Of a DNA stretch of 64,000 nt, positions 1-64,000 are shown piece by piece. The stretch lies in NCBI GenBank assembly GCA_964019335.1, contig OZ025736.1, positions 124,001 to 188,000 on the forward strand. Direction: 5' to 3'. Position 1 is the first letter of the stretch; each line of letters starts with the position of its first letter. A model generated the notes under the pieces. It saw only the letters and a program-made list of their open reading frames with translations. It had not been told where the DNA came from and ran no database searches. Position numbers and translations under genes: made by a program. The stretch is from Diplonema japonicum (taxonomy: Eukaryota; Protista; Euglenozoa: Diplonemea).

Positions 1-461
1 GAAAAGGGATGGAAAAAATCGATAAAATTTCAGTGTGCATGGAGGTGCTCACTGTTCAGGATCCTCGAAAATATCTTCCACCTTCCGCCCCTTCTCCCTT
101 GAAAGCCACAATAGGGTACGTCAAAAAGCCTGTTTCCAACTACTTCTCAGCTTTAAAAGAGGCATCCGTCCTTGCAATAGTTATAGTTATTTCAGTGGTC
201 TGAGCATAATCTCGTGTTTTAGAATGTACCCGATTGTGCGAAACCATACTTCTAAGTCATCCCAGGGAGCCCTAACCCAAAAAAAGCAACTTACGACCTT
301 TTGGAAACGCCCGTTCTTGCATGTTTGTTCCCCAAAATCAGGGAAAAATGAAATTGGGTTTTCCGTGGATGGTGGAAAATAAAAATTCAGGTTTGGCTTG
401 AACGGTGGAAAATTTTTCATTTGGTTGCCGTGTTCGTAATCTTCAGGGACGGGACCTCATT

Positions 462-492
<31 letters not shown>

Positions 493-553
493 CTTTTTTT
501 CCCCTGAATACTTACCCCCCCGTGGCACTTCCAATCAAAGACATATAGTCATA

Positions 554-594
<41 letters not shown>

Positions 595-626
595 ACCCGA
601 CAACAAATATAAACCAATGGAATTAA

Positions 627-817
627 GATTGGTCATCGCATTCAAGTCGATGGTTTCCACTCAAGAAGCAATGACCAATTGAAGAAAGCCTGGTCATCGC
701 ATTCCAGTCGGTGATTTCTAGTTTTCTGCACCAATCATCGCATTCAAGTCGATGACTTTCAGTTCACGGCAATAATTTAAGAATGATTGGTCATCGCATT
801 CAGGTCGATGGTTTCTA
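627..817. repeat. Four-copy hairpin minisatellite (TGGTCATCGCATTCAAGTCGATGRTTTC)
   Basis: Copies at about 627-657, 691-720, 735-760 and 785-817, each with CATCG...CGRTG inverted arms around a 9-nt loop. The spacers are related in pairs, so this is a duplicated dimer unit of about 100 bp. Confidence 0.8.
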
Positions 818-846
818 TTCTTTTGCACGCTTCTAAAAAGCCATCA

Positions 847-1173
847 TGATAGTAACATAGATAGAAACATTGGGGGGGGGGATGAGATCACCAGACGTCA
901 GCTGGTTACAACATCGAAGAAATCCAGTGTCTATACTTGTAACACAGCCTGTGGAGTCGGTGACAACGAGGAACCGAAACCTCCAGAAGGAAGATGTCCC
1001 CTGTGTATGGATAAGACCTCAACATTCCCCATTTTCCAGACGCTGCCCTCCACGAGCCCAAGTTCCTGAAGACCCTCAGTCTTTTTGTACAGGCTCCCCA
1101 CCGTCTCCTTCCCCGACACTTCCACATCGTGAACCCCGCCTCCCGTCTTCACGAACACTGTCATATCGTTCAT
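847..1173 (-). pseudogene. Probable ubiquitin-like + E2 (UBC) fusion pseudogene fragment
   Basis: MTVFVKTGGGVHDVEVSGKETVGSL...LQELGLVEGSV resembles a ubiquitin-like fold. After a frameshift, PYTGDIFLLEVSVP resembles the UBC motif PYEGGxFxLxIxFP. Stops follow. Confidence 0.4.
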
Positions 1174-2682
1174 TTTTTTGTTGTGTTTCTGTTGTTCATG
1201 CCTCTTGTGTTGTTGTTGATATGTTTATTGGTCAGTGGTCCGCCTTGTAGGGGCAGCCTCTCCTTCGTGCAGAAATCTTCAACACGGGTGTCCTCTCCTA
1301 TCTGTGATGAGTGGTACAAGTCCTGTGGAATTTAGTTTTCGAATTAAAAAAAAAAAATAATAATAATAAAAAAAAAAAAGAAGAAAGATAGCAAATAACA
1401 ACTACGTGGTAGGCGTTCAAGTTCACGATGTGTACTCGGGGCCTGTCTTCTGGCTGATCGGCACGGAGGTCTTCTCGGTGCTTTTGAGTTCTTTTTTTTT
1501 TTTTTTTTTTTTATTCTTCCCGTACTTGTCTTGAAGGTAAACCCACAGGCACACAATAATAATGCTTGTGAAAAGAAAAAGAAGAAGAATAAAAATTAAA
1601 AGAGACACAAGAATTCTTTTTTTTTTTTTAACTTTTAACTTGCAACGACCACCAGGGTCAACAGCCCCGTGCCAAACATAATTTAGTATGGTTTCCTTCC
1701 TTTTTTTTCTTTTTTTGTTTTGTTTTGTTTCTTTTTTTCTTTATTTCCAATAATTAAAGCAAAAAGGAAATTGAAGAACCTGGGGAAACATGGCCAACAA
1801 GTTCCTGCTCGGACGCTTTTTTTTTTTTTTTTTTCCCTTTTTTTTTTCTTCCTTTTCCATAGAAAGACGCCTTACGACTTAACGCGGCAGGAGGGAGTTG
1901 GAAAGGAAGAAGAAAAAAGGAGAAAGGGGGGGGGGGGGGGTGAAAGTAGGGAGGAAAAACCAAGAAAGCCTGAGAAGGGTGTTGGAAAGGAGGAAGAAAA
2001 AAAAAACGGGAGAGGGGAGAGAAACAGGCTAACAGATCTTTACTTTTCTAAACGGCTATGTGCATATTTTGTGTAATCGAAACAAGGAAGGAATTTCTCT
2101 TTTTTCTTTCTCCCTATCTTGACATTTTTTACTGATTTTTTTTTAATTTTTAGCAGGAACAGATGATGGTGGTGGGGGGGGAGAGAGGAGAGAGAGAGGA
2201 GGAGAAAGGGTTTTTAATTTCGAAAAAAAAGGGGGGGTGGAAACAATTATCGTAAAGCTTCAAGGGGAACAGCCCATCTCACCTTTTCTTCTTGTTTTCC
2301 ATATTTCTTTTCGTTCTCCCCCTCCAGCCTCTCCGAGAAATTAGTGAATCTACAAATTATGAAGAAAGGGGGGGGGGGGGGGAAGGAATAAAAGGAAGAG
2401 AAATGATTTAGATAAAACGTTGATTTTTTTTTTCCATCTCACTTTTCTGGAGCTCCTCCAACAACAACGACAAGCAATCACACCCACGCCTGCCAGACAC
2501 AGCCTGCATCAAAATTCAGGGGGAGGGAGAAGAAGAAGAAAAAAAAGGTACTCCCCCTGCCCCTTTACTCGACTCCCCGAATGAAGCCAACTCCAGAAAA
2601 CCTTAAGATGCTAATTGATGACCGGTAAAGAAAAAAAAAGGAAAGAAGTGAAGTAATAAAAAAAAAAAAAAAATAATAAATA

Positions 2683-4360
2683 CTGTAAAACAAAAACCCA
2701 CCGGAAGATAAAATATCCGGACCGAAACATCCGGTGATTTTTTCTTCCGGACATTTTTTGGGGCACTTTTCAAGGGGGTACCAAGCCTGTCCTACGCACT
2801 GTCCCCTCCCCCTGTCTGCTGCATGTTTCCCTGGAAAAACTTATGTTTCTGTTGCAGGAGTCTTAAAAATGGCAAAAATATGACTAAAAAAAAAAGGGGG
2901 TGAAGAACGTCCTACCTGTCCGTCTTGTTTGCTGCCTTTGCAGCCTTGGCAGTGTGCCTGGCCTCGGCCTCAGCAAGTCTTTGCTGGGTCAAGGGGGGGG
3001 GACCATTTCTACCGAAGAAAAAAAGGAAGAAGAAACGGAAAACGAAGCGTGTCCACTCAAGAAGCGGCGGAAACCGTACTTGTGTTTCTTCCTCGTTCAG
3101 AAGAGGCTTGCGACCCGCAGTAGCGGGTGCGACGAGGATAGACCTTGGAGCATACCAAAGCGGTGTTCCCAGTCTGATATACTGGACGTTGGCACCGTGA
3201 TGTCTTCCTTCGCGCGGTACCAGCCCTGGGCCGCCGTGGTACCATGGCTGGCTGCGTAGCGGCCTATTTTGGCCTTTTCAGCCTCATTTACACGGGAAAA
3301 ACAGAACGAGCTCGCTGCAGGAAATACCCCGGGTCTGTCCTTCGTGTTGCACCCCCCCCAAAAAAAAAGGCTGGAGTTTAACAGCTTCGAAATCTCACTG
3401 GCTACCCAAAAAACGCTTCAGCTTGGGTAAAACGAGTCTTTCTCCCCTGTTGCTATAAACTTATTAAGTCATCGGGCTGGGTACCCACCGAGCCCATCTT
3501 GCTCATCCTAGATGACTACAATGGCCACACTACGGATGATTTGTGAACTTGTTTTTAGAAACAAACGTTCACGTAGCTTTTGTCCCTCCAGGCCTCACCT
3601 ATTTGTGCCAGCCCTGGACATAGGACTGAACGCCTCAATGAAGGCGACAATCAAGACCAAGTATAAAAAGTGGTCTATGAGGAGGCTGGACAAGTATGTG
3701 GAAGAAGGGAACCGTCAGGAAGGGTGGACGGTACCAAATACAAGTGAGATGAATGGACCACAGTATTTTTTTAAAATTAAACTAAAGTAATTCAACTTTC
3801 CCTCTTTTTTTCTGCCAGGTGGGTTGAAGCAGCATGGGAGCATGTCAGCAGGCAATCTATCAGGCAAGCTGGGTTCATAGTTTTGGGCGTTTTTTTAGAG
3901 CCCTGGTGGAGTCCTGCTTGGGGGAATTCTCTTTGCAGCAGCGTACTGTGGTGTGCTTGCCGTTGCAGCGACGTGCTGCGGAGATGAAGAGTGGGAAGAC
4001 CAGCAAAGCTTGCTAGGCAGCTGGAAGGGGCTAGAAAAGTGCTCGGCGTCTGGAATGTGTTTAGGGGGCTCGGAAAATGAGAAATAAAAAGCACAAGAAG
4101 TGGTTCGGTTCGACAAGTTTGCGGAAGAAGCGAACAATCAGGATCTGAGGTGTCTTTTAGTTCTTAGAAAAGTTCGCTGCAATTCTCTCTGATTTTCGTT
4201 TGATTTTTCTCTTGCTACAGAAACTAGTTTCATCCGTTTGCTGGTCCAGCCCTTTAAAAAAAAGAAAAGGGGGTCCCGGGAAAAAAATGTCCGGAAGAAA
4301 AAATATCCGGACCGCCAGAACTTCCGGTGATTTTATCTTCCGGTGATTTTTGTTTTACAG
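2683..4360 (+). mobile_element. Decayed pogo-type (Tc1/mariner superfamily) DNA transposon, DD35D
   Basis: TA|CTGTAAAACAAAAA(C/T)C..CCGGAAGATAAAAT inverted termini of about 80 bp, with TA on both sides (2681-2682, 4361-4362). A frameshifted DDE_1-type remnant at about 3490-3680 reads PILLILDDYNGH...NVHVAFVPPGLTYLCQP/LDIGLNASMK. Confidence 0.9.
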
Positions 4361-4800
4361 TAATAATAATAAACGGATTTTTTTTTTTTTTGACCACTAC
4401 TGATAAGTAGCAGGGCATTTTTTTTTTTTTTTTTTTTTTTTTTTTGTAAATTATGATGATATTTTCTTCTTTTTTCTTCTAAAGACTTTTAAAAAAATAG
4501 AGTAGATGGGAGGTAGATGGGAGGTATAGTGATCCTTGAATAAACAGGTACTATTTAATAAGTGGTGGAAGGAGAGGTAGAGATTTTTAAAAAAGAAAAT
4601 AGGGGAGGGGGCCATCGTCACCTTTGGCCAAAAGCAGCAATGACAAAACAGAACGCCAAAAATCTGTTGGTGATAAAATACTGTAAGTCTCTTAATTTTT
4701 TTTTTTCCCCTGAAAAAATAAAGGATGTGCACAATGTACACAGCTTTACAGCAGTTTTTTTTTTTTTTTTTTTTTTTTTTTTCTCTTTTTTTTTTTTTTT

Positions 4801-5295
4801 ATTTTCACTCTTCTGAAATTACTTCACGCACTCTCGGGGACCCAATACTTCACGGCGAAATTATCATATTTTCTGTGAAGTAATATTCAATTTTGCCTTG
4901 GTCCAGTTCCCAGTGGGGCTACTTGTTCCTCTCAGTTTGCCAATTTCCCCCCAGGTTCAGATTATACTTTTTCCTCGAATTCTCCCACTTTTGGCCTTGT
5001 TCTCAGTTTTAGCCTTTTTATTAAGACTTCAAAATACCGAAGCAGCAGAAAGTGAGGAGCGAAAAGGCCTGACGAGAGGCAGTGGCAATGCCAGCGACAG
5101 CGGCAGCTCTTAGTCAACAAAAAGAGGAAAAAACAACTTGTAGTGTAACCTTTGTAACTCCTTTGTGCCCCTCGTGGTGAAGTAATTTTAGAGTGTCGTG
5201 GAAATAAAACCACTTACCTACCGCCAAGTAATGGCTTTACCGTCCCCCCGGAGTCTCGAAGTAACGGTAAAGTTATTACTGTAAGTCATTACTTG
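4801..5295. mobile_element. Possible degenerate MITE / inverted-repeat relic with AAGTAAT/ATTACTT submotifs
   Basis: CACTCTTCTGAAATTACTTCAC (about 4806-4827) is an imperfect inverted copy of GTGAAGTAATTTTAGAGTG (about 5177-5195). There is a hairpin between 5227-5243 and 5264-5280, and TACTGTAAG at 5277. Confidence 0.35.
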
Positions 5296-5480
5296 TTGGC
5301 AGCAATTAGCATTTCTTTTTTTTTTGTTTATTCGTTACTGTTCCAAAAACACAACTGTCAGACCTGCTCAAGGAAAAGAGATGGTAATTCCTTCATGCTA
5401 AGCTCAGAACGGACTCTTGACAAACTAAGGACTGCACACATCTCCCCCCGAACAAGCCTTTATGTTGTGCTGATTTGGCA

Positions 5481-5516
<36 letters not shown>

Positions 5517-7930
5517 CAGCAGCATTTTTTTTTCCTTCTTTTTTTCCTTCTTTTTTACAAACTCTGCCCCCCCTTTAGGGTTTTCAAGGTCGCGGTATTA
5601 AAAAAAAAAATCAGATCTTCAGCACAGCAAGTAAGGGCCGCTTTTGCAAAGACTAGCCACAAAAAAAGGGGGAGAAAATGCATGATTTCTTTGCGAAAAA
5701 AAAAAGAAGACCCCGCAAACTTCCTTTTCTTTTTTTTTTTGCCATGGGAGTGGAAAGTACGGATGGGTCCTCTCCTCTTGCAGCAAGAAATTAAAAAAAA
5801 AGAAATGGTGCAATGTTCTTTTAAAAAAGCTAGCACGGGGGGGGGGGGGAGAAATGCAAATTAGTCAGCACTAGTTTTGAATTATTAAAGGGGGGTGAGA
5901 ATGGTCCTGGGTAAGTACGGGTAAGAAGTAATAAAATAAAAAGAAAATTGGGTCCAAAATCTGGGGGGGGGGGGGGGGGGAAGCTACATAATTAAGCACA
6001 AATACTGTTTTACCCCAACATGGTGTGTCCTTCTTATTTTTGTATTTTTTTTTTTTTTTTTGGGTTCCCGGCTGACAAAGTCCGAGTATCTTTTTTTATT
6101 CCCCCCCCCTTTATCAACATAAAAATTGAGAAAAAGAGGGGAAAAAAATAAAAAAAAGAGGAATCATGCCACAAAATTAAAGAAAAAGGTTTAACCAAAA
6201 GGCCAAACTTTACTCACTTTATTCTCTTTTTTTTTTTTCCCCCTTACTTCTAGGAAAATAGATTTTTTTTTTGAGGGGGAATAAGCATTCTGCGAAGCAC
6301 ACTATTTAAAGATCATGTATATTTTTTTATTTTTTATTTTTTTTAAACAATAGATAGATTAAAAGATGTGAAGGGTGGAGAGGAAGAAGAAAGAAAGAAA
6401 GAAATCTCAGGTTTCAGAGACAATTATCTCCCTCCCATTCCCCCCCACCCGTGACCTTCCTATCGCTAACCCCAAATTAACATCAGATGTTGCATGGGTG
6501 GTAAAACAAAAAACAAAACAAAAAAAAAAAAGGGAATCCCACAAAGCTGATTTTCGCCTCTCCTCCCAATGGAGGCGAGTGAATTGGATTTAACGAAAAA
6601 AAAAAGAGAATGGTTCTGGCAATTTCAAAAAAAAAAAAAAGAAATCCAGAAACAAAATAAAACTGAAAAGAGAAAAAAAAAAAGAAAAAAAAAAACTTAA
6701 GACCACCCGGGGAAAAAAAAGGAAGATGTTTTTTTATCAGAGGGGGAGGGGGGAATTTTTCCCCTCCCCCCCTTCCCTTCGATTCTTCTGCAAATGGGAG
6801 ATATGTAAGACATATACATAACAGGGGGGGGGGGAGAAAAGAAACCTCGATGGTTTAAAGGAAGCCGGTGGGGGCACCCTGCACAAGCACCATTTACTTG
6901 ATTACAGGGGGCGCACCTCGGCCTAGCTGTAGCTTCTTCTGCGTTCCGCGTCGTGTCCTTAATGCGTGCGGTGTACAGCTCAACCCCAGCCGGGGCGTCC
7001 CGGGTAACCAAGATTCTGAGCCCGTGTAGTTTGCTGCCTGTTCGCCACCCAGAGCATCTGCTTCTTCCACTTGGGCGCTACCGGTGATGACCGACGGGGA
7101 GGTCAACAGAGAACAACACATCTGATGTACTTCTTTATATCCCCACCACCTCGAAAGAAAAAAAAACCACCCCACCATTGATGCCGCAGTGGCCGCACAT
7201 TTGGCAATGCAAAATATGCTACCAAGTGGAAGCAATTTTAAAAAAAAGGGGGGGTTGTCAAAGTCCCACCCTTGGAGAGCAGAGGGCGGTGGAAAGGAAT
7301 GTTTAAAAAGATGTAAGAGAAAAAAAAAAAAAAATAGGGAACTTTTTTTTTGCTTTACAAAAGCATCGTTCACCCTTGTCACCAGACAGTCTAGTTAAGA
7401 CATTATGAGTTAAAAATTCTTAATTTATAAAAAAAAGATTTTTTTTTTTTTTTTTTACTTTTCAATATTCCCTCTTTAGAGATATAGGAAATGTAAGTCA
7501 AAAAAAGTGCATTTCTTTTTTTTTTGAGGGGGCATAAAAAAAGGGGGGGGGGGATAGCGTTCTAGCATTTTTTTATAGAACTTTGTCGGTTCAAGAAGAG
7601 ACTAAAGAAAACCAAAAAAAAAGGGAGAATGGTGAAGGACAGCGCTTCAGCGCTCTATTAAGAGGGCCCTCTCCCCACTCCCCCTTTTTTAGACAAGGAA
7701 AGAGTAAAAGAAAAAGGGGGGGAAACAAAAAAAGAGTTTGTTTTTTTTTCCAAAAAAAAAAGAAAGAAATTCTTTTTGCTGCTATTATTGTTTTTTTTTT
7801 TCATTCGTTCGTATTAATTTTTTCGTTTTTTTTTTTTTTTTTCCTTTTTTTTTCTTACTCCCACAAAACCCATTTCGGTTCCGCGGATGAAATCACCGGG
7901 AAAACAGGGTAAAAGAGGGAGACGGAAAAA

Positions 7931-7963
<33 letters not shown>

Positions 7964-8004
7964 AGAAAAAAAAATAGGGAGGGAAAATACCATAAATCAT
8001 AATC

Positions 8005-8035
<31 letters not shown>

Positions 8036-8036
<1 letters not shown>

Positions 8037-9625
8037 CATTCAAACCTATGCCCGACCTCTTTGGCCCTTGCAGCAAGCTCCTTCTGGCGTGGCCAAAGCG
8101 GGACATGTGACATGATACTGGAAAGAGGCGTTCGCCCCTTGTAGCTCTTCTTCGCAGCGAGCTTCAAGTGCCAACCCTCTAGCGCAGAAAGAATATACGA
8201 TAGCTGTATTTTAATATGCATGAAATTCTTGCACTTCTCCGCGGCATTGGAAACAGAGTCCAAGGGGTCCAGCACAGAGATGTCATGTTCAGGGTGCAAC
8301 TTCGCAGTAAACTCGCCAGTGTTGGGATCCAGAGAACACACATTGTGCTCAAACTTCCCAAGAAGCCTCAAAACATGCAAAACGGCACCCCCAGGAGTGA
8401 CAGCCGCGTCCATCCCACCCACTATGTTCCTGCAACACCCCACCACCATCAGTGTCAAGAGGTACCCGCTCAACCCACCATCATTGTTAACATACTTACA
8501 CTGTCCCAAAACATGTCTCAGAAGGCATATAATAGGACGTGCAAGAGGAACCTCGCCTAACCATTTGTTCACCAATGTGGCGGCCCGTCTCAAGGGGGAG
8601 ACTGGACGTGTGTCCAAGACAAGACGCGCCTTCCCGTTGGGCAGGATAAGGTGGTAGGCTTGGGTGTGCTCGGTTTCGGACTCCAGGGTGACGGTCACAC
8701 CACGATCTTCAATCTCGCAGCGCACGGCAGCCATAGCGTCTTGGGGAACACCCTCTACTACCAAATCAGCTACAGAGCATGCCAGCATTGTGCCGTATGC
8801 GAATGAGCCCGTCTGCTTCACAGTGGCGCCGGGCAGGACTAATGAGATGATGGACTGCAACGACGTGCGTAGTTCCAGACGAGCCGACATCTCCTTTGAT
8901 TTTAGTGTCATAAAGTCATAGAAATCGAGAAGTTCATCGTCAAGGGACACAGCATCGTGAGGCACGCCCTCTGGGTACCATGGGGTGTGAACAAGTGTGT
9001 CGCTGCCAGTTTTTTTCCCGCTTGCGATTCTCCTGCTTGCGATGTGGACCCTGGCACCCGACGCGAAGGAGCCGCCTGGTGGCGTGGCGCCCGGGATGCT
9101 CTTTAACTTTGCCCTGTGCGTCCTCACGGGTTCCTTCACGTCCTTCACCAGTTCTATCACTTCTGCAGCGTTGACGCTGTCTAGAATGTCGTTTTTGGAC
9201 TCCAGGAAGCCAAACACAACACCGTGCGCTGCGCCTTTCAGTGAGTTGCGCAGCACCACGTTGTCCTTGTGAACGGGGAACAGAAGGATCTTCCCTGATG
9301 CGTACTTTGCGTGTAGATCGGCGGCGAGCCCTTTGAGAGCGGGGACAGGCGGGTGGTGTGCGCCTTGTGTGTTGATCATCAGTGTGATGTGCACTGTCTC
9401 GTCGACAGGGAGCTTCTCGACGGCACCCCTCTTCACCTCTAGCATGGTGAGCACCGTGTAGATCATGTTGTCCCTCTCTACGTACAAGGGCGCGCTTGGC
9501 ACCAGCGATCTACTGCTTGCTGACTTGAACGATCGCTGTGCCACATCGCTCCCGCTGCTGCTTGTGGTCTCCAGCTCACTCATATCTGCGCACCCCACCA
9601 CAGGCAGGGACTCCGAAGGGCTCAT
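8036..9625 (-). CDS. Non-canonical poly(A) polymerase TRF4/PAP2-like nucleotidyltransferase, degenerate active site
   Basis: 529-aa ORF with the motifs ELLDFYDFM...E...R, GSFAYGT, GGLSGYLL and ISVLDPLDSVSNAA (PAP-associated). SVADL replaces the usual SDxDL. Confidence 0.8.
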
Positions 9626-9934
9626 AGTGTAGTGGCTGTGGTGGCTATTAAATAGAAAGAAAATTGCAGATTCTTTTAACCAAAAGGTATTACGTTAAGT
9701 AAGGGAAAAGGTTTTGAACAAAAAAGAAAAATTCTTTTTCTGGTTATCTTTCAAACTCTTTTTTTCCAACGCCCAAAAAGGACTGCCATGTTATCATTCG
9801 AAGACTTCTAGGTATCCAAGGGGCCAGGTGCATGGCGTGGGAAAAGGTTCAGACAAAAAAATAAAATAAAAAAATAACAAAAAAACTTACGACGAAGAAA
9901 AGACAACTGAACGTGCTCTTGGTAAAGAGCAATC

Positions 9935-11851
9935 CTAACTAACAGGATCAGGGGAGCTGGGCGAGGCACCCGTGCACCAAGGTGCGGGGCCACCGTCGTT
10001 GACTGCCAGTCGCTGTTTTACAAGGGTACGGGACTCGTGCTTGGCCTCATTGACTAAAGCTTTGATGTTTGCACGATCGGTGACAACAGGGAACACCGGC
10101 ATGGGGATGTGCACTTGTTCACCCTTTTGCTGGAGGGCGGTCACTGCCCTGGTGCGCTCTAAAGCTTGCTTCGGAGCCCTGCCGCTCCCTGCTCCGCGTG
10201 CGAAATAATTTGTGTGGAAAGAGAATTCCACTTTCTTCGTTAGACGCAGTGCGATGTCTGTCTTCTGTTCGAGGGCAGCTTCCATGAACCTCTCGTTGCT
10301 CACCCAGTCGGAGATCTTGGTCTCCAGTGCCGCCTGCATTCTCAGATATTGCACCACCTTCTCACTGTACTCGACTTCTTTCGTTTTTGTGAATTTGTTG
10401 ATCAGTTCGGCTTTCACTACGACAGGAATCCCTCGCAGTTCGCCACGCTCTCGCTTCAGGCTGTTAAGGTCGGAGGTCTTGCACTGCACGCCCACGCTCC
10501 CTACAGCTCGCTTTTTCCCACCTGCCCGTTGGTCCGCCTTCTCGTTCTCTGCCACTCTGATCAGCCTGTCGATGTCCCTCACCATCTCGTCGATCACGGA
10601 GTCCCACTGCAGCGAGCAGATGAAGCGCCGGTAGTTTCTTATCAACACCAAGGCGCGGAAGTTGCGCTGCACGCTCTTCACAGCTTTCATGTAGATATCT
10701 ATGGCAAGGGGTATCTTCGTGATGTTCAGGTAATCCCGCGCGAACTTCTTGATTTTCTTGGTGGCGGTTACCTTCTTCATGTGCAACACAAACGATGTGA
10801 CTGCATCTCGCGGCTTGCTGACCTTCGGCGTCTGCGCGTCAGGTGGTGTGCTCCTCTCTGTGCTGCCTTGCCCCTTCGGCACTGTGTTCTTGTCCAAATT
10901 ACTGGCCAGCATCATCTTCATCGTGTCCACTATTCTGAAGTGTATCGTTGCCACGAGCCATGCTCCTGTCGCTGCCGTGTCACGTAACTTTTTCTTCGCT
11001 TCTGCCTCTCGCCGCTCTTCTCTGACCACTGGCTGCAGAAGCATCTCCTTGGTTTTTTGTATCTTGCTGTCGATTAGCTGTTTTGCCTTCAGTTGTGCTT
11101 GTCTCGTGCGCCGTTCCTTTTCGATGGCCTCTCTCTCCTGCCGCTGCCATCTTGAATCTGCAGTGTAGCGCGTGCCGACTGTCTTTATGTGTTCCCTGCA
11201 GTGGTTCCGCGTGCTGCGGATGTTCCCAAGCTTCTGCAGTTTCAGCGATTCAACGAATTCGAAGAACTCGTCGCGTTCCGCACCATCGGACTTCAGATGC
11301 TCGATCTTCCTGTGCAGCGTGGAGGTGACCGAGTAGTTGTTGGGTGTCGTCGTTCGCTTCCTCAAGGGCTGCGCTTTAGAAGTGGGCTGGAGGTCCTTCA
11401 TGGATGGCTGGATCATCGCAGGGTTTGCGTCGGGCGGTGCATTGCTGCCGAAAGCATGCCGTGTCTCGAGCAATGACGAGCACTCCGCAAACGTCCTACC
11501 CAGAGACTGTGTGGGCTCCAAGTTCTTCAGCCGTTGTATCACCGCTAACCTCTGCGTCTTGGTGTCGCCGTTGTCCCCGTCCATTCTGTCAAGGATCCCC
11601 ATCGCCTCGCTGCAGTTTCCATTTTGCAGCGACGCTGCCGGGGTCACGCTCCTTCCATGCGGAACAGCCCGCTTCGCACGCAGCTCACCAAGGAACCCCC
11701 TTGGCAGGTAGGAGCTCCCCGGTCTCGAGCACGCTGTTATAAAGATCTCCCTCGTCTCCGGGAACCCACTCTCAACCCTACTCCCGCACAAGGTTGACTT
11801 CCTGCTGGCTTTGTCCAGGAAGGGTAGGGGCAACCCGAAGGGCTCGTCCAT
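9935..11851 (-). CDS. Hypothetical coiled-coil protein with IQ-like motif
   Basis: 638-aa ORF with an ATG start, charged helical segments and an IQ-like VQRNFRALVLIRNY. Confidence 0.75.
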   Translation of the reverse strand: MDEPFGLPLPFLDKASRKSTLCGSRVESGFPETREIFITACSRPGSSYLPRGFLGELRAKRAVPHGRSVTPAASLQNGNCSEAMGILDRMDGDNGDTKTQRLAVIQRLKNLEPTQSLGRTFAECSSLLETRHAFGSNAPPDANPAMIQPSMKDLQPTSKAQPLRKRTTTPNNYSVTSTLHRKIEHLKSDGAERDEFFEFVESLKLQKLGNIRSTRNHCREHIKTVGTRYTADSRWQRQEREAIEKERRTRQAQLKAKQLIDSKIQKTKEMLLQPVVREERREAEAKKKLRDTAATGAWLVATIHFRIVDTMKMMLASNLDKNTVPKGQGSTERSTPPDAQTPKVSKPRDAVTSFVLHMKKVTATKKIKKFARDYLNITKIPLAIDIYMKAVKSVQRNFRALVLIRNYRRFICSLQWDSVIDEMVRDIDRLIRVAENEKADQRAGGKKRAVGSVGVQCKTSDLNSLKRERGELRGIPVVVKAELINKFTKTKEVEYSEKVVQYLRMQAALETKISDWVSNERFMEAALEQKTDIALRLTKKVEFSFHTNYFARGAGSGRAPKQALERTRAVTALQQKGEQVHIPMPVFPVVTDRANIKALVNEAKHESRTLVKQRLAVNDGGPAPWCTGASPSSPDPVS

Positions 11852-11963
11852 GGTGCGGAGGGGGCATGGGCTGCTGTGTGGTATTCATGAGTGGTACAAA
11901 GTAATATTCTGCATCGTATGGGGAACCCTTTTTTCTTCTTCCCCCCCCCCCCCCCCCCCCCCC

Positions 11964-13464
11964 TCAAAAGGCGAACGACTCAACCAGCTCGCCCCTCTTG
12001 TCGCTGTCCCTCATCTCATGCTCTATCTCATCGATTTCTTTGGGGATGCTTTGCGTGAGGTTCAGGTTGCCGTCGGACTGTTTGTATTTTATGCATTCCC
12101 CCTCCGCCTTGCCTGTTCCATACCGCTATGATGATGTTGTCTTCTATCCGCACGGAGATGCCACGGTACTTCTCAGGGATGATGTCCGAGTAGGGGAAGT
12201 ACATCCCTGGCTCGATGGTGTGCATAGTGCGTGGGTGAAGCTTGTCTCGGATCTGCGGGGGCGGCTGCTCGTGAATGTCCATCCCCATAAAGTGGCCGAA
12301 GGCATGGGGGAACACAGTGGAGACGATAGGCGACCCAGCCTGCGCTTCCTCGTCCCCCTTCGTCTTGTCCAGGACCCCGAGGTGGAGTAGCTCACGTGCC
12401 GTGAGGACCCTGTTGAGATGCTGCAATGACGCGACTGTTGTGCCGGGTGTGGCAGCATCGATCAGTTGTTTGTGAATTCTCAGGACTGCCTCGTATACGT
12501 CGCGCTGCGGCTCTGAAAAGACCCCGTCCACAGGCCATGTTCGTGTCACGTCTGTGGGATGCCCCCAGTACTCCGCACCTGCGTCCACAAGCAACAGGTC
12601 GCCGGATTTTAAAGTTTGCATGTTCTGCACATAATGAAGAGACAGCCCTGCAGCACCCCCTGCGATAACAGGAGGGTACGCCAGCCATTGCGCACCCTTT
12701 ATCCTCGCTGCATATTCCATCACTGCGTAGATGTGTGCCTCTGAGATGCCGGGCACTGTGGACCGCATGGCAGCTCTGAAGGCGTAGTCCGTGATGCTCG
12801 CTGACTTGGTGTGCATGTCAAGCTGTGGGTAGTTCTTGCATGTTCGCAAGGCGTCGAATAGGATGTCGGGGCTGTCGACCTTGAGCTCACCCGCTTCGCT
12901 TTTGACGTGAGTTTCGACGTCGGTCTGCCCTGTCTTGTGGAGGTACACTGTTGGGTTGCTGTGCGTTTTGAGAATGCTGCGGAATGTCTCTGCAAAACGC
13001 TTCTTTTCCACCGCCGCAGTGGGGCCGAAGTATTTCTTTGCGTTTTCCGTTCCCGTCATGACGCCTTCCCAAAGCTCCTTTTGCGGGTTTTTCTCCTCGA
13101 CGAAGAGTGTCCAGGTTGCCTCGCTTGAGGGGGATTTTTCAAATACTGCCACAGCCCCGGGTTCTAAGCACCCGGTTAAAAACCAGAAGTTCGATTCCTG
13201 TCTGAAGGCGTATGGGATGTCTCGGGTCATGACTTTGGTCGGATAGCCACACACCACCAGAACGGTCCCGGGGTTGAGTCCCTTCATGAGCGCTCTTCTT
13301 CGTGTTTCGTATTCTGTTTCACTGATGCCAGGTGTCACCTCGTTTTTCTTCATCAAATGCGGGTGTGTGAAGGGGGTCGCTTGGCCTATTCTCTCAGTCA
13401 TAGCTGAGTACCATCTCTCCCCTTGTGCCCTGCACGCTCGGGGCACCAATCGGGAGGTGTTCAT
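11964..13464 (-). CDS. Xaa-Pro aminopeptidase 3 / Icp55-like M24B peptidase (probably mitochondrial)
   Basis: FRQESNFWFLTG is present and the metal-ligand motifs are intact (DAGAE, DVTRT, HAFGHFMGMDIHE, TIEPG, RIEDN). Removing intron 12078-12123 (46 nt) restores SDGNLNLTQSIPKEIDEIE; stop at 11964-11966. The N-terminus is Arg-rich. Confidence 0.92.
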
Positions 13465-13732
13465 ATCCTTTGAGGGTGAGCTTGGGAAAATAATAATAAA
13501 AAAAAGATACAGGAAGGTATAAAAAGGGGGGATAAACAGCGTTCAACTCGTGCAATCTTGTGTTCATTTTTTTGGCTTTTTGTTTTTTTTTTTTTTCTCA
13601 GGAGACAAAAAAAGAGGAGGGGGGAAGAAGAGTGATACGTTTCAAGTGAACAATCCGTCTCCTTAGGTACAAAAGAAAGCGTCGTGGTGATCGTGGGAAT
13701 AAAAACTTAATTTTTTGTTTCGAATAGTTTGG

Positions 13733-14034
13733 TTAAGTGTTTCGAAACGGGGAGGAAAGGGCGGGGGGGGGGGGGTATAAGAAATCGTAAGGGTCATCTC
13801 TCTCAAAGGTCTTTTTTAGAAAAAAGAAAGAATAGAAAAAAATTATTTTTCAGTTTTCTTCTTTTTTTTTTTCTTTTTCTAAAATCGGAGGTCGAAGGTC
13901 AAGAATAAATCAATAAAAATAATATATATAAGAGACAAAGGAGGCCAGTGTTGGTGGCGCCTGCACAAGCACAAGTTAAGTGTTTCGAAACGGGGGGGGT
14001 GAGAAACCACAAATCGTAAGGGTTAAAGGTCTTT
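13733..14034. repeat. Local imperfect direct duplication
   Basis: GTTAAGTGTTTCGAAACGGGG...AAATCGTAAGGGT...AAAGGTCTTT occurs at about 13732-13814 and about 13975-14034. The piggyBac TTAA site overlaps the end of the second copy. Confidence 0.7.
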
Positions 14035-14036
14035 AA

Positions 14037-15510
14037 CCACTAAAGGACCGGGGGTTTTGGCGAAAAAAGTGCCAAGGACCGTCTATTTACGAACCCGGAA
14101 AAAAAAAATGCGAGAGTTTAACCATAGGAAAGTACACTATACCCTTTAAAAAGCACGTGACCCAGGGGGTAAAAAAAACAGTTTATTTTTCATGCAGGGG
14201 GGCTTACTTAGAGTTCATACGGGGTCGGGAGAGGAAATATACGACAAAGTACTGAGCATCACGAGCGACCCTGCTCAACCCACTCGAGGGCGCTTGGGCG
14301 GAGGACAGCCTCCCTCACTTTTTTTTTTTCCCACAGATGTCGATTTTCTTCGAACATTGGGTCCTGGCGGACGCTGGAGCCTTTGAGGATTTTTTTTTCA
14401 AACGTCCCCAGAATTGTCGGTATTTTACCATGTCAGGGTAGTCATTTTTTGTATGAAAAATCTCAAAGCACTCAGGGCACAGGGCAACATTGCACGTTTT
14501 GCAGGTGTAAAATTGTTTTTTTTTTTATTTTTGGCACAGCCTTGAGGTGAATTTCATACTATAGGCAAAGTCGTAGAGATTAAAGGCAAAATTATAGGCA
14601 AAGCCGAAAAGGTTAACACGGGTTTAGTACGGCCGTGCCACAAGAGGAACCGGATGCTGTCCGAACTCTGCCGCATGACTCTGTCATGGCGTGAGATTTG
14701 TTTGCTGGCCTCCTTTTTCGTTTTTCTGCCCACTGTCGTCTTCCGGAGTTGAACCGTGCCCATGGCCCTTGACCGGGGGTGGTATGCAGCTTTCCAGCTG
14801 GGGGAGTCCGGGAATGCAGCATCTCCACTTTTGATAGTGTCCCGTTGCCCTGTGAGCCAAGTGGACACAACAAGAAGATATGGAGAAATGTGGCGCGGCC
14901 AGGACACAGCCTATGTAAGGCGTTGCAATCTCTTCCTTTGTAGACCAGCAGTCCTTGACGCCCGCCCTGCAGACTTCGTCCATCAAGGCGGGCAGAACCC
15001 AGACGGCGATCCAGGTGTTCAGTTGTGCCACGTCTGCGTCGAATGTGGTGCCCTTGGATGTGGTGCCCTTGGATGTGGCATACACCTTCGAACAGCTGAT
15101 AATGGACCTCAGCAAGCTGTTTGTGACAAACAGAAAAGTTGTAGCCTATCCATGTTGCTGTTTGATGTTGCTGGACCCCTGTACCCATGTCACTTCCTGG
15201 CCGGTATACGGTTGATATTTGTCCCCCAACGCACACCACCCTCATCTGAGGTGGTGCTGGAGTTGGAAGAAGCACTTCCGAAGGTCCCGGGAAGCTGCTC
15301 TCAAATAATAAGTACAAAAGGACACCAAGCAACCCCCTTGGGGACGGGTTTTTGTGTTTATTCTTCGCGCAAAAGGGTATTTCAAATAAAAAAAAAATCG
15401 CGGAACAATGGGTCTTAGTAAAGTCCAGGGGCTGTGTGGCACAAAAAGTGTCACATACTGAAAAGATAATTTTTCTTAAGGACACATATGTCCTCATGGT
15501 CCTTTAGTGG
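14037..15510 (-). mobile_element. Decayed piggyBac-like DNA transposon
   Basis: TTAA|CCACTAAAGGACC...GGTCCTTTAGTGG|TTAA gives a perfect 13-bp TIR with TTAA duplication (14033-14036, 15511-15514). The minus-strand remnant LNTWIAVWVL...VKDCWSTKEEIATPYIGCVL...F...CVHL matches the piggyBac transposase DYWS...P....M.R.RF.....LHF region. Confidence 0.9.
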
Positions 15511-15615
15511 TTAAAAAAAAAGAAAGAAGGAAAGAAAGAAAAAAAAAATTATTATTTTTCATTAGAACTATTTTTTTTTTTCAAATAATCCTTTTTTTTT
15601 CCCTTTCCCGCAATC

Positions 15616-16902
15616 CTAATTAACGGCCAGTTCCTCCTCTCGCTCCGAGCTCTTCCTGGAAACAAGCTCCTCATCCGATTCAGAATGAAGCTCACAATGC
15701 TGCTCCTCCGCGGGCTTTACACTTCTCGACATTAGGACAAACGCAACAGCTATTGAGACAATAGAAAGCGTGCAAGCCGAGTAGATGACGACAAGCCCAC
15801 GTGTAGAACCAAGCGTTGCATAAAGGTATGCCAACAAAGGAGGCAGCACTATACCACCTGATGCACTTCCCAGCATAAGTACAGTGGCTTCCTTGCCTGA
15901 AAGCGGGAATGTTGATTCAAGTGCCGCCACAGTAGCAGGGAACACAGGTGCCAAGCCAAGCCCCTGCAGGATAGCTGCAACCCATAAGGGAGCCTCTCTA
16001 TCGGGGAGTGCAATCTGTATACCCCCGGACATTAACATCAACATGAGCCCCAGGCCCACCATGTTCATCCCGTTCAAGTTGAATGCGGAACTAAGCGGGC
16101 CCGCAACAACCCGGCCCAGCGCCATGGATCCCCAGAACCCCACTGTGATGCCCGTGGCCTCACTGTCAGTCAGGTTCCCGAACTCCTCGTCACCGCCCAT
16201 TGTCCACACAAGCCCACCGTAGCCTTGTTCCAACCCAACGTAAAGCATCAATATACACGATGCGAGCCCCACCAAAAGCCACTTTGAGGTCACGTCCTTT
16301 GCAGCTGCCGCCGTCGTGGGTGCCTCGGTTCGCTCCGGTTGTGTGGTTAGCATTAAGAGAAAGGCAAGGACGGCAAAGACCACCGCAATGAGGTAGAACG
16401 AGTAGTGGTAACCAAGCAAGAGGAGGAGAGGTGAGCCCAAGAGCGCCCCTAGAGCAAAACCTGCGTGCATTACATGGAGGTAGAACTCCATGTCGTCTGC
16501 CGTGAGCCAGATGAGAAGCAGGTTGGTGCTTGTGTCGCCGAAGCCCTCTGTGAGACCAGCCAGGCCTGCTGAGATACAGATGAGAACGAAATTTGTGCAG
16601 TTAGGTAGAACAACGTACCCCAACCCAGCAAGGAGGGTGACCAGCACGAGGCTTTTGTGCACGATTTCGATTTTTTTTTCAAGCACCCACCCGGCACCTA
16701 GAGCACCTGCCATGTACGCTACCCCCCTTGCACCAAACACAGCACCCGCACTCTGCAACCCTACATTCCCTCTTTTTTCAATTTCCGGCAGAGCCGGTCC
16801 CAGCATTGCCATCCCTGTGCCCAGCGTGGAAAAAATGCCGATGTAGCAGACTATGCAAACCCATTTGTTGACGTGGGGTGGGAACTCAGGGAAGGGCGGC
16901 AT
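15616..16902 (-). CDS. MFS transporter (MFSD4/NaGLT/fucose-permease-like)
   Basis: 428 aa with about 12 hydrophobic segments and the motifs LGPALP, HAGFALGALLGSP, LYVGLEQGYG and GFWGSMALGR. Confidence 0.88.
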   Translation of the reverse strand: MPPFPEFPPHVNKWVCIVCYIGIFSTLGTGMAMLGPALPEIEKRGNVGLQSAGAVFGARGVAYMAGALGAGWVLEKKIEIVHKSLVLVTLLAGLGYVVLPNCTNFVLICISAGLAGLTEGFGDTSTNLLLIWLTADDMEFYLHVMHAGFALGALLGSPLLLLLGYHYSFYLIAVVFAVLAFLLMLTTQPERTEAPTTAAAAKDVTSKWLLVGLASCILMLYVGLEQGYGGLVWTMGGDEEFGNLTDSEATGITVGFWGSMALGRVVAGPLSSAFNLNGMNMVGLGLMLMLMSGGIQIALPDREAPLWVAAILQGLGLAPVFPATVAALESTFPLSGKEATVLMLGSASGGIVLPPLLAYLYATLGSTRGLVVIYSACTLSIVSIAVAFVLMSRSVKPAEEQHCELHSESDEELVSRKSSEREEELAVN

Positions 16903-17322
16903 CGTGAATATCCTGTTTAGTCTGGTTCTTTTTTATCCTTTTCTTTTCTTCTTGAAACTTGACGGGGGGGGGGGGGGGGGGAGAGAAAAAGAAGGAAAAA
17001 AGAGAAAAAAAAAACAAAACCGAAATACTAACCAGGAAATAAAAACGAGGAAGAGGGGCGGGTTGGGAGAGAAAGAAATTGAATATAAAAATAAAATAAA
17101 GCGAAACAAAATCGGTGGTTGCGGGGGGGGGGGGGGGGGGATTTGCCCCCATGTATGGTTTTGTTGATATTCCTCGGGGGGAAGGGAAAAAAAAAAAAAG
17201 AAGGGGGCTGGCACGGCAGCTCCTACTTTGCCCCCAGCGCACCAAGACGCAACCTTGAGGAAGAAAGGAAATAAGTGAAAGGTTACCTTGTTACCACTCT
17301 CCTTCCTAAACTTTAATTACTG

Positions 17323-17359
<37 letters not shown>

Positions 17360-17888
17360 CTAAAACACCATTTAAAAAAAAGAGGGGACATCTGATTGGT
17401 GCCACTTAAGACCACGCATTTCCAGTGTTGCAGCGATTAGTTAGACAGACACTCTTAAGCGGTGTTGAGACGACTGCACTGCTCTTGGTCCTCTTACTAG
17501 GACTAGGGCTTCCATGAAAAATTTGTCTCAACCGTTCAAAACGCTCCCCCTCCCGCCCCTCATTCCCTTTTTTTTTTCCTTCTTCATTTCTTTCATTCAT
17601 CTATAAATGTTCACATGTAAAAAAAAATAAAATAAAATAAAAATAATAATTCAGTTCAAAATGGGGGGGTTTTTTTTTATTGTGTATTTTTTTGTGTTCC
17701 ATTTTTTTTTCTTCCCCCCTCCCCCAAAGACCCGAGTCACACAAGGGCCGGAGAAAAAAAAAAGAGAAAAAAAAAGAGCTAAAAAAGAGCTGGCGGTTTG
17801 TTATTTGTGCAAAGTCGGTTTTGTCCTAGAAAGCCGAACAAAGCTGCCTCGACTCTTTTTTAGCAAAAAAAAAAAAAAATTTATAGTG

Positions 17889-17919
<31 letters not shown>

Positions 17920-17945
17920 GGACAATTTATCAGAGGCCAACAAAC

Positions 17946-18046
17946 GGGGACGTACTTCGCTCCGCACCCGCTGCTAGACAACAGCGGGATGTCTCCCTGA
18001 CTGGTCTAGTGCAGTCACGCTGACCGGTCAATAATCGGCCGGCGGG
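17946..18046 (+). ncRNA. Candidate structured RNA element with complementary hairpin loops
   Basis: GC-rich island inside homopolymer DNA, with four stems. The loops CTAGAC and GTCTAG are complementary, and G-U pairs favour the + strand. No family recognised. Confidence 0.3.
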
Positions 18047-18137
18047 CACTATGACTCATAATAAAAAAAGCATATCCGATATTCCCTTTTAAAAAAAAAA
18101 AAATCTCAATTCGGCATTCCATTCCATTCCATTCCAA

Positions 18138-21100
18138 TCACTCAAGTGGATCTTCGTGTATTTCTGTCATCTCCGAAGAAACGAGCGAAAGGGAGTGCTC
18201 CCTTACTGGAGGGCAGTACCGGTAGTTGAGGTACAATTTAATCATAATGAGGAGCGCAACGAACACGGTAACAGATGCAACGATCAAGATGTAGAAAGCG
18301 GGTTTCTTTTTTTGCGAGCTCTCCTCAAGAGCAAGGCACTGTTGAACGGTAACGGACGAGAGAGTGGGAGGGCAGTCCATTCCCTCGAAATTAAGTCTGC
18401 ACAGCTCGAAAAGACTTGCTTCTGAAGGATGGGTGTCCTTTACAACCATAAGAACAGGCTTCCCAACTAATACTTTGAAACGATTCTCCACCTGTGCGGT
18501 AGTGAGTATTGTCTCCTCCCGTGTTTCGTAAGTAAATTCCATGTTTTTGTACAAGACCACCTGTGCACGAGAGACATTGAGCCCCTTGGCAACTTCGTCG
18601 GCAGTCAGATGTTGATGCGACAGGATCCTCCCCTTTGCACCTCTTCGTGTTCCCTCCTTGACCATTTCCTTTACCTCGCACACATCGTCTGACCCCTCCA
18701 AGTGTGCGATGCTGCTTCCTACTGTTGAGTATGTTTCCAATGTGAAGCTTGCTGTCAGATTGCACGAGCCTCCTGTTGTGTCCTCGACCACTTCGTAGTA
18801 CTCAAGCTGGTCCTCACCTGACAGCAAGATCGTCGCAACGTCCTTCTTTGTGAGGTATCCGACCAGCCCTACAGTCATCTTGTAGTACTCGGGGACGCCT
18901 AGGTCCAGAAAAACGCCTGTTTTGATTTTCATAGCTGCCTCTTTGCAGAGATCGTCCCCAGAGCGCCGTCCGGAGCGGTCGATGATCGTGAAGGTCACTT
19001 TGTCGTCGCCATGGAAGAAATGCACCACATTGTTGTCTGACTCTTCCAAGGCCGCCGCGACGCCGCTCTTTGTCGTCAGTGCCTTCACTGGTCGTGACAG
19101 GATGCCCTTGCACCTCCCCTGCACGCTGCTGATGTTGCATTTATCCGGTACTACAATGCTGAAGACAACCTTCCCAGGTGGTGAATTGTCCCAGTCGATG
19201 TTTGCCCCCACACCGCTGTTCCCACACTCCAGTCCTAGGTCTGTTGTCATGCTTGTCGTCAGTTTTGTTAGGTTCAGGTCCTCCAAGTTCCGCGACAGGT
19301 GCACTCCTGCTGTTCCTGGTTCGTACTTGCCCCAGTACTCAACGCAGCACACTGCGGTGTTCTCTGTAGAATTGGGCAGACAGTGTGTCACGTTTTGTGC
19401 TTTTTCACACAAAGGGAGCGGGTGCTCGTCTTTCAGCTTGTGCAGCGCAGGGCACGTGTAGTAGCTGCATGATGGGAGCCTACACCAGTCTCCTGTGCCT
19501 TTGTAGTCCCAGTATGAGATGTACTCTTCAGCATTGTGGTAAGGCGGTTCGCAATCGCAGTCGGGCCCCTTCGCGTGAGCAGGGCAGTTCACTTCACAGC
19601 ATGTGGCGTCGTCGCACTTCTCATCGCACACGGTCTTCCCATCAATGATCCTGTCGTGTGGGTCGGTGCAGGTGTGGGCCTTGCACGTCTGGTTGCACCC
19701 CGACACCTCCAACACCCCACCGTTTACTGCACAGTTGACACGTGCAGTGCCTACCCAGTTCGGGATGTCGCATGAGCAGTGGCACTCACGCGCGTTCCTA
19801 CAGGTTGCGATGTTCCCTTGGCACACCATGCCCGTGACGTTGTTCAGAGGCTTGCACACTGGTTCCTCGCAGCACATTTCATTGTTCGCAACATCGTCGG
19901 GAGTGCAGTCACCGAACATATCTGTCGAGGTGCACGGCTGACTGTCGGCAGTGTCGTTCGTCACCAAAGGGTCGTTGCATGTGTAGTTGCTGCACGTGTC
20001 GACTTGGCCATGGCAGCATAGTGCTGTGTTGCAGTTGCTGAGTTCCCCCGAGGGACACAATGCGTCGTTGCTCAGCTGTGGGTGGCAGTCGAACGCTTTG
20101 CACGTCACTTTACAGCTATGTTCGAAGTAACTAGCGTTGTTGGAGCAGCTGAGGTCCACGCTGCCGACGTAGCCGTCGTTGCAGTCGCACGACGGGGCGT
20201 TGCATGTCACAGTGCTGTTACACACAGCAGCTGATGTTACGCAGCTCGCGCCATTCCATTGGCATCTGGGGTTGGTGCATTCTTGCACGGATGCACTCTC
20301 GCAAGACTTGCAGCCACTGCTGCCCCAGAAACAGGAATACCGGGCCTCACAGTTCGCTGGTCCAGTAAGTTTCGTACAGTCCTCCCTGGTAGGCCACTCA
20401 CCTGCTAGTGGTTGACACGTGGCTGCTGCTGCGGTTTTGTTGTTTACCGAACAGATATTGGGGGTGCAGCACTTCGCAGTATTCATGTCATCATCGGCTG
20501 TGCACGTTACGTTGTTAGCTGTGTTAATGCATTCCGCAGTCCCGTTGAAGATGTGCATGTTCGAGGGGCAGGTGTAGGTAGAGCAAGAAGGCAGCACGCA
20601 GTACGGTGGGGTGGTAATGGTGTGGTAAGGAGCCACACACGTGCAGTTTGGCGGGGTGCCTGATAACGGTGCTGCGCAGCTGCAGCACAACTCAGGGGTA
20701 CATGATTGTGTGCCGTTGCTACACACGGTGCTGTTCACCTTGTTGTCGTAGTTATACGACAAGCAATCAAAGGTCGCACATGTCGCATCGCAGCCCGTGA
20801 TGTTCCAAGAGCCCCCATTAACCGGACAGGTGATATGGGGCACGCCACTGAAGCCAGCTGCACACGAACAACTTCCACAGGAACTCACATTGTTGCACAT
20901 GAGAATGCCAGCTGTACAGGTAACACTCTCGGAGGCGGCAGATGTTGTTGTGCAGTTGTTTTCAGCGCAGCATCTGTTGTCGTTCGCAAAGGGGGTGCAC
21001 GCAGTGTTGTTTGTTGCGGTGCATGCAAGCCAGTCTCGTCCGATGTCACTGCTGTAACCAGGTGAGCAGGTGTACGAGTTGCACCTCGGGACGTTCGTGC

Positions 21101-22151
21101 AGCACGTATTGTCGTTATCCGGAGAAATAATGCAGTAATTGTTGCTGTTGTAGTCAACACACGCACGGCTAGCGTTGTTGGCAAATCCCGTAGGACATTG
21201 GTAGCTACCGCACAACGGGACGCAGCAGGTGGAGGTGTTGCATGCTGTCGCATTGCACACAGTGTCTTGTGTGGTCGTGTTGACTGGACACATCACACCG
21301 CTGCACGATTTACATGTTGACTCATATTCAGCATTGTAGGAAGGACAGTCGATACTAGCGTTGCCCCCGTAGCCGTCCGCGCACGTGCACTGAGGACACT
21401 CCAGCAGCTCTATCGGGCATGTACCGTTGCAGTCGATGGAGTTGTTGAAGCTTTGCGTAGCACGGCACACGTCTTCGTAGCAACACGAAAAATCAGAGTC
21501 CCAACCTTTCCATGGCACAGGCCGGTACGCGCCTGAAAAGCTGTAGTACGTCCCCCAGTCACCATCGGGGTACCAAGTGTCGATGCGTGTCCACGACGGG
21601 GGACACTGGTAGCTTCGGCAGTCGACACATGTCGCATAGCCACCAAAGGGTGCCAAGACGGTGGAAGATGTAACTAGAGTTTCGTTGTAGACAGGCATGG
21701 TAGGCCATGCGCAGTACTGGCAGCAGGTTGTGTCGCTGCATTTCCCATTGCACGTTATGTTGTTCGCGTTGTCGAGGAGGACGCCGGCGGAACAGGCGTG
21801 CCCCTCGCAGGTCAGGCTGCAGTTATCTGAGAATATCCCACTGACGTTACACTGTAACTCTGCTTCGCCTGAAAGGGGGTATATGCAAGTGCAGTTCGCT
21901 GCCTGACACTCGGTTTCTGTAGTGCACGTCTCGTTGCAGGAGACCCTGTTGGTAGGCACGTCGCATAAAAGCTCACAGCATGTGGCTTCGTTTTGGCTAT
22001 CGAACTGATTACATTGGCCAAAGTTGGAGTTGAAGCACAACTCGAGCGTATTAGTTGTGTTTGCGGGGCAGTTGTACGTGCTGCAGTTTGCAGTACCTGA
22101 CACGGATTGCGTGAGGGCACACAGCAAAGCAAGAATATATTTGAATGCCAT
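18138..22151 (-). CDS. Cysteine-rich type I membrane (surface) protein
   Basis: The likely ATG at 22151 gives the signal peptide MAFKYILALLCALTQSVSG. It has repeated CxxYxCP...CC modules, many NxS/T sequons and a C-terminal TM segment (FYILIVASVTVFVALLIMI) with a short tail. Confidence 0.88.
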   Translation of the reverse strand: MAFKYILALLCALTQSVSGTANCSTYNCPANTTNTLELCFNSNFGQCNQFDSQNEATCCELLCDVPTNRVSCNETCTTETECQAANCTCIYPLSGEAELQCNVSGIFSDNCSLTCEGHACSAGVLLDNANNITCNGKCSDTTCCQYCAWPTMPVYNETLVTSSTVLAPFGGYATCVDCRSYQCPPSWTRIDTWYPDGDWGTYYSFSGAYRPVPWKGWDSDFSCCYEDVCRATQSFNNSIDCNGTCPIELLECPQCTCADGYGGNASIDCPSYNAEYESTCKSCSGVMCPVNTTTQDTVCNATACNTSTCCVPLCGSYQCPTGFANNASRACVDYNSNNYCIISPDNDNTCCTNVPRCNSYTCSPGYSSDIGRDWLACTATNNTACTPFANDNRCCAENNCTTTSAASESVTCTAGILMCNNVSSCGSCSCAAGFSGVPHITCPVNGGSWNITGCDATCATFDCLSYNYDNKVNSTVCSNGTQSCTPELCCSCAAPLSGTPPNCTCVAPYHTITTPPYCVLPSCSTYTCPSNMHIFNGTAECINTANNVTCTADDDMNTAKCCTPNICSVNNKTAAAATCQPLAGEWPTREDCTKLTGPANCEARYSCFWGSSGCKSCESASVQECTNPRCQWNGASCVTSAAVCNSTVTCNAPSCDCNDGYVGSVDLSCSNNASYFEHSCKVTCKAFDCHPQLSNDALCPSGELSNCNTALCCHGQVDTCSNYTCNDPLVTNDTADSQPCTSTDMFGDCTPDDVANNEMCCEEPVCKPLNNVTGMVCQGNIATCRNARECHCSCDIPNWVGTARVNCAVNGGVLEVSGCNQTCKAHTCTDPHDRIIDGKTVCDEKCDDATCCEVNCPAHAKGPDCDCEPPYHNAEEYISYWDYKGTGDWCRLPSCSYYTCPALHKLKDEHPLPLCEKAQNVTHCLPNSTENTAVCCVEYWGKYEPGTAGVHLSRNLEDLNLTKLTTSMTTDLGLECGNSGVGANIDWDNSPPGKVVFSIVVPDKCNISSVQGRCKGILSRPVKALTTKSGVAAALEESDNNVVHFFHGDDKVTFTIIDRSGRRSGDDLCKEAAMKIKTGVFLDLGVPEYYKMTVGLVGYLTKKDVATILLSGEDQLEYYEVVEDTTGGSCNLTASFTLETYSTVGSSIAHLEGSDDVCEVKEMVKEGTRRGAKGRILSHQHLTADEVAKGLNVSRAQVVLYKNMEFTYETREETILTTAQVENRFKVLVGKPVLMVVKDTHPSEASLFELCRLNFEGMDCPPTLSSVTVQQCLALEESSQKKKPAFYILIVASVTVFVALLIMIKLYLNYRYCPPVREHSLSLVSSEMTEIHEDPLE

Positions 22152-23014
22152 AGGAGGCCTTTTTACATCTTCTTGTTTCAATGCCGCTTTTCTTTTTTTT
22201 TTTTTTGCTTTAGAGTACGATTTGGGAGGGATTAAATGAGGGGGGGGAAAAAATAAAGAAGAAGAAGACAGAACAGCAAGGATGTTGTAATTTGAGGCTA
22301 AAAGAAAGAAAGGGTGGGGACAAACATGAGTACTAAGTAGGTGTGTCCGAACTGATAACTGAAGAAGTGATCCCTTAAAAGATGCAAAGAAACGTAAGTG
22401 TGTTGCGATGGATACCAACAAAAAAAAAAGGAAAAAAAGGGACGGGGGAAAACGAAAAAAAAAATAAAATGCTGTGTTTCCCTATCCGGGAAGCTAGTTC
22501 CCCATTTAAAAGATCAGCCAAATCTTAAGATTACTATATCTTTTGTGGGGGGGGGGGGCTCCATTTATTTGTGCAATTGAGCGGCTTTTTTATTTTCAAG
22601 AAAAATCGCTCTTTTGTTGTTTTGTCTCAACTTAAAACAGAAGAGAGAAAAAAAAAAAGAAGAGAAAACGAAAAAAAAGGGAAAGCAGCAGAAGATACAC
22701 CAACCAACCATAACCACAGAAAAAGAACATCCCTTTTCTCCCATATTTTTTTTCTTTCTTTTTTTTTTTCATTTTGCTTTTTTTTTTTTAACCCCCCTGT
22801 CTCTTCTTTTCCTTTAAATGCACGAGGAAGCAAGGAAAGCCGGTAGGGAAAAGATAATTGAGGAAGTAAATAGGGGGGGAAAAAAAAAGGCTTCTAAGCA
22901 GGCGAAGAAGAATACTAGAATTGAGTGTGTGACAAAGAGAGAAAAAAAAAAGAGAAAAACAAAAAAAAGAACAACTGACTATATAACACATGGAAATTCT
23001 TTTTTATCGCATCT

Positions 23015-23122
23015 TTATTGGGGGAACTGAGCCGAGGATCGGTGGGGCAGGCCGTTTTTGGGGGTAACCCCCTTGGTAATAGTTAGGGTTTATGGGTGCC
23101 GGTTGTGGCTTATATGCAATCT

Positions 23123-23164
<42 letters not shown>

Positions 23165-24707
23165 CTTCTTTTTTAAATAATTACCTTGTCATTGATCCGT
23201 CCGTGTGGGGGCAAAGGGGCACGAAGCCCATGCTGGGTTATCCTAGGCAACACACCGCTCGGGGGAGCACTAGGTACCCCTGACGAAGAGGGTGGTGAGC
23301 CATGCCTGTTATGAGCTCTGACGAGGTGTGGGTGCGCGCGGTGATTGACCATCATCCCCTGTAGTTCCCGTTCCTTCATAAGCTCTCTTTGCCGCAAGGA
23401 GTCCGGTGCAGCTTCACCCCTGTTTTGTATTTTTTCAATTTTTTTTTCCCCCTCAACACGCACCTTGACGAAGGGCTTGGTGAGTACACGCTCGGGTTCG
23501 GCAGATTTCTTCTTAATGCTTCGTGCTGTGCAGCGAAGGGGTCTGTCGAGCCCGTCTTGGTCTTCGGGTACTGCGCACCGTGGCTGACTTTCGGCAGCCC
23601 GTTGTTCCCGGGACCCGGTGCGGGGCCGAGGTGTTGTTTCCTCCCCTTGGAGGATCGTCGGTCGCCGTCGGTGTCGTCTTCTGTCACGGTCCCCTCTTCC
23701 CCTTCCCTTGGGGACCCCGGGGCGGGGTTGACCTCACGTGACAACCGTGCGTAGCCCGGGAGCAACTTATGCTTCAGCATCTGTTCTAGATAATGCTGCG
23801 GGACCCCCGCGTTGCCGCTCACCCACTGCCCGAGCCGCCGCCGCACCAACGGGGACGAGAGAATGGTGCCCAGTGACATCCGCTGCCGGGGGTCCTTGAC
23901 AAGCACCTTTTGAACGATCTCACGCAGTTCGCTGCTGTAGTACGAGGGCGGCGGGTCGTAGTGGACTCGAATCTGTTTTTTTTTTTTTCTCTTTTTTTTT
24001 TCCCCTTCTTTTATCATACGATCTTCGTCATGAGCGACTTCATGTCATTCGCGTTGAAGGGATGCTTAAGCGCCATCATTTCATACAGCACGACGCCTAG
24101 AGCCCAGATGTCACTGTGGTGGTTGTACACTTTCCTTATCCCTGTCACCATACCTCCGGGTGTCGTACGGCTTCTCCTGGACAAGCTCGGGCGACAGGTA
24201 GTAAGGCGTGCCGACAAAGGTGTGGGCTTGGTCAAAGGTGTTGTTCAGCTCCCTTGCAATTCCAAAGTCGCCGATTTTGATAACACCTTGCGAGGTGATG
24301 AAGATGTTCTGTGTCTTGACGTCCCTGTGCAGGATATGCTTCTGGTGCACTGCGTTCACTGCCAAGCATATCTGGATGAGCCAGTCAAGGATCACGTTTT
24401 CTCTAAGATGCCCCCGACAGCTTTTCAGCCTGCCCGCAATGTCGCCTGCATCTGCATACTCCATGACTATACACAAGTGGTCCGTCCGCCTCGCGAGGAA
24501 CGAGTCCACATAATTTATAATATTCGGATGTTTCAACGAGCTCAGGACCCTCGCTTCGTTGAGCGCTTGCCGCCTCTCCCTCTTGCTCAGGTTCGCCAGA
24601 TCAATCTGCTTCATGACATAGTGCTTCCCGTCGTCGTTGTTCCGCATCAAGAAGCACGCCCCCATGTTGCCCTTCCCGATATGTTTTATTCTCGTGTACT
24701 TTTCCAT
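23015..24707 (-). CDS. NIMA-related (NEK) Ser/Thr kinase, 5 exons
   Basis: Motifs [36 protein letters not shown] and SDIWALG. Introns at 24114-24153, 23973-24019, 23420-23463 and 23121-23184; stop at 23015-23017. Confidence 0.92.
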
Positions 24708-24802
24708 TTTCTTTTTTGTTTCTGTGTACCCCAACCCCCCTGATGTATGTGATCCACCCATATGTTCACTCGAAATAATAATATCATCTACTGCCCACTT
24801 TT

Positions 24803-26143
24803 CTAAAGCCTCGCCGGGCATGGGCATGGGTGGTGCACATCCCGTGTGAACACAGTGCCCATGGGAGCAGGGATCTGCCCTGGTGTGGCGATCTCGGCAA
24901 CAATGGACATCGTAGGAGTCTTCAAGGATAGGATTGCAAACAGGCTGCGACACTGCTTGGCGTAGTTGAGATGCAAAAGGACGTAGCCGTGGTCCTCAGA
25001 GCATGTGAGGTGCTCTACATAAGAAGTGAGCGGAAGAAAGGTAGCAGCAAGGACATCATGGTCGGCAGGTGGGGCCCACGTGTACTTCACGCCTGAGAGG
25101 ACGTCGTACTTTGTGAACAAGTCCGCCGACCAAGAGTAAAGGTACCTACATGGCAGGGTGTCGCGATAAGTGTGGACAAATGTGGCACGTGCATTGACAC
25201 TTACAGCCTGCTGTTCCACTTCACATGTTTTCGTGTTTATCTTTATTAGTTGCAGGGTGCCATCTGTCTCGACTGTTCTCGTGGCTCCCATTTTGAACGT
25301 TTCATGCACAACAGCAGAGAACACCACCTCCGCGCCTAAGTTTGACACAACACCACCGAAGCAAGTTACGAACCCCTTCACCTCCAACCGCAGCACTCCG
25401 CTGCCTTTCCTTGGCACCATTACCAGCTCGTTAAGACCTTCTGAAGCTCTGCTGCTGTCTAAGTATGCCCCAGGCGGTTCTATTCCAAGCACAACCCTCA
25501 CGTCTTGTAGCATACGCTGCATGTCCCATGCATTGGTTGAGTAGAAAACGCAATGCTTCGACGTGAGGAGGAAGTCATGCGTTACTGTTGTGAGGGGTAC
25601 CACGGCAACTTGCTTTCTATGTACCGCGGGGCCTTCCTCTGTCACAGTCAGCTTCATGATGCTTGGCTGGAACTCCGGTGCAAAAGACACTCGTACGTCT
25701 CCGTCCCACCTTGCCCTGCCCACTGCGGTGTGGCCTTTTGAGCGGCCCATGTTGGTGAGAGTTACCGAGTCCAGGACGTACGGTGCTGTGGTGGGCGTCA
25801 GTGCCTCGATAGCTTCCTGTCTCACAGCAACCCCAAAGTTCGGGAGCCCTAACCATTTTTTCTTCCCGCCTTGGAGCCAGCCTCTATGCTGCAAGAATGC
25901 CCGTGTCTGCCCCACTAAACCTTTCTCCGTCCTAGTCCCCATGTACAAGCCGTGTTCTCCCACCACCTTCCGCACCTGGAACCAGCACCCGTTGCTGAAG
26001 GTAATTTTCACCACCAATCCGTCCCTGTCAATCTCGTGCTCGCCCCCCTCAACAGGCCCCACAGCTAGATACGTGCCATTCAGCTCCTTAGGGATCACCC
26101 CCTTGATGAGGGAGGGTGGCACGCGCCATGTCTCATGCTGCAT
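24803..26143 (-). CDS. Carotenoid cleavage oxygenase/RPE65-like beta-propeller protein, divergent
   Basis: Motifs GVIPKELNGTYLAVGP, HEIDRDGLVVKITF, HDFLLT and EDHGYVL. The likely ATG is at 26143. Confidence 0.75.
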   Translation of the reverse strand: MQHETWRVPPSLIKGVIPKELNGTYLAVGPVEGGEHEIDRDGLVVKITFSNGCWFQVRKVVGEHGLYMGTRTEKGLVGQTRAFLQHRGWLQGGKKKWLGLPNFGVAVRQEAIEALTPTTAPYVLDSVTLTNMGRSKGHTAVGRARWDGDVRVSFAPEFQPSIMKLTVTEEGPAVHRKQVAVVPLTTVTHDFLLTSKHCVFYSTNAWDMQRMLQDVRVVLGIEPPGAYLDSSRASEGLNELVMVPRKGSGVLRLEVKGFVTCFGGVVSNLGAEVVFSAVVHETFKMGATRTVETDGTLQLIKINTKTCEVEQQAVSVNARATFVHTYRDTLPCRYLYSWSADLFTKYDVLSGVKYTWAPPADHDVLAATFLPLTSYVEHLTCSEDHGYVLLHLNYAKQCRSLFAILSLKTPTMSIVAEIATPGQIPAPMGTVFTRDVHHPCPCPARL

Positions 26144-26335
26144 CCTCCTATTGTGAGTCGGGTAGCATACAAAATAAAAAAAAGAAGTTGTTTTATACAA
26201 AGGCGGGGATTTGGTTCAAACATGACCGCACTACGTGGTGACTGTCAACACTGCTCTACTTTGCAGCGAAGGTGGGATAAAAGGTGAAAAAAAGATATAG
26301 ACAACAAGGTGCCAGAGGCGCTATCTAAACACGCC

Positions 26336-28033
26336 TTAATCAGTTAGAACATCGAGGCTCATAGATGCGCAGTACCGTAGGACAGAGGTGCCTGTGTAGT
26401 ATTACGTGTCGTGCATGTTGAGCATACCTTCCATGATAACTGTGAGGGAGCCGTAGTGCTGCGGTTCCGGATCCCAGATGGCGAGGCCTTCCGTGGTGCC
26501 GTCGGGGAGTGTTGTGTCGCCTTGGATGGTGATGTGGCATGTGAGGGGGAGATTCGAGAAGAGTTTCGTGAAGTACGTGCCTAGGTTGGTGCCGCGGAGG
26601 GATGTAAGGGAAGTAGACGTCACGTCGAAGTGGCGCAGCATCGACGTCGGGCGGAAGAAGCCCAGCACGGCGGGTATATCTTTCCTATTCAGCGCGGCAG
26701 TGAAATCCTCAAATGGAGACGTGTGCTCTGGAATCTCGCTCTTCTCCGACAAGGGGACCTCCCATCCCCCAGATGCCGACACCCTCTCCTCATGTTCTGA
26801 TTGCCCGTTGAACGTGAGAGGTGTTCCCGACCACGGGCTCATAGCAGGCGGCAGCGCGACTTGCTCACCTATGCTCTGGAACCGAAGCCAGAGCCTTGCG
26901 TCTGTCCCAATCACCCTCACGTCCTCCAGCCTTGTTACGAGCTTCCCGTTGATGTGCGTGAGCTTGTCGCCGATGTACTGCTGCAAGCCGTGGTTCCCAG
27001 CGGGGCTCCCCTCGGCAACAGACTTCAGTATCATCTCTTCTAGAACACAGCCCAGTGCCTCCCCTGGCTTCTTCTCGATCAGCACGTCGTCTGCAAGAAT
27101 ATTACTAGGAATGTTTACGATACTCATCATGGGAGACGGCGTGACCGACGCAGGGGGGGGGAGCACGACAGGGACAGTGCTATCATAAACAGGGGACGAA
27201 ATCAGTGCTTGGGGATCGTGCGACTGGGGGTAGGAAAGCGCAGTATTCTGGTACATCGGAAGGGGTGTCGGGACAGCGGGGTGCATGAGTGGCGACACGG
27301 GTGCTTGCGGACGCTGGTCCAAAGACACCGAGATGGGCTCCTCGTTAGCGAAGCGAAGGATAAGCGTCTGCGTCCCGTGCGCGTAGTCGATGGACGATGA
27401 CCGCAAGGCCAGCACGTCGTGAACAGTCCGCACAGGGATGTTGTTGATGTGTGTCAACCGCTGCCCGATGTGTGTGCCCACCCCACACCTCTGCGCTGCA
27501 GAGTCCGTTTCGACGTTGGATAGGTACAGACCCGACTGGTGGTCGACCCACGTAGTCCCCATCTTCTCATGGATCTGCTTAAATAACGTCACATCTCGCC
27601 ACAACCCGACATCGCTGGGCATGGTGCTAACTACTTGATACTGAGACTGAGGCAGCTGAAGCGGCTGTACTTGCGGCACCTGCTGCTGGGGCTGTGGCGG
27701 GGGTGCTGCTGCTGCTGCTGCTGGGATCTGAACAACTGACGCTTCGAAAGACGTAGGTGAGGTCACCTCTATGGGCGATGATGGAGGGAGAGAAGCTGGG
27801 GGTGCCGTGTGATAAGGCACGTAAGAGAGGTTCCGAGCCATGGGGCTGGTGGGAACAGGTACTGCAGGTATGTGCGTCGGCACAGATACCGCCACCGGTA
27901 TGGGGTTCACAATGGCCAAACCACCGTACTCCTGAAAATTCGTTGATTGGTCTCCATAATAACTTGCTTCCTGCTGATTGCCCGTCTCTTCTTCTACCTT
28001 CACCCCGCCTAGAAATAGCTGTGCTCTGGGCAT
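26336..28033 (-). CDS. Pro-rich protein with two PDZ-like domains and a C-terminal NTF2/SnoaL-like segment
   Basis: Two units (V..DS.A...G....IG.RLTHIN..PV and VAEGSPA...GL..YIGDKLTHINGK.V), plus FTAALNRKDIPAVLGFF. Intron 26392-26427; stop at 26336-26338. Confidence 0.8.
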
Positions 28034-28406
28034 GCTTTCTAATTCAACATGTTACGCTCGCTTGCCCTAGTGTGTCATGCGAAGGTGTTTGTAGTATGAA
28101 AGGAGAGAAAGAAGAGAAAAAAAAACCATCAATACTGTCAGACGAACATCAATAGGTAGGGGCCCTCAAACCCACGGTATTTTGCGCCTCATTCTCCTTT
28201 TCTGGGAGAAGAGTGCAAGCTCTTTTAGTATCTACGTTCATCTCATTAGAGATTTACTGAAGGTAAAAACATATTTCACGAAAAAAGAAAAAGAACAGTA
28301 AAAATCTGGAGGGGGGGGAGAAAGAAAAAAAACTACTTTTGACAAACAGTAAAAAGGTGCATGACACGCGCACGTATTGACCTGACTATCTAGCACGCAC
28401 AATGTT

Positions 28407-29747
28407 CTATAACGAAGTTTTCCATTTCCCGACAGTTTCCGTCGCACGGAATGCGAAGTTCACCCCAACAATCATGAGAAGTCCTCCTGCCGTCCAAAAC
28501 CCTGTTGTGATTCCTGCAACCTTGGCAATAAGGCCGATCCCACCCGCTCCCACCATCAACCCCACGTCACCTGCAGACCTCAGTAGCGCCAAGGCCTGGC
28601 TCCTCTTCGCCCCTTCGTTGATATCAGTCGCATAGGCTGTGGGTGTCGTACCCAAACATGTTGCACCGCACCCCCATGCCATCCACAAGAGGCCAAGCTG
28701 CTCTCTGCTTGTAGCAAAGGGGAGGAACACAGCTGCCGTCGCCATGATGAAGCACGCGGGCACTGCTACAGCTTTCCGCCCGTACCTGTCTGACACCCAC
28801 GCAGCAGGTTGCGACCCCACCAGGTTGATGAGAGCAAGAGCAGTGAAGCACTGTCCTAGGTCCGCCGCGGTAGCACCGAACTGCTCTGCTGCGAACAACG
28901 GCAACAAGGTAAACATCGCACCGCTAGCCACCCCCCAATACACGGAGTGCAAGGCCAGCACTGCACGCATACTCGGTGTCGAGGCGATGGGTTTCCAGCT
29001 CCTAATAGTGTTCATGACCTCCTCGCGCAGAGACTTGACCTCCCTCTTAGGGTCAGGAGGCAGTGACTCGGGCAGCATCACCATGTTGTTGATGCCACTG
29101 AACAGCATAGCACATCCCACGTAGCAGAAGGGCGCTGCTAGTCCATGTTGGGCAGCAACAAGCCCACCCACAACAGGACCTACCATCATGCCTATCGAGA
29201 ATGCTGCAGCAAGCGGCGCCATCGTGCGGGCACGGTTTTCAGGTGTGCTGATGTCTGCCAAGTAAAGCTGCCCTCCCGTCATTTGGATGCTGCCTCCTGT
29301 GCCAGACATCACACGAAAGAGCAGCAGTTCAGGCAATGATGTAGCGATAGAGCATAGTGCTGTGCCTGCTGCCGAGACACCGGGCCCCGCCACCATAAGA
29401 GGCTTTCTTCCATATCTATCAGCTGCCCAGGCTGCAGGGATGTTGCAGACAAGCCTGGCAGCGCCCATGACGGCTACTACTAACCCTAGACCTGCCGGGG
29501 AAATGCCTATGCTGGAAGCAAACAGGGGCATCACCGGGATGATGACGCCAATGCCGCTCCCGTTGAGCAGAGATGAAACCGCAATGTTGTAGACACGCTT
29601 ATCGAGCTTAAGGCTCGCATGCTGCACGGGGAGCGTCTCACCTGTCACTCTGCACCATCTCTTCTGTCTGCTGGTCCAGGTCTTCTTGAAGGCGATGCTT
29701 CTAGCAATGTGTGCGTTGCATCTCAGAGGTGTGTGCACGAATGGCAT
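28407..29747 (-). CDS. MFS transporter (DHA1/TetA-like)
   Basis: Motif A occurs twice (AWAADRYGRK, AWVSDRYGRK), with YLADISTPENRAR and GMMVGPVVGG; about 12 TM segments. Confidence 0.9.
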   Translation of the reverse strand: MPFVHTPLRCNAHIARSIAFKKTWTSRQKRWCRVTGETLPVQHASLKLDKRVYNIAVSSLLNGSGIGVIIPVMPLFASSIGISPAGLGLVVAVMGAARLVCNIPAAWAADRYGRKPLMVAGPGVSAAGTALCSIATSLPELLLFRVMSGTGGSIQMTGGQLYLADISTPENRARTMAPLAAAFSIGMMVGPVVGGLVAAQHGLAAPFCYVGCAMLFSGINNMVMLPESLPPDPKREVKSLREEVMNTIRSWKPIASTPSMRAVLALHSVYWGVASGAMFTLLPLFAAEQFGATAADLGQCFTALALINLVGSQPAAWVSDRYGRKAVAVPACFIMATAAVFLPFATSREQLGLLWMAWGCGATCLGTTPTAYATDINEGAKRSQALALLRSAGDVGLMVGAGGIGLIAKVAGITTGFWTAGGLLMIVGVNFAFRATETVGKWKTSL

Positions 29748-29838
29748 CCCCCCTCCCCCCACAGCTGAGTAGTGCTTAGCTTGTAAATAAGCTCTGCTTA
29801 ACTAGTAAATAAGACTGAGAGAGCCGTAAGGCAGTCTG

Positions 29839-30471
29839 TCACGTGTTAAAAAGCCTTCGTTTGAGATCGCTAACAAAGGAGGGTGACTCCGTCACCAGCG
29901 GACCGAGGAGAATGTTGTCGGGTATAATGGACGCCTCGGGAGGGTAGGGAAGGGCGTCCCAGAGATCAGAAGTGATCTGTCGCTGGAGGGCAGGCATGCC
30001 AGTGAGGAGCAAGGCGTCAACAGAGAGATGTTTCATGTTGTGCCGCTTGGCGACGAGGAGCCCTTGCTGGGCAAGGGTGGCTGGGGTGCTGGCCATCATG
30101 TTCAGGACGAGGTACCCACACAAGGGGGACGTCTTCTGCATCAAGGTCTCGGCAAACTCCAGCGACTCGTTATCGTCATATAGGTACACCACGGCTGCCC
30201 CAAGGCTCACCTCCATCTCGAAGCAGGGAGAGTCATGCACCTCCACCACGTGGCACATCACGTACACAGGCTCCATCGTGTCGCTAATCTTGAACCCCGT
30301 CCTGAACCTCTGATCCTTAGCCGCAGCTGTCAGCCCCGTTACTAGCTCCGTTTTGCCCACACACGCGTCCCCCACTGCCATCACCTTCACTGCATAGTGG
30401 TATGACGTGCCGGACTCCAGCAGCTCTTGCCAGCGGTCATCACTCATCTCACCTGAGGGCAATATCTTCAT
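29839..30471 (-). CDS. Atypical Rab-like small GTPase
   Basis: P-loop VKVMAVGDACVGKT is present, but there is no canonical DxxGQ or NKxD and no C-terminal Cys. The 5' end is uncertain. Confidence 0.65.
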   Translation of the reverse strand: MKILPSGEMSDDRWQELLESGTSYHYAVKVMAVGDACVGKTELVTGLTAAAKDQRFRTGFKISDTMEPVYVMCHVVEVHDSPCFEMEVSLGAAVVYLYDDNESLEFAETLMQKTSPLCGYLVLNMMASTPATLAQQGLLVAKRHNMKHLSVDALLLTGMPALQRQITSDLWDALPYPPEASIIPDNILLGPLVTESPSFVSDLKRRLFNT

Positions 30472-30550
30472 CACCGAGGAGGGCTTTTTCTTTTTTTTCT
30501 TCCTTCCCTTTCATTCTTCTTTTTCGCTTTCTTTTTTCCTTCAAGCTTTC

Positions 30551-31531
30551 TTAACTAAGGTTTCGTTTAACTAACATGGCGGCGATGCCTCGTGCCTCCG
30601 CGTGAAGGCCCTTTCTGCAGCAGCAGTCGATCATGGCCTTGTGGATGGTGGGGTCGGAGGCATTATGCCTTGCCGCTCTGTAAGCAAGAGCAGCTAGATG
30701 ATGGTCAGTTGATTGGTCGCGGGCAACAGCACGGATGAGAGATATGTGACAGCTGAGCGGGATGCCCCTAGGGAAGGCGGCGGACAGACGTGTCCAAAGA
30801 GGTTTCAGAAGGCGTGCGGTGGATAGAAGGGCCACCGCGTCGAAGATAGCGGCCCATGACGAAGGCTGTAGTCGAATGGAGTTGCAGATCCCGAGGTAGC
30901 GCTCTACTTGTGGGGTGTCATGGCAGTGGACATAGACACTGATTACCTTAATTAAAATTGCTTCAGTGATGTTTAAACCTACGGTGAAGAAGTCATGCAG
31001 AATACTGTCAAGGTCGGCGGTGGTAGTGGCAACTGCGATTCGCGCCTCGTACAGTTCTGTAGTGAAGGGAACGTTGTGGGACTGAAGAATATCCCACACA
31101 AAAGGCACCATGCTGGGAGGCGTTGCTTTGACTGTGATGAGGCAGGCGGTTGGCAGTGAAAATCGAACCCCATTCGAAGTGAGTTGCAGGAGAATCGCCA
31201 GTGTGTCTTGAAGTGAAAACCATTTCTGTGAGAGGATGGTGGCTGCGACATCTGAGTCGGGGCGGACGCCCTTCGCTAGCATGCGTAGCATCACCCTTGC
31301 GGCTTGTTCAGTGTTCCCTTCCCTGCAGTACCTTTCCAGAACAGCAGTCTGTGTCACTTTTCCCACTTCCCACCCGTCTGAGTCCATCAGTACCATTTTC
31401 TTATAAGCATCTATAACACGCGGTCCCTTCACAACCTCAGCAGAGGCGTCGCCGTCGTTTGGGAACCACACTCGGCCCCGCTTCATTGGGGCGCTCCATG
31501 CACACCTGCGTGCCACCGTGGCTACCTGCAT
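30551..31531 (-). CDS. PPR-like helical repeat protein (probably mitochondrial)
   Basis: PPR-type repeats (TQTAVLERYCREGNTEQAARVMLRMLAKGVRPD, IHKAMIDCCCRKGLHAEA) and an Arg-rich N-terminus from ATG 31531. Confidence 0.75.
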   Translation of the reverse strand: MQVATVARRCAWSAPMKRGRVWFPNDGDASAEVVKGPRVIDAYKKMVLMDSDGWEVGKVTQTAVLERYCREGNTEQAARVMLRMLAKGVRPDSDVAATILSQKWFSLQDTLAILLQLTSNGVRFSLPTACLITVKATPPSMVPFVWDILQSHNVPFTTELYEARIAVATTTADLDSILHDFFTVGLNITEAILIKVISVYVHCHDTPQVERYLGICNSIRLQPSSWAAIFDAVALLSTARLLKPLWTRLSAAFPRGIPLSCHISLIRAVARDQSTDHHLAALAYRAARHNASDPTIHKAMIDCCCRKGLHAEARGIAAMLVKRNLS

Positions 31532-32086
31532 ATGGTGGCAGGAGGAAAGAAAGCGCACAATAAGTAAAAGAAGTTACGGGAAAGACAAGGAAATATTTAA
31601 ACGATATAAGTAAATAAAAAAAAAAGAAGAAAAAAAAAGGAGTGGGGTTTTTTTTTAATAAAGAGAAAAAGAAAGAGAAAAAAAAGGAGAAACAAAAAAG
31701 AAGAAAAAAAGAAGAGAAGCTATTATTCCATTTGCTCCTCCATATCATTCCCACCTCCTCTTTCTCGTTCACCCCCCGCCTCACCCATCGAAGGGTGCAT
31801 AGAGCAAAGCAGAAAAAAAAGAAGAAGAAAAAACCGACCGACCGTATGTATTTTATTTTATTTTTTTTTTGCCGTTCTTACCCGCATCCTATTCGTCTTT
31901 ATATCAATTTTGTAATTTTCTTCCCCCTTTCGTTTCCCAGTGAGCGTTACGAATAAGCAAAGAAAGGAGTGGGGAAAAGGGGAAAAAAAAAGGGGGGGGG
32001 AAGGAAAAGAGGAGGAAAAAAAAAAACAAACAACAGGAAGAAGAAAAAAAAAACACTCCTTTCTTCCTTCCCACCACGACGACGGC

Positions 32087-33286
32087 TTACTGGCTGGTGA
32101 TAATCGACAAGGTACGCTCCCATGAAGAGCAAGCCTTCCCGGCGTAGTCCTTCGTGAGATCGACGAAGGTCTTAAGTACTATTTTAAGGTCGTAAGCCTT
32201 CTCGTGGTGGAATCGTGTGAGTTCTTCCGTGATGGAAGCAGACAGTTCTGTGACCAGCTGTGCGGCCTTAGTGTACTCGCGCTCAAGATGGTCTGCTTTG
32301 TCCGATGCCTTTTGCTTTGCCTCGCCTTCAGGGGCAGCATCACGTTTTACGTGGGCGTTGGCTGTTGCTTCCTTCAGCGCGTCTCGTGTCATCTGCAGTT
32401 TGATGAGTCGCCTGATGGCGTCCTTTACTGCGCCGCACATGCCCTTGTAGTATGTCAGGCTTTCTGCAACATGCACGCATTCGTTGTTTGACTGTTCTTC
32501 TAATAGCGGTTCTTGCTTCGTGTTTAGATCACCGAACGCCTTCATCACTCTCCCGGAGTCCTTGTTGCACTTCCCCTCCGTCTCCCCCACCGACATGAAC
32601 GACGACCCGAAGTCCGTGAACGACTTCCCGCTGCTCACCCTGCAGTGCATCACCTTGTTCAGCTTCGAGCGTATTTCATGCAGCAGCACTTCGAACCTCT
32701 CGAAATAATTAATGGTTTCCTCCCATTTCGTGTACTCCGGTGTCTCAGGGATGCTCCCCATGAGCACCTGCATCTTCATCGTAGCAGGCAGCGCCACAAT
32801 ATCATTGTGCTTCCTGTTTGGCTGCTTCATCCTCTTCTGGAACTCGTCATCCCCCAACTGCAAGAAGTCATGCAGCACATCAGAGTTCTGCAGCTTCGCG
32901 TGCGCCCCCACTCTTACCAAGAACTTCCTCAAGGCACGCATTCTGTAGGCCACAAGGTTTGAAGGGCCGCTGCCGCCAGTTACCTTTTCCAATGTCCCTG
33001 CCAAGTCCTTCTCCGGGATGGGTGGGATAATACACCCAGGGTACTCCAACACCAGCTGCTCTCTGAGCCACGCGAAGCTGTTGTACCTCTTCACTGTGAT
33101 GAGCTTCCTTTGCCTGAACGCAGGCAGCGACGTCTGTTTGTGCAAGTGTGGTCAGTGTGTTCCTGCTGTGCATACCTTCACATGCACATGGTATACCCAA
33201 TGGCTAAAAGCACCCGACCCCTTCTTTTCCGGGTCTGTCACAGAAAAGTCAAACACACACCCAGGGGGGAGCTCTACATCCGCCAT
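32087..33286 (-). CDS. Sorting nexin (PX + BAR; SNX1/2/Vps5-like)
   Basis: Motifs SVTDPEKKG, VKRYNSFAWLREQL, PGCIIPPIPEK and RMRALRKFL, then helical BAR ending EELTRFHHEK. Intron 33134-33175. Confidence 0.9.
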
Positions 33287-33369
33287 CTTCCCTTCTATCC
33301 TAGAGTTGGGTCGAGGTAAGCATTTGAATAAGTAAATAAACAAGTGTTGGTAATAACGACAGACGAGCT

Positions 33370-33807
33370 CTAGAGACCAAGATAGAGGGCGATGCACGCG
33401 ATAGCTCCAAACACGTGCAACCCTGAGTGGCACCAGGCAGCAGGCCCGTGTTTCAGGTTGAGGCCATTGACGATTGCTGCTACGTAGCAGCAAAGAGAGA
33501 CAAAGGCAGCCCCCATAGCATAGGATAGGTACGGCTCTCTGCAGACCTGCGCCTTGTGCAAGTGACATGCCGAAGCGGCATACACTGCAAGCAAGTCAAT
33601 GTTTCGCTTGTACCCCCTCACAGGGTGGCTCCAGTGAACGTAAGAAGTGATGGCAACCATCAGTGCAAACACACCACACACCCAGTGCCCAAGCAGCATG
33701 GCTGCCAGACCTGCAACCCCCGACAGATGACTGGACCTGAGTATTTTAACAGAGTGCTCAGTTGGGTACATGAGCTCATTTTTAGGGGGAACAAACAACC
33801 CACACAT
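33370..33807 (-). CDS. Small multi-pass membrane protein with CREST-like His/Asp motifs
   Basis: 145 aa with 4-5 hydrophobic segments and the motifs TSYVHWSHP, RNIDL and HSGLH (HxxxH). Confidence 0.7.
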   Translation of the reverse strand: MCGLFVPPKNELMYPTEHSVKILRSSHLSGVAGLAAMLLGHWVCGVFALMVAITSYVHWSHPVRGYKRNIDLLAVYAASACHLHKAQVCREPYLSYAMGAAFVSLCCYVAAIVNGLNLKHGPAAWCHSGLHVFGAIACIALYLGL

Positions 33808-33871
33808 CCTCCCTCCTGGGCACTAGCTTTGCAGTAGTGTAAATAGAATAGAAAACAGGCAAGTCTCACAG

Positions 33872-34891
33872 CTAGACACTAGACTCCGCGCGTGCTATGA
33901 CAGCAGCACGTGGGTAGAGATCGTACTCCTCAAGTGTGGCAGTGCGCAGCAGGCGCCGCGAAGGGAAGCTGCTGATGTAGAAGTCTGTCCCGTCGTAGCT
34001 GTCATGGCAGGTCACTATGTCGTAGACAAGCTGTGTGTGTGCTTTGTGCGTGCTTGTTCTGTTAAATACCTCGAGCTTATCGCTTTTCCTGAACCTTCTT
34101 TGGATGGATTCTCCTGAGAAAAGTGAGATCTTAAGCGTGATGACGCCAGGCTCGTCGGCAGGCGGCTCAGAGGGCATCGCCATGCGTAACCGAACCTTGA
34201 GGGCCTCTAGTTCCTCGAGCCCTCTCTGCTCGGCCTCTTCTATCTCCTGCAACTCCCGCTCTCGTTCAGCGGCTACACGGTCCGCTTGCTGTGCCGCTGC
34301 GAGCTCTTGCGCCTGCTGTTCCCTCAACCGAGCCCTGTCCTCACGCATCAGGATATCTGCTCTCTGTGTCTGCGTTGCACTGTTGCACGTGTCCAGCGCC
34401 TCAGACAGTCTCCTGTACAGCTGCGCAGCACTGACTGCTCCTTCCACCTTCAACACCATCACCATGTCCTCGTTAGACCCCACATATAAAACAACAAACA
34501 GAGGATATGCCGATGCCTCTGCCTTTGACGAAAATATATATCCATCCTGACTCTCCACAGAAGCGGTCCAGAATGTGAAGTTCTGCCTCAGGATGCCCGC
34601 CACACTCTGGTTGGCAAGGGTATTCCTCACAAAATTATCTGACTCTTGGTGTTCTGGTGAGTGGATGTAAACAGCAAGCGGCCGCCTTTCCTTCCTTGCC
34701 TCCTCCGCAGCCCCTTTGAGCGTGCCCTCGAAGACCATCAGATCGTCTTCGCCCACTTCACATCCCTCAAGCACTCTCCCACCCCTCGGTCTCCTCCCTA
34801 TTATGTTCTCATGTATGACTGATAGAAAATTCTTCAGCATTGTCCAGACGTACAGCACGCCTGTGATTTTCCATATGCCTTGGCCTGCCAT
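33872..34891 (-). CDS. UAS + UBX domain protein (FAF2/Ubx2-3-like p97 adaptor)
   Basis: UAS domain (VYIHSPEHQESDNFVRNTL), coiled coil (LREQQ) and UBX domain (SIQRRF...SFPSRRL...TLEEYDL). Probable in-frame intron 34031-34069. Confidence 0.9.
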   Translation of the reverse strand: MAGQGIWKITGVLYVWTMLKNFLSVIHENIIGRRPRGGRVLEGCEVGEDDLMVFEGTLKGAAEEARKERRPLAVYIHSPEHQESDNFVRNTLANQSVAGILRQNFTFWTASVESQDGYIFSSKAEASAYPLFVVLYVGSNEDMVMVLKVEGAVSAAQLYRRLSEALDTCNSATQTQRADILMREDRARLREQQAQELAAAQQADRVAAERERELQEIEEAEQRGLEELEALKVRLRMAMPSEPPADEPGVITLKISLFSGESIQRRFRKSDKLEVFNRTSTHKAHTQLVYDIVTCHDSYDGTDFYISSFPSRRLLRTATLEEYDLYPRAAVIARAESSV

Positions 34892-35140
34892 TTGCCCCAG
34901 CCTGTGTGTATTCGATTGATTATGCTGCTAAATACTTACGGAACAGTAGTAGGGGTCTCAATAGCAGGAAGGTGGTGCTAATGGGTCTCAATGACACAAA
35001 GGTGCATCTAGCAGCATTCAGAAAGCAGGCTACACGAAACACCCAGCGGGCTGATGAACATGATCCCCACACGAGAACATGTGCACGTATTCTATTCTAG
35101 AATTCTGAAGACACACTAGGAAAGACATGGGCGGGGGCTT

Positions 35141-37405
35141 CTAATCGTTTTTCTTTTCAGCGGCAGATTTCTCTGCAGGCTCATCATCAGTTAGAAGGTT
35201 CGTGACATATGGCCAGCCTGCGAGGAGGACGACCTTGAGGGCCGGGGGACCATTCTCCATTCCCTCGATCCAGGCCTCCCTCACCTTCTTCCTCGCGAAG
35301 AGGTACAGCAAGGCAGCGATAGTGATGATGATGACAGGGTTGCTGACCACCCACATAGCCTCGTCGAAACCGAGCAAGGCAAAGGTCAAATACACCCATG
35401 CGGGGAGCTGCAGCTGGGACTTCAAGCCGAGCCTGGCTTCCATGATCTTCCCCTTAACCTCACCGCAGAACCTCACGAAGAAGTCACGCAGTTTCTCTTT
35501 TGGCAACAAGTACAGGTCCTCGTCTGCCACGATACCCTCGATCGCTACAGTGCCGTCGTCTCTCTTACCAAACTCAGGGTACACAATCTTAACGGCTTCC
35601 ATAGGGTCCTCGTACCTCCACACTAGCAGTGCGTCCATGACCTTCATGGCCTCGGAGTATGCATCAGGGCAGTTCTTTTCGAGGTCGTCCTCTTTCACAT
35701 TCAGTGCAAGACCATCTTTGTTGTGCAGCAAGGCAAACAAGAACCTGCTCGCCATCAGATCGCTCATCGAGGCTGCTTTCGATGCCTGTGGATTGTATTG
35801 TGTTTTGCGGGTTTGCGTTGTGTTCTTCATACCAGGGTGTCTCGCAGAGAGTTCTTTAGCACCTCAACCATCTTCACCTTGCAGAGCCTTGAGCCCTCTG
35901 CATTTACTACGCCTTCTGCCTCCAGCTTAGCAAGCTCAGGCATCACCACCGTTTCAGAGATGTTGTCGACCTATCGTGTGGTGTTTTGCTTCACGAGCAT
36001 ACCGTGGCTCTGAGAGTGCCCCACAGCGGCACAGTGTCGAAGTTCTGCGATTCCTTCAACTTGTTGGTCATCCTGCAGTGTGGTGAGGTGCGTGTGGCAC
36101 ATACTCTGCCAGCGCTGTCTTCGCGTTCTTTTCCAAGTCCTTGCAGACTCTTTCGTACACAACTTCCAAAGCGGTATGGACGACCTCTGCCAGATTCTCC
36201 TTCAGAGAGGCCTCCTGCGTGTCGAGGATGTCTTGGTATCTGCTGAACTGGCTGGTGTTCTTCTTAAAGGTCTCCAGCGATTCTGCGATGATGTCATCCA
36301 GCATCTGGTGTAGCCCCACTACTTTCTCGCCCGACTGGAGCTTTGCCTTCAGCTCCACTACCTGCTCTGCAACCTTGTCGCTGAGAACTCTTGCCGCCTC
36401 GCCAGACCTGTGCCTTGCTACCAGCTCCTTCTCCCCAGGGATATTGATATCTTTATTTTGCTTGATGGCACCCCAACAGCTGCTAGCGTAGCCGTCGAGC
36501 TCTTCAATCTGCACGCCGCTCTTTCGTGTCGTGTCTCCAGTCTTGAACACGTAGTCCGCATCGTTGGAGTCGAGGAATTGCTTCCTCAGCGCCCCGCTCG
36601 CCCCCTCGAAGTCATCCGTCTTGAAGTGCGGCAGCACCGCCACAGTGAAGTCGAACCTGTTGTTTCGTTTGCTTTGTTTCACCTGCTATACCATTCTGTG
36701 AGGTCGTCTTCTGCGTATTTCTCAGGCTTCGAGATCCTACCCCACACCCCGTCCATCGTGCTGTACAACTGCGGTGAGTGGTGCGTCTTTTCGTGGCATG
36801 CACACCTTCTGCTCCAGCTTTTTGACAGGAGTCTCCCCATCATAATCCCTAATTACGAACATCAGCATCTTCTTCGACTCACGTGCTGAGGTGGATTCCG
36901 CCAACTGTAATGTGGTGTCTTGTCACTGTGCTGAGCATACCTGGAGCTGGATATCGAAGTTAATCTGGATGACGTTCTCCAGGAGGGGGATGCTCATGGC
37001 ATTCCTTCTGCCGATCTCGTTCTGGAACAAGTTGATGATGAGGACGTCGGAAAGAGCGAGGGCGAACTGGCTGAGCTTCTTCTCGAAGGACACGTCCTCA
37101 CCTCGCTCAGCGGAGTCAGTGCCCTCAAAGTCGAGCACCACGACACGGTCAGTGTCTGCTGCGCTGGACATCCAGACACCCTGCGTGGTCTGCCCACGGT
37201 CGGAAGAGGCATCCATCTCCTGGAACGATGTCTTGAACAACTTGTTCAGGAGCGTGCTCTTCCCAGAAGACTGCCCGCCAAAGACAGCCACCACCGAGTA
37301 GTCCTCGCCCTTCTCGACAAGACCATTCTTGCTGATGAATTCGCCGAAACCTTTGTACTCCAGGTCACCATCCACAAGGTGGTGCACAGGCTTCGTATCA
37401 GACAT
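35141..37405 (-). CDS. SEY1: SEY1/RHD3 ER-fusion GTPase, 7 exons
   Basis: Motifs GGQSSGKSTLLN, GQTTQG, LDFEGTDSAERG and FVIRD, plus the C-terminal hairpin PAWVYLTFALLGFDE. Introns at 36905-36940, 36769-36805, 36657-36691, 36073-36104, 35971-36002 and 35786-35832. Confidence 0.93.
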
Positions 37406-37479
37406 CTTTTCTGGGTACCTGTTGGCCTAAATACAGTCCCCTCTGTTGAGGATAAATAAATGATGTGATAACAGCTCTA

Positions 37480-39106
37480 CTAGCTTCCTTTTTCAAGCTC
37501 ACGTATCCGCTGCTGCTGCACGCTGACGATGTTGTACAGCCTGGCTATGATGTCGACAGAGTTGTTTTGCGAAGAGTACGAAGGCCTGTTGCCTTGCTGT
37601 GTAGAGGGTGGCGGTGTAGGGGTAGGGGAAGGGGTTGGGGTGGGAATTGGGGTGAGGGACTTCTCGGCTTGCGACTGCGTCTGGGACGCATCTTGCTTGC
37701 CTCGCTTTCGCTTTCTACCCTTCCGGTCACCCTTGTCTTGCTGCTTATCATCTGTGGGCCCATGGTACACCAGTGTCGTGTAGTCATCTTCAGCTTCGCC
37801 CGTCGATGCATTCTTCTTGAGATACGAAAAGGGCTGCGTTAGTTGCGACTCTCTGTTTTTGTCTTCGCGTTCCATTGTGATTGTGTGCATACTTTTCGCT
37901 CGGCATCTTCACAGGCACCATCACCAACTGCACGCTTGAGATGCTGGACTTGTGCAGATTAAAGGACTTCAACAGCAGCCGTGACGACACCTGCCAGATG
38001 TTCACATTCCCATCGACACCACCCGAGATGAGGGACAGCCCGTCCGTGCTGATTGCTAATGCCGTCACACCACCACTGTTTTTTTTTTTCTTTTTTCTTT
38101 TTTTTGAATCCCTAACTTCCCCCTACATACACATGCCCTTCGAAGGCTGCCGTCTGATACTTCCCCATGATGGCATCTTTACTCGGTGCACCGTTTTCTG
38201 GTTGGTGTATTGTTTTTTTTTTTTTTAAAGTAAGTGAGTATACCACTGTCGTGTCCCAGCAGAGCATTCAGCAACTTTGCTTGGGGAACGTTTTGGCCCT
38301 TCGCGCTTGTTTCACGGGCCCGCTCGGGGTACAGGTCCGCCTGTGTTGTATGTACAAAGGTTTAAAAATCTTTTTTTTAAAATTGCTACCTGGTAGATCT
38401 TCCCGTCGGCACAGCCTGCGAAGACTAGCGCAGACAAGGGTGTCGTGGTGACGCACTTGGGGAGGGAGGGAAGAACACAACAGTAGATATCACTGTTGGT
38501 GAGGTGGTCATGTATGCGGAGAGTGCGGTCCTTCGCAACGGAGACGACCCAGCCGTGAGTGGAAGGTAGATGGATGTCGGTGACCCCCAGTGTGTGCAGT
38601 GTGTTCGTGTTGGATGCGCGCAGATCAGAAACGGAAGGCTGCGTCACGTCGAGTATGTACGCCAGGTCCCACGCCTTGATGGAGGCGTCCTCTGATGCGG
38701 AGAGGAGGTAACTACCGTCTGCACTGAACGCCACCTTCGACACCGTCTTGTAATGTCCATCCCAGATCCTCAGAAGGGCTCCCGTACTGATTGCCCATAA
38801 ATAAAGTTTTCCAGAGATTCCGCCTCCTGCGAGATGCAACCCAGTTTTGCTCATCGCTAGCGTGCTCATCTTCTCAGGCAAGTTGCACCTGTGTCTCGGC
38901 TGCTCCTTCGTGGCGTAGTGCATTGTGGCCACACTCTTCTCGGCGTGCCCGGATATCACCACATGTTGCTTTTCTGCGTACGTCAGCGACTTCCCTCCGC
39001 ATCGCATCTGGTTGAAGGTGTGCAGCGGCAACCCGTTCTTCACATCCCATATGTACCCTGCTTCATTCTCGGTGCTGCAACTTAGGCATGCTTCTATGTG
39101 CGTCAT
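37480..39106 (-). CDS. WDR18: WD40 protein WDR18/IPI3 (Rix1 complex)
   Basis: Motifs LPEKM, LAGGGISGKLYLW..STGALLRIWDGHYK, HTLGVTD and FEGHVGGVTALAISTDGLSLISG, then a C-terminal coiled coil. Introns at 38341-38389, 38198-38243, 38076-38130 and 37853-37892. Confidence 0.88.
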
Positions 39107-39906
39107 CCCTATGGGTTGTGAAGGTGAGGAAAGAAACAAATTGAAAAGACACAGGGAGAATGAAGTAAGGTATCCACCAGGCGTTGCTTCGCCGGTTCGT
39201 CTGTGACTGGCCAAAGGAGTCGAAAGGAGGGAAGAAAAAAAAAGGAGGCGAAGGGGGAAAAAAAAGGGGGGGGGGAGAAGGGAAAAAAAAAAAACTACAC
39301 ATAAGCACACGATCACACCTGGGAGAGAACCTCAAAAAAAAAGGAAATCAAACCTCCTACAATAATTTCTTTTAGATTTTACTAACTACTCCCATCCATT
39401 TTCCCGTGTCATTTTTCTCTTTTTTTTTTTATAAACATTTTCTGACCCCCTTTTCCCCTCAGTCCAATTCTGGAGATGAAGGCGAAAGGGGGTCTTTTGT
39501 TTTTGTTTTTGTTTTTTTTTTTCTTTTTTCTTTCCTTTATCCTTGTTCCAGGCCTTCGCCGTATGTTTCTCCCGTTCGTTTGAATCTCCCCCTCTTCTTC
39601 TTCTTCTTATTTTTTTTCTCGCATTTCAATCAATATATCGGACCGGAGGTGTTTCGTAGAAAAGAGAACCGGAGAATGAAAAAGAAAATATCAAATCCTC
39701 ATATCCCCCATTGTCCTCGCTTTTTTTTTCCCCCATAGGTGAAAAAGGTGTAATAACAGAATGTCTTTTTTTTTCTTAGTTTATACCCAAAGGCCCTCCC
39801 CCCCTTATAAAAGGGGGGAGGCGGTGATGCTAGATGAAGGAAGTCAGATTTAAAAAGAAAAAAAAAAGGGTGGAGGGGGAGAGAGAATGGGGATTTTATA
39901 ATATTC

Positions 39907-42900
39907 TCAACTCGTGCGGCGGAGGATGGAAACCACAGAGAGCTTGAGAAGGGCAGTTGCGGGGCCGTAAGAGGAGATGATAGCGAAGAGGAAGGCAAGG
40001 AGTACGACGAAGAGAAAGAGTTGGAAAGGGAACTGGAATGCAATGGGAAGCTGGAGGAACAGCTGCCGCTGTATGACCATAGTGTAGGCTACAAGCGTCC
40101 CTACGAAAAAGCCCATGATAGAGGCAGCAGTAACTAAAACAAAGGCTTCATAAATGTAAAGCTGCTTTGTGGTGAAGGTGCTGACACCCAGCGAACGCAG
40201 GATCCCGATCTCCTTGGACTGCTCGTAGATGTTAGTGTACATGGACGCCATGAGGGAGAAGAAGCACATGGTCATCGCAATCATCGTGATGACCATGAAG
40301 AACAAAGTCAGGATGTTCCCAGCCGTTCTTGCGGAAGCAGTCTCTGTCAGCAAATTCTTCGACGACACAGCCTCCGACGGCAGGTCAGGCAACATCGCCT
40401 TGCTGATCGCCACGTCAATGGCCTCCACGTCGTTCTCCGACCACCCATCCCTCAGCTTCACCACCAACCGCCAGTACTCAATCTCATCCACCGATTTCAC
40501 CTTCCCAGAGCTCAATGCCAGGTATGTAGGGATCGACACTGCCACGTCTTGCACCAACCGTGCAGGGAACTGCGACATTCCTAGAACCGGTGCTGAGTCC
40601 AATGCTGCACTTGCTCTTGCAGGCGTTAGTATCTCCACGTCATCGCCCTGGTCCTCGACTGTCATTCTGAACAAGAAGCCTTCCTTCTCCAGCTCTAACC
40701 TGTCGTGGGATACTTGATTCCAGTACAGGGATCCTATCACAGCTCTGTCGGTGGACCATCTCGTGTACAGTTGATTGCTGAGTGAAGAGACGTGGCTCCC
40801 GTTTGATTCGTGGACGTTCATGAAGCTGTTGTCTGTCACTGTGCCCCACAAGTTTGGAGACACTGCCTTCGTCCGCACAGGGAACTCCTTGTACCTCCCT
40901 ACGGATGTCAAATCCTCGTCGTCGATTCCTGAGTAGTCCTCTAGTCTGGTGCCGACGTACCCCCAGTCTTCCACTGTGCTTGTGTTGGACAGAACTGATT
41001 CAACCCTTTCAGCCGTCCGCCAGTTTAGTGGCAGCCTTCCTCCCTCGATTGTCATCGACCCTCCAAGTCTTTGCATCTGCTGGTACTTCACTGTTTCGAT
41101 CTGCAGCGACCACGACACATTGATCCAGATGATGAACCCCAAGCTCGCTGCGTACATGAGCGTCGTCTTCCTGTTGCGCTGTCTGTGCGAGACAAGGTTC
41201 TTCAAGATGAGCTGCCGCACCGCGTAGTTGTGCCAGAAGAAGAACACAGTCGTCAGTGTCTTCTCCAAAATATGCTCGAAATTCAGCGACAATAGGATCA
41301 GCCCGAAGAGCATTCCCAGCAGAATCCCGAAGAAGATGTAAAACAACAGTTGTATGTTGAAGGTGAGAAGTGCCAAAGGGAAGGCGTAGTAAATGAGGAA
41401 GCCGAACAAGGTGAGGGCTATTCCCAGTACAATGACGGGGATCGACACGGTCGAGCCCTCCGAGCGCTCAAATGTGAAAGTAACCGCTTTGACCTTCGAG
41501 TGGTTGGTGTCGAGAGAGTCTTGCAGGTTGAGCCCCAGCGCGTGTCTGATAGGAGCGATAGAAGCAATGAGGGGCATGACAAGCCCCACCAAGGTCGCCA
41601 TCCCTACAGCAAAAGCGTCGAGATTCACGGGAAGACTTACAAGCAGCAAGCTTGTCATTAAGCTACGCAGCACCAGCCAAATAGCAAAGGCTATAGACAG
41701 ACCTAGAGCCCATGCAGGTAAGGCGTACAGGAAAGCCTGTGTCAGCACAAGTTGTACAAGATCACTTCTCTGCATCCCCACCATCCGCAGCACACCCAAC
41801 TCAAAGGTGCGCGTCTCCACATTAATCATGAGGAGTGAGTAGATTAAAACAATCGCTAGAGCGATAAGTACCACAATCACAAGCGAGATGATGAGCCCCA
41901 AGAAAAGAGTGAAAAACCTCACTGTTCTCATGAACTCCAGCACCCCAGCCTCTGCGGTCACCTGTTGTCGGTGTTATACTTTTGTTGTCTTGCCAAACCT
42001 GATTGAAGCCGATCTGAAACAACACGTCCGCTGACCATGCGACAACGGAGTCCTGGATGGTATCGTAGTTGCTCTCCAGGTACGTTGCCCTTCTGGTATC
42101 GGGTGCCATGTTGATGCTGATCTTCGATGAGAATCTTGTGAGATCCGCCTGTTCGTGTGAAGCGTGTCTTGGCACAGTGCATACTTGAGCGAAGGCGGTC
42201 CTTTTATCATCGGGGAAGTCAGGGTGCAAGTAGCTCGACACGTGCTGTAAAAACCCCTGCTGTTCCATGAAGATGAACCTGTCGGCGTTATTGGCTAGTT
42301 TCCCCTTCACGTCGCTGATAAGGTCGAAGATGGTGACTGGCACGATTGCTGTTTTGTACTCAGCATAAGGCCACTGTGCATTTGTTGCTGTGTTGCGTTG
42401 GCATACCTCGTCGTTCGACATGCCTAGCTCGTTGTACAGACCGACCAGCTGCGGCGCCAGGTTCATCACCAGAAGGATTGTGTCTCCTTTGTTCAGCCCC
42501 AGAAGTCTTGCCAGACCACTCTCAACAAGCGCATTGCCAGGGGGCAGTGTCCCATACCCCCAGTCCCTCCCGAACCCCATGCGGTCCTCCCTCGCCGTGT
42601 CGATCACGTGCAGCTCAGTGTCCTCAATGCCGTTGCAGTACTGAGCCACGCATTCGGACAAGAAGTTGCTGCAGTTCAAATTTGAGTTGACTGGCGGTGT
42701 GTATGCCCAGTTCAAGGGCTGTGTCTCAGTTGTGATATTCGTGCACTGCGCGGGTGCTGCTGCATAGATGGCGCGTGTGAAAAGCTCAAAGCGTGGCGAG
42801 TGGTAAGAGTACTCGTCGCCAAGCTGAGCAAGGGAGTTGCTGAAGATACGGTAATCGAGGGTTCGTGAGTTGGTCATCTCCGATCCTGGTGTCACGAAAA

Positions 42901-43321
42901 GATCGCGCTCACCGTTTTCGACTTCGGCAAGCCTCAGAAATACAATAGGCATGTTGGCCAGCGTGGTGATGAGAAGGGCTACAGTGAAGACAACAAGGAA
43001 GCATGAGCATGTCCCTAGACAATAGGAGACTTTTCGCTTCCGCATTTCACGCCACGTGAAATCCACGAAGACACCGTACTAGTGTGTGTTGTGCAATGCC
43101 CTATCCCGCACACCTTATACTTCAGAGCTAGGAAGCTCTGCTTTGCATCAAACTCTGATACAGCACGCTTGAACCTTTCCATCTTTGGGACATCTTCTGT
43201 CTCTTCATCTGAGTCACCTGTCATTGTTGTGGTGTATTGTGCGCAACAATAACATACCTGCTTGCGCGATCTGTTCCTTCAGCGACAACAGTCTACCGGC
43301 TCCTGGTCCCTGCGAGGACAT
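39907..43321 (-). CDS. FtsX/MacB-type ABC permease with two FtsX domains
   Basis: Motifs VETRTFELGVLRMVG, NLVSHRQRNRKT and NIYEQSKEIGILRSLG. Introns at 43218-43257, 43079-43113, 42149-42184 (in-frame) and 41962-41998; the likely ATG is at 43321. Confidence 0.88.
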
Positions 43322-43533
43322 TTCTGTTCCTATATCCAGTTTTAAACACCAAAGTCCCGTCAAAAAAGACAGGCCCACCTGTATAGCGCTACACGACGAA
43401 TATAAATAAAAACTAACATCAACACTAATAGATATGACACTTATGATAACTAAGATGCGTGTTAAGACCAACAAAGCAGAGCGAAACCCCATCTTTGTTC
43501 ATAACAGATGCTACTTCCCTCGGCTCGGCGTGA

Positions 43534-46500
43534 TCACATCCCAGGCTCAACGTCTTGGCGTGCCATCTCGAGGAGCATCTCGTCGTCGAAGTACTTGTTG
43601 ATGCTGACGTTTTCGGCCATTCCCTTCCGCCTCCTCGTCTTCACCATGTAGTCGCGGGCAAGGAAGTGCGGCTGGCTGGGCTCCAGAGGCCTAAGGACGA
43701 TGTCCCTGTCAAGCGGGTCACCAGGTACGATGGACCAGTGATCGAACACAGACTGAATGAAGGCCTGCCCCTGCGTGTGAGTCCTCAGGTCTGTCTCCAG
43801 ACCGAAACTGTCCATGATCGGCACGTAGCCCTTAACTACGTACAAGGGCGTCCCCGGTTTCCCCTCGTCGCTCTCCAAGTTACCCCTCCTCCTGGCCATG
43901 ATGGTGTAGATCGCTGCGATGCAGTCCACAGGTGTAACTATCTCCACTGCGTAGATGGGCTCCATTAATCGAGGGTTTGCGAGCAAGAATGCCGAGTAAG
44001 CTACCCTGCGTGCGGTGGGGATAATCTGTCCGCTCCCCTTGTGGATGGCTTCCTCTGCCACGGACGCGTCCATGAGCTGCGTGTGTTGTGTTTCTCACTC
44101 TAGCATCATACCTTGAACTTCACACCCCTGATGCGCTCATCACAAAGTGGTCCCTCTCGTGTCCCCCACTGGAAGCCCTGCACTACGGAGTCCTTGATGC
44201 TAAGCAGGCCTGGGCGGTCGACCTGATTTTATGTTGTATTGCTTTGCAGTAAAAATACATACCTCAGAAGGAATAGTGTCGTCAAGCAGAACATTGGGGC
44301 CTTGAGTGTCGGGGCCGAACCTGTGTAGGGTGTATGGAACAGATTTGATGTGCATACGCCCACACAGAACGAGCTGCCAGCGTGTCCCAGCCAAACTCAT
44401 TCTCGAAGTACATCCTGACGGTCTTCTTGCCCATGTCCAGGCTCACGGCTGTGTTTGTGTGACATGAATACATTCGTACATACCCTTCTTCTCAATGGCC
44501 GTCGCCAAGCCCTTCTCCAAAGGCTCTGCCATCATCGCGATCTTGTTTTTCTTGTTCGGTGTTTCCGCAAAGCACTTCATTGCCGACGTCTCGATCACCG
44601 TCTCACAGAAGGTTGTGACGGGGTCCGCCACCTTCACCTCGACATCCTCCTCAGTGTACATCTTCCTCAGATCATGCATGATGCAATCCAAGTGAATCTC
44701 GCCGGTCCCAATCACAACATGCTCACCACTCTCCTCTTGCTTCACCTGAGCCAGAGGGTAGGTTTTCTCAATCTTTCGCAGTCCCTCCACCATCTTCGGC
44801 AGCTCGCTGGGTGACAGTGGTTCCACCGCGATCTTCACCACTGCTGAAGTCGGGAAGCTCAGGCGGCTGAAGACACGTGCGTTATCGTTCTTCGTACTGC
44901 AGATGGTTGCTGTCTTGATAATCGTGTTGTCAACACCCTCTATAAGCACCCATGACCCTGCAGGCGCACTGTCGATCTCAATCTTATGGCGGCCCTGTAT
45001 TGTAAATTGTTATTCACGAGCCACCTCAGTCATACCTGTGCAAGCCAAAGGCGCTGTGTTTCGGCAATGGCCACGTCCTCAGGGTCGTCTTCTGTGTACG
45101 ACTCACCTAAGACACGCACTTGCGAGTCCGACTTCAGCACACCGGACATCACTCTGCCGTAGGCGTCGAAGGTTGAGGCGTCATTTCTGTGGAACAGTTT
45201 TGTAATGTACACCATGAGTTCACCGTCCTTGTCGCACTTCAGCATGGACTGGGCGGTAGGGTCACTCATGGACCCTGTGTAGAGCCACGGCACCCGCGAC
45301 TGTGCCGAGTCAACGGGGTTGGGGAAGGCCTCAACGCACATCTCTACGAACCCAGATGGGTTCTCGAAGAAGCGTGACGCCACTAACTTCAGAAGCGGCT
45401 CGGCATCTAAGCGCTGCTCGTACCTGAAGAGGTGCACGCCTAGATCGTCGACTGTCTTCTTCAACTCTTTGCCTTCCTCGCTTATCACCTTCCCAAATAT
45501 CTTGTAAAGAGGTTCCAAGATGAATGTAACGAATGATATCTTGTCGTCGTTGTCCTCCTTGCTCCTGCTGAACTTGCGAGTCTCCTCGCTGTAGTAAATG
45601 TCGCCCCACAGTCTTTTGCTAAACCTGTCCACGTCAAACGATCCCCCGTAGAAGTCCCGATAGATCCTTGCAAAGGACTTAACAGTGAAGCTGAACCCGT
45701 ACCTCCCAGACGAGAAGCAGACGTTGCCCTGCTCAGGGCTGAAGCGCGGAGGGCGGCTGTAGTTGGGGTGGAGAGGTGTGTATTCAGAGATGAAGGTGTT
45801 GAGCTCACCGATGACGTGCTGTATTTTGCGGAAGGCGTCGTGGGGAGGAAGCTTCAGTTCTAGTATGAGTCTGTCCATCTTGTTGAAGAGGAGGACAACA
45901 GGGAGGCCCTGCGACAGCACTTGGCGCAGGATCTGCTTTGTGTTCACCATGACACCCTCAACGGCGTCAACGACAAGCACTACACCGTCGCTGATGGCGG
46001 TGCTGGCGCAGACCTCGTCGATGAAGTTGACGTGACCCGGGGTGTCGAACATGTTGAACAGGTAGTTCTTTCCTTTCTCGCTCTCCAGCAGAGTTGAGAC
46101 AGGTGTAGGCTTAATAGAAATACCCCTATCCTGCTCGTCGAGTCTGATGTCGGTGTACCTGCCCGTCTCGTTCAGCAAATAGTCCATGAAGGTAGTCTTC
46201 CCGTGCCCGAGATGCCCCGCTAGTGAGACGTTCCTGATAAATTTCGGCTCCTTCATAAGGTGAGTGATATAATCGTCCTGCGATCCGAGCTTCTTCCCCT
46301 TCTCCTTAGTTGCCGTGTTGAAGTTCTTCTCCACTTTCGGTGCGATGATCGGCTTTTCAATAGGCTGTGCGTCCTCTTCGCCCACTACTACTTGCACGTC
46401 TTCTCCGTACACCTCTTCCGCATCGGGGTAGTACTTCTTGTCTTCATGCAGCACGATCGCACCCTCACCAGGTACCTTGTCCACATCCATTTCCTCCTCT

Positions 46501-46610
46501 TCTTCTTCTTCATCTGATGACGACGAGGACGATGAGGGGTCTGACTCCGCCTTCTCACTTCCCTCGATCTCTCCTATGAAATTCCCGAACTCATCATACT
46601 GCCCGTCCAT
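43534..46610 (-). CDS. SNU114: U5 snRNP GTPase SNU114/EFTUD2
   Basis: Motifs [39 protein letters not shown] and [16 protein letters not shown]. Introns at 44995-45035, 44449-44483, 44321-44357, 44223-44262 and 44077-44111. Confidence 0.97.
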
Positions 46611-47021
46611 GTTGGCGGCCACCCACCTGCGTGTTTTAGGGAAACTGTATAATGGCTTTTACGTATCGTGGAAACAACGGCTTTCAGTCAGTTGTAACAA
46701 CAACATGGAAGATGAAGAGAAAATTGAATTGTGTTGAGGAGGTAAGGTGCCATAGCAATTCCATCCCACTTTGCAAGAAAAGGTTTAAGAAGACGAAGGT
46801 TCCACTGTCAGTAAAGACTGTCACAGTTCCCTCGCTTTGACTCACACCAAAGAAAAAAAAGGGGGGGGATGAAAGAAAAAAAGGAAAAGGGGTAAGAGAA
46901 CTTAAGTAAGCCCTTCTTGCGTGCGGTTCCTGGGGTGCTTGCACATCGATGTCACCTGCTGGAGTGGATGCTTTCATAACTAGGTGCTGGGGGGGAATAA
47001 GAGGCAAGGTATCACTGCTGA

Positions 47022-48740
47022 CTACGCGGTGGGGTCAGGGTACACCCCCACAGCTTCTATTAGCATCATTGCTATGGTATCAGTTTCAGCAAAGGCAGGC
47101 AGAGCCAAGCCCATACGCGCGGCCCACTTTCTCAAGCAGTCATCTGATGCGTTCTGTGAATAGTGTTTTGCTATCCCATAAGCATACCTGGTAGGCGCTG
47201 TATTCAGAAGGCAGCTCGTGTGCAACAAGTGGGTCTTCCTCCGGGGGCACCGGTGTGAGGTTGATTGGTTTCAACGCTTTTTCCGCGTACGGCAGATTCA
47301 AGAATGCTACCTTGATCCTATCATTCACAGAACCTCGCACGCGACCCAGCTTCCCGTTTAACTGTGAGAATCGTGACTTCTTAATCCGAGCATACCGTAG
47401 CAGCACTGACTAGACCTCTCGCTTCCACCAGCATGTTCACTGGGTATGCAGGTGGGGCCTTTGGTGTTTCTGTCGTAGGTGCATTCACTGGTACAGTTGC
47501 CTCGAAGCTCTCTGGCACCCAGTCTGCCCCTTCAGACTCCAATCGGTTTATTGTTGTTTTGGGTTCGCTGAACTGCTTTTGTAGGAGTTCCGCGTTGACT
47601 TCGTACGCAGAGAACGCTGAGTTCGATATCTTTGTCACCGGCACTGTGATGGGACCCTTGCCGAAATCCACTACCACTGCTTGCCCGTTGCTAGACCACC
47701 TTAAGAACAGACCTGCCTGGTACTCGGTAGTCGATACCGTGACACGCAGTAGTGCCCCGGACATCTTTTTGTTCAGCACCTCGAGCGGACAAGTAGCCTT
47801 TATTTGCAAGAGCTTACGGCGTGGCACCCAACGCCTCTTCAGCTTGTCCAAGTCGTCTTGCTGAATGGCCGTACGCTGCTTCTTTGGAGTGGGCCCACCA
47901 CAGCTGTCGTCGAGTTTTCTTTTGGCCGGTTGCGTGTCGGGCTGCCTGTTAGAAATATCATGCTCAGCATGTGCTACGACAGCACTTGCCACTTGCTTGA
48001 GGACTTCCTCCTTATCGGGGTTCCCCGTTGCCTGCATCTTGTGAGTGTAGAGACGCGACTGTTCCAAAATGTGCCGCCACTCCGTAACAACATCAGGGCT
48101 CGTTGCGTGCAGGCCCCTGTGAGTGTTTTGCTAGATTACTATAAGAATACCTGAGCCCTTTCGTTTTGAGAAGCAGTTTCAGCACTGCGATACTCCCTAT
48201 GTGTTTTACTAAACGAGGACAGTAAGCCGTGAGTCGCCTGTTGAGGTACTCCGACAAGGTATTGGCTTGGCCTTCGAGGAGCTCGAGAGCTTCAAAGGTA
48301 GGCATGAGGGGGTGCATAAGAGCTGGGTTTGTCCTCCCCTTGCTGTTTAGCCGTGAGATAACTACTTTGTTGACCATTGGTGCGCACATGGCCCGTACCT
48401 CGCTGGAGCTGTAGTCATCGACCAGTGCAGCAGATATTGCCTGTGTGAGGGCAGCTTTAGCTCCTGCATCTATCGTTTTCTTTGCACCCATGATTCTTGC
48501 TACCTTAGCATATACAAGAGGGTCGGGCAACACCGTAGCAAGCTCGGGGAACAGCGGACTGTACTGCTCTACGACGAGGTCTGCCTTACACATGCCTTGT
48601 GCTTGGATCTCTGTCAACTGCCATAGACATTCTGAAAATAACTGGAACTCTGTGCCCTCTGTGTCCATAAGCTCGGGCTCTCCCTGAGCGGGTAACTCCT
48701 TAATCGCTTTTGCAAGTGCATCATAGTCAGCAACGGGCAT
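47022..48740 (-). CDS. Fusion protein: Prp31-like NOSIC/Nop region + Plus3 domain + SH3-like (GL..LNG) module
   Basis: YSPLFPELATVLPDPLVYAKV and RLTAYCPRLVKHIGS...KLL...KGL are Prp31/Nop-like; VPRRKL...GALLRV...ISNSAFSAYE is Plus3-like; LVEARGLVSAATLNGKLGRV...ALKPINL is the SH3-like module. Three 34-nt introns (48117-48150, 47362-47395, 47154-47187) join four ORF pieces in frame. Confidence 0.8.
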
Positions 48741-48817
48741 GGCGTTCGCTACCTTTTGTGTGATACGCAGAGTCGACTGGTAATAAGAATGAATAACTCC
48801 GTGTAAATTAATCTAGC

Positions 48818-51800
48818 TTATGGGTTCCCTGGGGCTGTCAAGGGGTTGGCTGTGCGATGGAGAAAACCTAGCAACTTCTGACTTGCCATTTCGTCGACAG
48901 ACCACAAGTAAAGTGACCAGTCGCCTGCCTTACGGGGCTTAGGTTTATAAGAGTGGATAACAAAAGCAGCGGTGCGTGTTGGGTTCACCACGAACCCCAC
49001 CGAGCGTTCGTCCTGTGTGCGTGTACTTACTTCAAGAAGGCATACTTGAGAAGCAATCTCGGCAACGTCAGCTAGCGAGCACCCTGCATGGAAATCGGAT
49101 ATCTCCACCTGCTGCGCCTCGGCGACGCTGTGTGTTGCCAAGTAGAATGGCCTGTGCACGGCGGAACTGCAGGTGGCCACGGGTCGTTCTGTTCCAGGTT
49201 CTTCTGATTGTTCGCTGGAAGGCTGCACCTGGGAACGTTGGGAATGCACACATCTGTTCGGGTCAGGTGGGTCAACAATACAACGCATGTCTGTGCTCTT
49301 CCAAAGGAAGCCCGCAGCCTCGTGCACACCATGCAGGGCACAGTAAAGCAGAAGCGAAGGCAGCAGGTAAGTCACAACATCATCCTTGGATGCATAGAGC
49401 AAAACTATGGCCGCTGCAGAAGTAACATCCAATGCATACAACAACAGCGATGCCTGCGCAGTTCCATACGGCCTCGCTGTGACAAGTAACAAGAGGTATC
49501 CCAGCAAGAAGGCAAGACACCATGAAGTTAACCGCCGTGCAGCTGCGAGAGAAACCAGCGCTGTGCGGAAGGAAGCAACGCACTGCCACCATGCTGGGGC
49601 GTGCTTGCTCCAGATAGAACTCGTGTTAGTGTGTCGCGTGCAAGTCAAGCAAATAACACAACATAAAACTGTCAGCACGCTAAGAGCCACAGGCATTGAG
49701 TAATCAAAACAAGGTGTCTCAGTGCGATGTTCAAGTACGCTAATTTTTCGCACGGTCCTGCATGGCCCCAGCCTGTCCGCAAATATCCATATAATTGGCA
49801 CCACTAGCACGTGGTTCGCGCTGATAAGTAGTATCTCTCTCTTGTGCTTGTCGTCTCGTGCCTTTGCTACAATCATCACTGCCAGGGCACCGGCTATCAT
49901 GCTCTCCGCATGTTCGGTGTTGTCAGTGATGCAATCAAAGCCAAGGTCTCTCTTGGGGGACGCCACTCTTCTTGGTTGGTACAGCCAGAGCACACCGCAT
50001 GCTAAACAATACACGACACCAGCACATACCAGGACACAGGTAATGTCGATCATTTTATGCCGTGAAAAGTCACTCGGCAGGAGGCACATCGCGAAGTGTG
50101 ACATCCCACCTATGCTTATAAGGTAGAGAAGTTCTGCTTCATCACCAACGCGAGGAGCGAGATTATGGTAAGAAGGATACAGCAGCATTAAGGGGGGCAC
50201 TAAGAAGCCAACGTTCAACAACAAGAAAATTATATTGAGCACGATGCTTGAATAGTATGCGGACGCAAGCAGCAGAGCCACGTAGACAGCTACCGCGGCT
50301 AAGACGCACAATGCAGCAACTACAAGAGAAGGGCATTGTAGGCAGTGTCCCCCAAGAGCAGATCTGTGGTCTCCAGCACATTCCCCACAAAGAGGCCCCT
50401 GAGTGCTTTCAGTGCAGAACGGGTCAATGCCTAAGCATCTTTCCCTGAAGTAACATTGTTCAGGCATATCAGTACCTTCTCTCCACCAACCCTGTTGTAC
50501 AGAAGTTTCTGTAGACCCATTGCACACCAACCCACGAGGGCATTCCACGCACCCCGAGTCAGCATCGTACAACAGAGTGTCGCTGCAAAGCCGCAAGGGC
50601 AGCCCGAAAGATGTATGGACGCCCATGGCAGCTACGACCACGTTATAGACAGCGGCAGAGGGTGCTGGGTATCGAGCAGTCAGGGTGCACACACCCTTTA
50701 TTGCCGTTGTGTTTAGCAAGACCCATTTTGTACATGTGTCCGTGCACTTCTCGACCCAAGCATTACAAGAGCCAAGAACCGTGTTGCCCCATTTGTCAAC
50801 GAGTGTGAAGGCTGTTGTCAAGGAGTCCGTGTTGTGGGTAGTCTCCATCCGCTGCAGGCCATTGACAGGGCCAGGATTTACCTCCAGCATGAAACTGCAC
50901 TGCATAAGATCTCCATGCTCGGTCGCAAGATTGAGGTCTACAGTCTGGCGTCCCGACAATGTCATTGGCACCGTTGCGTAGAAGGTATTTGGCATGACAG
51001 GTGACGGAAAGGCATTGTATTGAGCGACAGGCGTCACCACTGTGACCTTGCGAATAGTGAGGTCGATATTTGTGAACCCGTAGTGCGCCAGAGCAGTGAT
51101 TGTCCAGTTCGTCACGCTAGCAGAAATATTTCTCAAGATCTGCCCACAGGTCACGATGTACCCGTCCAGCGACACGATGCGGAGTACTGGTTGGTGCACA
51201 TCCAGCAGCACGACACTAGGTGGATCCTTCGGGAACACCAGACATCCTCCATGTGCACTGGGATGGCAAACCTTAACAGAAACCTTCTGAATTCCTAGAG
51301 TCAGCGAAGTATTCGGAACGATACACTCAAATAGCAAGAGACTGATTGAGTGCCCCTTCCATTCGTCAGGTCCAACTAAGCAACTGATGCACCCCGGGCA
51401 CTTCCACTCAGTACCGACGAGTGCTCTCACTATAATAGGACTGGGGACTTTCGCAACAGGACCGGATACCAAATCTAATGTTTGGCCACTTTCAAGTTCA
51501 TCGCAACGGGTGCCAGTCACATCATCTACACACTTGCAGGAGCATGTCCCGGTTGCTGTTTGGTGGAACTCTCCCCAAGGTTGAGAACAGTAATCACTGG
51601 TAACTATGCACGCTCCGTTGCACCACGCGTAGCCTTCCTTGCACTTCGGGATGAATGTAGGTTCGGGTGACAGAGTTATCTGCACATCATGGGCATCAAA
51701 TGAAAGCGACAAAAATTCAATAATCATAGGGAGGGCATGAACCACATCGTCATGCGTCATATTGATGGGTGCGGCGATGCCGAGCACCCACATGGCAACG

Positions 51801-54800
51801 CCGCACAGTGGACAGGGCACGCTGAGAAGTTGTGCAAATCTAGAAGTGTCACAAGGGTCTAACAGAGAAGTGTCCGCTGCTGCTTGAGGCACCACGCACG
51901 AGTCTTCCAACACAACTCCGAAACCGCTCGCGTTGAGATCCTCTGCAAGTGTCGTAATGTTAACCTCATCAGGAGAAACGTACTTGCCTAAAGAGACGAC
52001 TGCCCTCCACCAGTTATCAAAAGTAGTTGTCATGCCACAATCAGCGGTACTGTCTAAGTTGCCTTCACAAGTATCACAATGAGCACCTGTCCAAAAATCA
52101 CGACACAAGCAGACACAGGCACCATCGGCTGCACGTACTTCGAGGGCACGGCCATGACAGTCTGCTTCAACTGTGCACAGCCTGCACGTGGGGTAGTCCA
52201 CACGATCCCCTGCACATATATTACAATCAGAACCTGAATAGGAATCCGGGCAAAGCGAACAGTCATCAGCGGTCCATCTATTCATACAGGTGCACACGCA
52301 GGTCTTCGCATCGTACGAAGTTACAGAGACGGACCTGGCGTTGCAATGTGTTGATGTGTTGCAGGCGCTACATTCTGGGTAGTCTATATAGCCGTAAGCA
52401 CAGTTATTGCACTCTGTATTATAAATGTTTTTACATGTTTCGCAATTCCTGCCTTCCCATTGATCATGGCACAAGCAAAGGCAAGCTACTTCAGGTTCTG
52501 AAGTGAGAGGTGCCGTGTAGTCCCGAAACGCAGCGTATGCTCTGCCATTACACAATTCAAGTGGACAGCTGGAACAGTGAGGGTAGGCAACCAGGCCATC
52601 AGTGCATCTATTGCAATGCACACCACCGTACGGTTCTGGGCACGCATCACAAAGTTCACCTGTCCAGTGGTTTGCACAGCTGCACACGCACGACATATTA
52701 GCACTATCCCTCTCAACACTCACTGCATGATCATTGCAGTGTGTAGTGTTGCTGCATTCAACACAAGTCGGGTAATCCACACCAGAAGCACACGCATCAC
52801 ATGTATCTGTATAACGTTCGTCACACACGTCGCAGTCACCGCCCGACCACATGTCTCTGCACCTACACATACATACATCATCGACAACAGCAGCTGCACC
52901 ATGACCATTGCAATGGACGTCATCACTACAAAGAGTACATGCAGGAAAGAAGGCCCTCCCATGCGCGCATGCATTGCAGTCAACATTGTAAATAACATCG
53001 CATATCGCACAGGCACTCCCCTGCCACATGCCCCCGCATGTGCACACACAACTCTCCATCTCTGCTACGATATGTTCAGCGTGGCCACTGCAGTGTGTTT
53101 CATTCGTGCATTCCACACACGAAGGGTATTGTATCCTGCCAACCTCACATTTGTCGCAGTCAGGCCCGTCATAAACTTCTGGGCATACACTGCAGTTCGG
53201 GCCTATCCATTGATGCTCACACTCACACAAACATCCAGACGGAAGCGTCGCCACGGATCTTGCGTGAGACGAGCAATCCGTGGACACGCTGCAGGTGTAC
53301 TTTAAGCTGCATGTTGGGTAATTTTCATGATCCGGAGCACAGGCAGCACACGTAGTTTGCACATAGCGGTCAGGACATACGCCGCACGCTGCACCCACCC
53401 AGCTGTCCGTACACTCACACCTGCACGTACCGCCATCTTCCCAAGAACGCAAGGCATGCCCAGAACAGTGCACCTCCAGTGAGCATGCTATGCATTCAGG
53501 GTAGTTGACACGGTTCGCCGCGCAGGAGTCACAAGATGTTTGGTTGAGCTCTGCCCTGCATGAAGAACAGGCACTGCCCTTCCACTGGGCAACGCACTCG
53601 CATTGACAGGTAGCATTTTGCACGTAGCACAGCTTTGTTGCTGTTGATATGCACTGACAATCGAGTTCAGCATCGAATCCTTCAGGGCAAACGTCACACT
53701 TTTGTCCTGACCAATAGTTGGCGCACTCACAAATGCAAGAACCTTGTATTGCAGTAACAGTTCTAGCGCCACTCGTGCAGTCAGTACCAACATCGCAAGG
53801 GCGGCACACGGGGAAGTCAACGGCATTCTGCACACAACGGGAGCAATCCTCGTCGATGCTGTAGGACGCAGGACAGAAGTCGCAGGTAGGGCCTGACCAA
53901 AAGTTCCTACATTTACACAAACAGCTTAAGCTATCAGTACTAGCTGCAACGTCTACAGCATGCGAACTGCAGTCTGAAGCAACATTGCACTCCCTGCACG
54001 AGGGGTAGCCCACGAAGCCAGAGCTGCACGTGTTGCAGTCTGCACCGCCGAAAGGCATTGGGCACTCGTCGCAACTGACGCCGATCCACTGGTTCGGGCA
54101 CTGCGAACAGATACAACGTGTTCGATTCTGGTCACTGGTCACAGCAGGCACTCCATGCACGACAAGGCATCGTAGATCTTGCAGCGAAACGCATGCTGTG
54201 CAAACAGGATAGTTGATTCTCCCAATCTTGCAATCGTTGCATGTGTCATGGTCATATGGCCCCGGGCACACACTGCATCCCATAGCGGACTGGGGCACGT
54301 GGGTACCAGTCCACATCCCGTGACACGCACATTCACAGTACGGCCCTGAGTCCTTGCTAACTAGATCTCCGTTATATGAACAGTGTTTTGGTTCGCACAT
54401 TTCGCACTTGGGAATACCCCCGTATGTTAGTGGCGCGCACTTATCGCAGGTAGCACCAATTCTGTCAGCACTGCACGTGCAGACGCAAGTAGTGTGGTCG
54501 GAGTTGGGTGTCACCTGCACAGCACGACCGTTGCAGTGGAGCAAAGACGTGCATTGGGTGCAAGTGGGGTATGATATCCTACCACTTGCACACGAGCTGC
54601 AAGTTTGCTGGTTGTAAATAAGAGGACACGAGTCGCAGTTGGATCCAGACCACTGGTCGATGCAGACGCAAACACAGAGTGACCCGTCGCCTTTTACAGA
54701 AGACGCTCTGTTGAAGCAGTCGGCGGCGATGGTGCATGCGATGCATTGGCCTTCAACTCTTCTGAAGGTGGGTTGGCAGTCGGAACAGGTTGCACCTGTA

Positions 54801-55264
54801 AAGCCGTCTTTGCAGATACAAGTACAGGTGCTTGTCGTGGGGTTGAAAACAGCTGCCGTGGTTGCCGTTGGTACACAGTCGATTGCAGCGTCGCACATGA
54901 CGCGCGAGAGGCAGAGAGCATCTGTCTGCGGTACGTAAGAGTAGACCGGGTGCTGCCCGTGACCTACTTGGTTAAAACTCCAACCAAGAAGAGATACCGC
55001 CGAAACTGCGTCCACGTTCATGTTGCACAATCGGAGCGTACTCCAAAAGATGATCGACAGGCAGCGGTCGTTGTCCAGTGTCTCGCATGCCACTGCGCAC
55101 TCATCGAGGTCGCTGACTTCCTTGCTAAGGTAGTTGAACCTGTCGTGCTGTGCATCTAAGCAAATCCCATTACCTACTGTAGCCCAGGCGTCTGCTTTTC
55201 CGAGACCATGTACCTTCGTAGGAAGCGTGGTCAGGGCTGCTGCGCTAAGCAGCTGCCACCACAT
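48818..55264 (-). CDS. Large Cys-rich receptor-like protein: signal peptide, PAN/Apple-like domain, EGF/laminin-EGF repeats, multi-pass TM C-terminus
   Basis: 2148-aa ORF with many C.GHA...C.C.C...W.G..C..C units, CPRGLVCNG...GWWR...C...GPLCGEC, and a hydrophobic C-terminal region. Confidence 0.88.
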   Translation of the reverse strand: MWWQLLSAAALTTLPTKVHGLGKADAWATVGNGICLDAQHDRFNYLSKEVSDLDECAVACETLDNDRCLSIIFWSTLRLCNMNVDAVSAVSLLGWSFNQVGHGQHPVYSYVPQTDALCLSRVMCDAAIDCVPTATTAAVFNPTTSTCTCICKDGFTGATCSDCQPTFRRVEGQCIACTIAADCFNRASSVKGDGSLCVCVCIDQWSGSNCDSCPLIYNQQTCSSCASGRISYPTCTQCTSLLHCNGRAVQVTPNSDHTTCVCTCSADRIGATCDKCAPLTYGGIPKCEMCEPKHCSYNGDLVSKDSGPYCECACHGMWTGTHVPQSAMGCSVCPGPYDHDTCNDCKIGRINYPVCTACVSLQDLRCLVVHGVPAVTSDQNRTRCICSQCPNQWIGVSCDECPMPFGGADCNTCSSGFVGYPSCRECNVASDCSSHAVDVAASTDSLSCLCKCRNFWSGPTCDFCPASYSIDEDCSRCVQNAVDFPVCRPCDVGTDCTSGARTVTAIQGSCICECANYWSGQKCDVCPEGFDAELDCQCISTATKLCYVQNATCQCECVAQWKGSACSSCRAELNQTSCDSCAANRVNYPECIACSLEVHCSGHALRSWEDGGTCRCECTDSWVGAACGVCPDRYVQTTCAACAPDHENYPTCSLKYTCSVSTDCSSHARSVATLPSGCLCECEHQWIGPNCSVCPEVYDGPDCDKCEVGRIQYPSCVECTNETHCSGHAEHIVAEMESCVCTCGGMWQGSACAICDVIYNVDCNACAHGRAFFPACTLCSDDVHCNGHGAAAVVDDVCMCRCRDMWSGGDCDVCDERYTDTCDACASGVDYPTCVECSNTTHCNDHAVSVERDSANMSCVCSCANHWTGELCDACPEPYGGVHCNRCTDGLVAYPHCSSCPLELCNGRAYAAFRDYTAPLTSEPEVACLCLCHDQWEGRNCETCKNIYNTECNNCAYGYIDYPECSACNTSTHCNARSVSVTSYDAKTCVCTCMNRWTADDCSLCPDSYSGSDCNICAGDRVDYPTCRLCTVEADCHGRALEVRAADGACVCLCRDFWTGAHCDTCEGNLDSTADCGMTTTFDNWWRAVVSLGKYVSPDEVNITTLAEDLNASGFGVVLEDSCVVPQAAADTSLLDPCDTSRFAQLLSVPCPLCGVAMWVLGIAAPINMTHDDVVHALPMIIEFLSLSFDAHDVQITLSPEPTFIPKCKEGYAWCNGACIVTSDYCSQPWGEFHQTATGTCSCKCVDDVTGTRCDELESGQTLDLVSGPVAKVPSPIIVRALVGTEWKCPGCISCLVGPDEWKGHSISLLLFECIVPNTSLTLGIQKVSVKVCHPSAHGGCLVFPKDPPSVVLLDVHQPVLRIVSLDGYIVTCGQILRNISASVTNWTITALAHYGFTNIDLTIRKVTVVTPVAQYNAFPSPVMPNTFYATVPMTLSGRQTVDLNLATEHGDLMQCSFMLEVNPGPVNGLQRMETTHNTDSLTTAFTLVDKWGNTVLGSCNAWVEKCTDTCTKWVLLNTTAIKGVCTLTARYPAPSAAVYNVVVAAMGVHTSFGLPLRLCSDTLLYDADSGCVECPRGLVCNGSTETSVQQGWWREGTDMPEQCYFRERCLGIDPFCTESTQGPLCGECAGDHRSALGGHCLQCPSLVVAALCVLAAVAVYVALLLASAYYSSIVLNIIFLLLNVGFLVPPLMLLYPSYHNLAPRVGDEAELLYLISIGGMSHFAMCLLPSDFSRHKMIDITCVLVCAGVVYCLACGVLWLYQPRRVASPKRDLGFDCITDNTEHAESMIAGALAVMIVAKARDDKHKREILLISANHVLVVPIIWIFADRLGPCRTVRKISVLEHRTETPCFDYSMPVALSVLTVLCCVICLTCTRHTNTSSIWSKHAPAWWQCVASFRTALVSLAAARRLTSWCLAFLLGYLLLLVTARPYGTAQASLLLYALDVTSAAAIVLLYASKDDVVTYLLPSLLLYCALHGVHEAAGFLWKSTDMRCIVDPPDPNRCVHSQRSQVQPSSEQSEEPGTERPVATCSSAVHRPFYLATHSVAEAQQVEISDFHAGCSLADVAEIASQVCLLEVSTRTQDERSVGFVVNPTRTAAFVIHSYKPKPRKAGDWSLYLWSVDEMASQKLLGFLHRTANPLTAPGNP

Positions 55265-55701
55265 CGCGTACCATGTGCACCTGCAGACTGCATTGAGGGG
55301 TCAAGTAAAAGAAACGAATAAGTGCCGCAGGATGGGTTGGGTACCTATGATTCTTTAAGGGGAGAAAGAATGGAAAGACGGCAAAAGACACCTTCTTGAT
55401 TTCTTTAGTTGTGACCCCTTGCATGCTCGCTGCCATGCCTCATTTCCAACATCTCTAAAATAGATGTTGCGAACTATGGAAAAAAGGAACTATGAACCCC
55501 GTCATCAAAAATAAAGCAAAACAACCAGGAAGGGGAACCCATGAGTGAGAATAGGGGGGGGGGGGGGGGGGGGCAAAGTCCATCCTGTCACTCGGTGATC
55601 CTCGAACGCTGTTGCGGAGAGACACGCGGGGTGACAAGGTGCACTCTCAAACAAGGTAAAGGGTTGAACTAAAACGCCCATGGTCCCTTCCTGCTTCCGG
55701 T

Positions 55702-58027
55702 CTAGTCCGAGTCTGTCTCCTCGTCACTGCTACACTTCAGCATCTCAAACAACTCTGCGCAGTCCTCGAGTATCTTCTTATCAAATTCGCTAATGCTACG
55801 TGCCGCCCTTTCTGCCAGTTTTGCACTCTCCCATGCAAGTATTGTTTCTTCGGACAGCACGTCTTTGTCATACAGGGAGTGGATGAACAACCTAATCTTT
55901 TCTTCTATCTCAGGGGAATGCTTTGCAAACTCGATAAGCGTGCTCAAGATCTGTAATATGTTGTACACTCAATCGACACATACCTCCTTCTCAACAGGTA
56001 GACTGTGGAACTTCAGTAGCAGCTTTTTCCATTTTTTAAGCAAGTGTTTGTAGAAACAATTTAAGGGGTCCTCAGCCACTTCTGCAATCTGCAGGAAGGC
56101 CAGCAAACATGCTCGACAGCAGTCGACGATGGAGGCGTCGTACCCGAACTTCACGGAGTTCACCTCTAGTAGCACACCATCGAACTCGAGGTTGCCGCTC
56201 ACTGCACGCTTCACCTGTTGGTTGTTTCAGCAAACTAAGTGGGCATACCGTTGAGATGACTTCTCTAGCAAACTTCTCGTCATGAGTGGCAGGCTCCGAG
56301 CCGTCCGACGACCTGGACGAGCACCCGTCGACAGACGACGCGAAGATTGTGTCTGTGCTGCTTGCGTCAGGATCTTGCGGGATCGACAGCTTGTGGCGGT
56401 CGAGGTTCGCTTCTGTCAGCTCAGACACCCACAATCTGCCCACGCCAGTCTCACCGACAACACCAGGGTCGCCCCCTGAGGACATGATTTCAATTTCCGC
56501 GACTTCATCCCAGTCGTCGTCGTCGCTCTCCTCCGTTGCCTTCACCCTCGTGATGCGGCTGAAGGGCTTCACCACTGTCCCCGCAGCAAGCTTCACACCG
56601 TATGACACAATGGCGTACTTTCCGATAGTGCACCCGTCTCCGATCACAGCACCCGAGCACACCACAGCACTGTCAATCGTGCAGTTGTCACCGATGGTCA
56701 CCTTGCTCCATATCTGCGAGTGTTTTATTGTCACATTCTTCCCCACGGTGGTGTCCTTATTCAAACAGGAGTTCGTCACGCAGCTATTGTCGCTTACACT
56801 GACACCAGGCCCTATAAGGGTGCTGCGCCCTGTGGTAGACGAATGGCTCAGAGTGGCCGTGACATCAATATAGACAGAAGGTTCCCTACTTGCAACACAA
56901 TGGTATTCATTGGCGAAAGGTGCATCGACCACAAGCGGGTACGTCCACCCGTCGACCACGGCCTGGCACACGCTGATGTAGTTCTCGACAGTGCGGACGC
57001 GCTTCACGAAGCTGTTGGGGGGAAGGATCTCGGCCATGATTTTGTTTCCAAGCAGTTCCTCGTTGATGACAGACCTAATGCAGTCCCTCATATCCCTGAA
57101 GTCGGGGTTCTGTTCAAAGAGAAGCATCAGCCCGACAGTGCAGATGGCCATCCCCGTTTCCACTAGGTCACTTCTCATATTGAGTGTAGGGTACTTCGAG
57201 AATAACTCCATGTCCAGTCCCACACGCACCTTGTCTTTCCTGCCAGACGACTCAGACCCAGACCCAAAAGAGCTCTCGTCGTCTGAGGAATCGTGTGCTG
57301 CCTTGGTGTTTGTCTCCACCCATGCGTGATATTGCAGCATGTTATTCGTCAGAGGGTCAAGGATCACAGTCACACGCTCCTCGCGCAGGATGCCGAACGT
57401 GTCGTCTTGCTCCGCAACCTGCTGCTCTTCGGGGTTGACAACAAGGTCTTCGTCGCTGTGTGCAGTGGCCATCTTCTGCGTTGCGGCTTTGATGATAGAC
57501 TCCTTGACGAGGTTGTCCCTGCCGCGGTACATGGGGGCAGAATCTTCGTTGAGGAGGAGAGTCATCAAGATAGAGGGGTCTGCTTCCCTCTTGTTCATGT
57601 GCTTCCTCCATATTTGTTTCAGGTTACTCACATTCGCGATGATATCACCGGTAATGAGCACGAAATCCCTCCTCACCACGTCGTACCCGCTCAGTTCTCT
57701 CAGTGCTTCTGCAAGACAGGTGCTGGACTTCGACACCAGGATGCTGACTTTGACGTCGTGCTGCTGCCCCCATCTGCCCTCCGTGATGTGCTTCGAGATG
57801 ATGTCGCTGTGTGCACAGCTCATGACGTATATCTGTTCTATTCCATTCGAGATCAGGAACTCTATTGTGTAGTCCAGCAGCACAATCCCCGCCACAGGCA
57901 TCATCGTGCGCGGGCCCTCCAAAGTGACGGGTTTGAAGTCCTCAGTGAATGAGTCGGCCATAATAACAGCGTTCAGGTCCATCATCTCTTTCTCCTTCTC
58001 TTTTCCTCCTGACTTTCCCCGCGACAT
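55702..58027 (-). CDS. EIF2B5: Translation initiation factor eIF2B epsilon subunit
   Basis: AVIMADSF...FKPVTLEGPRTMMP, hexapeptide left-handed beta-helix repeats and a W2 domain (LYDKDVLSEETILAW). Introns at 56215-56248 and 55951-55983; ATG at 58027. Confidence 0.93.
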
Positions 58028-59194
58028 CTTACCTACCTGTGTGGGATAGTAGTAAATAAACAGTGGTGAGGGTATAAAATGAATAGATGGGGCAGGAAAG
58101 GTACGCAGGTGGCGGGGGCCGTGTAAGTATGTATTGCAATAAGGGAAGGTGTGAGGGGAGGGGAGGTGCGTATGTGAATGTGGAAGAAGAAATACCATAG
58201 ATAAATAACATGTGCATGGTGACTCCGAAAGGACGGTGGCTACCGTGCTTTTATTACAACCCACCACTTCAGAGGCTGCCCCACGAGTGTAAATGAGGTG
58301 GTGGGAGCTACCAGACCACGGTTCCACACCGGTGGCAGTATCACACCACCACAGAGACTGCCTGACCCCCAGCCAGTCCCTGCAAAGAGAAACGACACAC
58401 CACTCTTCCGTGTGCCTTGTAACTAAATATTGCTGTTGCTTCGCAAGGAGGGGTAAAAAAGGAAAAAAAAACAAAAGAAGAAAACAAAACGTCATTCTGC
58501 ACTTTTTCGCAGATTTCTGAAATATTTTTTCTGAACTCTTTTTTATTATTATTTTTTTTCTTTCCAACCCACCCATTGCATGCCACACAGGCAAAGGGGA
58601 AGAAATAAAAGGAGAAGAAAGGAGACCATAGTCAGTGACGCCAGCAAAAATGAAAAAGAAACAATAAAAGCATGTACCCCCCCCTAAAAAAAGTGGAGCC
58701 CTAACATGTTTACAAACAGTTTGATGGCTGTTACAAAGGACGATAGGGGGGGGGCACAGTTGAGAAGTTGAAGGGGGAAGGAAAACGGAAAATGAAAAAA
58801 AAAAGGAATAAAAAGGAACGTGCTCCGCACCAGGCCCAATCAATGTAGCTAACACTCACGAATTTGATTCTATTTTTTTCTTCTCCTTTTTCTCTTTATT
58901 TTGAATTTTTTTTATCACGCCTTTTCGTCATTTTCTTTAAGATGTATTGTAACAAGGCAAGGTGTGAAGGGGGTTCCGGCATCAACCATCGTCTGATGCC
59001 TTGCGGCCATGCCGTGTCGCAGATTGATAACAACTCTGGTTGCAGGAACTGCAGGCCATGAGAGCCTTATGACAAATTATGGGCCACAATTCAAAAAAAA
59101 AAAAAAAAAAAAAAGTCCCTGTGTACCCTCATGGAAAAAAGAAAAATTCGGAAACTCAAGTTAAATCATGACTCATAATTTGGTATAAGTAGTA

Positions 59195-59407
59195 CTGTAA
59201 AAAAATGGGAAAAGTGCCGGACTGACAAATGTTCAAGTTTTTCTTTCCCGCATCAGTAGGGTAGGGAAGGGAAGGGTAGGGTAAGGTAGGGTAGGGGAGG
59301 GAAGGGAAGGGACCATTCAGTCCAAAGGGGGAATTTTTCTTTAAAACCACTGAATGAGCTTTTTTGAAGCTCGGGAATTTGTCAGTCTGGCGTTTTTCAT
59401 TTTACAG
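59195..59407. mobile_element. MITE with CTGTAAAA termini (Tc1/mariner-pogo type)
   Basis: The left end TA|CTGTAAAAAAATGGGAAAAGTGCCGGACTGACAAAT matches the reverse complement of the right end, CTGTAAAATGAAAAACGCCAGACTGACAAAT. The right flank is TC rather than TA. Confidence 0.75.
59257..59311 (+). repeat. (WAGGG)n G-rich tract, potential G-quadruplex
   Basis: About 11 TAGGG/AAGGG-like units inside the MITE. Confidence 0.7.
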
Positions 59408-59846
59408 TCTTTTTTTCCTCTGTCCTTGTTCCTTCTTTTTGTACAGGCGTCTAGGGCATGTCACCCTAGCATTGCCACCTGTGGTGGCAGTAATAAGAAG
59501 GGGAGAATAAAATGAAGGGACGTGTAAATGTACTAAGCAGAAAAGTTGACTCTCTTTGGTATGCTGTAATCAGTCCTAGACAGGCGTCCTGCAAAATGAA
59601 CGGGTGACACATTGGAGGAGGGGGAAGGAAAAGAGGACGGAAAGAAAAAAAGGGAAAGGGGGGAAATAAAAAAGAATGCACAGTGATACCTATTACCACT
59701 TATTAACAAGAGGTGCAGCCCTTCCACGACAGTTCTTTCTGTTTTCGGAGTAAAAAAAAAAGAAGGTGAGGGAGGAGGAAGGGAGGAAGGACCAATGAAA
59801 CAACCCCCTTTGCCGTGCACCAGTGTAAAGGGGCAGCTAGCAGAGA

Positions 59847-59887
<41 letters not shown>

Positions 59888-60008
59888 CTCGTTTTCATTT
59901 ATTTTTCTCCTTCTTTCTTTTTTTTCATTTTTTTTCTTCATTTGATCTTTTTTCTTAAAATCCAACTTTTTTGTTCTCCGTGTAGCGTGTAGTGATGGGA
60001 AGAAGCCA

Positions 60009-62003
60009 TTAGGCCAGGGCGGCAGGTGTAAACAAGTTGCTGACATCCACTTCTGAGTCTACTTTCTTTGCGTACTGTGCGGCAGCTGCCATGAATGCCT
60101 CCCATTCATCAAGGCCAGCAAGAGCCCCTACGATGCCGCAGACCTCTCCCGCAGTTAAAAGTGTCTTCTGGAAGCTTTCTAGTAAGATGCTGCTCGTATT
60201 CTTCCACAGTGTAGGGACGTCGAGCCACAGTTCAGTGCTGATGATCTCTGCAAAGATGTCTTTCAAAGCAGCTGTCACAAGCTCACCTTCCTGCACGCTG
60301 AGAATCGAAAAGATATCGATCAGCGCCCTCCTCTCGTCCGTCATGCGTGTCAGGCTCACAGCAGTCATGAGCTGGCGCTTAAGGACAGCAAATCTGCTTG
60401 GCTTCGGGATCGCCTCCCATTCTTTCTTGAAACTCTCCAGGTCCCAGTTTCCTATGGCGAGGCGCAGGATGTCGGCTGCCTTCCTCTCCACTTCATCAGC
60501 CGTCAGACTCATCTCTTTCTTATAAATAATGTCGTTCTGCATATTTTCCTTTGCCCTCTCCAAACTCACGGCCACATGAGGACCTGCTGCCACGTACTTG
60601 CCGGTTGTGCTAGTGACAGGCAGGATGCCACTCTTGCTGCGACCAAAAGTAGGCTGGCCTGGGGATTTTGAGCAGTGTACCCTGTGCGATCCCAGCAGGG
60701 TCTGGTCCTTGTCGCGCACAGCATCGGCTGCCTCCACTGTCTCGAACTCGAAGAATCCGTACTGCGTGGGGTGCTTGGGGTCGCCGTACATGCTCTTCTT
60801 CACAACCTTGCCATGCGACTCGAGGAAGTCGTTGAGCCCGCCTGAGTTGATGCTGGAGTCGATGCCCGTAATGTACACTGTCTTAGCGGTGCTTCCCTGA
60901 CTGCACAGATTCTTGAGGCAGCCTGTCGACTTCGAGACCTTCAAAGACGTTGCACTGTGCGGGTCCTTTGCAACACGTTCGCTGATCCTTCGCGGTTTCG
61001 TGCCATGCTTTGTGGGCCAGCCATTATGCCTAAGATCCACGATGTTCATGGCCAGAAACCTCGCCCTAGGACAGGGGTGGCCTGTCGACAGCTTTTTGAA
61101 CTTCCCGAAGTACCTGTCCATGTACTGAGCAGCTGCAGGCCTGTCCATCCGCTTCCCTGCTGTCTCCATCAGTTTGCATACCGTCTCGACATCCTCCTCG
61201 CTAGGATCCTCCGCGTCCTCCTTCACACCCATGTTCAGTAGCCTCTGCACAACAATGTGAACAATCTGCTCTGGCATCAGCTTTCGCTTGAACAGCTCCG
61301 CTATCAGTGTTATATTTCCCAGCTTTCTCAGTTTGCCGGCCTTCGTGCTGGAGTCGTTCTCCTTGCTCATATGCTCCTGTTGGCACAGGTCGAGGAGGAG
61401 CGCCTGGAACCTCTGCTTGGACGTCTTGATGACAGGGTCGTCCTTGTCCTCTCCAGACTCAACGTTGTCTATTTTGTCAAGATAGCTGTGCAGAGAGGCG
61501 CATAGCTCTGCATAAGTGGATGAAAAGGCAGGCTCGGAGAGGGCCTTGTCGAAAATGATTGGCGTGACTTTGCTGAGGACGTCCTTCATCGACGTGTTGG
61601 AGCACTTTACTTCTGTGATAAGCTGCTTCAGCAGTTCCTTGAAGAGTTTGTCGAACTTCTCTGGAGTGAACCTGTTGAGAATCCCTGTGACCTTCCTCAC
61701 AAAGGTGTTCTCGCCTGTCAAGCGGCGGAGTGCGCTCCCTCCTTTTGGGCGCGTGAGGAGCTCCTCGTAGACACTATCGCACCTCTTCCCAACACTGTCG
61801 TCTGTTATATCATTGCTAGCATCGTTGACCCACGTGTCCTTCCCCCATTGGTCCCTCGGGTGGCACTCGGAGCTCTCATCGCCGTGTGACAAGTCTATAA
61901 TGACGTTCGTCTCGGGGTCCACAATGGCCACAGCGGCACTGAACTTCTTGGAAGGCTTGCTCACAGGCAAGTTTTCATGATGGTCGCTAAAGTAGATGGC
62001 CAT
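60009..62003 (-). CDS. eIF4G-like protein: MIF4G + RRM + C-terminal helical (MA3-like) region
   Basis: Motifs KVTGILNRFTPEKFDKL, IFDKALSEPAFSSTYAELC, LGNITLIAELF and RARFLAMNIVDLR, then an RRM (TVYITGID...YGFFEF). The start is uncertain; first in-frame ATG is 62003. Confidence 0.88.
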   Translation of the reverse strand: MAIYFSDHHENLPVSKPSKKFSAAVAIVDPETNVIIDLSHGDESSECHPRDQWGKDTWVNDASNDITDDSVGKRCDSVYEELLTRPKGGSALRRLTGENTFVRKVTGILNRFTPEKFDKLFKELLKQLITEVKCSNTSMKDVLSKVTPIIFDKALSEPAFSSTYAELCASLHSYLDKIDNVESGEDKDDPVIKTSKQRFQALLLDLCQQEHMSKENDSSTKAGKLRKLGNITLIAELFKRKLMPEQIVHIVVQRLLNMGVKEDAEDPSEEDVETVCKLMETAGKRMDRPAAAQYMDRYFGKFKKLSTGHPCPRARFLAMNIVDLRHNGWPTKHGTKPRRISERVAKDPHSATSLKVSKSTGCLKNLCSQGSTAKTVYITGIDSSINSGGLNDFLESHGKVVKKSMYGDPKHPTQYGFFEFETVEAADAVRDKDQTLLGSHRVHCSKSPGQPTFGRSKSGILPVTSTTGKYVAAGPHVAVSLERAKENMQNDIIYKKEMSLTADEVERKAADILRLAIGNWDLESFKKEWEAIPKPSRFAVLKRQLMTAVSLTRMTDERRALIDIFSILSVQEGELVTAALKDIFAEIISTELWLDVPTLWKNTSSILLESFQKTLLTAGEVCGIVGALAGLDEWEAFMAAAAQYAKKVDSEVDVSNLFTPAALA

Positions 62004-62845
62004 GTGTAGTGTAAATGGTACTGTTGTGTGTGTATTCGCTGCAGGGTGAAGCAAAAGTATATTGAAAGAAAAGAAAGCGTAATCGATCTACTCAGGTGAC
62101 TCTATCTACTTAGCCGGTCGCGAGGAAAGCAGAAGAGAGGACTGAGTGGCGCCGGGATTGCGTTCAGAAGACAAGGCAAGGGAATGCAACTCGCTTCAAA
62201 CCAGCATGGTTTCTTCTATTTCGTCTTTCCCCCCCCCCCCCTTTTTTCCCCTTCCTTTTCCTTCCTCTTTTTTTCTCTTTCAAATGTAATTTGAGTAAAT
62301 GATAAGAACTAGTCATCCCTGTGTAAGAATTAATTCTACTTCATTAGGATTTACATTGTTTTTTTCTTCTTCTTCTACCTCCCGCACTTCTTTTTCTTTG
62401 CTCAAACGAAAAAACAACAAGTTCAAAACAACTCCCCCCCCTCCCCTTTTCTTCTCTTTTTTTTCAGTGAAGAAAAATCGGACATTGGCACGTTTGTCTA
62501 GTGGCTTTATGGTTCGATACTGCGAAAGGCAGAAACGGCCAATAGATACTCCGGATGAGCTCATATTGTAATAACTCTCGGATTCTTTGCTCCCTTTGTT
62601 CTTTTTTTGTTTCTTTTTCTCGTTCTAGTAACACGTTTAACAGTCAAAATAAGGAAGAATTTATGGAAAGAAGTATTAGATGGAAGTTCACCGACACATT
62701 AAGTTCAAGGGGGGGAGGCAGGGACAAAACAAAACGAAACATTATGAAATGAAGGTGTCAAGTCAATGCGAGCAGTCTGCCAGCCGAATGGATATGGACC
62801 GGGAGGGCATCACCAACTGGCTGAGCCTGCAGTGCACTGAAAATA

Positions 62846-62935
62846 GAAAAGAAAAGAAAAGAAAAGAAAAGAAAAGAAAAGAAAAGAAAAGAAAAGAAAA
62901 GAAAAGAAAAGAAAAGAAAAGAAAAGAAAAGAAAA
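62846..62935. repeat. (GAAAA)18 microsatellite
   Basis: Perfect pentamer array; it reads (TTTTC)n on the transcribed minus strand. Confidence 0.95.
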
Positions 62936-63032
62936 GAGCACACCCTCAGCTTCTCGTCAAAAAGAAGAAAAAGGGGCCGCAAGACATCCAACAAAGGAAC
63001 TTGTTTCCCTTCACTTGACCTTAAGAAAGATG

Positions 63033-64000
63033 TCACCTAACGGACTTGGTGGACGTTAAGGGACAGACCTTCACAGTGGCAGTGGTGGCAGGGGCGGGGG
63101 CAGAAACAGGGAGTCCTCTCCATGATATCCCGAAGCGTGGTGGTGAGGGGGGCTCGTAACCTATGTACGCGTCAACATCAGGTGCTTCGTACATATTATC
63201 GCAGGATTCATGTGCAGGATTGGGCACAGTGATTGGGGAGAAGTCATCCATGTTGATGGCAGTGTTCACAAAGGAAGGGGGTGCAAGATTTTCTTCTGCA
63301 TGGTTGATGGACTGGTCGGTGGTATCCGCATTCGCACTGCCAGCAGCCCATCTCGCGTCATCGTGAAGCAATTTGTTCCCACAGCAGAGTAGGTGCGCCA
63401 CAAAAGAGCCCTTCAAACCCTTGTAAATCCACACCTTTCTCTCATCGTACAAAAATATGACCAAATCAATCACAAATTTCAGCAAAATCAGATTCATTGA
63501 AACAATGGAAAGATTGCCTGCCCACAGAGCAGACCAGTGGTCCGTGGGGTGGTTCATTCCTATAGCTACCACAATAAAACATGCCATCACCAGCTCCACT
63601 GTTACAATAACTGTCTCGAACGCGTTCTCATACGGAGCTATGTACGGGCGGGAGATGACCAGGACAAGAAGGAATAACAAAAGTAAGCAACACACAATAA
63701 TACCCTTCACTCTGCATTGGTTATATGTCTCTGGCTCATATGCCTCTAGCATTCCCAGCGCAGCGGTGAATATAAGCTCTTTGAAAAGGAACTCCTTTGC
63801 GTGCCTTGCATAGCCGTCGTATACCAACCTGTGCAGCTCCTGCCACGATTCGTCAAGGAACCCGTCGTGCACCGTCCAGCGCTTCTTCCCCCAGAAGAAC
63901 CATCTCATCCAGCTTTGCTCTACAGTCACCTTCTCCACGCTTGTGTGGCCTTCCGCTGTGTGAGCCACCCAAAAAGCGTACACGGGAAGTCCTAATCCGA
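63033..64000 (-). CDS. Multi-pass membrane protein, C-terminal part (5' end outside window)
   Basis: The frame stays open to the window edge, with several TM segments and LVYDGY...F..ELIF and SRPYIAPYEN, reminiscent of TRP-like membrane C-termini. Confidence 0.75.
   Translation of the reverse strand, partial: GLGLPVYAFWVAHTAEGHTSVEKVTVEQSWMRWFFWGKKRWTVHDGFLDESWQELHRLVYDGYARHAKEFLFKELIFTAALGMLEAYEPETYNQCRVKGIIVCCLLLLFLLVLVISRPYIAPYENAFETVIVTVELVMACFIVVAIGMNHPTDHWSALWAGNLSIVSMNLILLKFVIDLVIFLYDERKVWIYKGLKGSFVAHLLCCGNKLLHDDARWAAGSANADTTDQSINHAEENLAPPSFVNTAINMDDFSPITVPNPAHESCDNMYEAPDVDAYIGYEPPSPPRFGISWRGLPVSAPAPATTATVKVCPLTSTKSVR

Follow-up and report, generated by a model that had tools for sequence, protein, structure and literature searches.

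A conserved diplonemid protein joins a Prp31-like Nop region to predicted Plus3 and KOW/SH3-like domains

Results

Gene structure and transcripts

The window examined here is a 64,000-nt stretch of the Diplonema japonicum genome (GenBank assembly GCA_964019335.1, contig OZ025736.1, positions 124,001 to 188,000), and all positions are counted from its first nucleotide. Between the gene for SNU114 (downstream) and a long gene for a Cys-rich repeat protein (upstream), the minus strand carries a gene whose four exons, joined via three 34-nt introns of the form GTAT..CACAG, give a 538-aa frame with a single terminal stop (Table 1). A first-pass annotation of the sequence had proposed that four ORF pieces are joined in this way, and the transcript data bore this out: in run X8, one 3583-nt contig skips all three introns, and a complete transcriptome ORF of 538 aa in EukProt (P0001) is the same protein. 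All three intron joints were also found in run X1, spread over two contigs, and one joint was found in run X2; X8, X1, and X2 are termed RNA-type because their contigs skip introns. Runs X3 and X5 were unspliced. Within the window, the pattern GTAT-N-CACAG was seen 15 times versus 2.5 expected, a count attained in none of 100 shuffles. Introns in the window are of the type given for diplonemids in the available text of PMC12621601, namely GTAT-type introns of 33-41 nt with A-rich 3′ ends; like the spliced leader and the homologs, they indicate a diplonemid.

Table 1. Features of the fusion gene and its immediate neighbors (positions in the window)
Feature	Positions	Strand	Evidence or match
Trans-splice acceptor AG; mRNA start 12 nt before ATG	48753..48754	-	leader-type loose end, one X1 contig
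Exon 1 (aa 1-197): N-terminal helix, coiled coil, tip, start of Nop domain	48151..48740	-	Pfam Nop E 3.1e-10
Intron 1, 34 nt, GT-AG, within Nop domain	48117..48150	-	joints in X8 and X1
Exon 2 (aa 197-437): remaining Nop fold, basic linker, Plus3, acidic/Pro linker, beginning of KOW	47396..48116	-	
Intron 2, 34 nt, within KOW barrel	47362..47395	-	joints in X8 and X1
Exon 3 (aa 438-495): remaining KOW and conserved PxPPEEDP tail	47188..47361	-	
Intron 3, 34 nt	47154..47187	-	joints in X8, X1, and X2
Exon 4 (aa 496-538 and stop): predicted two-helix unit, aa 499-530	47022..47153	-	
Prp31-like region, aa 1-255, spans intron 1; aligns to human Prp31 59/60-311	47942..48740	-	VIA Z 18.7, rmsd 3.5, 226 aligned
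Predicted Plus3, aa 282-388; invariant R296 (codon 47821-47819) in register with RTF1 R366	47543..47863	-	VIA Z 12.2, rmsd 3.0, 104 aligned to 2bze
Predicted KOW/SH3-like barrel and tail, aa 418-482, spans intron 2	47227..47455	-	VIA Z 8.3, rmsd 1.8, 57 aligned to Spt5 KOW6-7
SNU114/EFTUD2, 962 aa, five introns of 35-41 nt, own leader at 46627; downstream neighbor	43534..46610	-	
Long Cys-rich repeat protein, one 33-nt intron near 49013-49045; upstream neighbor	48818..55300	-	

At the 5′ end of the transcript, a loose end of 20 nt was seen at 48753 in one X1 contig, and the identical sequence is present on SNU114 at 46627 in X8; we take it to be the euglenozoan spliced leader. Among the 14 coding differences between strains that were listed, 10 were synonymous and 4 non-synonymous (pN/pS 0.12, binomial p 2e-4), where 14 stands for at least 14, given that X1 and X2 span part of the gene and that the counts come from the differences listed. 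For SNU114, 19 synonymous and 2 non-synonymous differences were among those listed. The gene is therefore expressed as one spliced and trans-spliced mRNA, and it is under purifying selection. The fusion of the domains does not depend on the intron calls, because both domain junctions fall within exon 2.

Predicted fold of the whole protein

An AlphaFold2 model based on a nine-row alignment had a mean pLDDT of 78 and a pTM of 0.44; the single-sequence model was too poor for use (pLDDT 37.5). Two Nop56/58-like rows of alignment A4 had their C-terminal halves placed wrongly over the Plus3 columns, and the model was confident there nonetheless. Four ordered blocks were predicted (approximately aa 30-255, 280-380, 420-482, and 490-530), with disordered linkers between them. 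In a comparison with 48,161 PDB representatives, the model scored highest against Prp31 (Z 17.6, 15.8, and 13.5), Nop5/Nop58 (Z 13.3-12.5), the Plus3 domain of RTF1, and KOW6-7 of Spt5; Foldseek gave the same fold matches, and a viral fold library gave none at E 0.001 or better. Three folds, Prp31-like, Plus3, and KOW, are thus predicted, of which the Nop part was recognized by Pfam as well as by fold and the Plus3 and SH3-like parts by fold. Conservation among four orthologs was uneven, with invariant positions amounting to 8 of 146 in the coiled coil and tip, 1 of 32 in the first half of the Nop domain, 0 of 48 in its second half, 16 of 99 in Plus3 (R296 among them), and 27 of 63 in the KOW barrel and tail (aa 420-482), the best-conserved part of the protein.

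The Prp31-like region

The N-terminal region had been annotated as a Prp31-like NOSIC/Nop segment, and this was upheld. Pfam Nop (PF01798) matched aa 44-201 at E 1.5e-10 (profile positions 4-142 of 228), with scores over the curated cut-off in all four orthologs, and the fold match to Prp31 reached Z 18.7. By homology of its coiled coil and Nop domain, the protein belongs to the Nop superfamily. Prp31 chains held VIA ranks 1-10 (Z 14.4-18.7), and Nop5, Nop56, and Nop58 reached Z 13.9 at most. Truncated Prp31 crystals were level with Nop56/58 (Z 13.5-13.8), and the margin of Prp31 over Nop58 leans largely on the N-terminal helix, where pLDDT is 46-55. By sequence profile E-values, Prp31 and Nop56/58 were nearly tied; the top single-sequence match was Nop58, and P0003 and P0004 each placed Prp31 first. 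The Trp pair of the Nop56/58 motif is absent from all four orthologs, which instead read as the Y-x-x-x-FPEL of Prp31. Relative to Nop56, Nop58, and archaeal Nop5 of box C/D RNPs, the coiled coil and Nop fold are shared (Z 12.5-13.9), but rmsd was higher (about 5.2-6.5) and the fibrillarin-binding NOP5NT domain (PF08156) was not matched in any of the four orthologs, with only about 30 residues lying ahead of the coiled coil. By fold and motif, the Nop part likely descends from a duplicate of Prp31.

The model gives the fusion protein the same N-terminal helix, coiled coil, and tip as Prp31/PRPF31 of the U4/U6.U5 tri-snRNP (PF01798 and PF09785), along with the larger part of the Nop fold, which was predicted with high confidence up to aa 252. 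The alignment, however, stops at Prp31 residue 311 (domain limits of human Prp31 as given in the accessible part of PMC7065041). Prp31_C (PF09785) was not matched at E up to 10 in P0001 or up to 5 in P0002-P0004, and Plus3 and KOW stand in its place. In the accessible portion of PMC4605303, K243 and A246 of human Prp31 contact 15.5K, and the Prp31 coiled coil binds Prp6 and Rvb1/2-Rsa1. K243 and A246 align to A201 and P204; Lys occupies the first position in none of the four orthologs, and Pro occupies the second in three. Throughout aa 176-255, G182 is the sole residue invariant among the four orthologs, and the net charge is non-basic in three of them; the Hemistasia ortholog retains more of the Prp31 pattern. 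The invariant residues of the coiled coil and tip are Y60, F64, P65, L67, P72, Y77, R169, and P175. Because K243 and A246 are changed, the second half of the Nop domain is unconserved, and Prp31_C is missing, the U4/Snu13 binding that the first-pass annotation had cited for Prp31 is doubtful here and was likely lost. Residues 262-278 form a basic stretch that resembles an NLS.

The predicted Plus3 domain

The middle segment had been assigned to Plus3 from a motif pattern, and the predicted fold agrees with this assignment: it matched RTF1 at Z 12.2, with further RTF1 entries at Z 9.4-11.8. Pfam PF03126 (Plus-3) gave no match for the 538-aa protein itself, and full-length P0003 scored 16.5 bits versus a cut-off of 27. 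Plus-3 was, however, the sole family matched by any of the domains of five aligned relatives (two of the five, best E 9e-4). Searching the PDB with a profile of Plus3 alone gave no sequence at E up to 10, the Atlas search gave no usable Plus3 match, and no other Rtf1 region was matched in the 538-aa protein by Pfam or fold search; in the available text of PMC13289920, diplonemid Rtf1 homologs likewise have no detectable HMD. Compared with Rtf1 and the trypanosomatid RTF1L of the PAF1 complex, the Plus3 fold is shared but identity is 14-17% and the score lies below the Pfam cut-off; in Leishmania RTF1L, Plus-3 lies at the N-terminus (PMC8544896, available part).

R296 is invariant in all five aligned Plus3 domains and, if the alignment is ungapped, corresponds to RTF1 R366 by the chain-range offset (282/352, 283/353, and 285/355). 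In the part of the preprint that was available (bioRxiv 10.1101/2020.04.15.044131), RTF1 R366 (S. pombe R227) is needed for the preference for pSpt5 and also affects nucleic-acid binding, and Plus3 can bind ssDNA and RNA.

Sequence searches turned up just one further Plus3, in a PPP phosphatase (P0006/P0010; E 6e-5, 30% identity over 106 aa). In the EukProt entry from Rhynchopus humris (P0010), the Plus3-like domain occupies aa 18-123 at the N-terminus of the phosphatase and was missed by Pfam; a D. papillatum entry is linked to DIPPA_27442. The motifs W-x-P-R and V/I-S-N are shared with the fusion protein, but here Plus3 is joined to a phosphatase and has no Nop or KOW part. A nucleus-assigned protein with Plus-3, WW, and Metallophos domains is reported from D. 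papillatum in the accessible data of PMC12697944. The Plus3-bearing phosphatase could target phosphorylated elongation factors. Since Plus3 is also found on a phosphatase, it is a mobile module in this lineage that need not come straight from Rtf1, and because the only other Plus3 found by sequence sits in a PPP phosphatase and not in Rtf1, the predicted reader may have another target.

The predicted KOW barrel and the C-terminal unit

The SH3-like module annotated at the end of the protein is predicted to be a small five-stranded beta barrel of KOW/SH3-like type (fold match over model aa 418-476, best Z 8.3). Many rows among KOW/SH3-like barrels (Spt5 KOW6-7, NusG, PsaE) scored Z 6.5-8.1; the fold is generic, and the match implies no specific kinship to Spt5. 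In the Atlas search, all leads for KOW were under 0.9. A KOW-like module also was observed elsewhere: in a metagenome scan that returned at least one KOW-only locus, two tandem copies (47-52% identity) end an unrelated 415-aa ORF (L001:941-1285), which presumably resembles an alpha/beta hydrolase. The module seems to be widespread and has no Pfam family. The two-helix C-terminal part, predicted in the AlphaFold2 model, is found in two of the four orthologs, and we take it to have an HeH/SAP-like pattern; exon 4 gave no Pfam match and no PDB sequence match at E up to 10.

Orthologs in diplonemids

A full HMMER scan with exon 2 as the query returned seven matches. Besides the protein itself, these were a Plus3-like piece, two repeat proteins (P0005 and P0007) that were dropped as unrelated, and three full-length relatives: DIPPA_20908 of D. 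papillatum (540 aa), a transcript from Hemistasia (585 aa), and an ENA protein (502 aa). Across P0001-P0004, the order Nop, middle domain, C-terminal barrel is the same at about 31% identity. A word-indexed search (alignment A3) recovered only P0001 together with a pair of Nop56/58-like proteins, and because it missed known orthologs, the family size is a minimum.

According to the available part of the D. papillatum genome paper (PMC10161547, supplement), DIPPA_20908 is a "hypothetical protein" in the diplonemid-gain orthogroup OG0019654, which is represented by a single copy in each of Dpap, Sspe, and Hpha and is absent from Rhum (Rhynchopus humris) and from the other 26 taxa. Separate entries for Prp31 (DIPPA_20812), an Rtf1-like protein (DIPPA_17113), Nop56, and Nop58 appear in the accessible supplement of PMC12697944. 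Therefore, at least in D. papillatum, the fusion protein is an extra paralog that coexists with canonical Prp31 and an Rtf1-like gene, and not a replacement for them.

The literature searched, mostly without subscription papers, contained no paper pairing "Plus3" with "Nop domain", and its main texts did not name DIPPA_20908, its accession, or its orthogroup. A 2026 survey describes Plus3 without HMD in diplonemids and, in the part available, mentions no Nop fusion (PMC13289920). The earlier remark that no known protein combines Nop, Plus3, and SH3-like domains thus agrees with the literature searched, in which no report of this architecture was found. The architecture is real, conserved, and apparently undescribed, and is assembled from known parts; its function is a prediction.

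Genomic neighborhood

The fusion gene had been noted to lie about 400 bp from SNU114, and 412 nt separate its stop codon from the SNU114 ATG (46610). The distance holds, but the adjacency is weak evidence for a shared function, because each gene receives its own leader and both sit in a one-strand cluster of unrelated genes. Of 34 ORFs of at least 200 aa in the window, 26 are on the minus strand, and the remaining 8 overlap minus-strand ORFs. The Pfam matches within the cluster (8036-62087, minus strand) are functionally unrelated and comprise an MTPAP-like nucleotidyltransferase, aminopeptidase P, two MFS transporters, a kinase, an RPE65-family oxygenase, and PDZ, PPR, PX/Vps5, UBX, Sey1, WD40, eIF2B-epsilon-like, and MIF4G plus RRM proteins. 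An FtsX-like permease domain (E 6e-25) was also found in this eukaryotic gene cluster (39907-43078, minus strand); an intron-type pattern at 42374-42406 is on the plus strand and mismatches the strand of that gene. Within the available text of the respective sources, the genes of diplonemids are arranged in unidirectional clusters that are probably polycistronic (PMC10161547), and trypanosomatid clusters are not limited to one pathway (PMC8544896). In D. papillatum, the tag of the representative EFTUD2, DIPPA_04193, is far from DIPPA_20908, where tags are not positions and the orthogroup has eight members.

The upstream ORF encodes 2160 aa, with numerous Cys-rich repeats and a C-terminal part that is hydrophobic. 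It gave no Pfam match at E up to 10, and of its 18 tested strain differences, 10 were non-synonymous. An X8 contig covering 46707-50424 runs 1.6 kb into the 3′ part of this gene, with its 33-nt intron spliced, and ends without a leader; either a polycistronic precursor or a join made in assembly could account for it. The remainder of the upstream gene is covered by separate short X8 contigs. In EukProt, the D. papillatum model P0008 (2484 aa) fuses the upstream Cys-rich gene with the ortholog, whereas NCBI has the 540-aa protein alone, and the P0008 fusion is likely a prediction error. For the window, a fusion of this kind was ruled out by the stop at 48818 and the separate leader at 48753. 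The Cys-rich gene appears to adjoin the ortholog in D. papillatum as well, and because P0008 indicates the same neighbor there, gene order can persist without a functional link.

Discussion

The reading that we tentatively favor is that a duplicate of Prp31 became a nuclear phospho-reading adaptor, possibly connecting elongating RNA polymerase II to Prp31-type partners. The Prp31 copy would have lost U4/Snu13 binding and gained the predicted Plus3 phospho-reader and the predicted KOW barrel. Plus3 would dock via R296 on phosphorylated Spt5-type repeats of the elongating polymerase, the retained Prp31 coiled coil might hold Prp6/tri-snRNP or RNP-assembly chaperones at nascent RNA, the KOW barrel with its conserved tail would add a further contact, and the adaptor would be located in the nucleus. 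Consistent with such a role, which we hold to be possible, are the single mRNA, the purifying selection, the shared domain order, the ranking of Prp31 in the fold search, the invariant R296, the kept coiled-coil residues, and the NLS-like stretch. Counted against it are the KOW part, which is best conserved yet mobile, the zero copies in Rhynchopus humris, the near tie of Prp31 and Nop58, and the finding that DIPPA_20908 is not among the rows listed in the available part of the D. papillatum proteome table (PMC12697944, supplement). An adaptor coupling Pol II elongation to a snRNP had been suggested in the first-pass annotation. The domain calls behind that suggestion hold and it stays the best reading, but U4/Snu13 binding and the adjacency to SNU114 have weakened as support. 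A more specific form, in which the protein is a diplonemid coupling factor whose Prp31 mimic docks into the tri-snRNP or its assembly line while Plus3 tethers it to phosphorylated Spt5 on Pol II, is unlikely. If true, a single polypeptide would link elongation to spliceosome assembly, in organisms that both cis-splice very short introns and trans-splice polycistronic RNA.

The protein may instead be a phospho-reading scaffold without a splicing role, a somewhat unlikely explanation in which the Prp31 part would serve as a helical stalk and Plus3 and KOW would bind partners specific to diplonemids, for instance alongside the Plus3-bearing PPP phosphatase in a nuclear kinase/phosphatase circuit. 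The lack of any invariant position in the second half of the Nop domain, the phosphatase-borne closest Plus3 together with the nucleus-assigned Plus-3, WW, and Metallophos protein, and the mobility of the KOW module argue for it, but eight invariant coiled-coil and tip residues and a fold kept over Prp31 59-311 exceed the needs of a bare stalk, although those residues may be fold residues. That the Nop domain binds a lineage-specific RNP (the SL RNP, a variant K-turn RNA, or another L7Ae paralog), with Plus3 placing this RNP on nascent transcripts by binding single-stranded nucleic acid or pSpt5, seems quite unlikely; the RNA-binding face should then be conserved, and the near absence of invariant residues and of basic charge in aa 176-255 argues against this, despite the confident Nop fold, the more Prp31-like Hemistasia ortholog, and the ability of Plus3 to bind nucleic acid. 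More improbable still is a decoy or regulator that would rival true Prp31 or Nop56/58 for Prp6 or R2TP/NUFIP via the coiled coil, Plus3 adding phospho-dependence. A kept coiled coil with changed Snu13-contact positions, and canonical Prp31, Nop56, and Nop58 encoded separately in D. papillatum, would fit a decoy, but the strongly conserved KOW barrel and tail would be left unexplained. Although the fold matches point to exactly Prp31 and Rtf1, it is highly improbable that the protein is the organism's working version of either with extra domains: Prp31_C was matched in none of the four orthologs, the Snu13-contact positions are changed, and D. papillatum has the ortholog in addition to its separate Prp31 and Rtf1-like genes.

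The Nop superfamily of eukaryotes is generally taken to comprise Nop56, Nop58, and Prp31. The protein described here adds a further branch, diplonemid-only in sequence searches, in which RNP binding was apparently traded for reader domains. With the D. papillatum ortholog identified, and with tagging and degron methods reported for that species in the parts of the literature available, the family can be approached in a member of the diplonemids, which are abundant ocean protists. If the protein is an adaptor, it would offer a handle on the coupling of splicing to Pol II in a lineage whose transcription is polycistronic and little controlled at promoters; should it be a scaffold alone, it would still be a clear case of the reuse of a splicing-factor duplicate.
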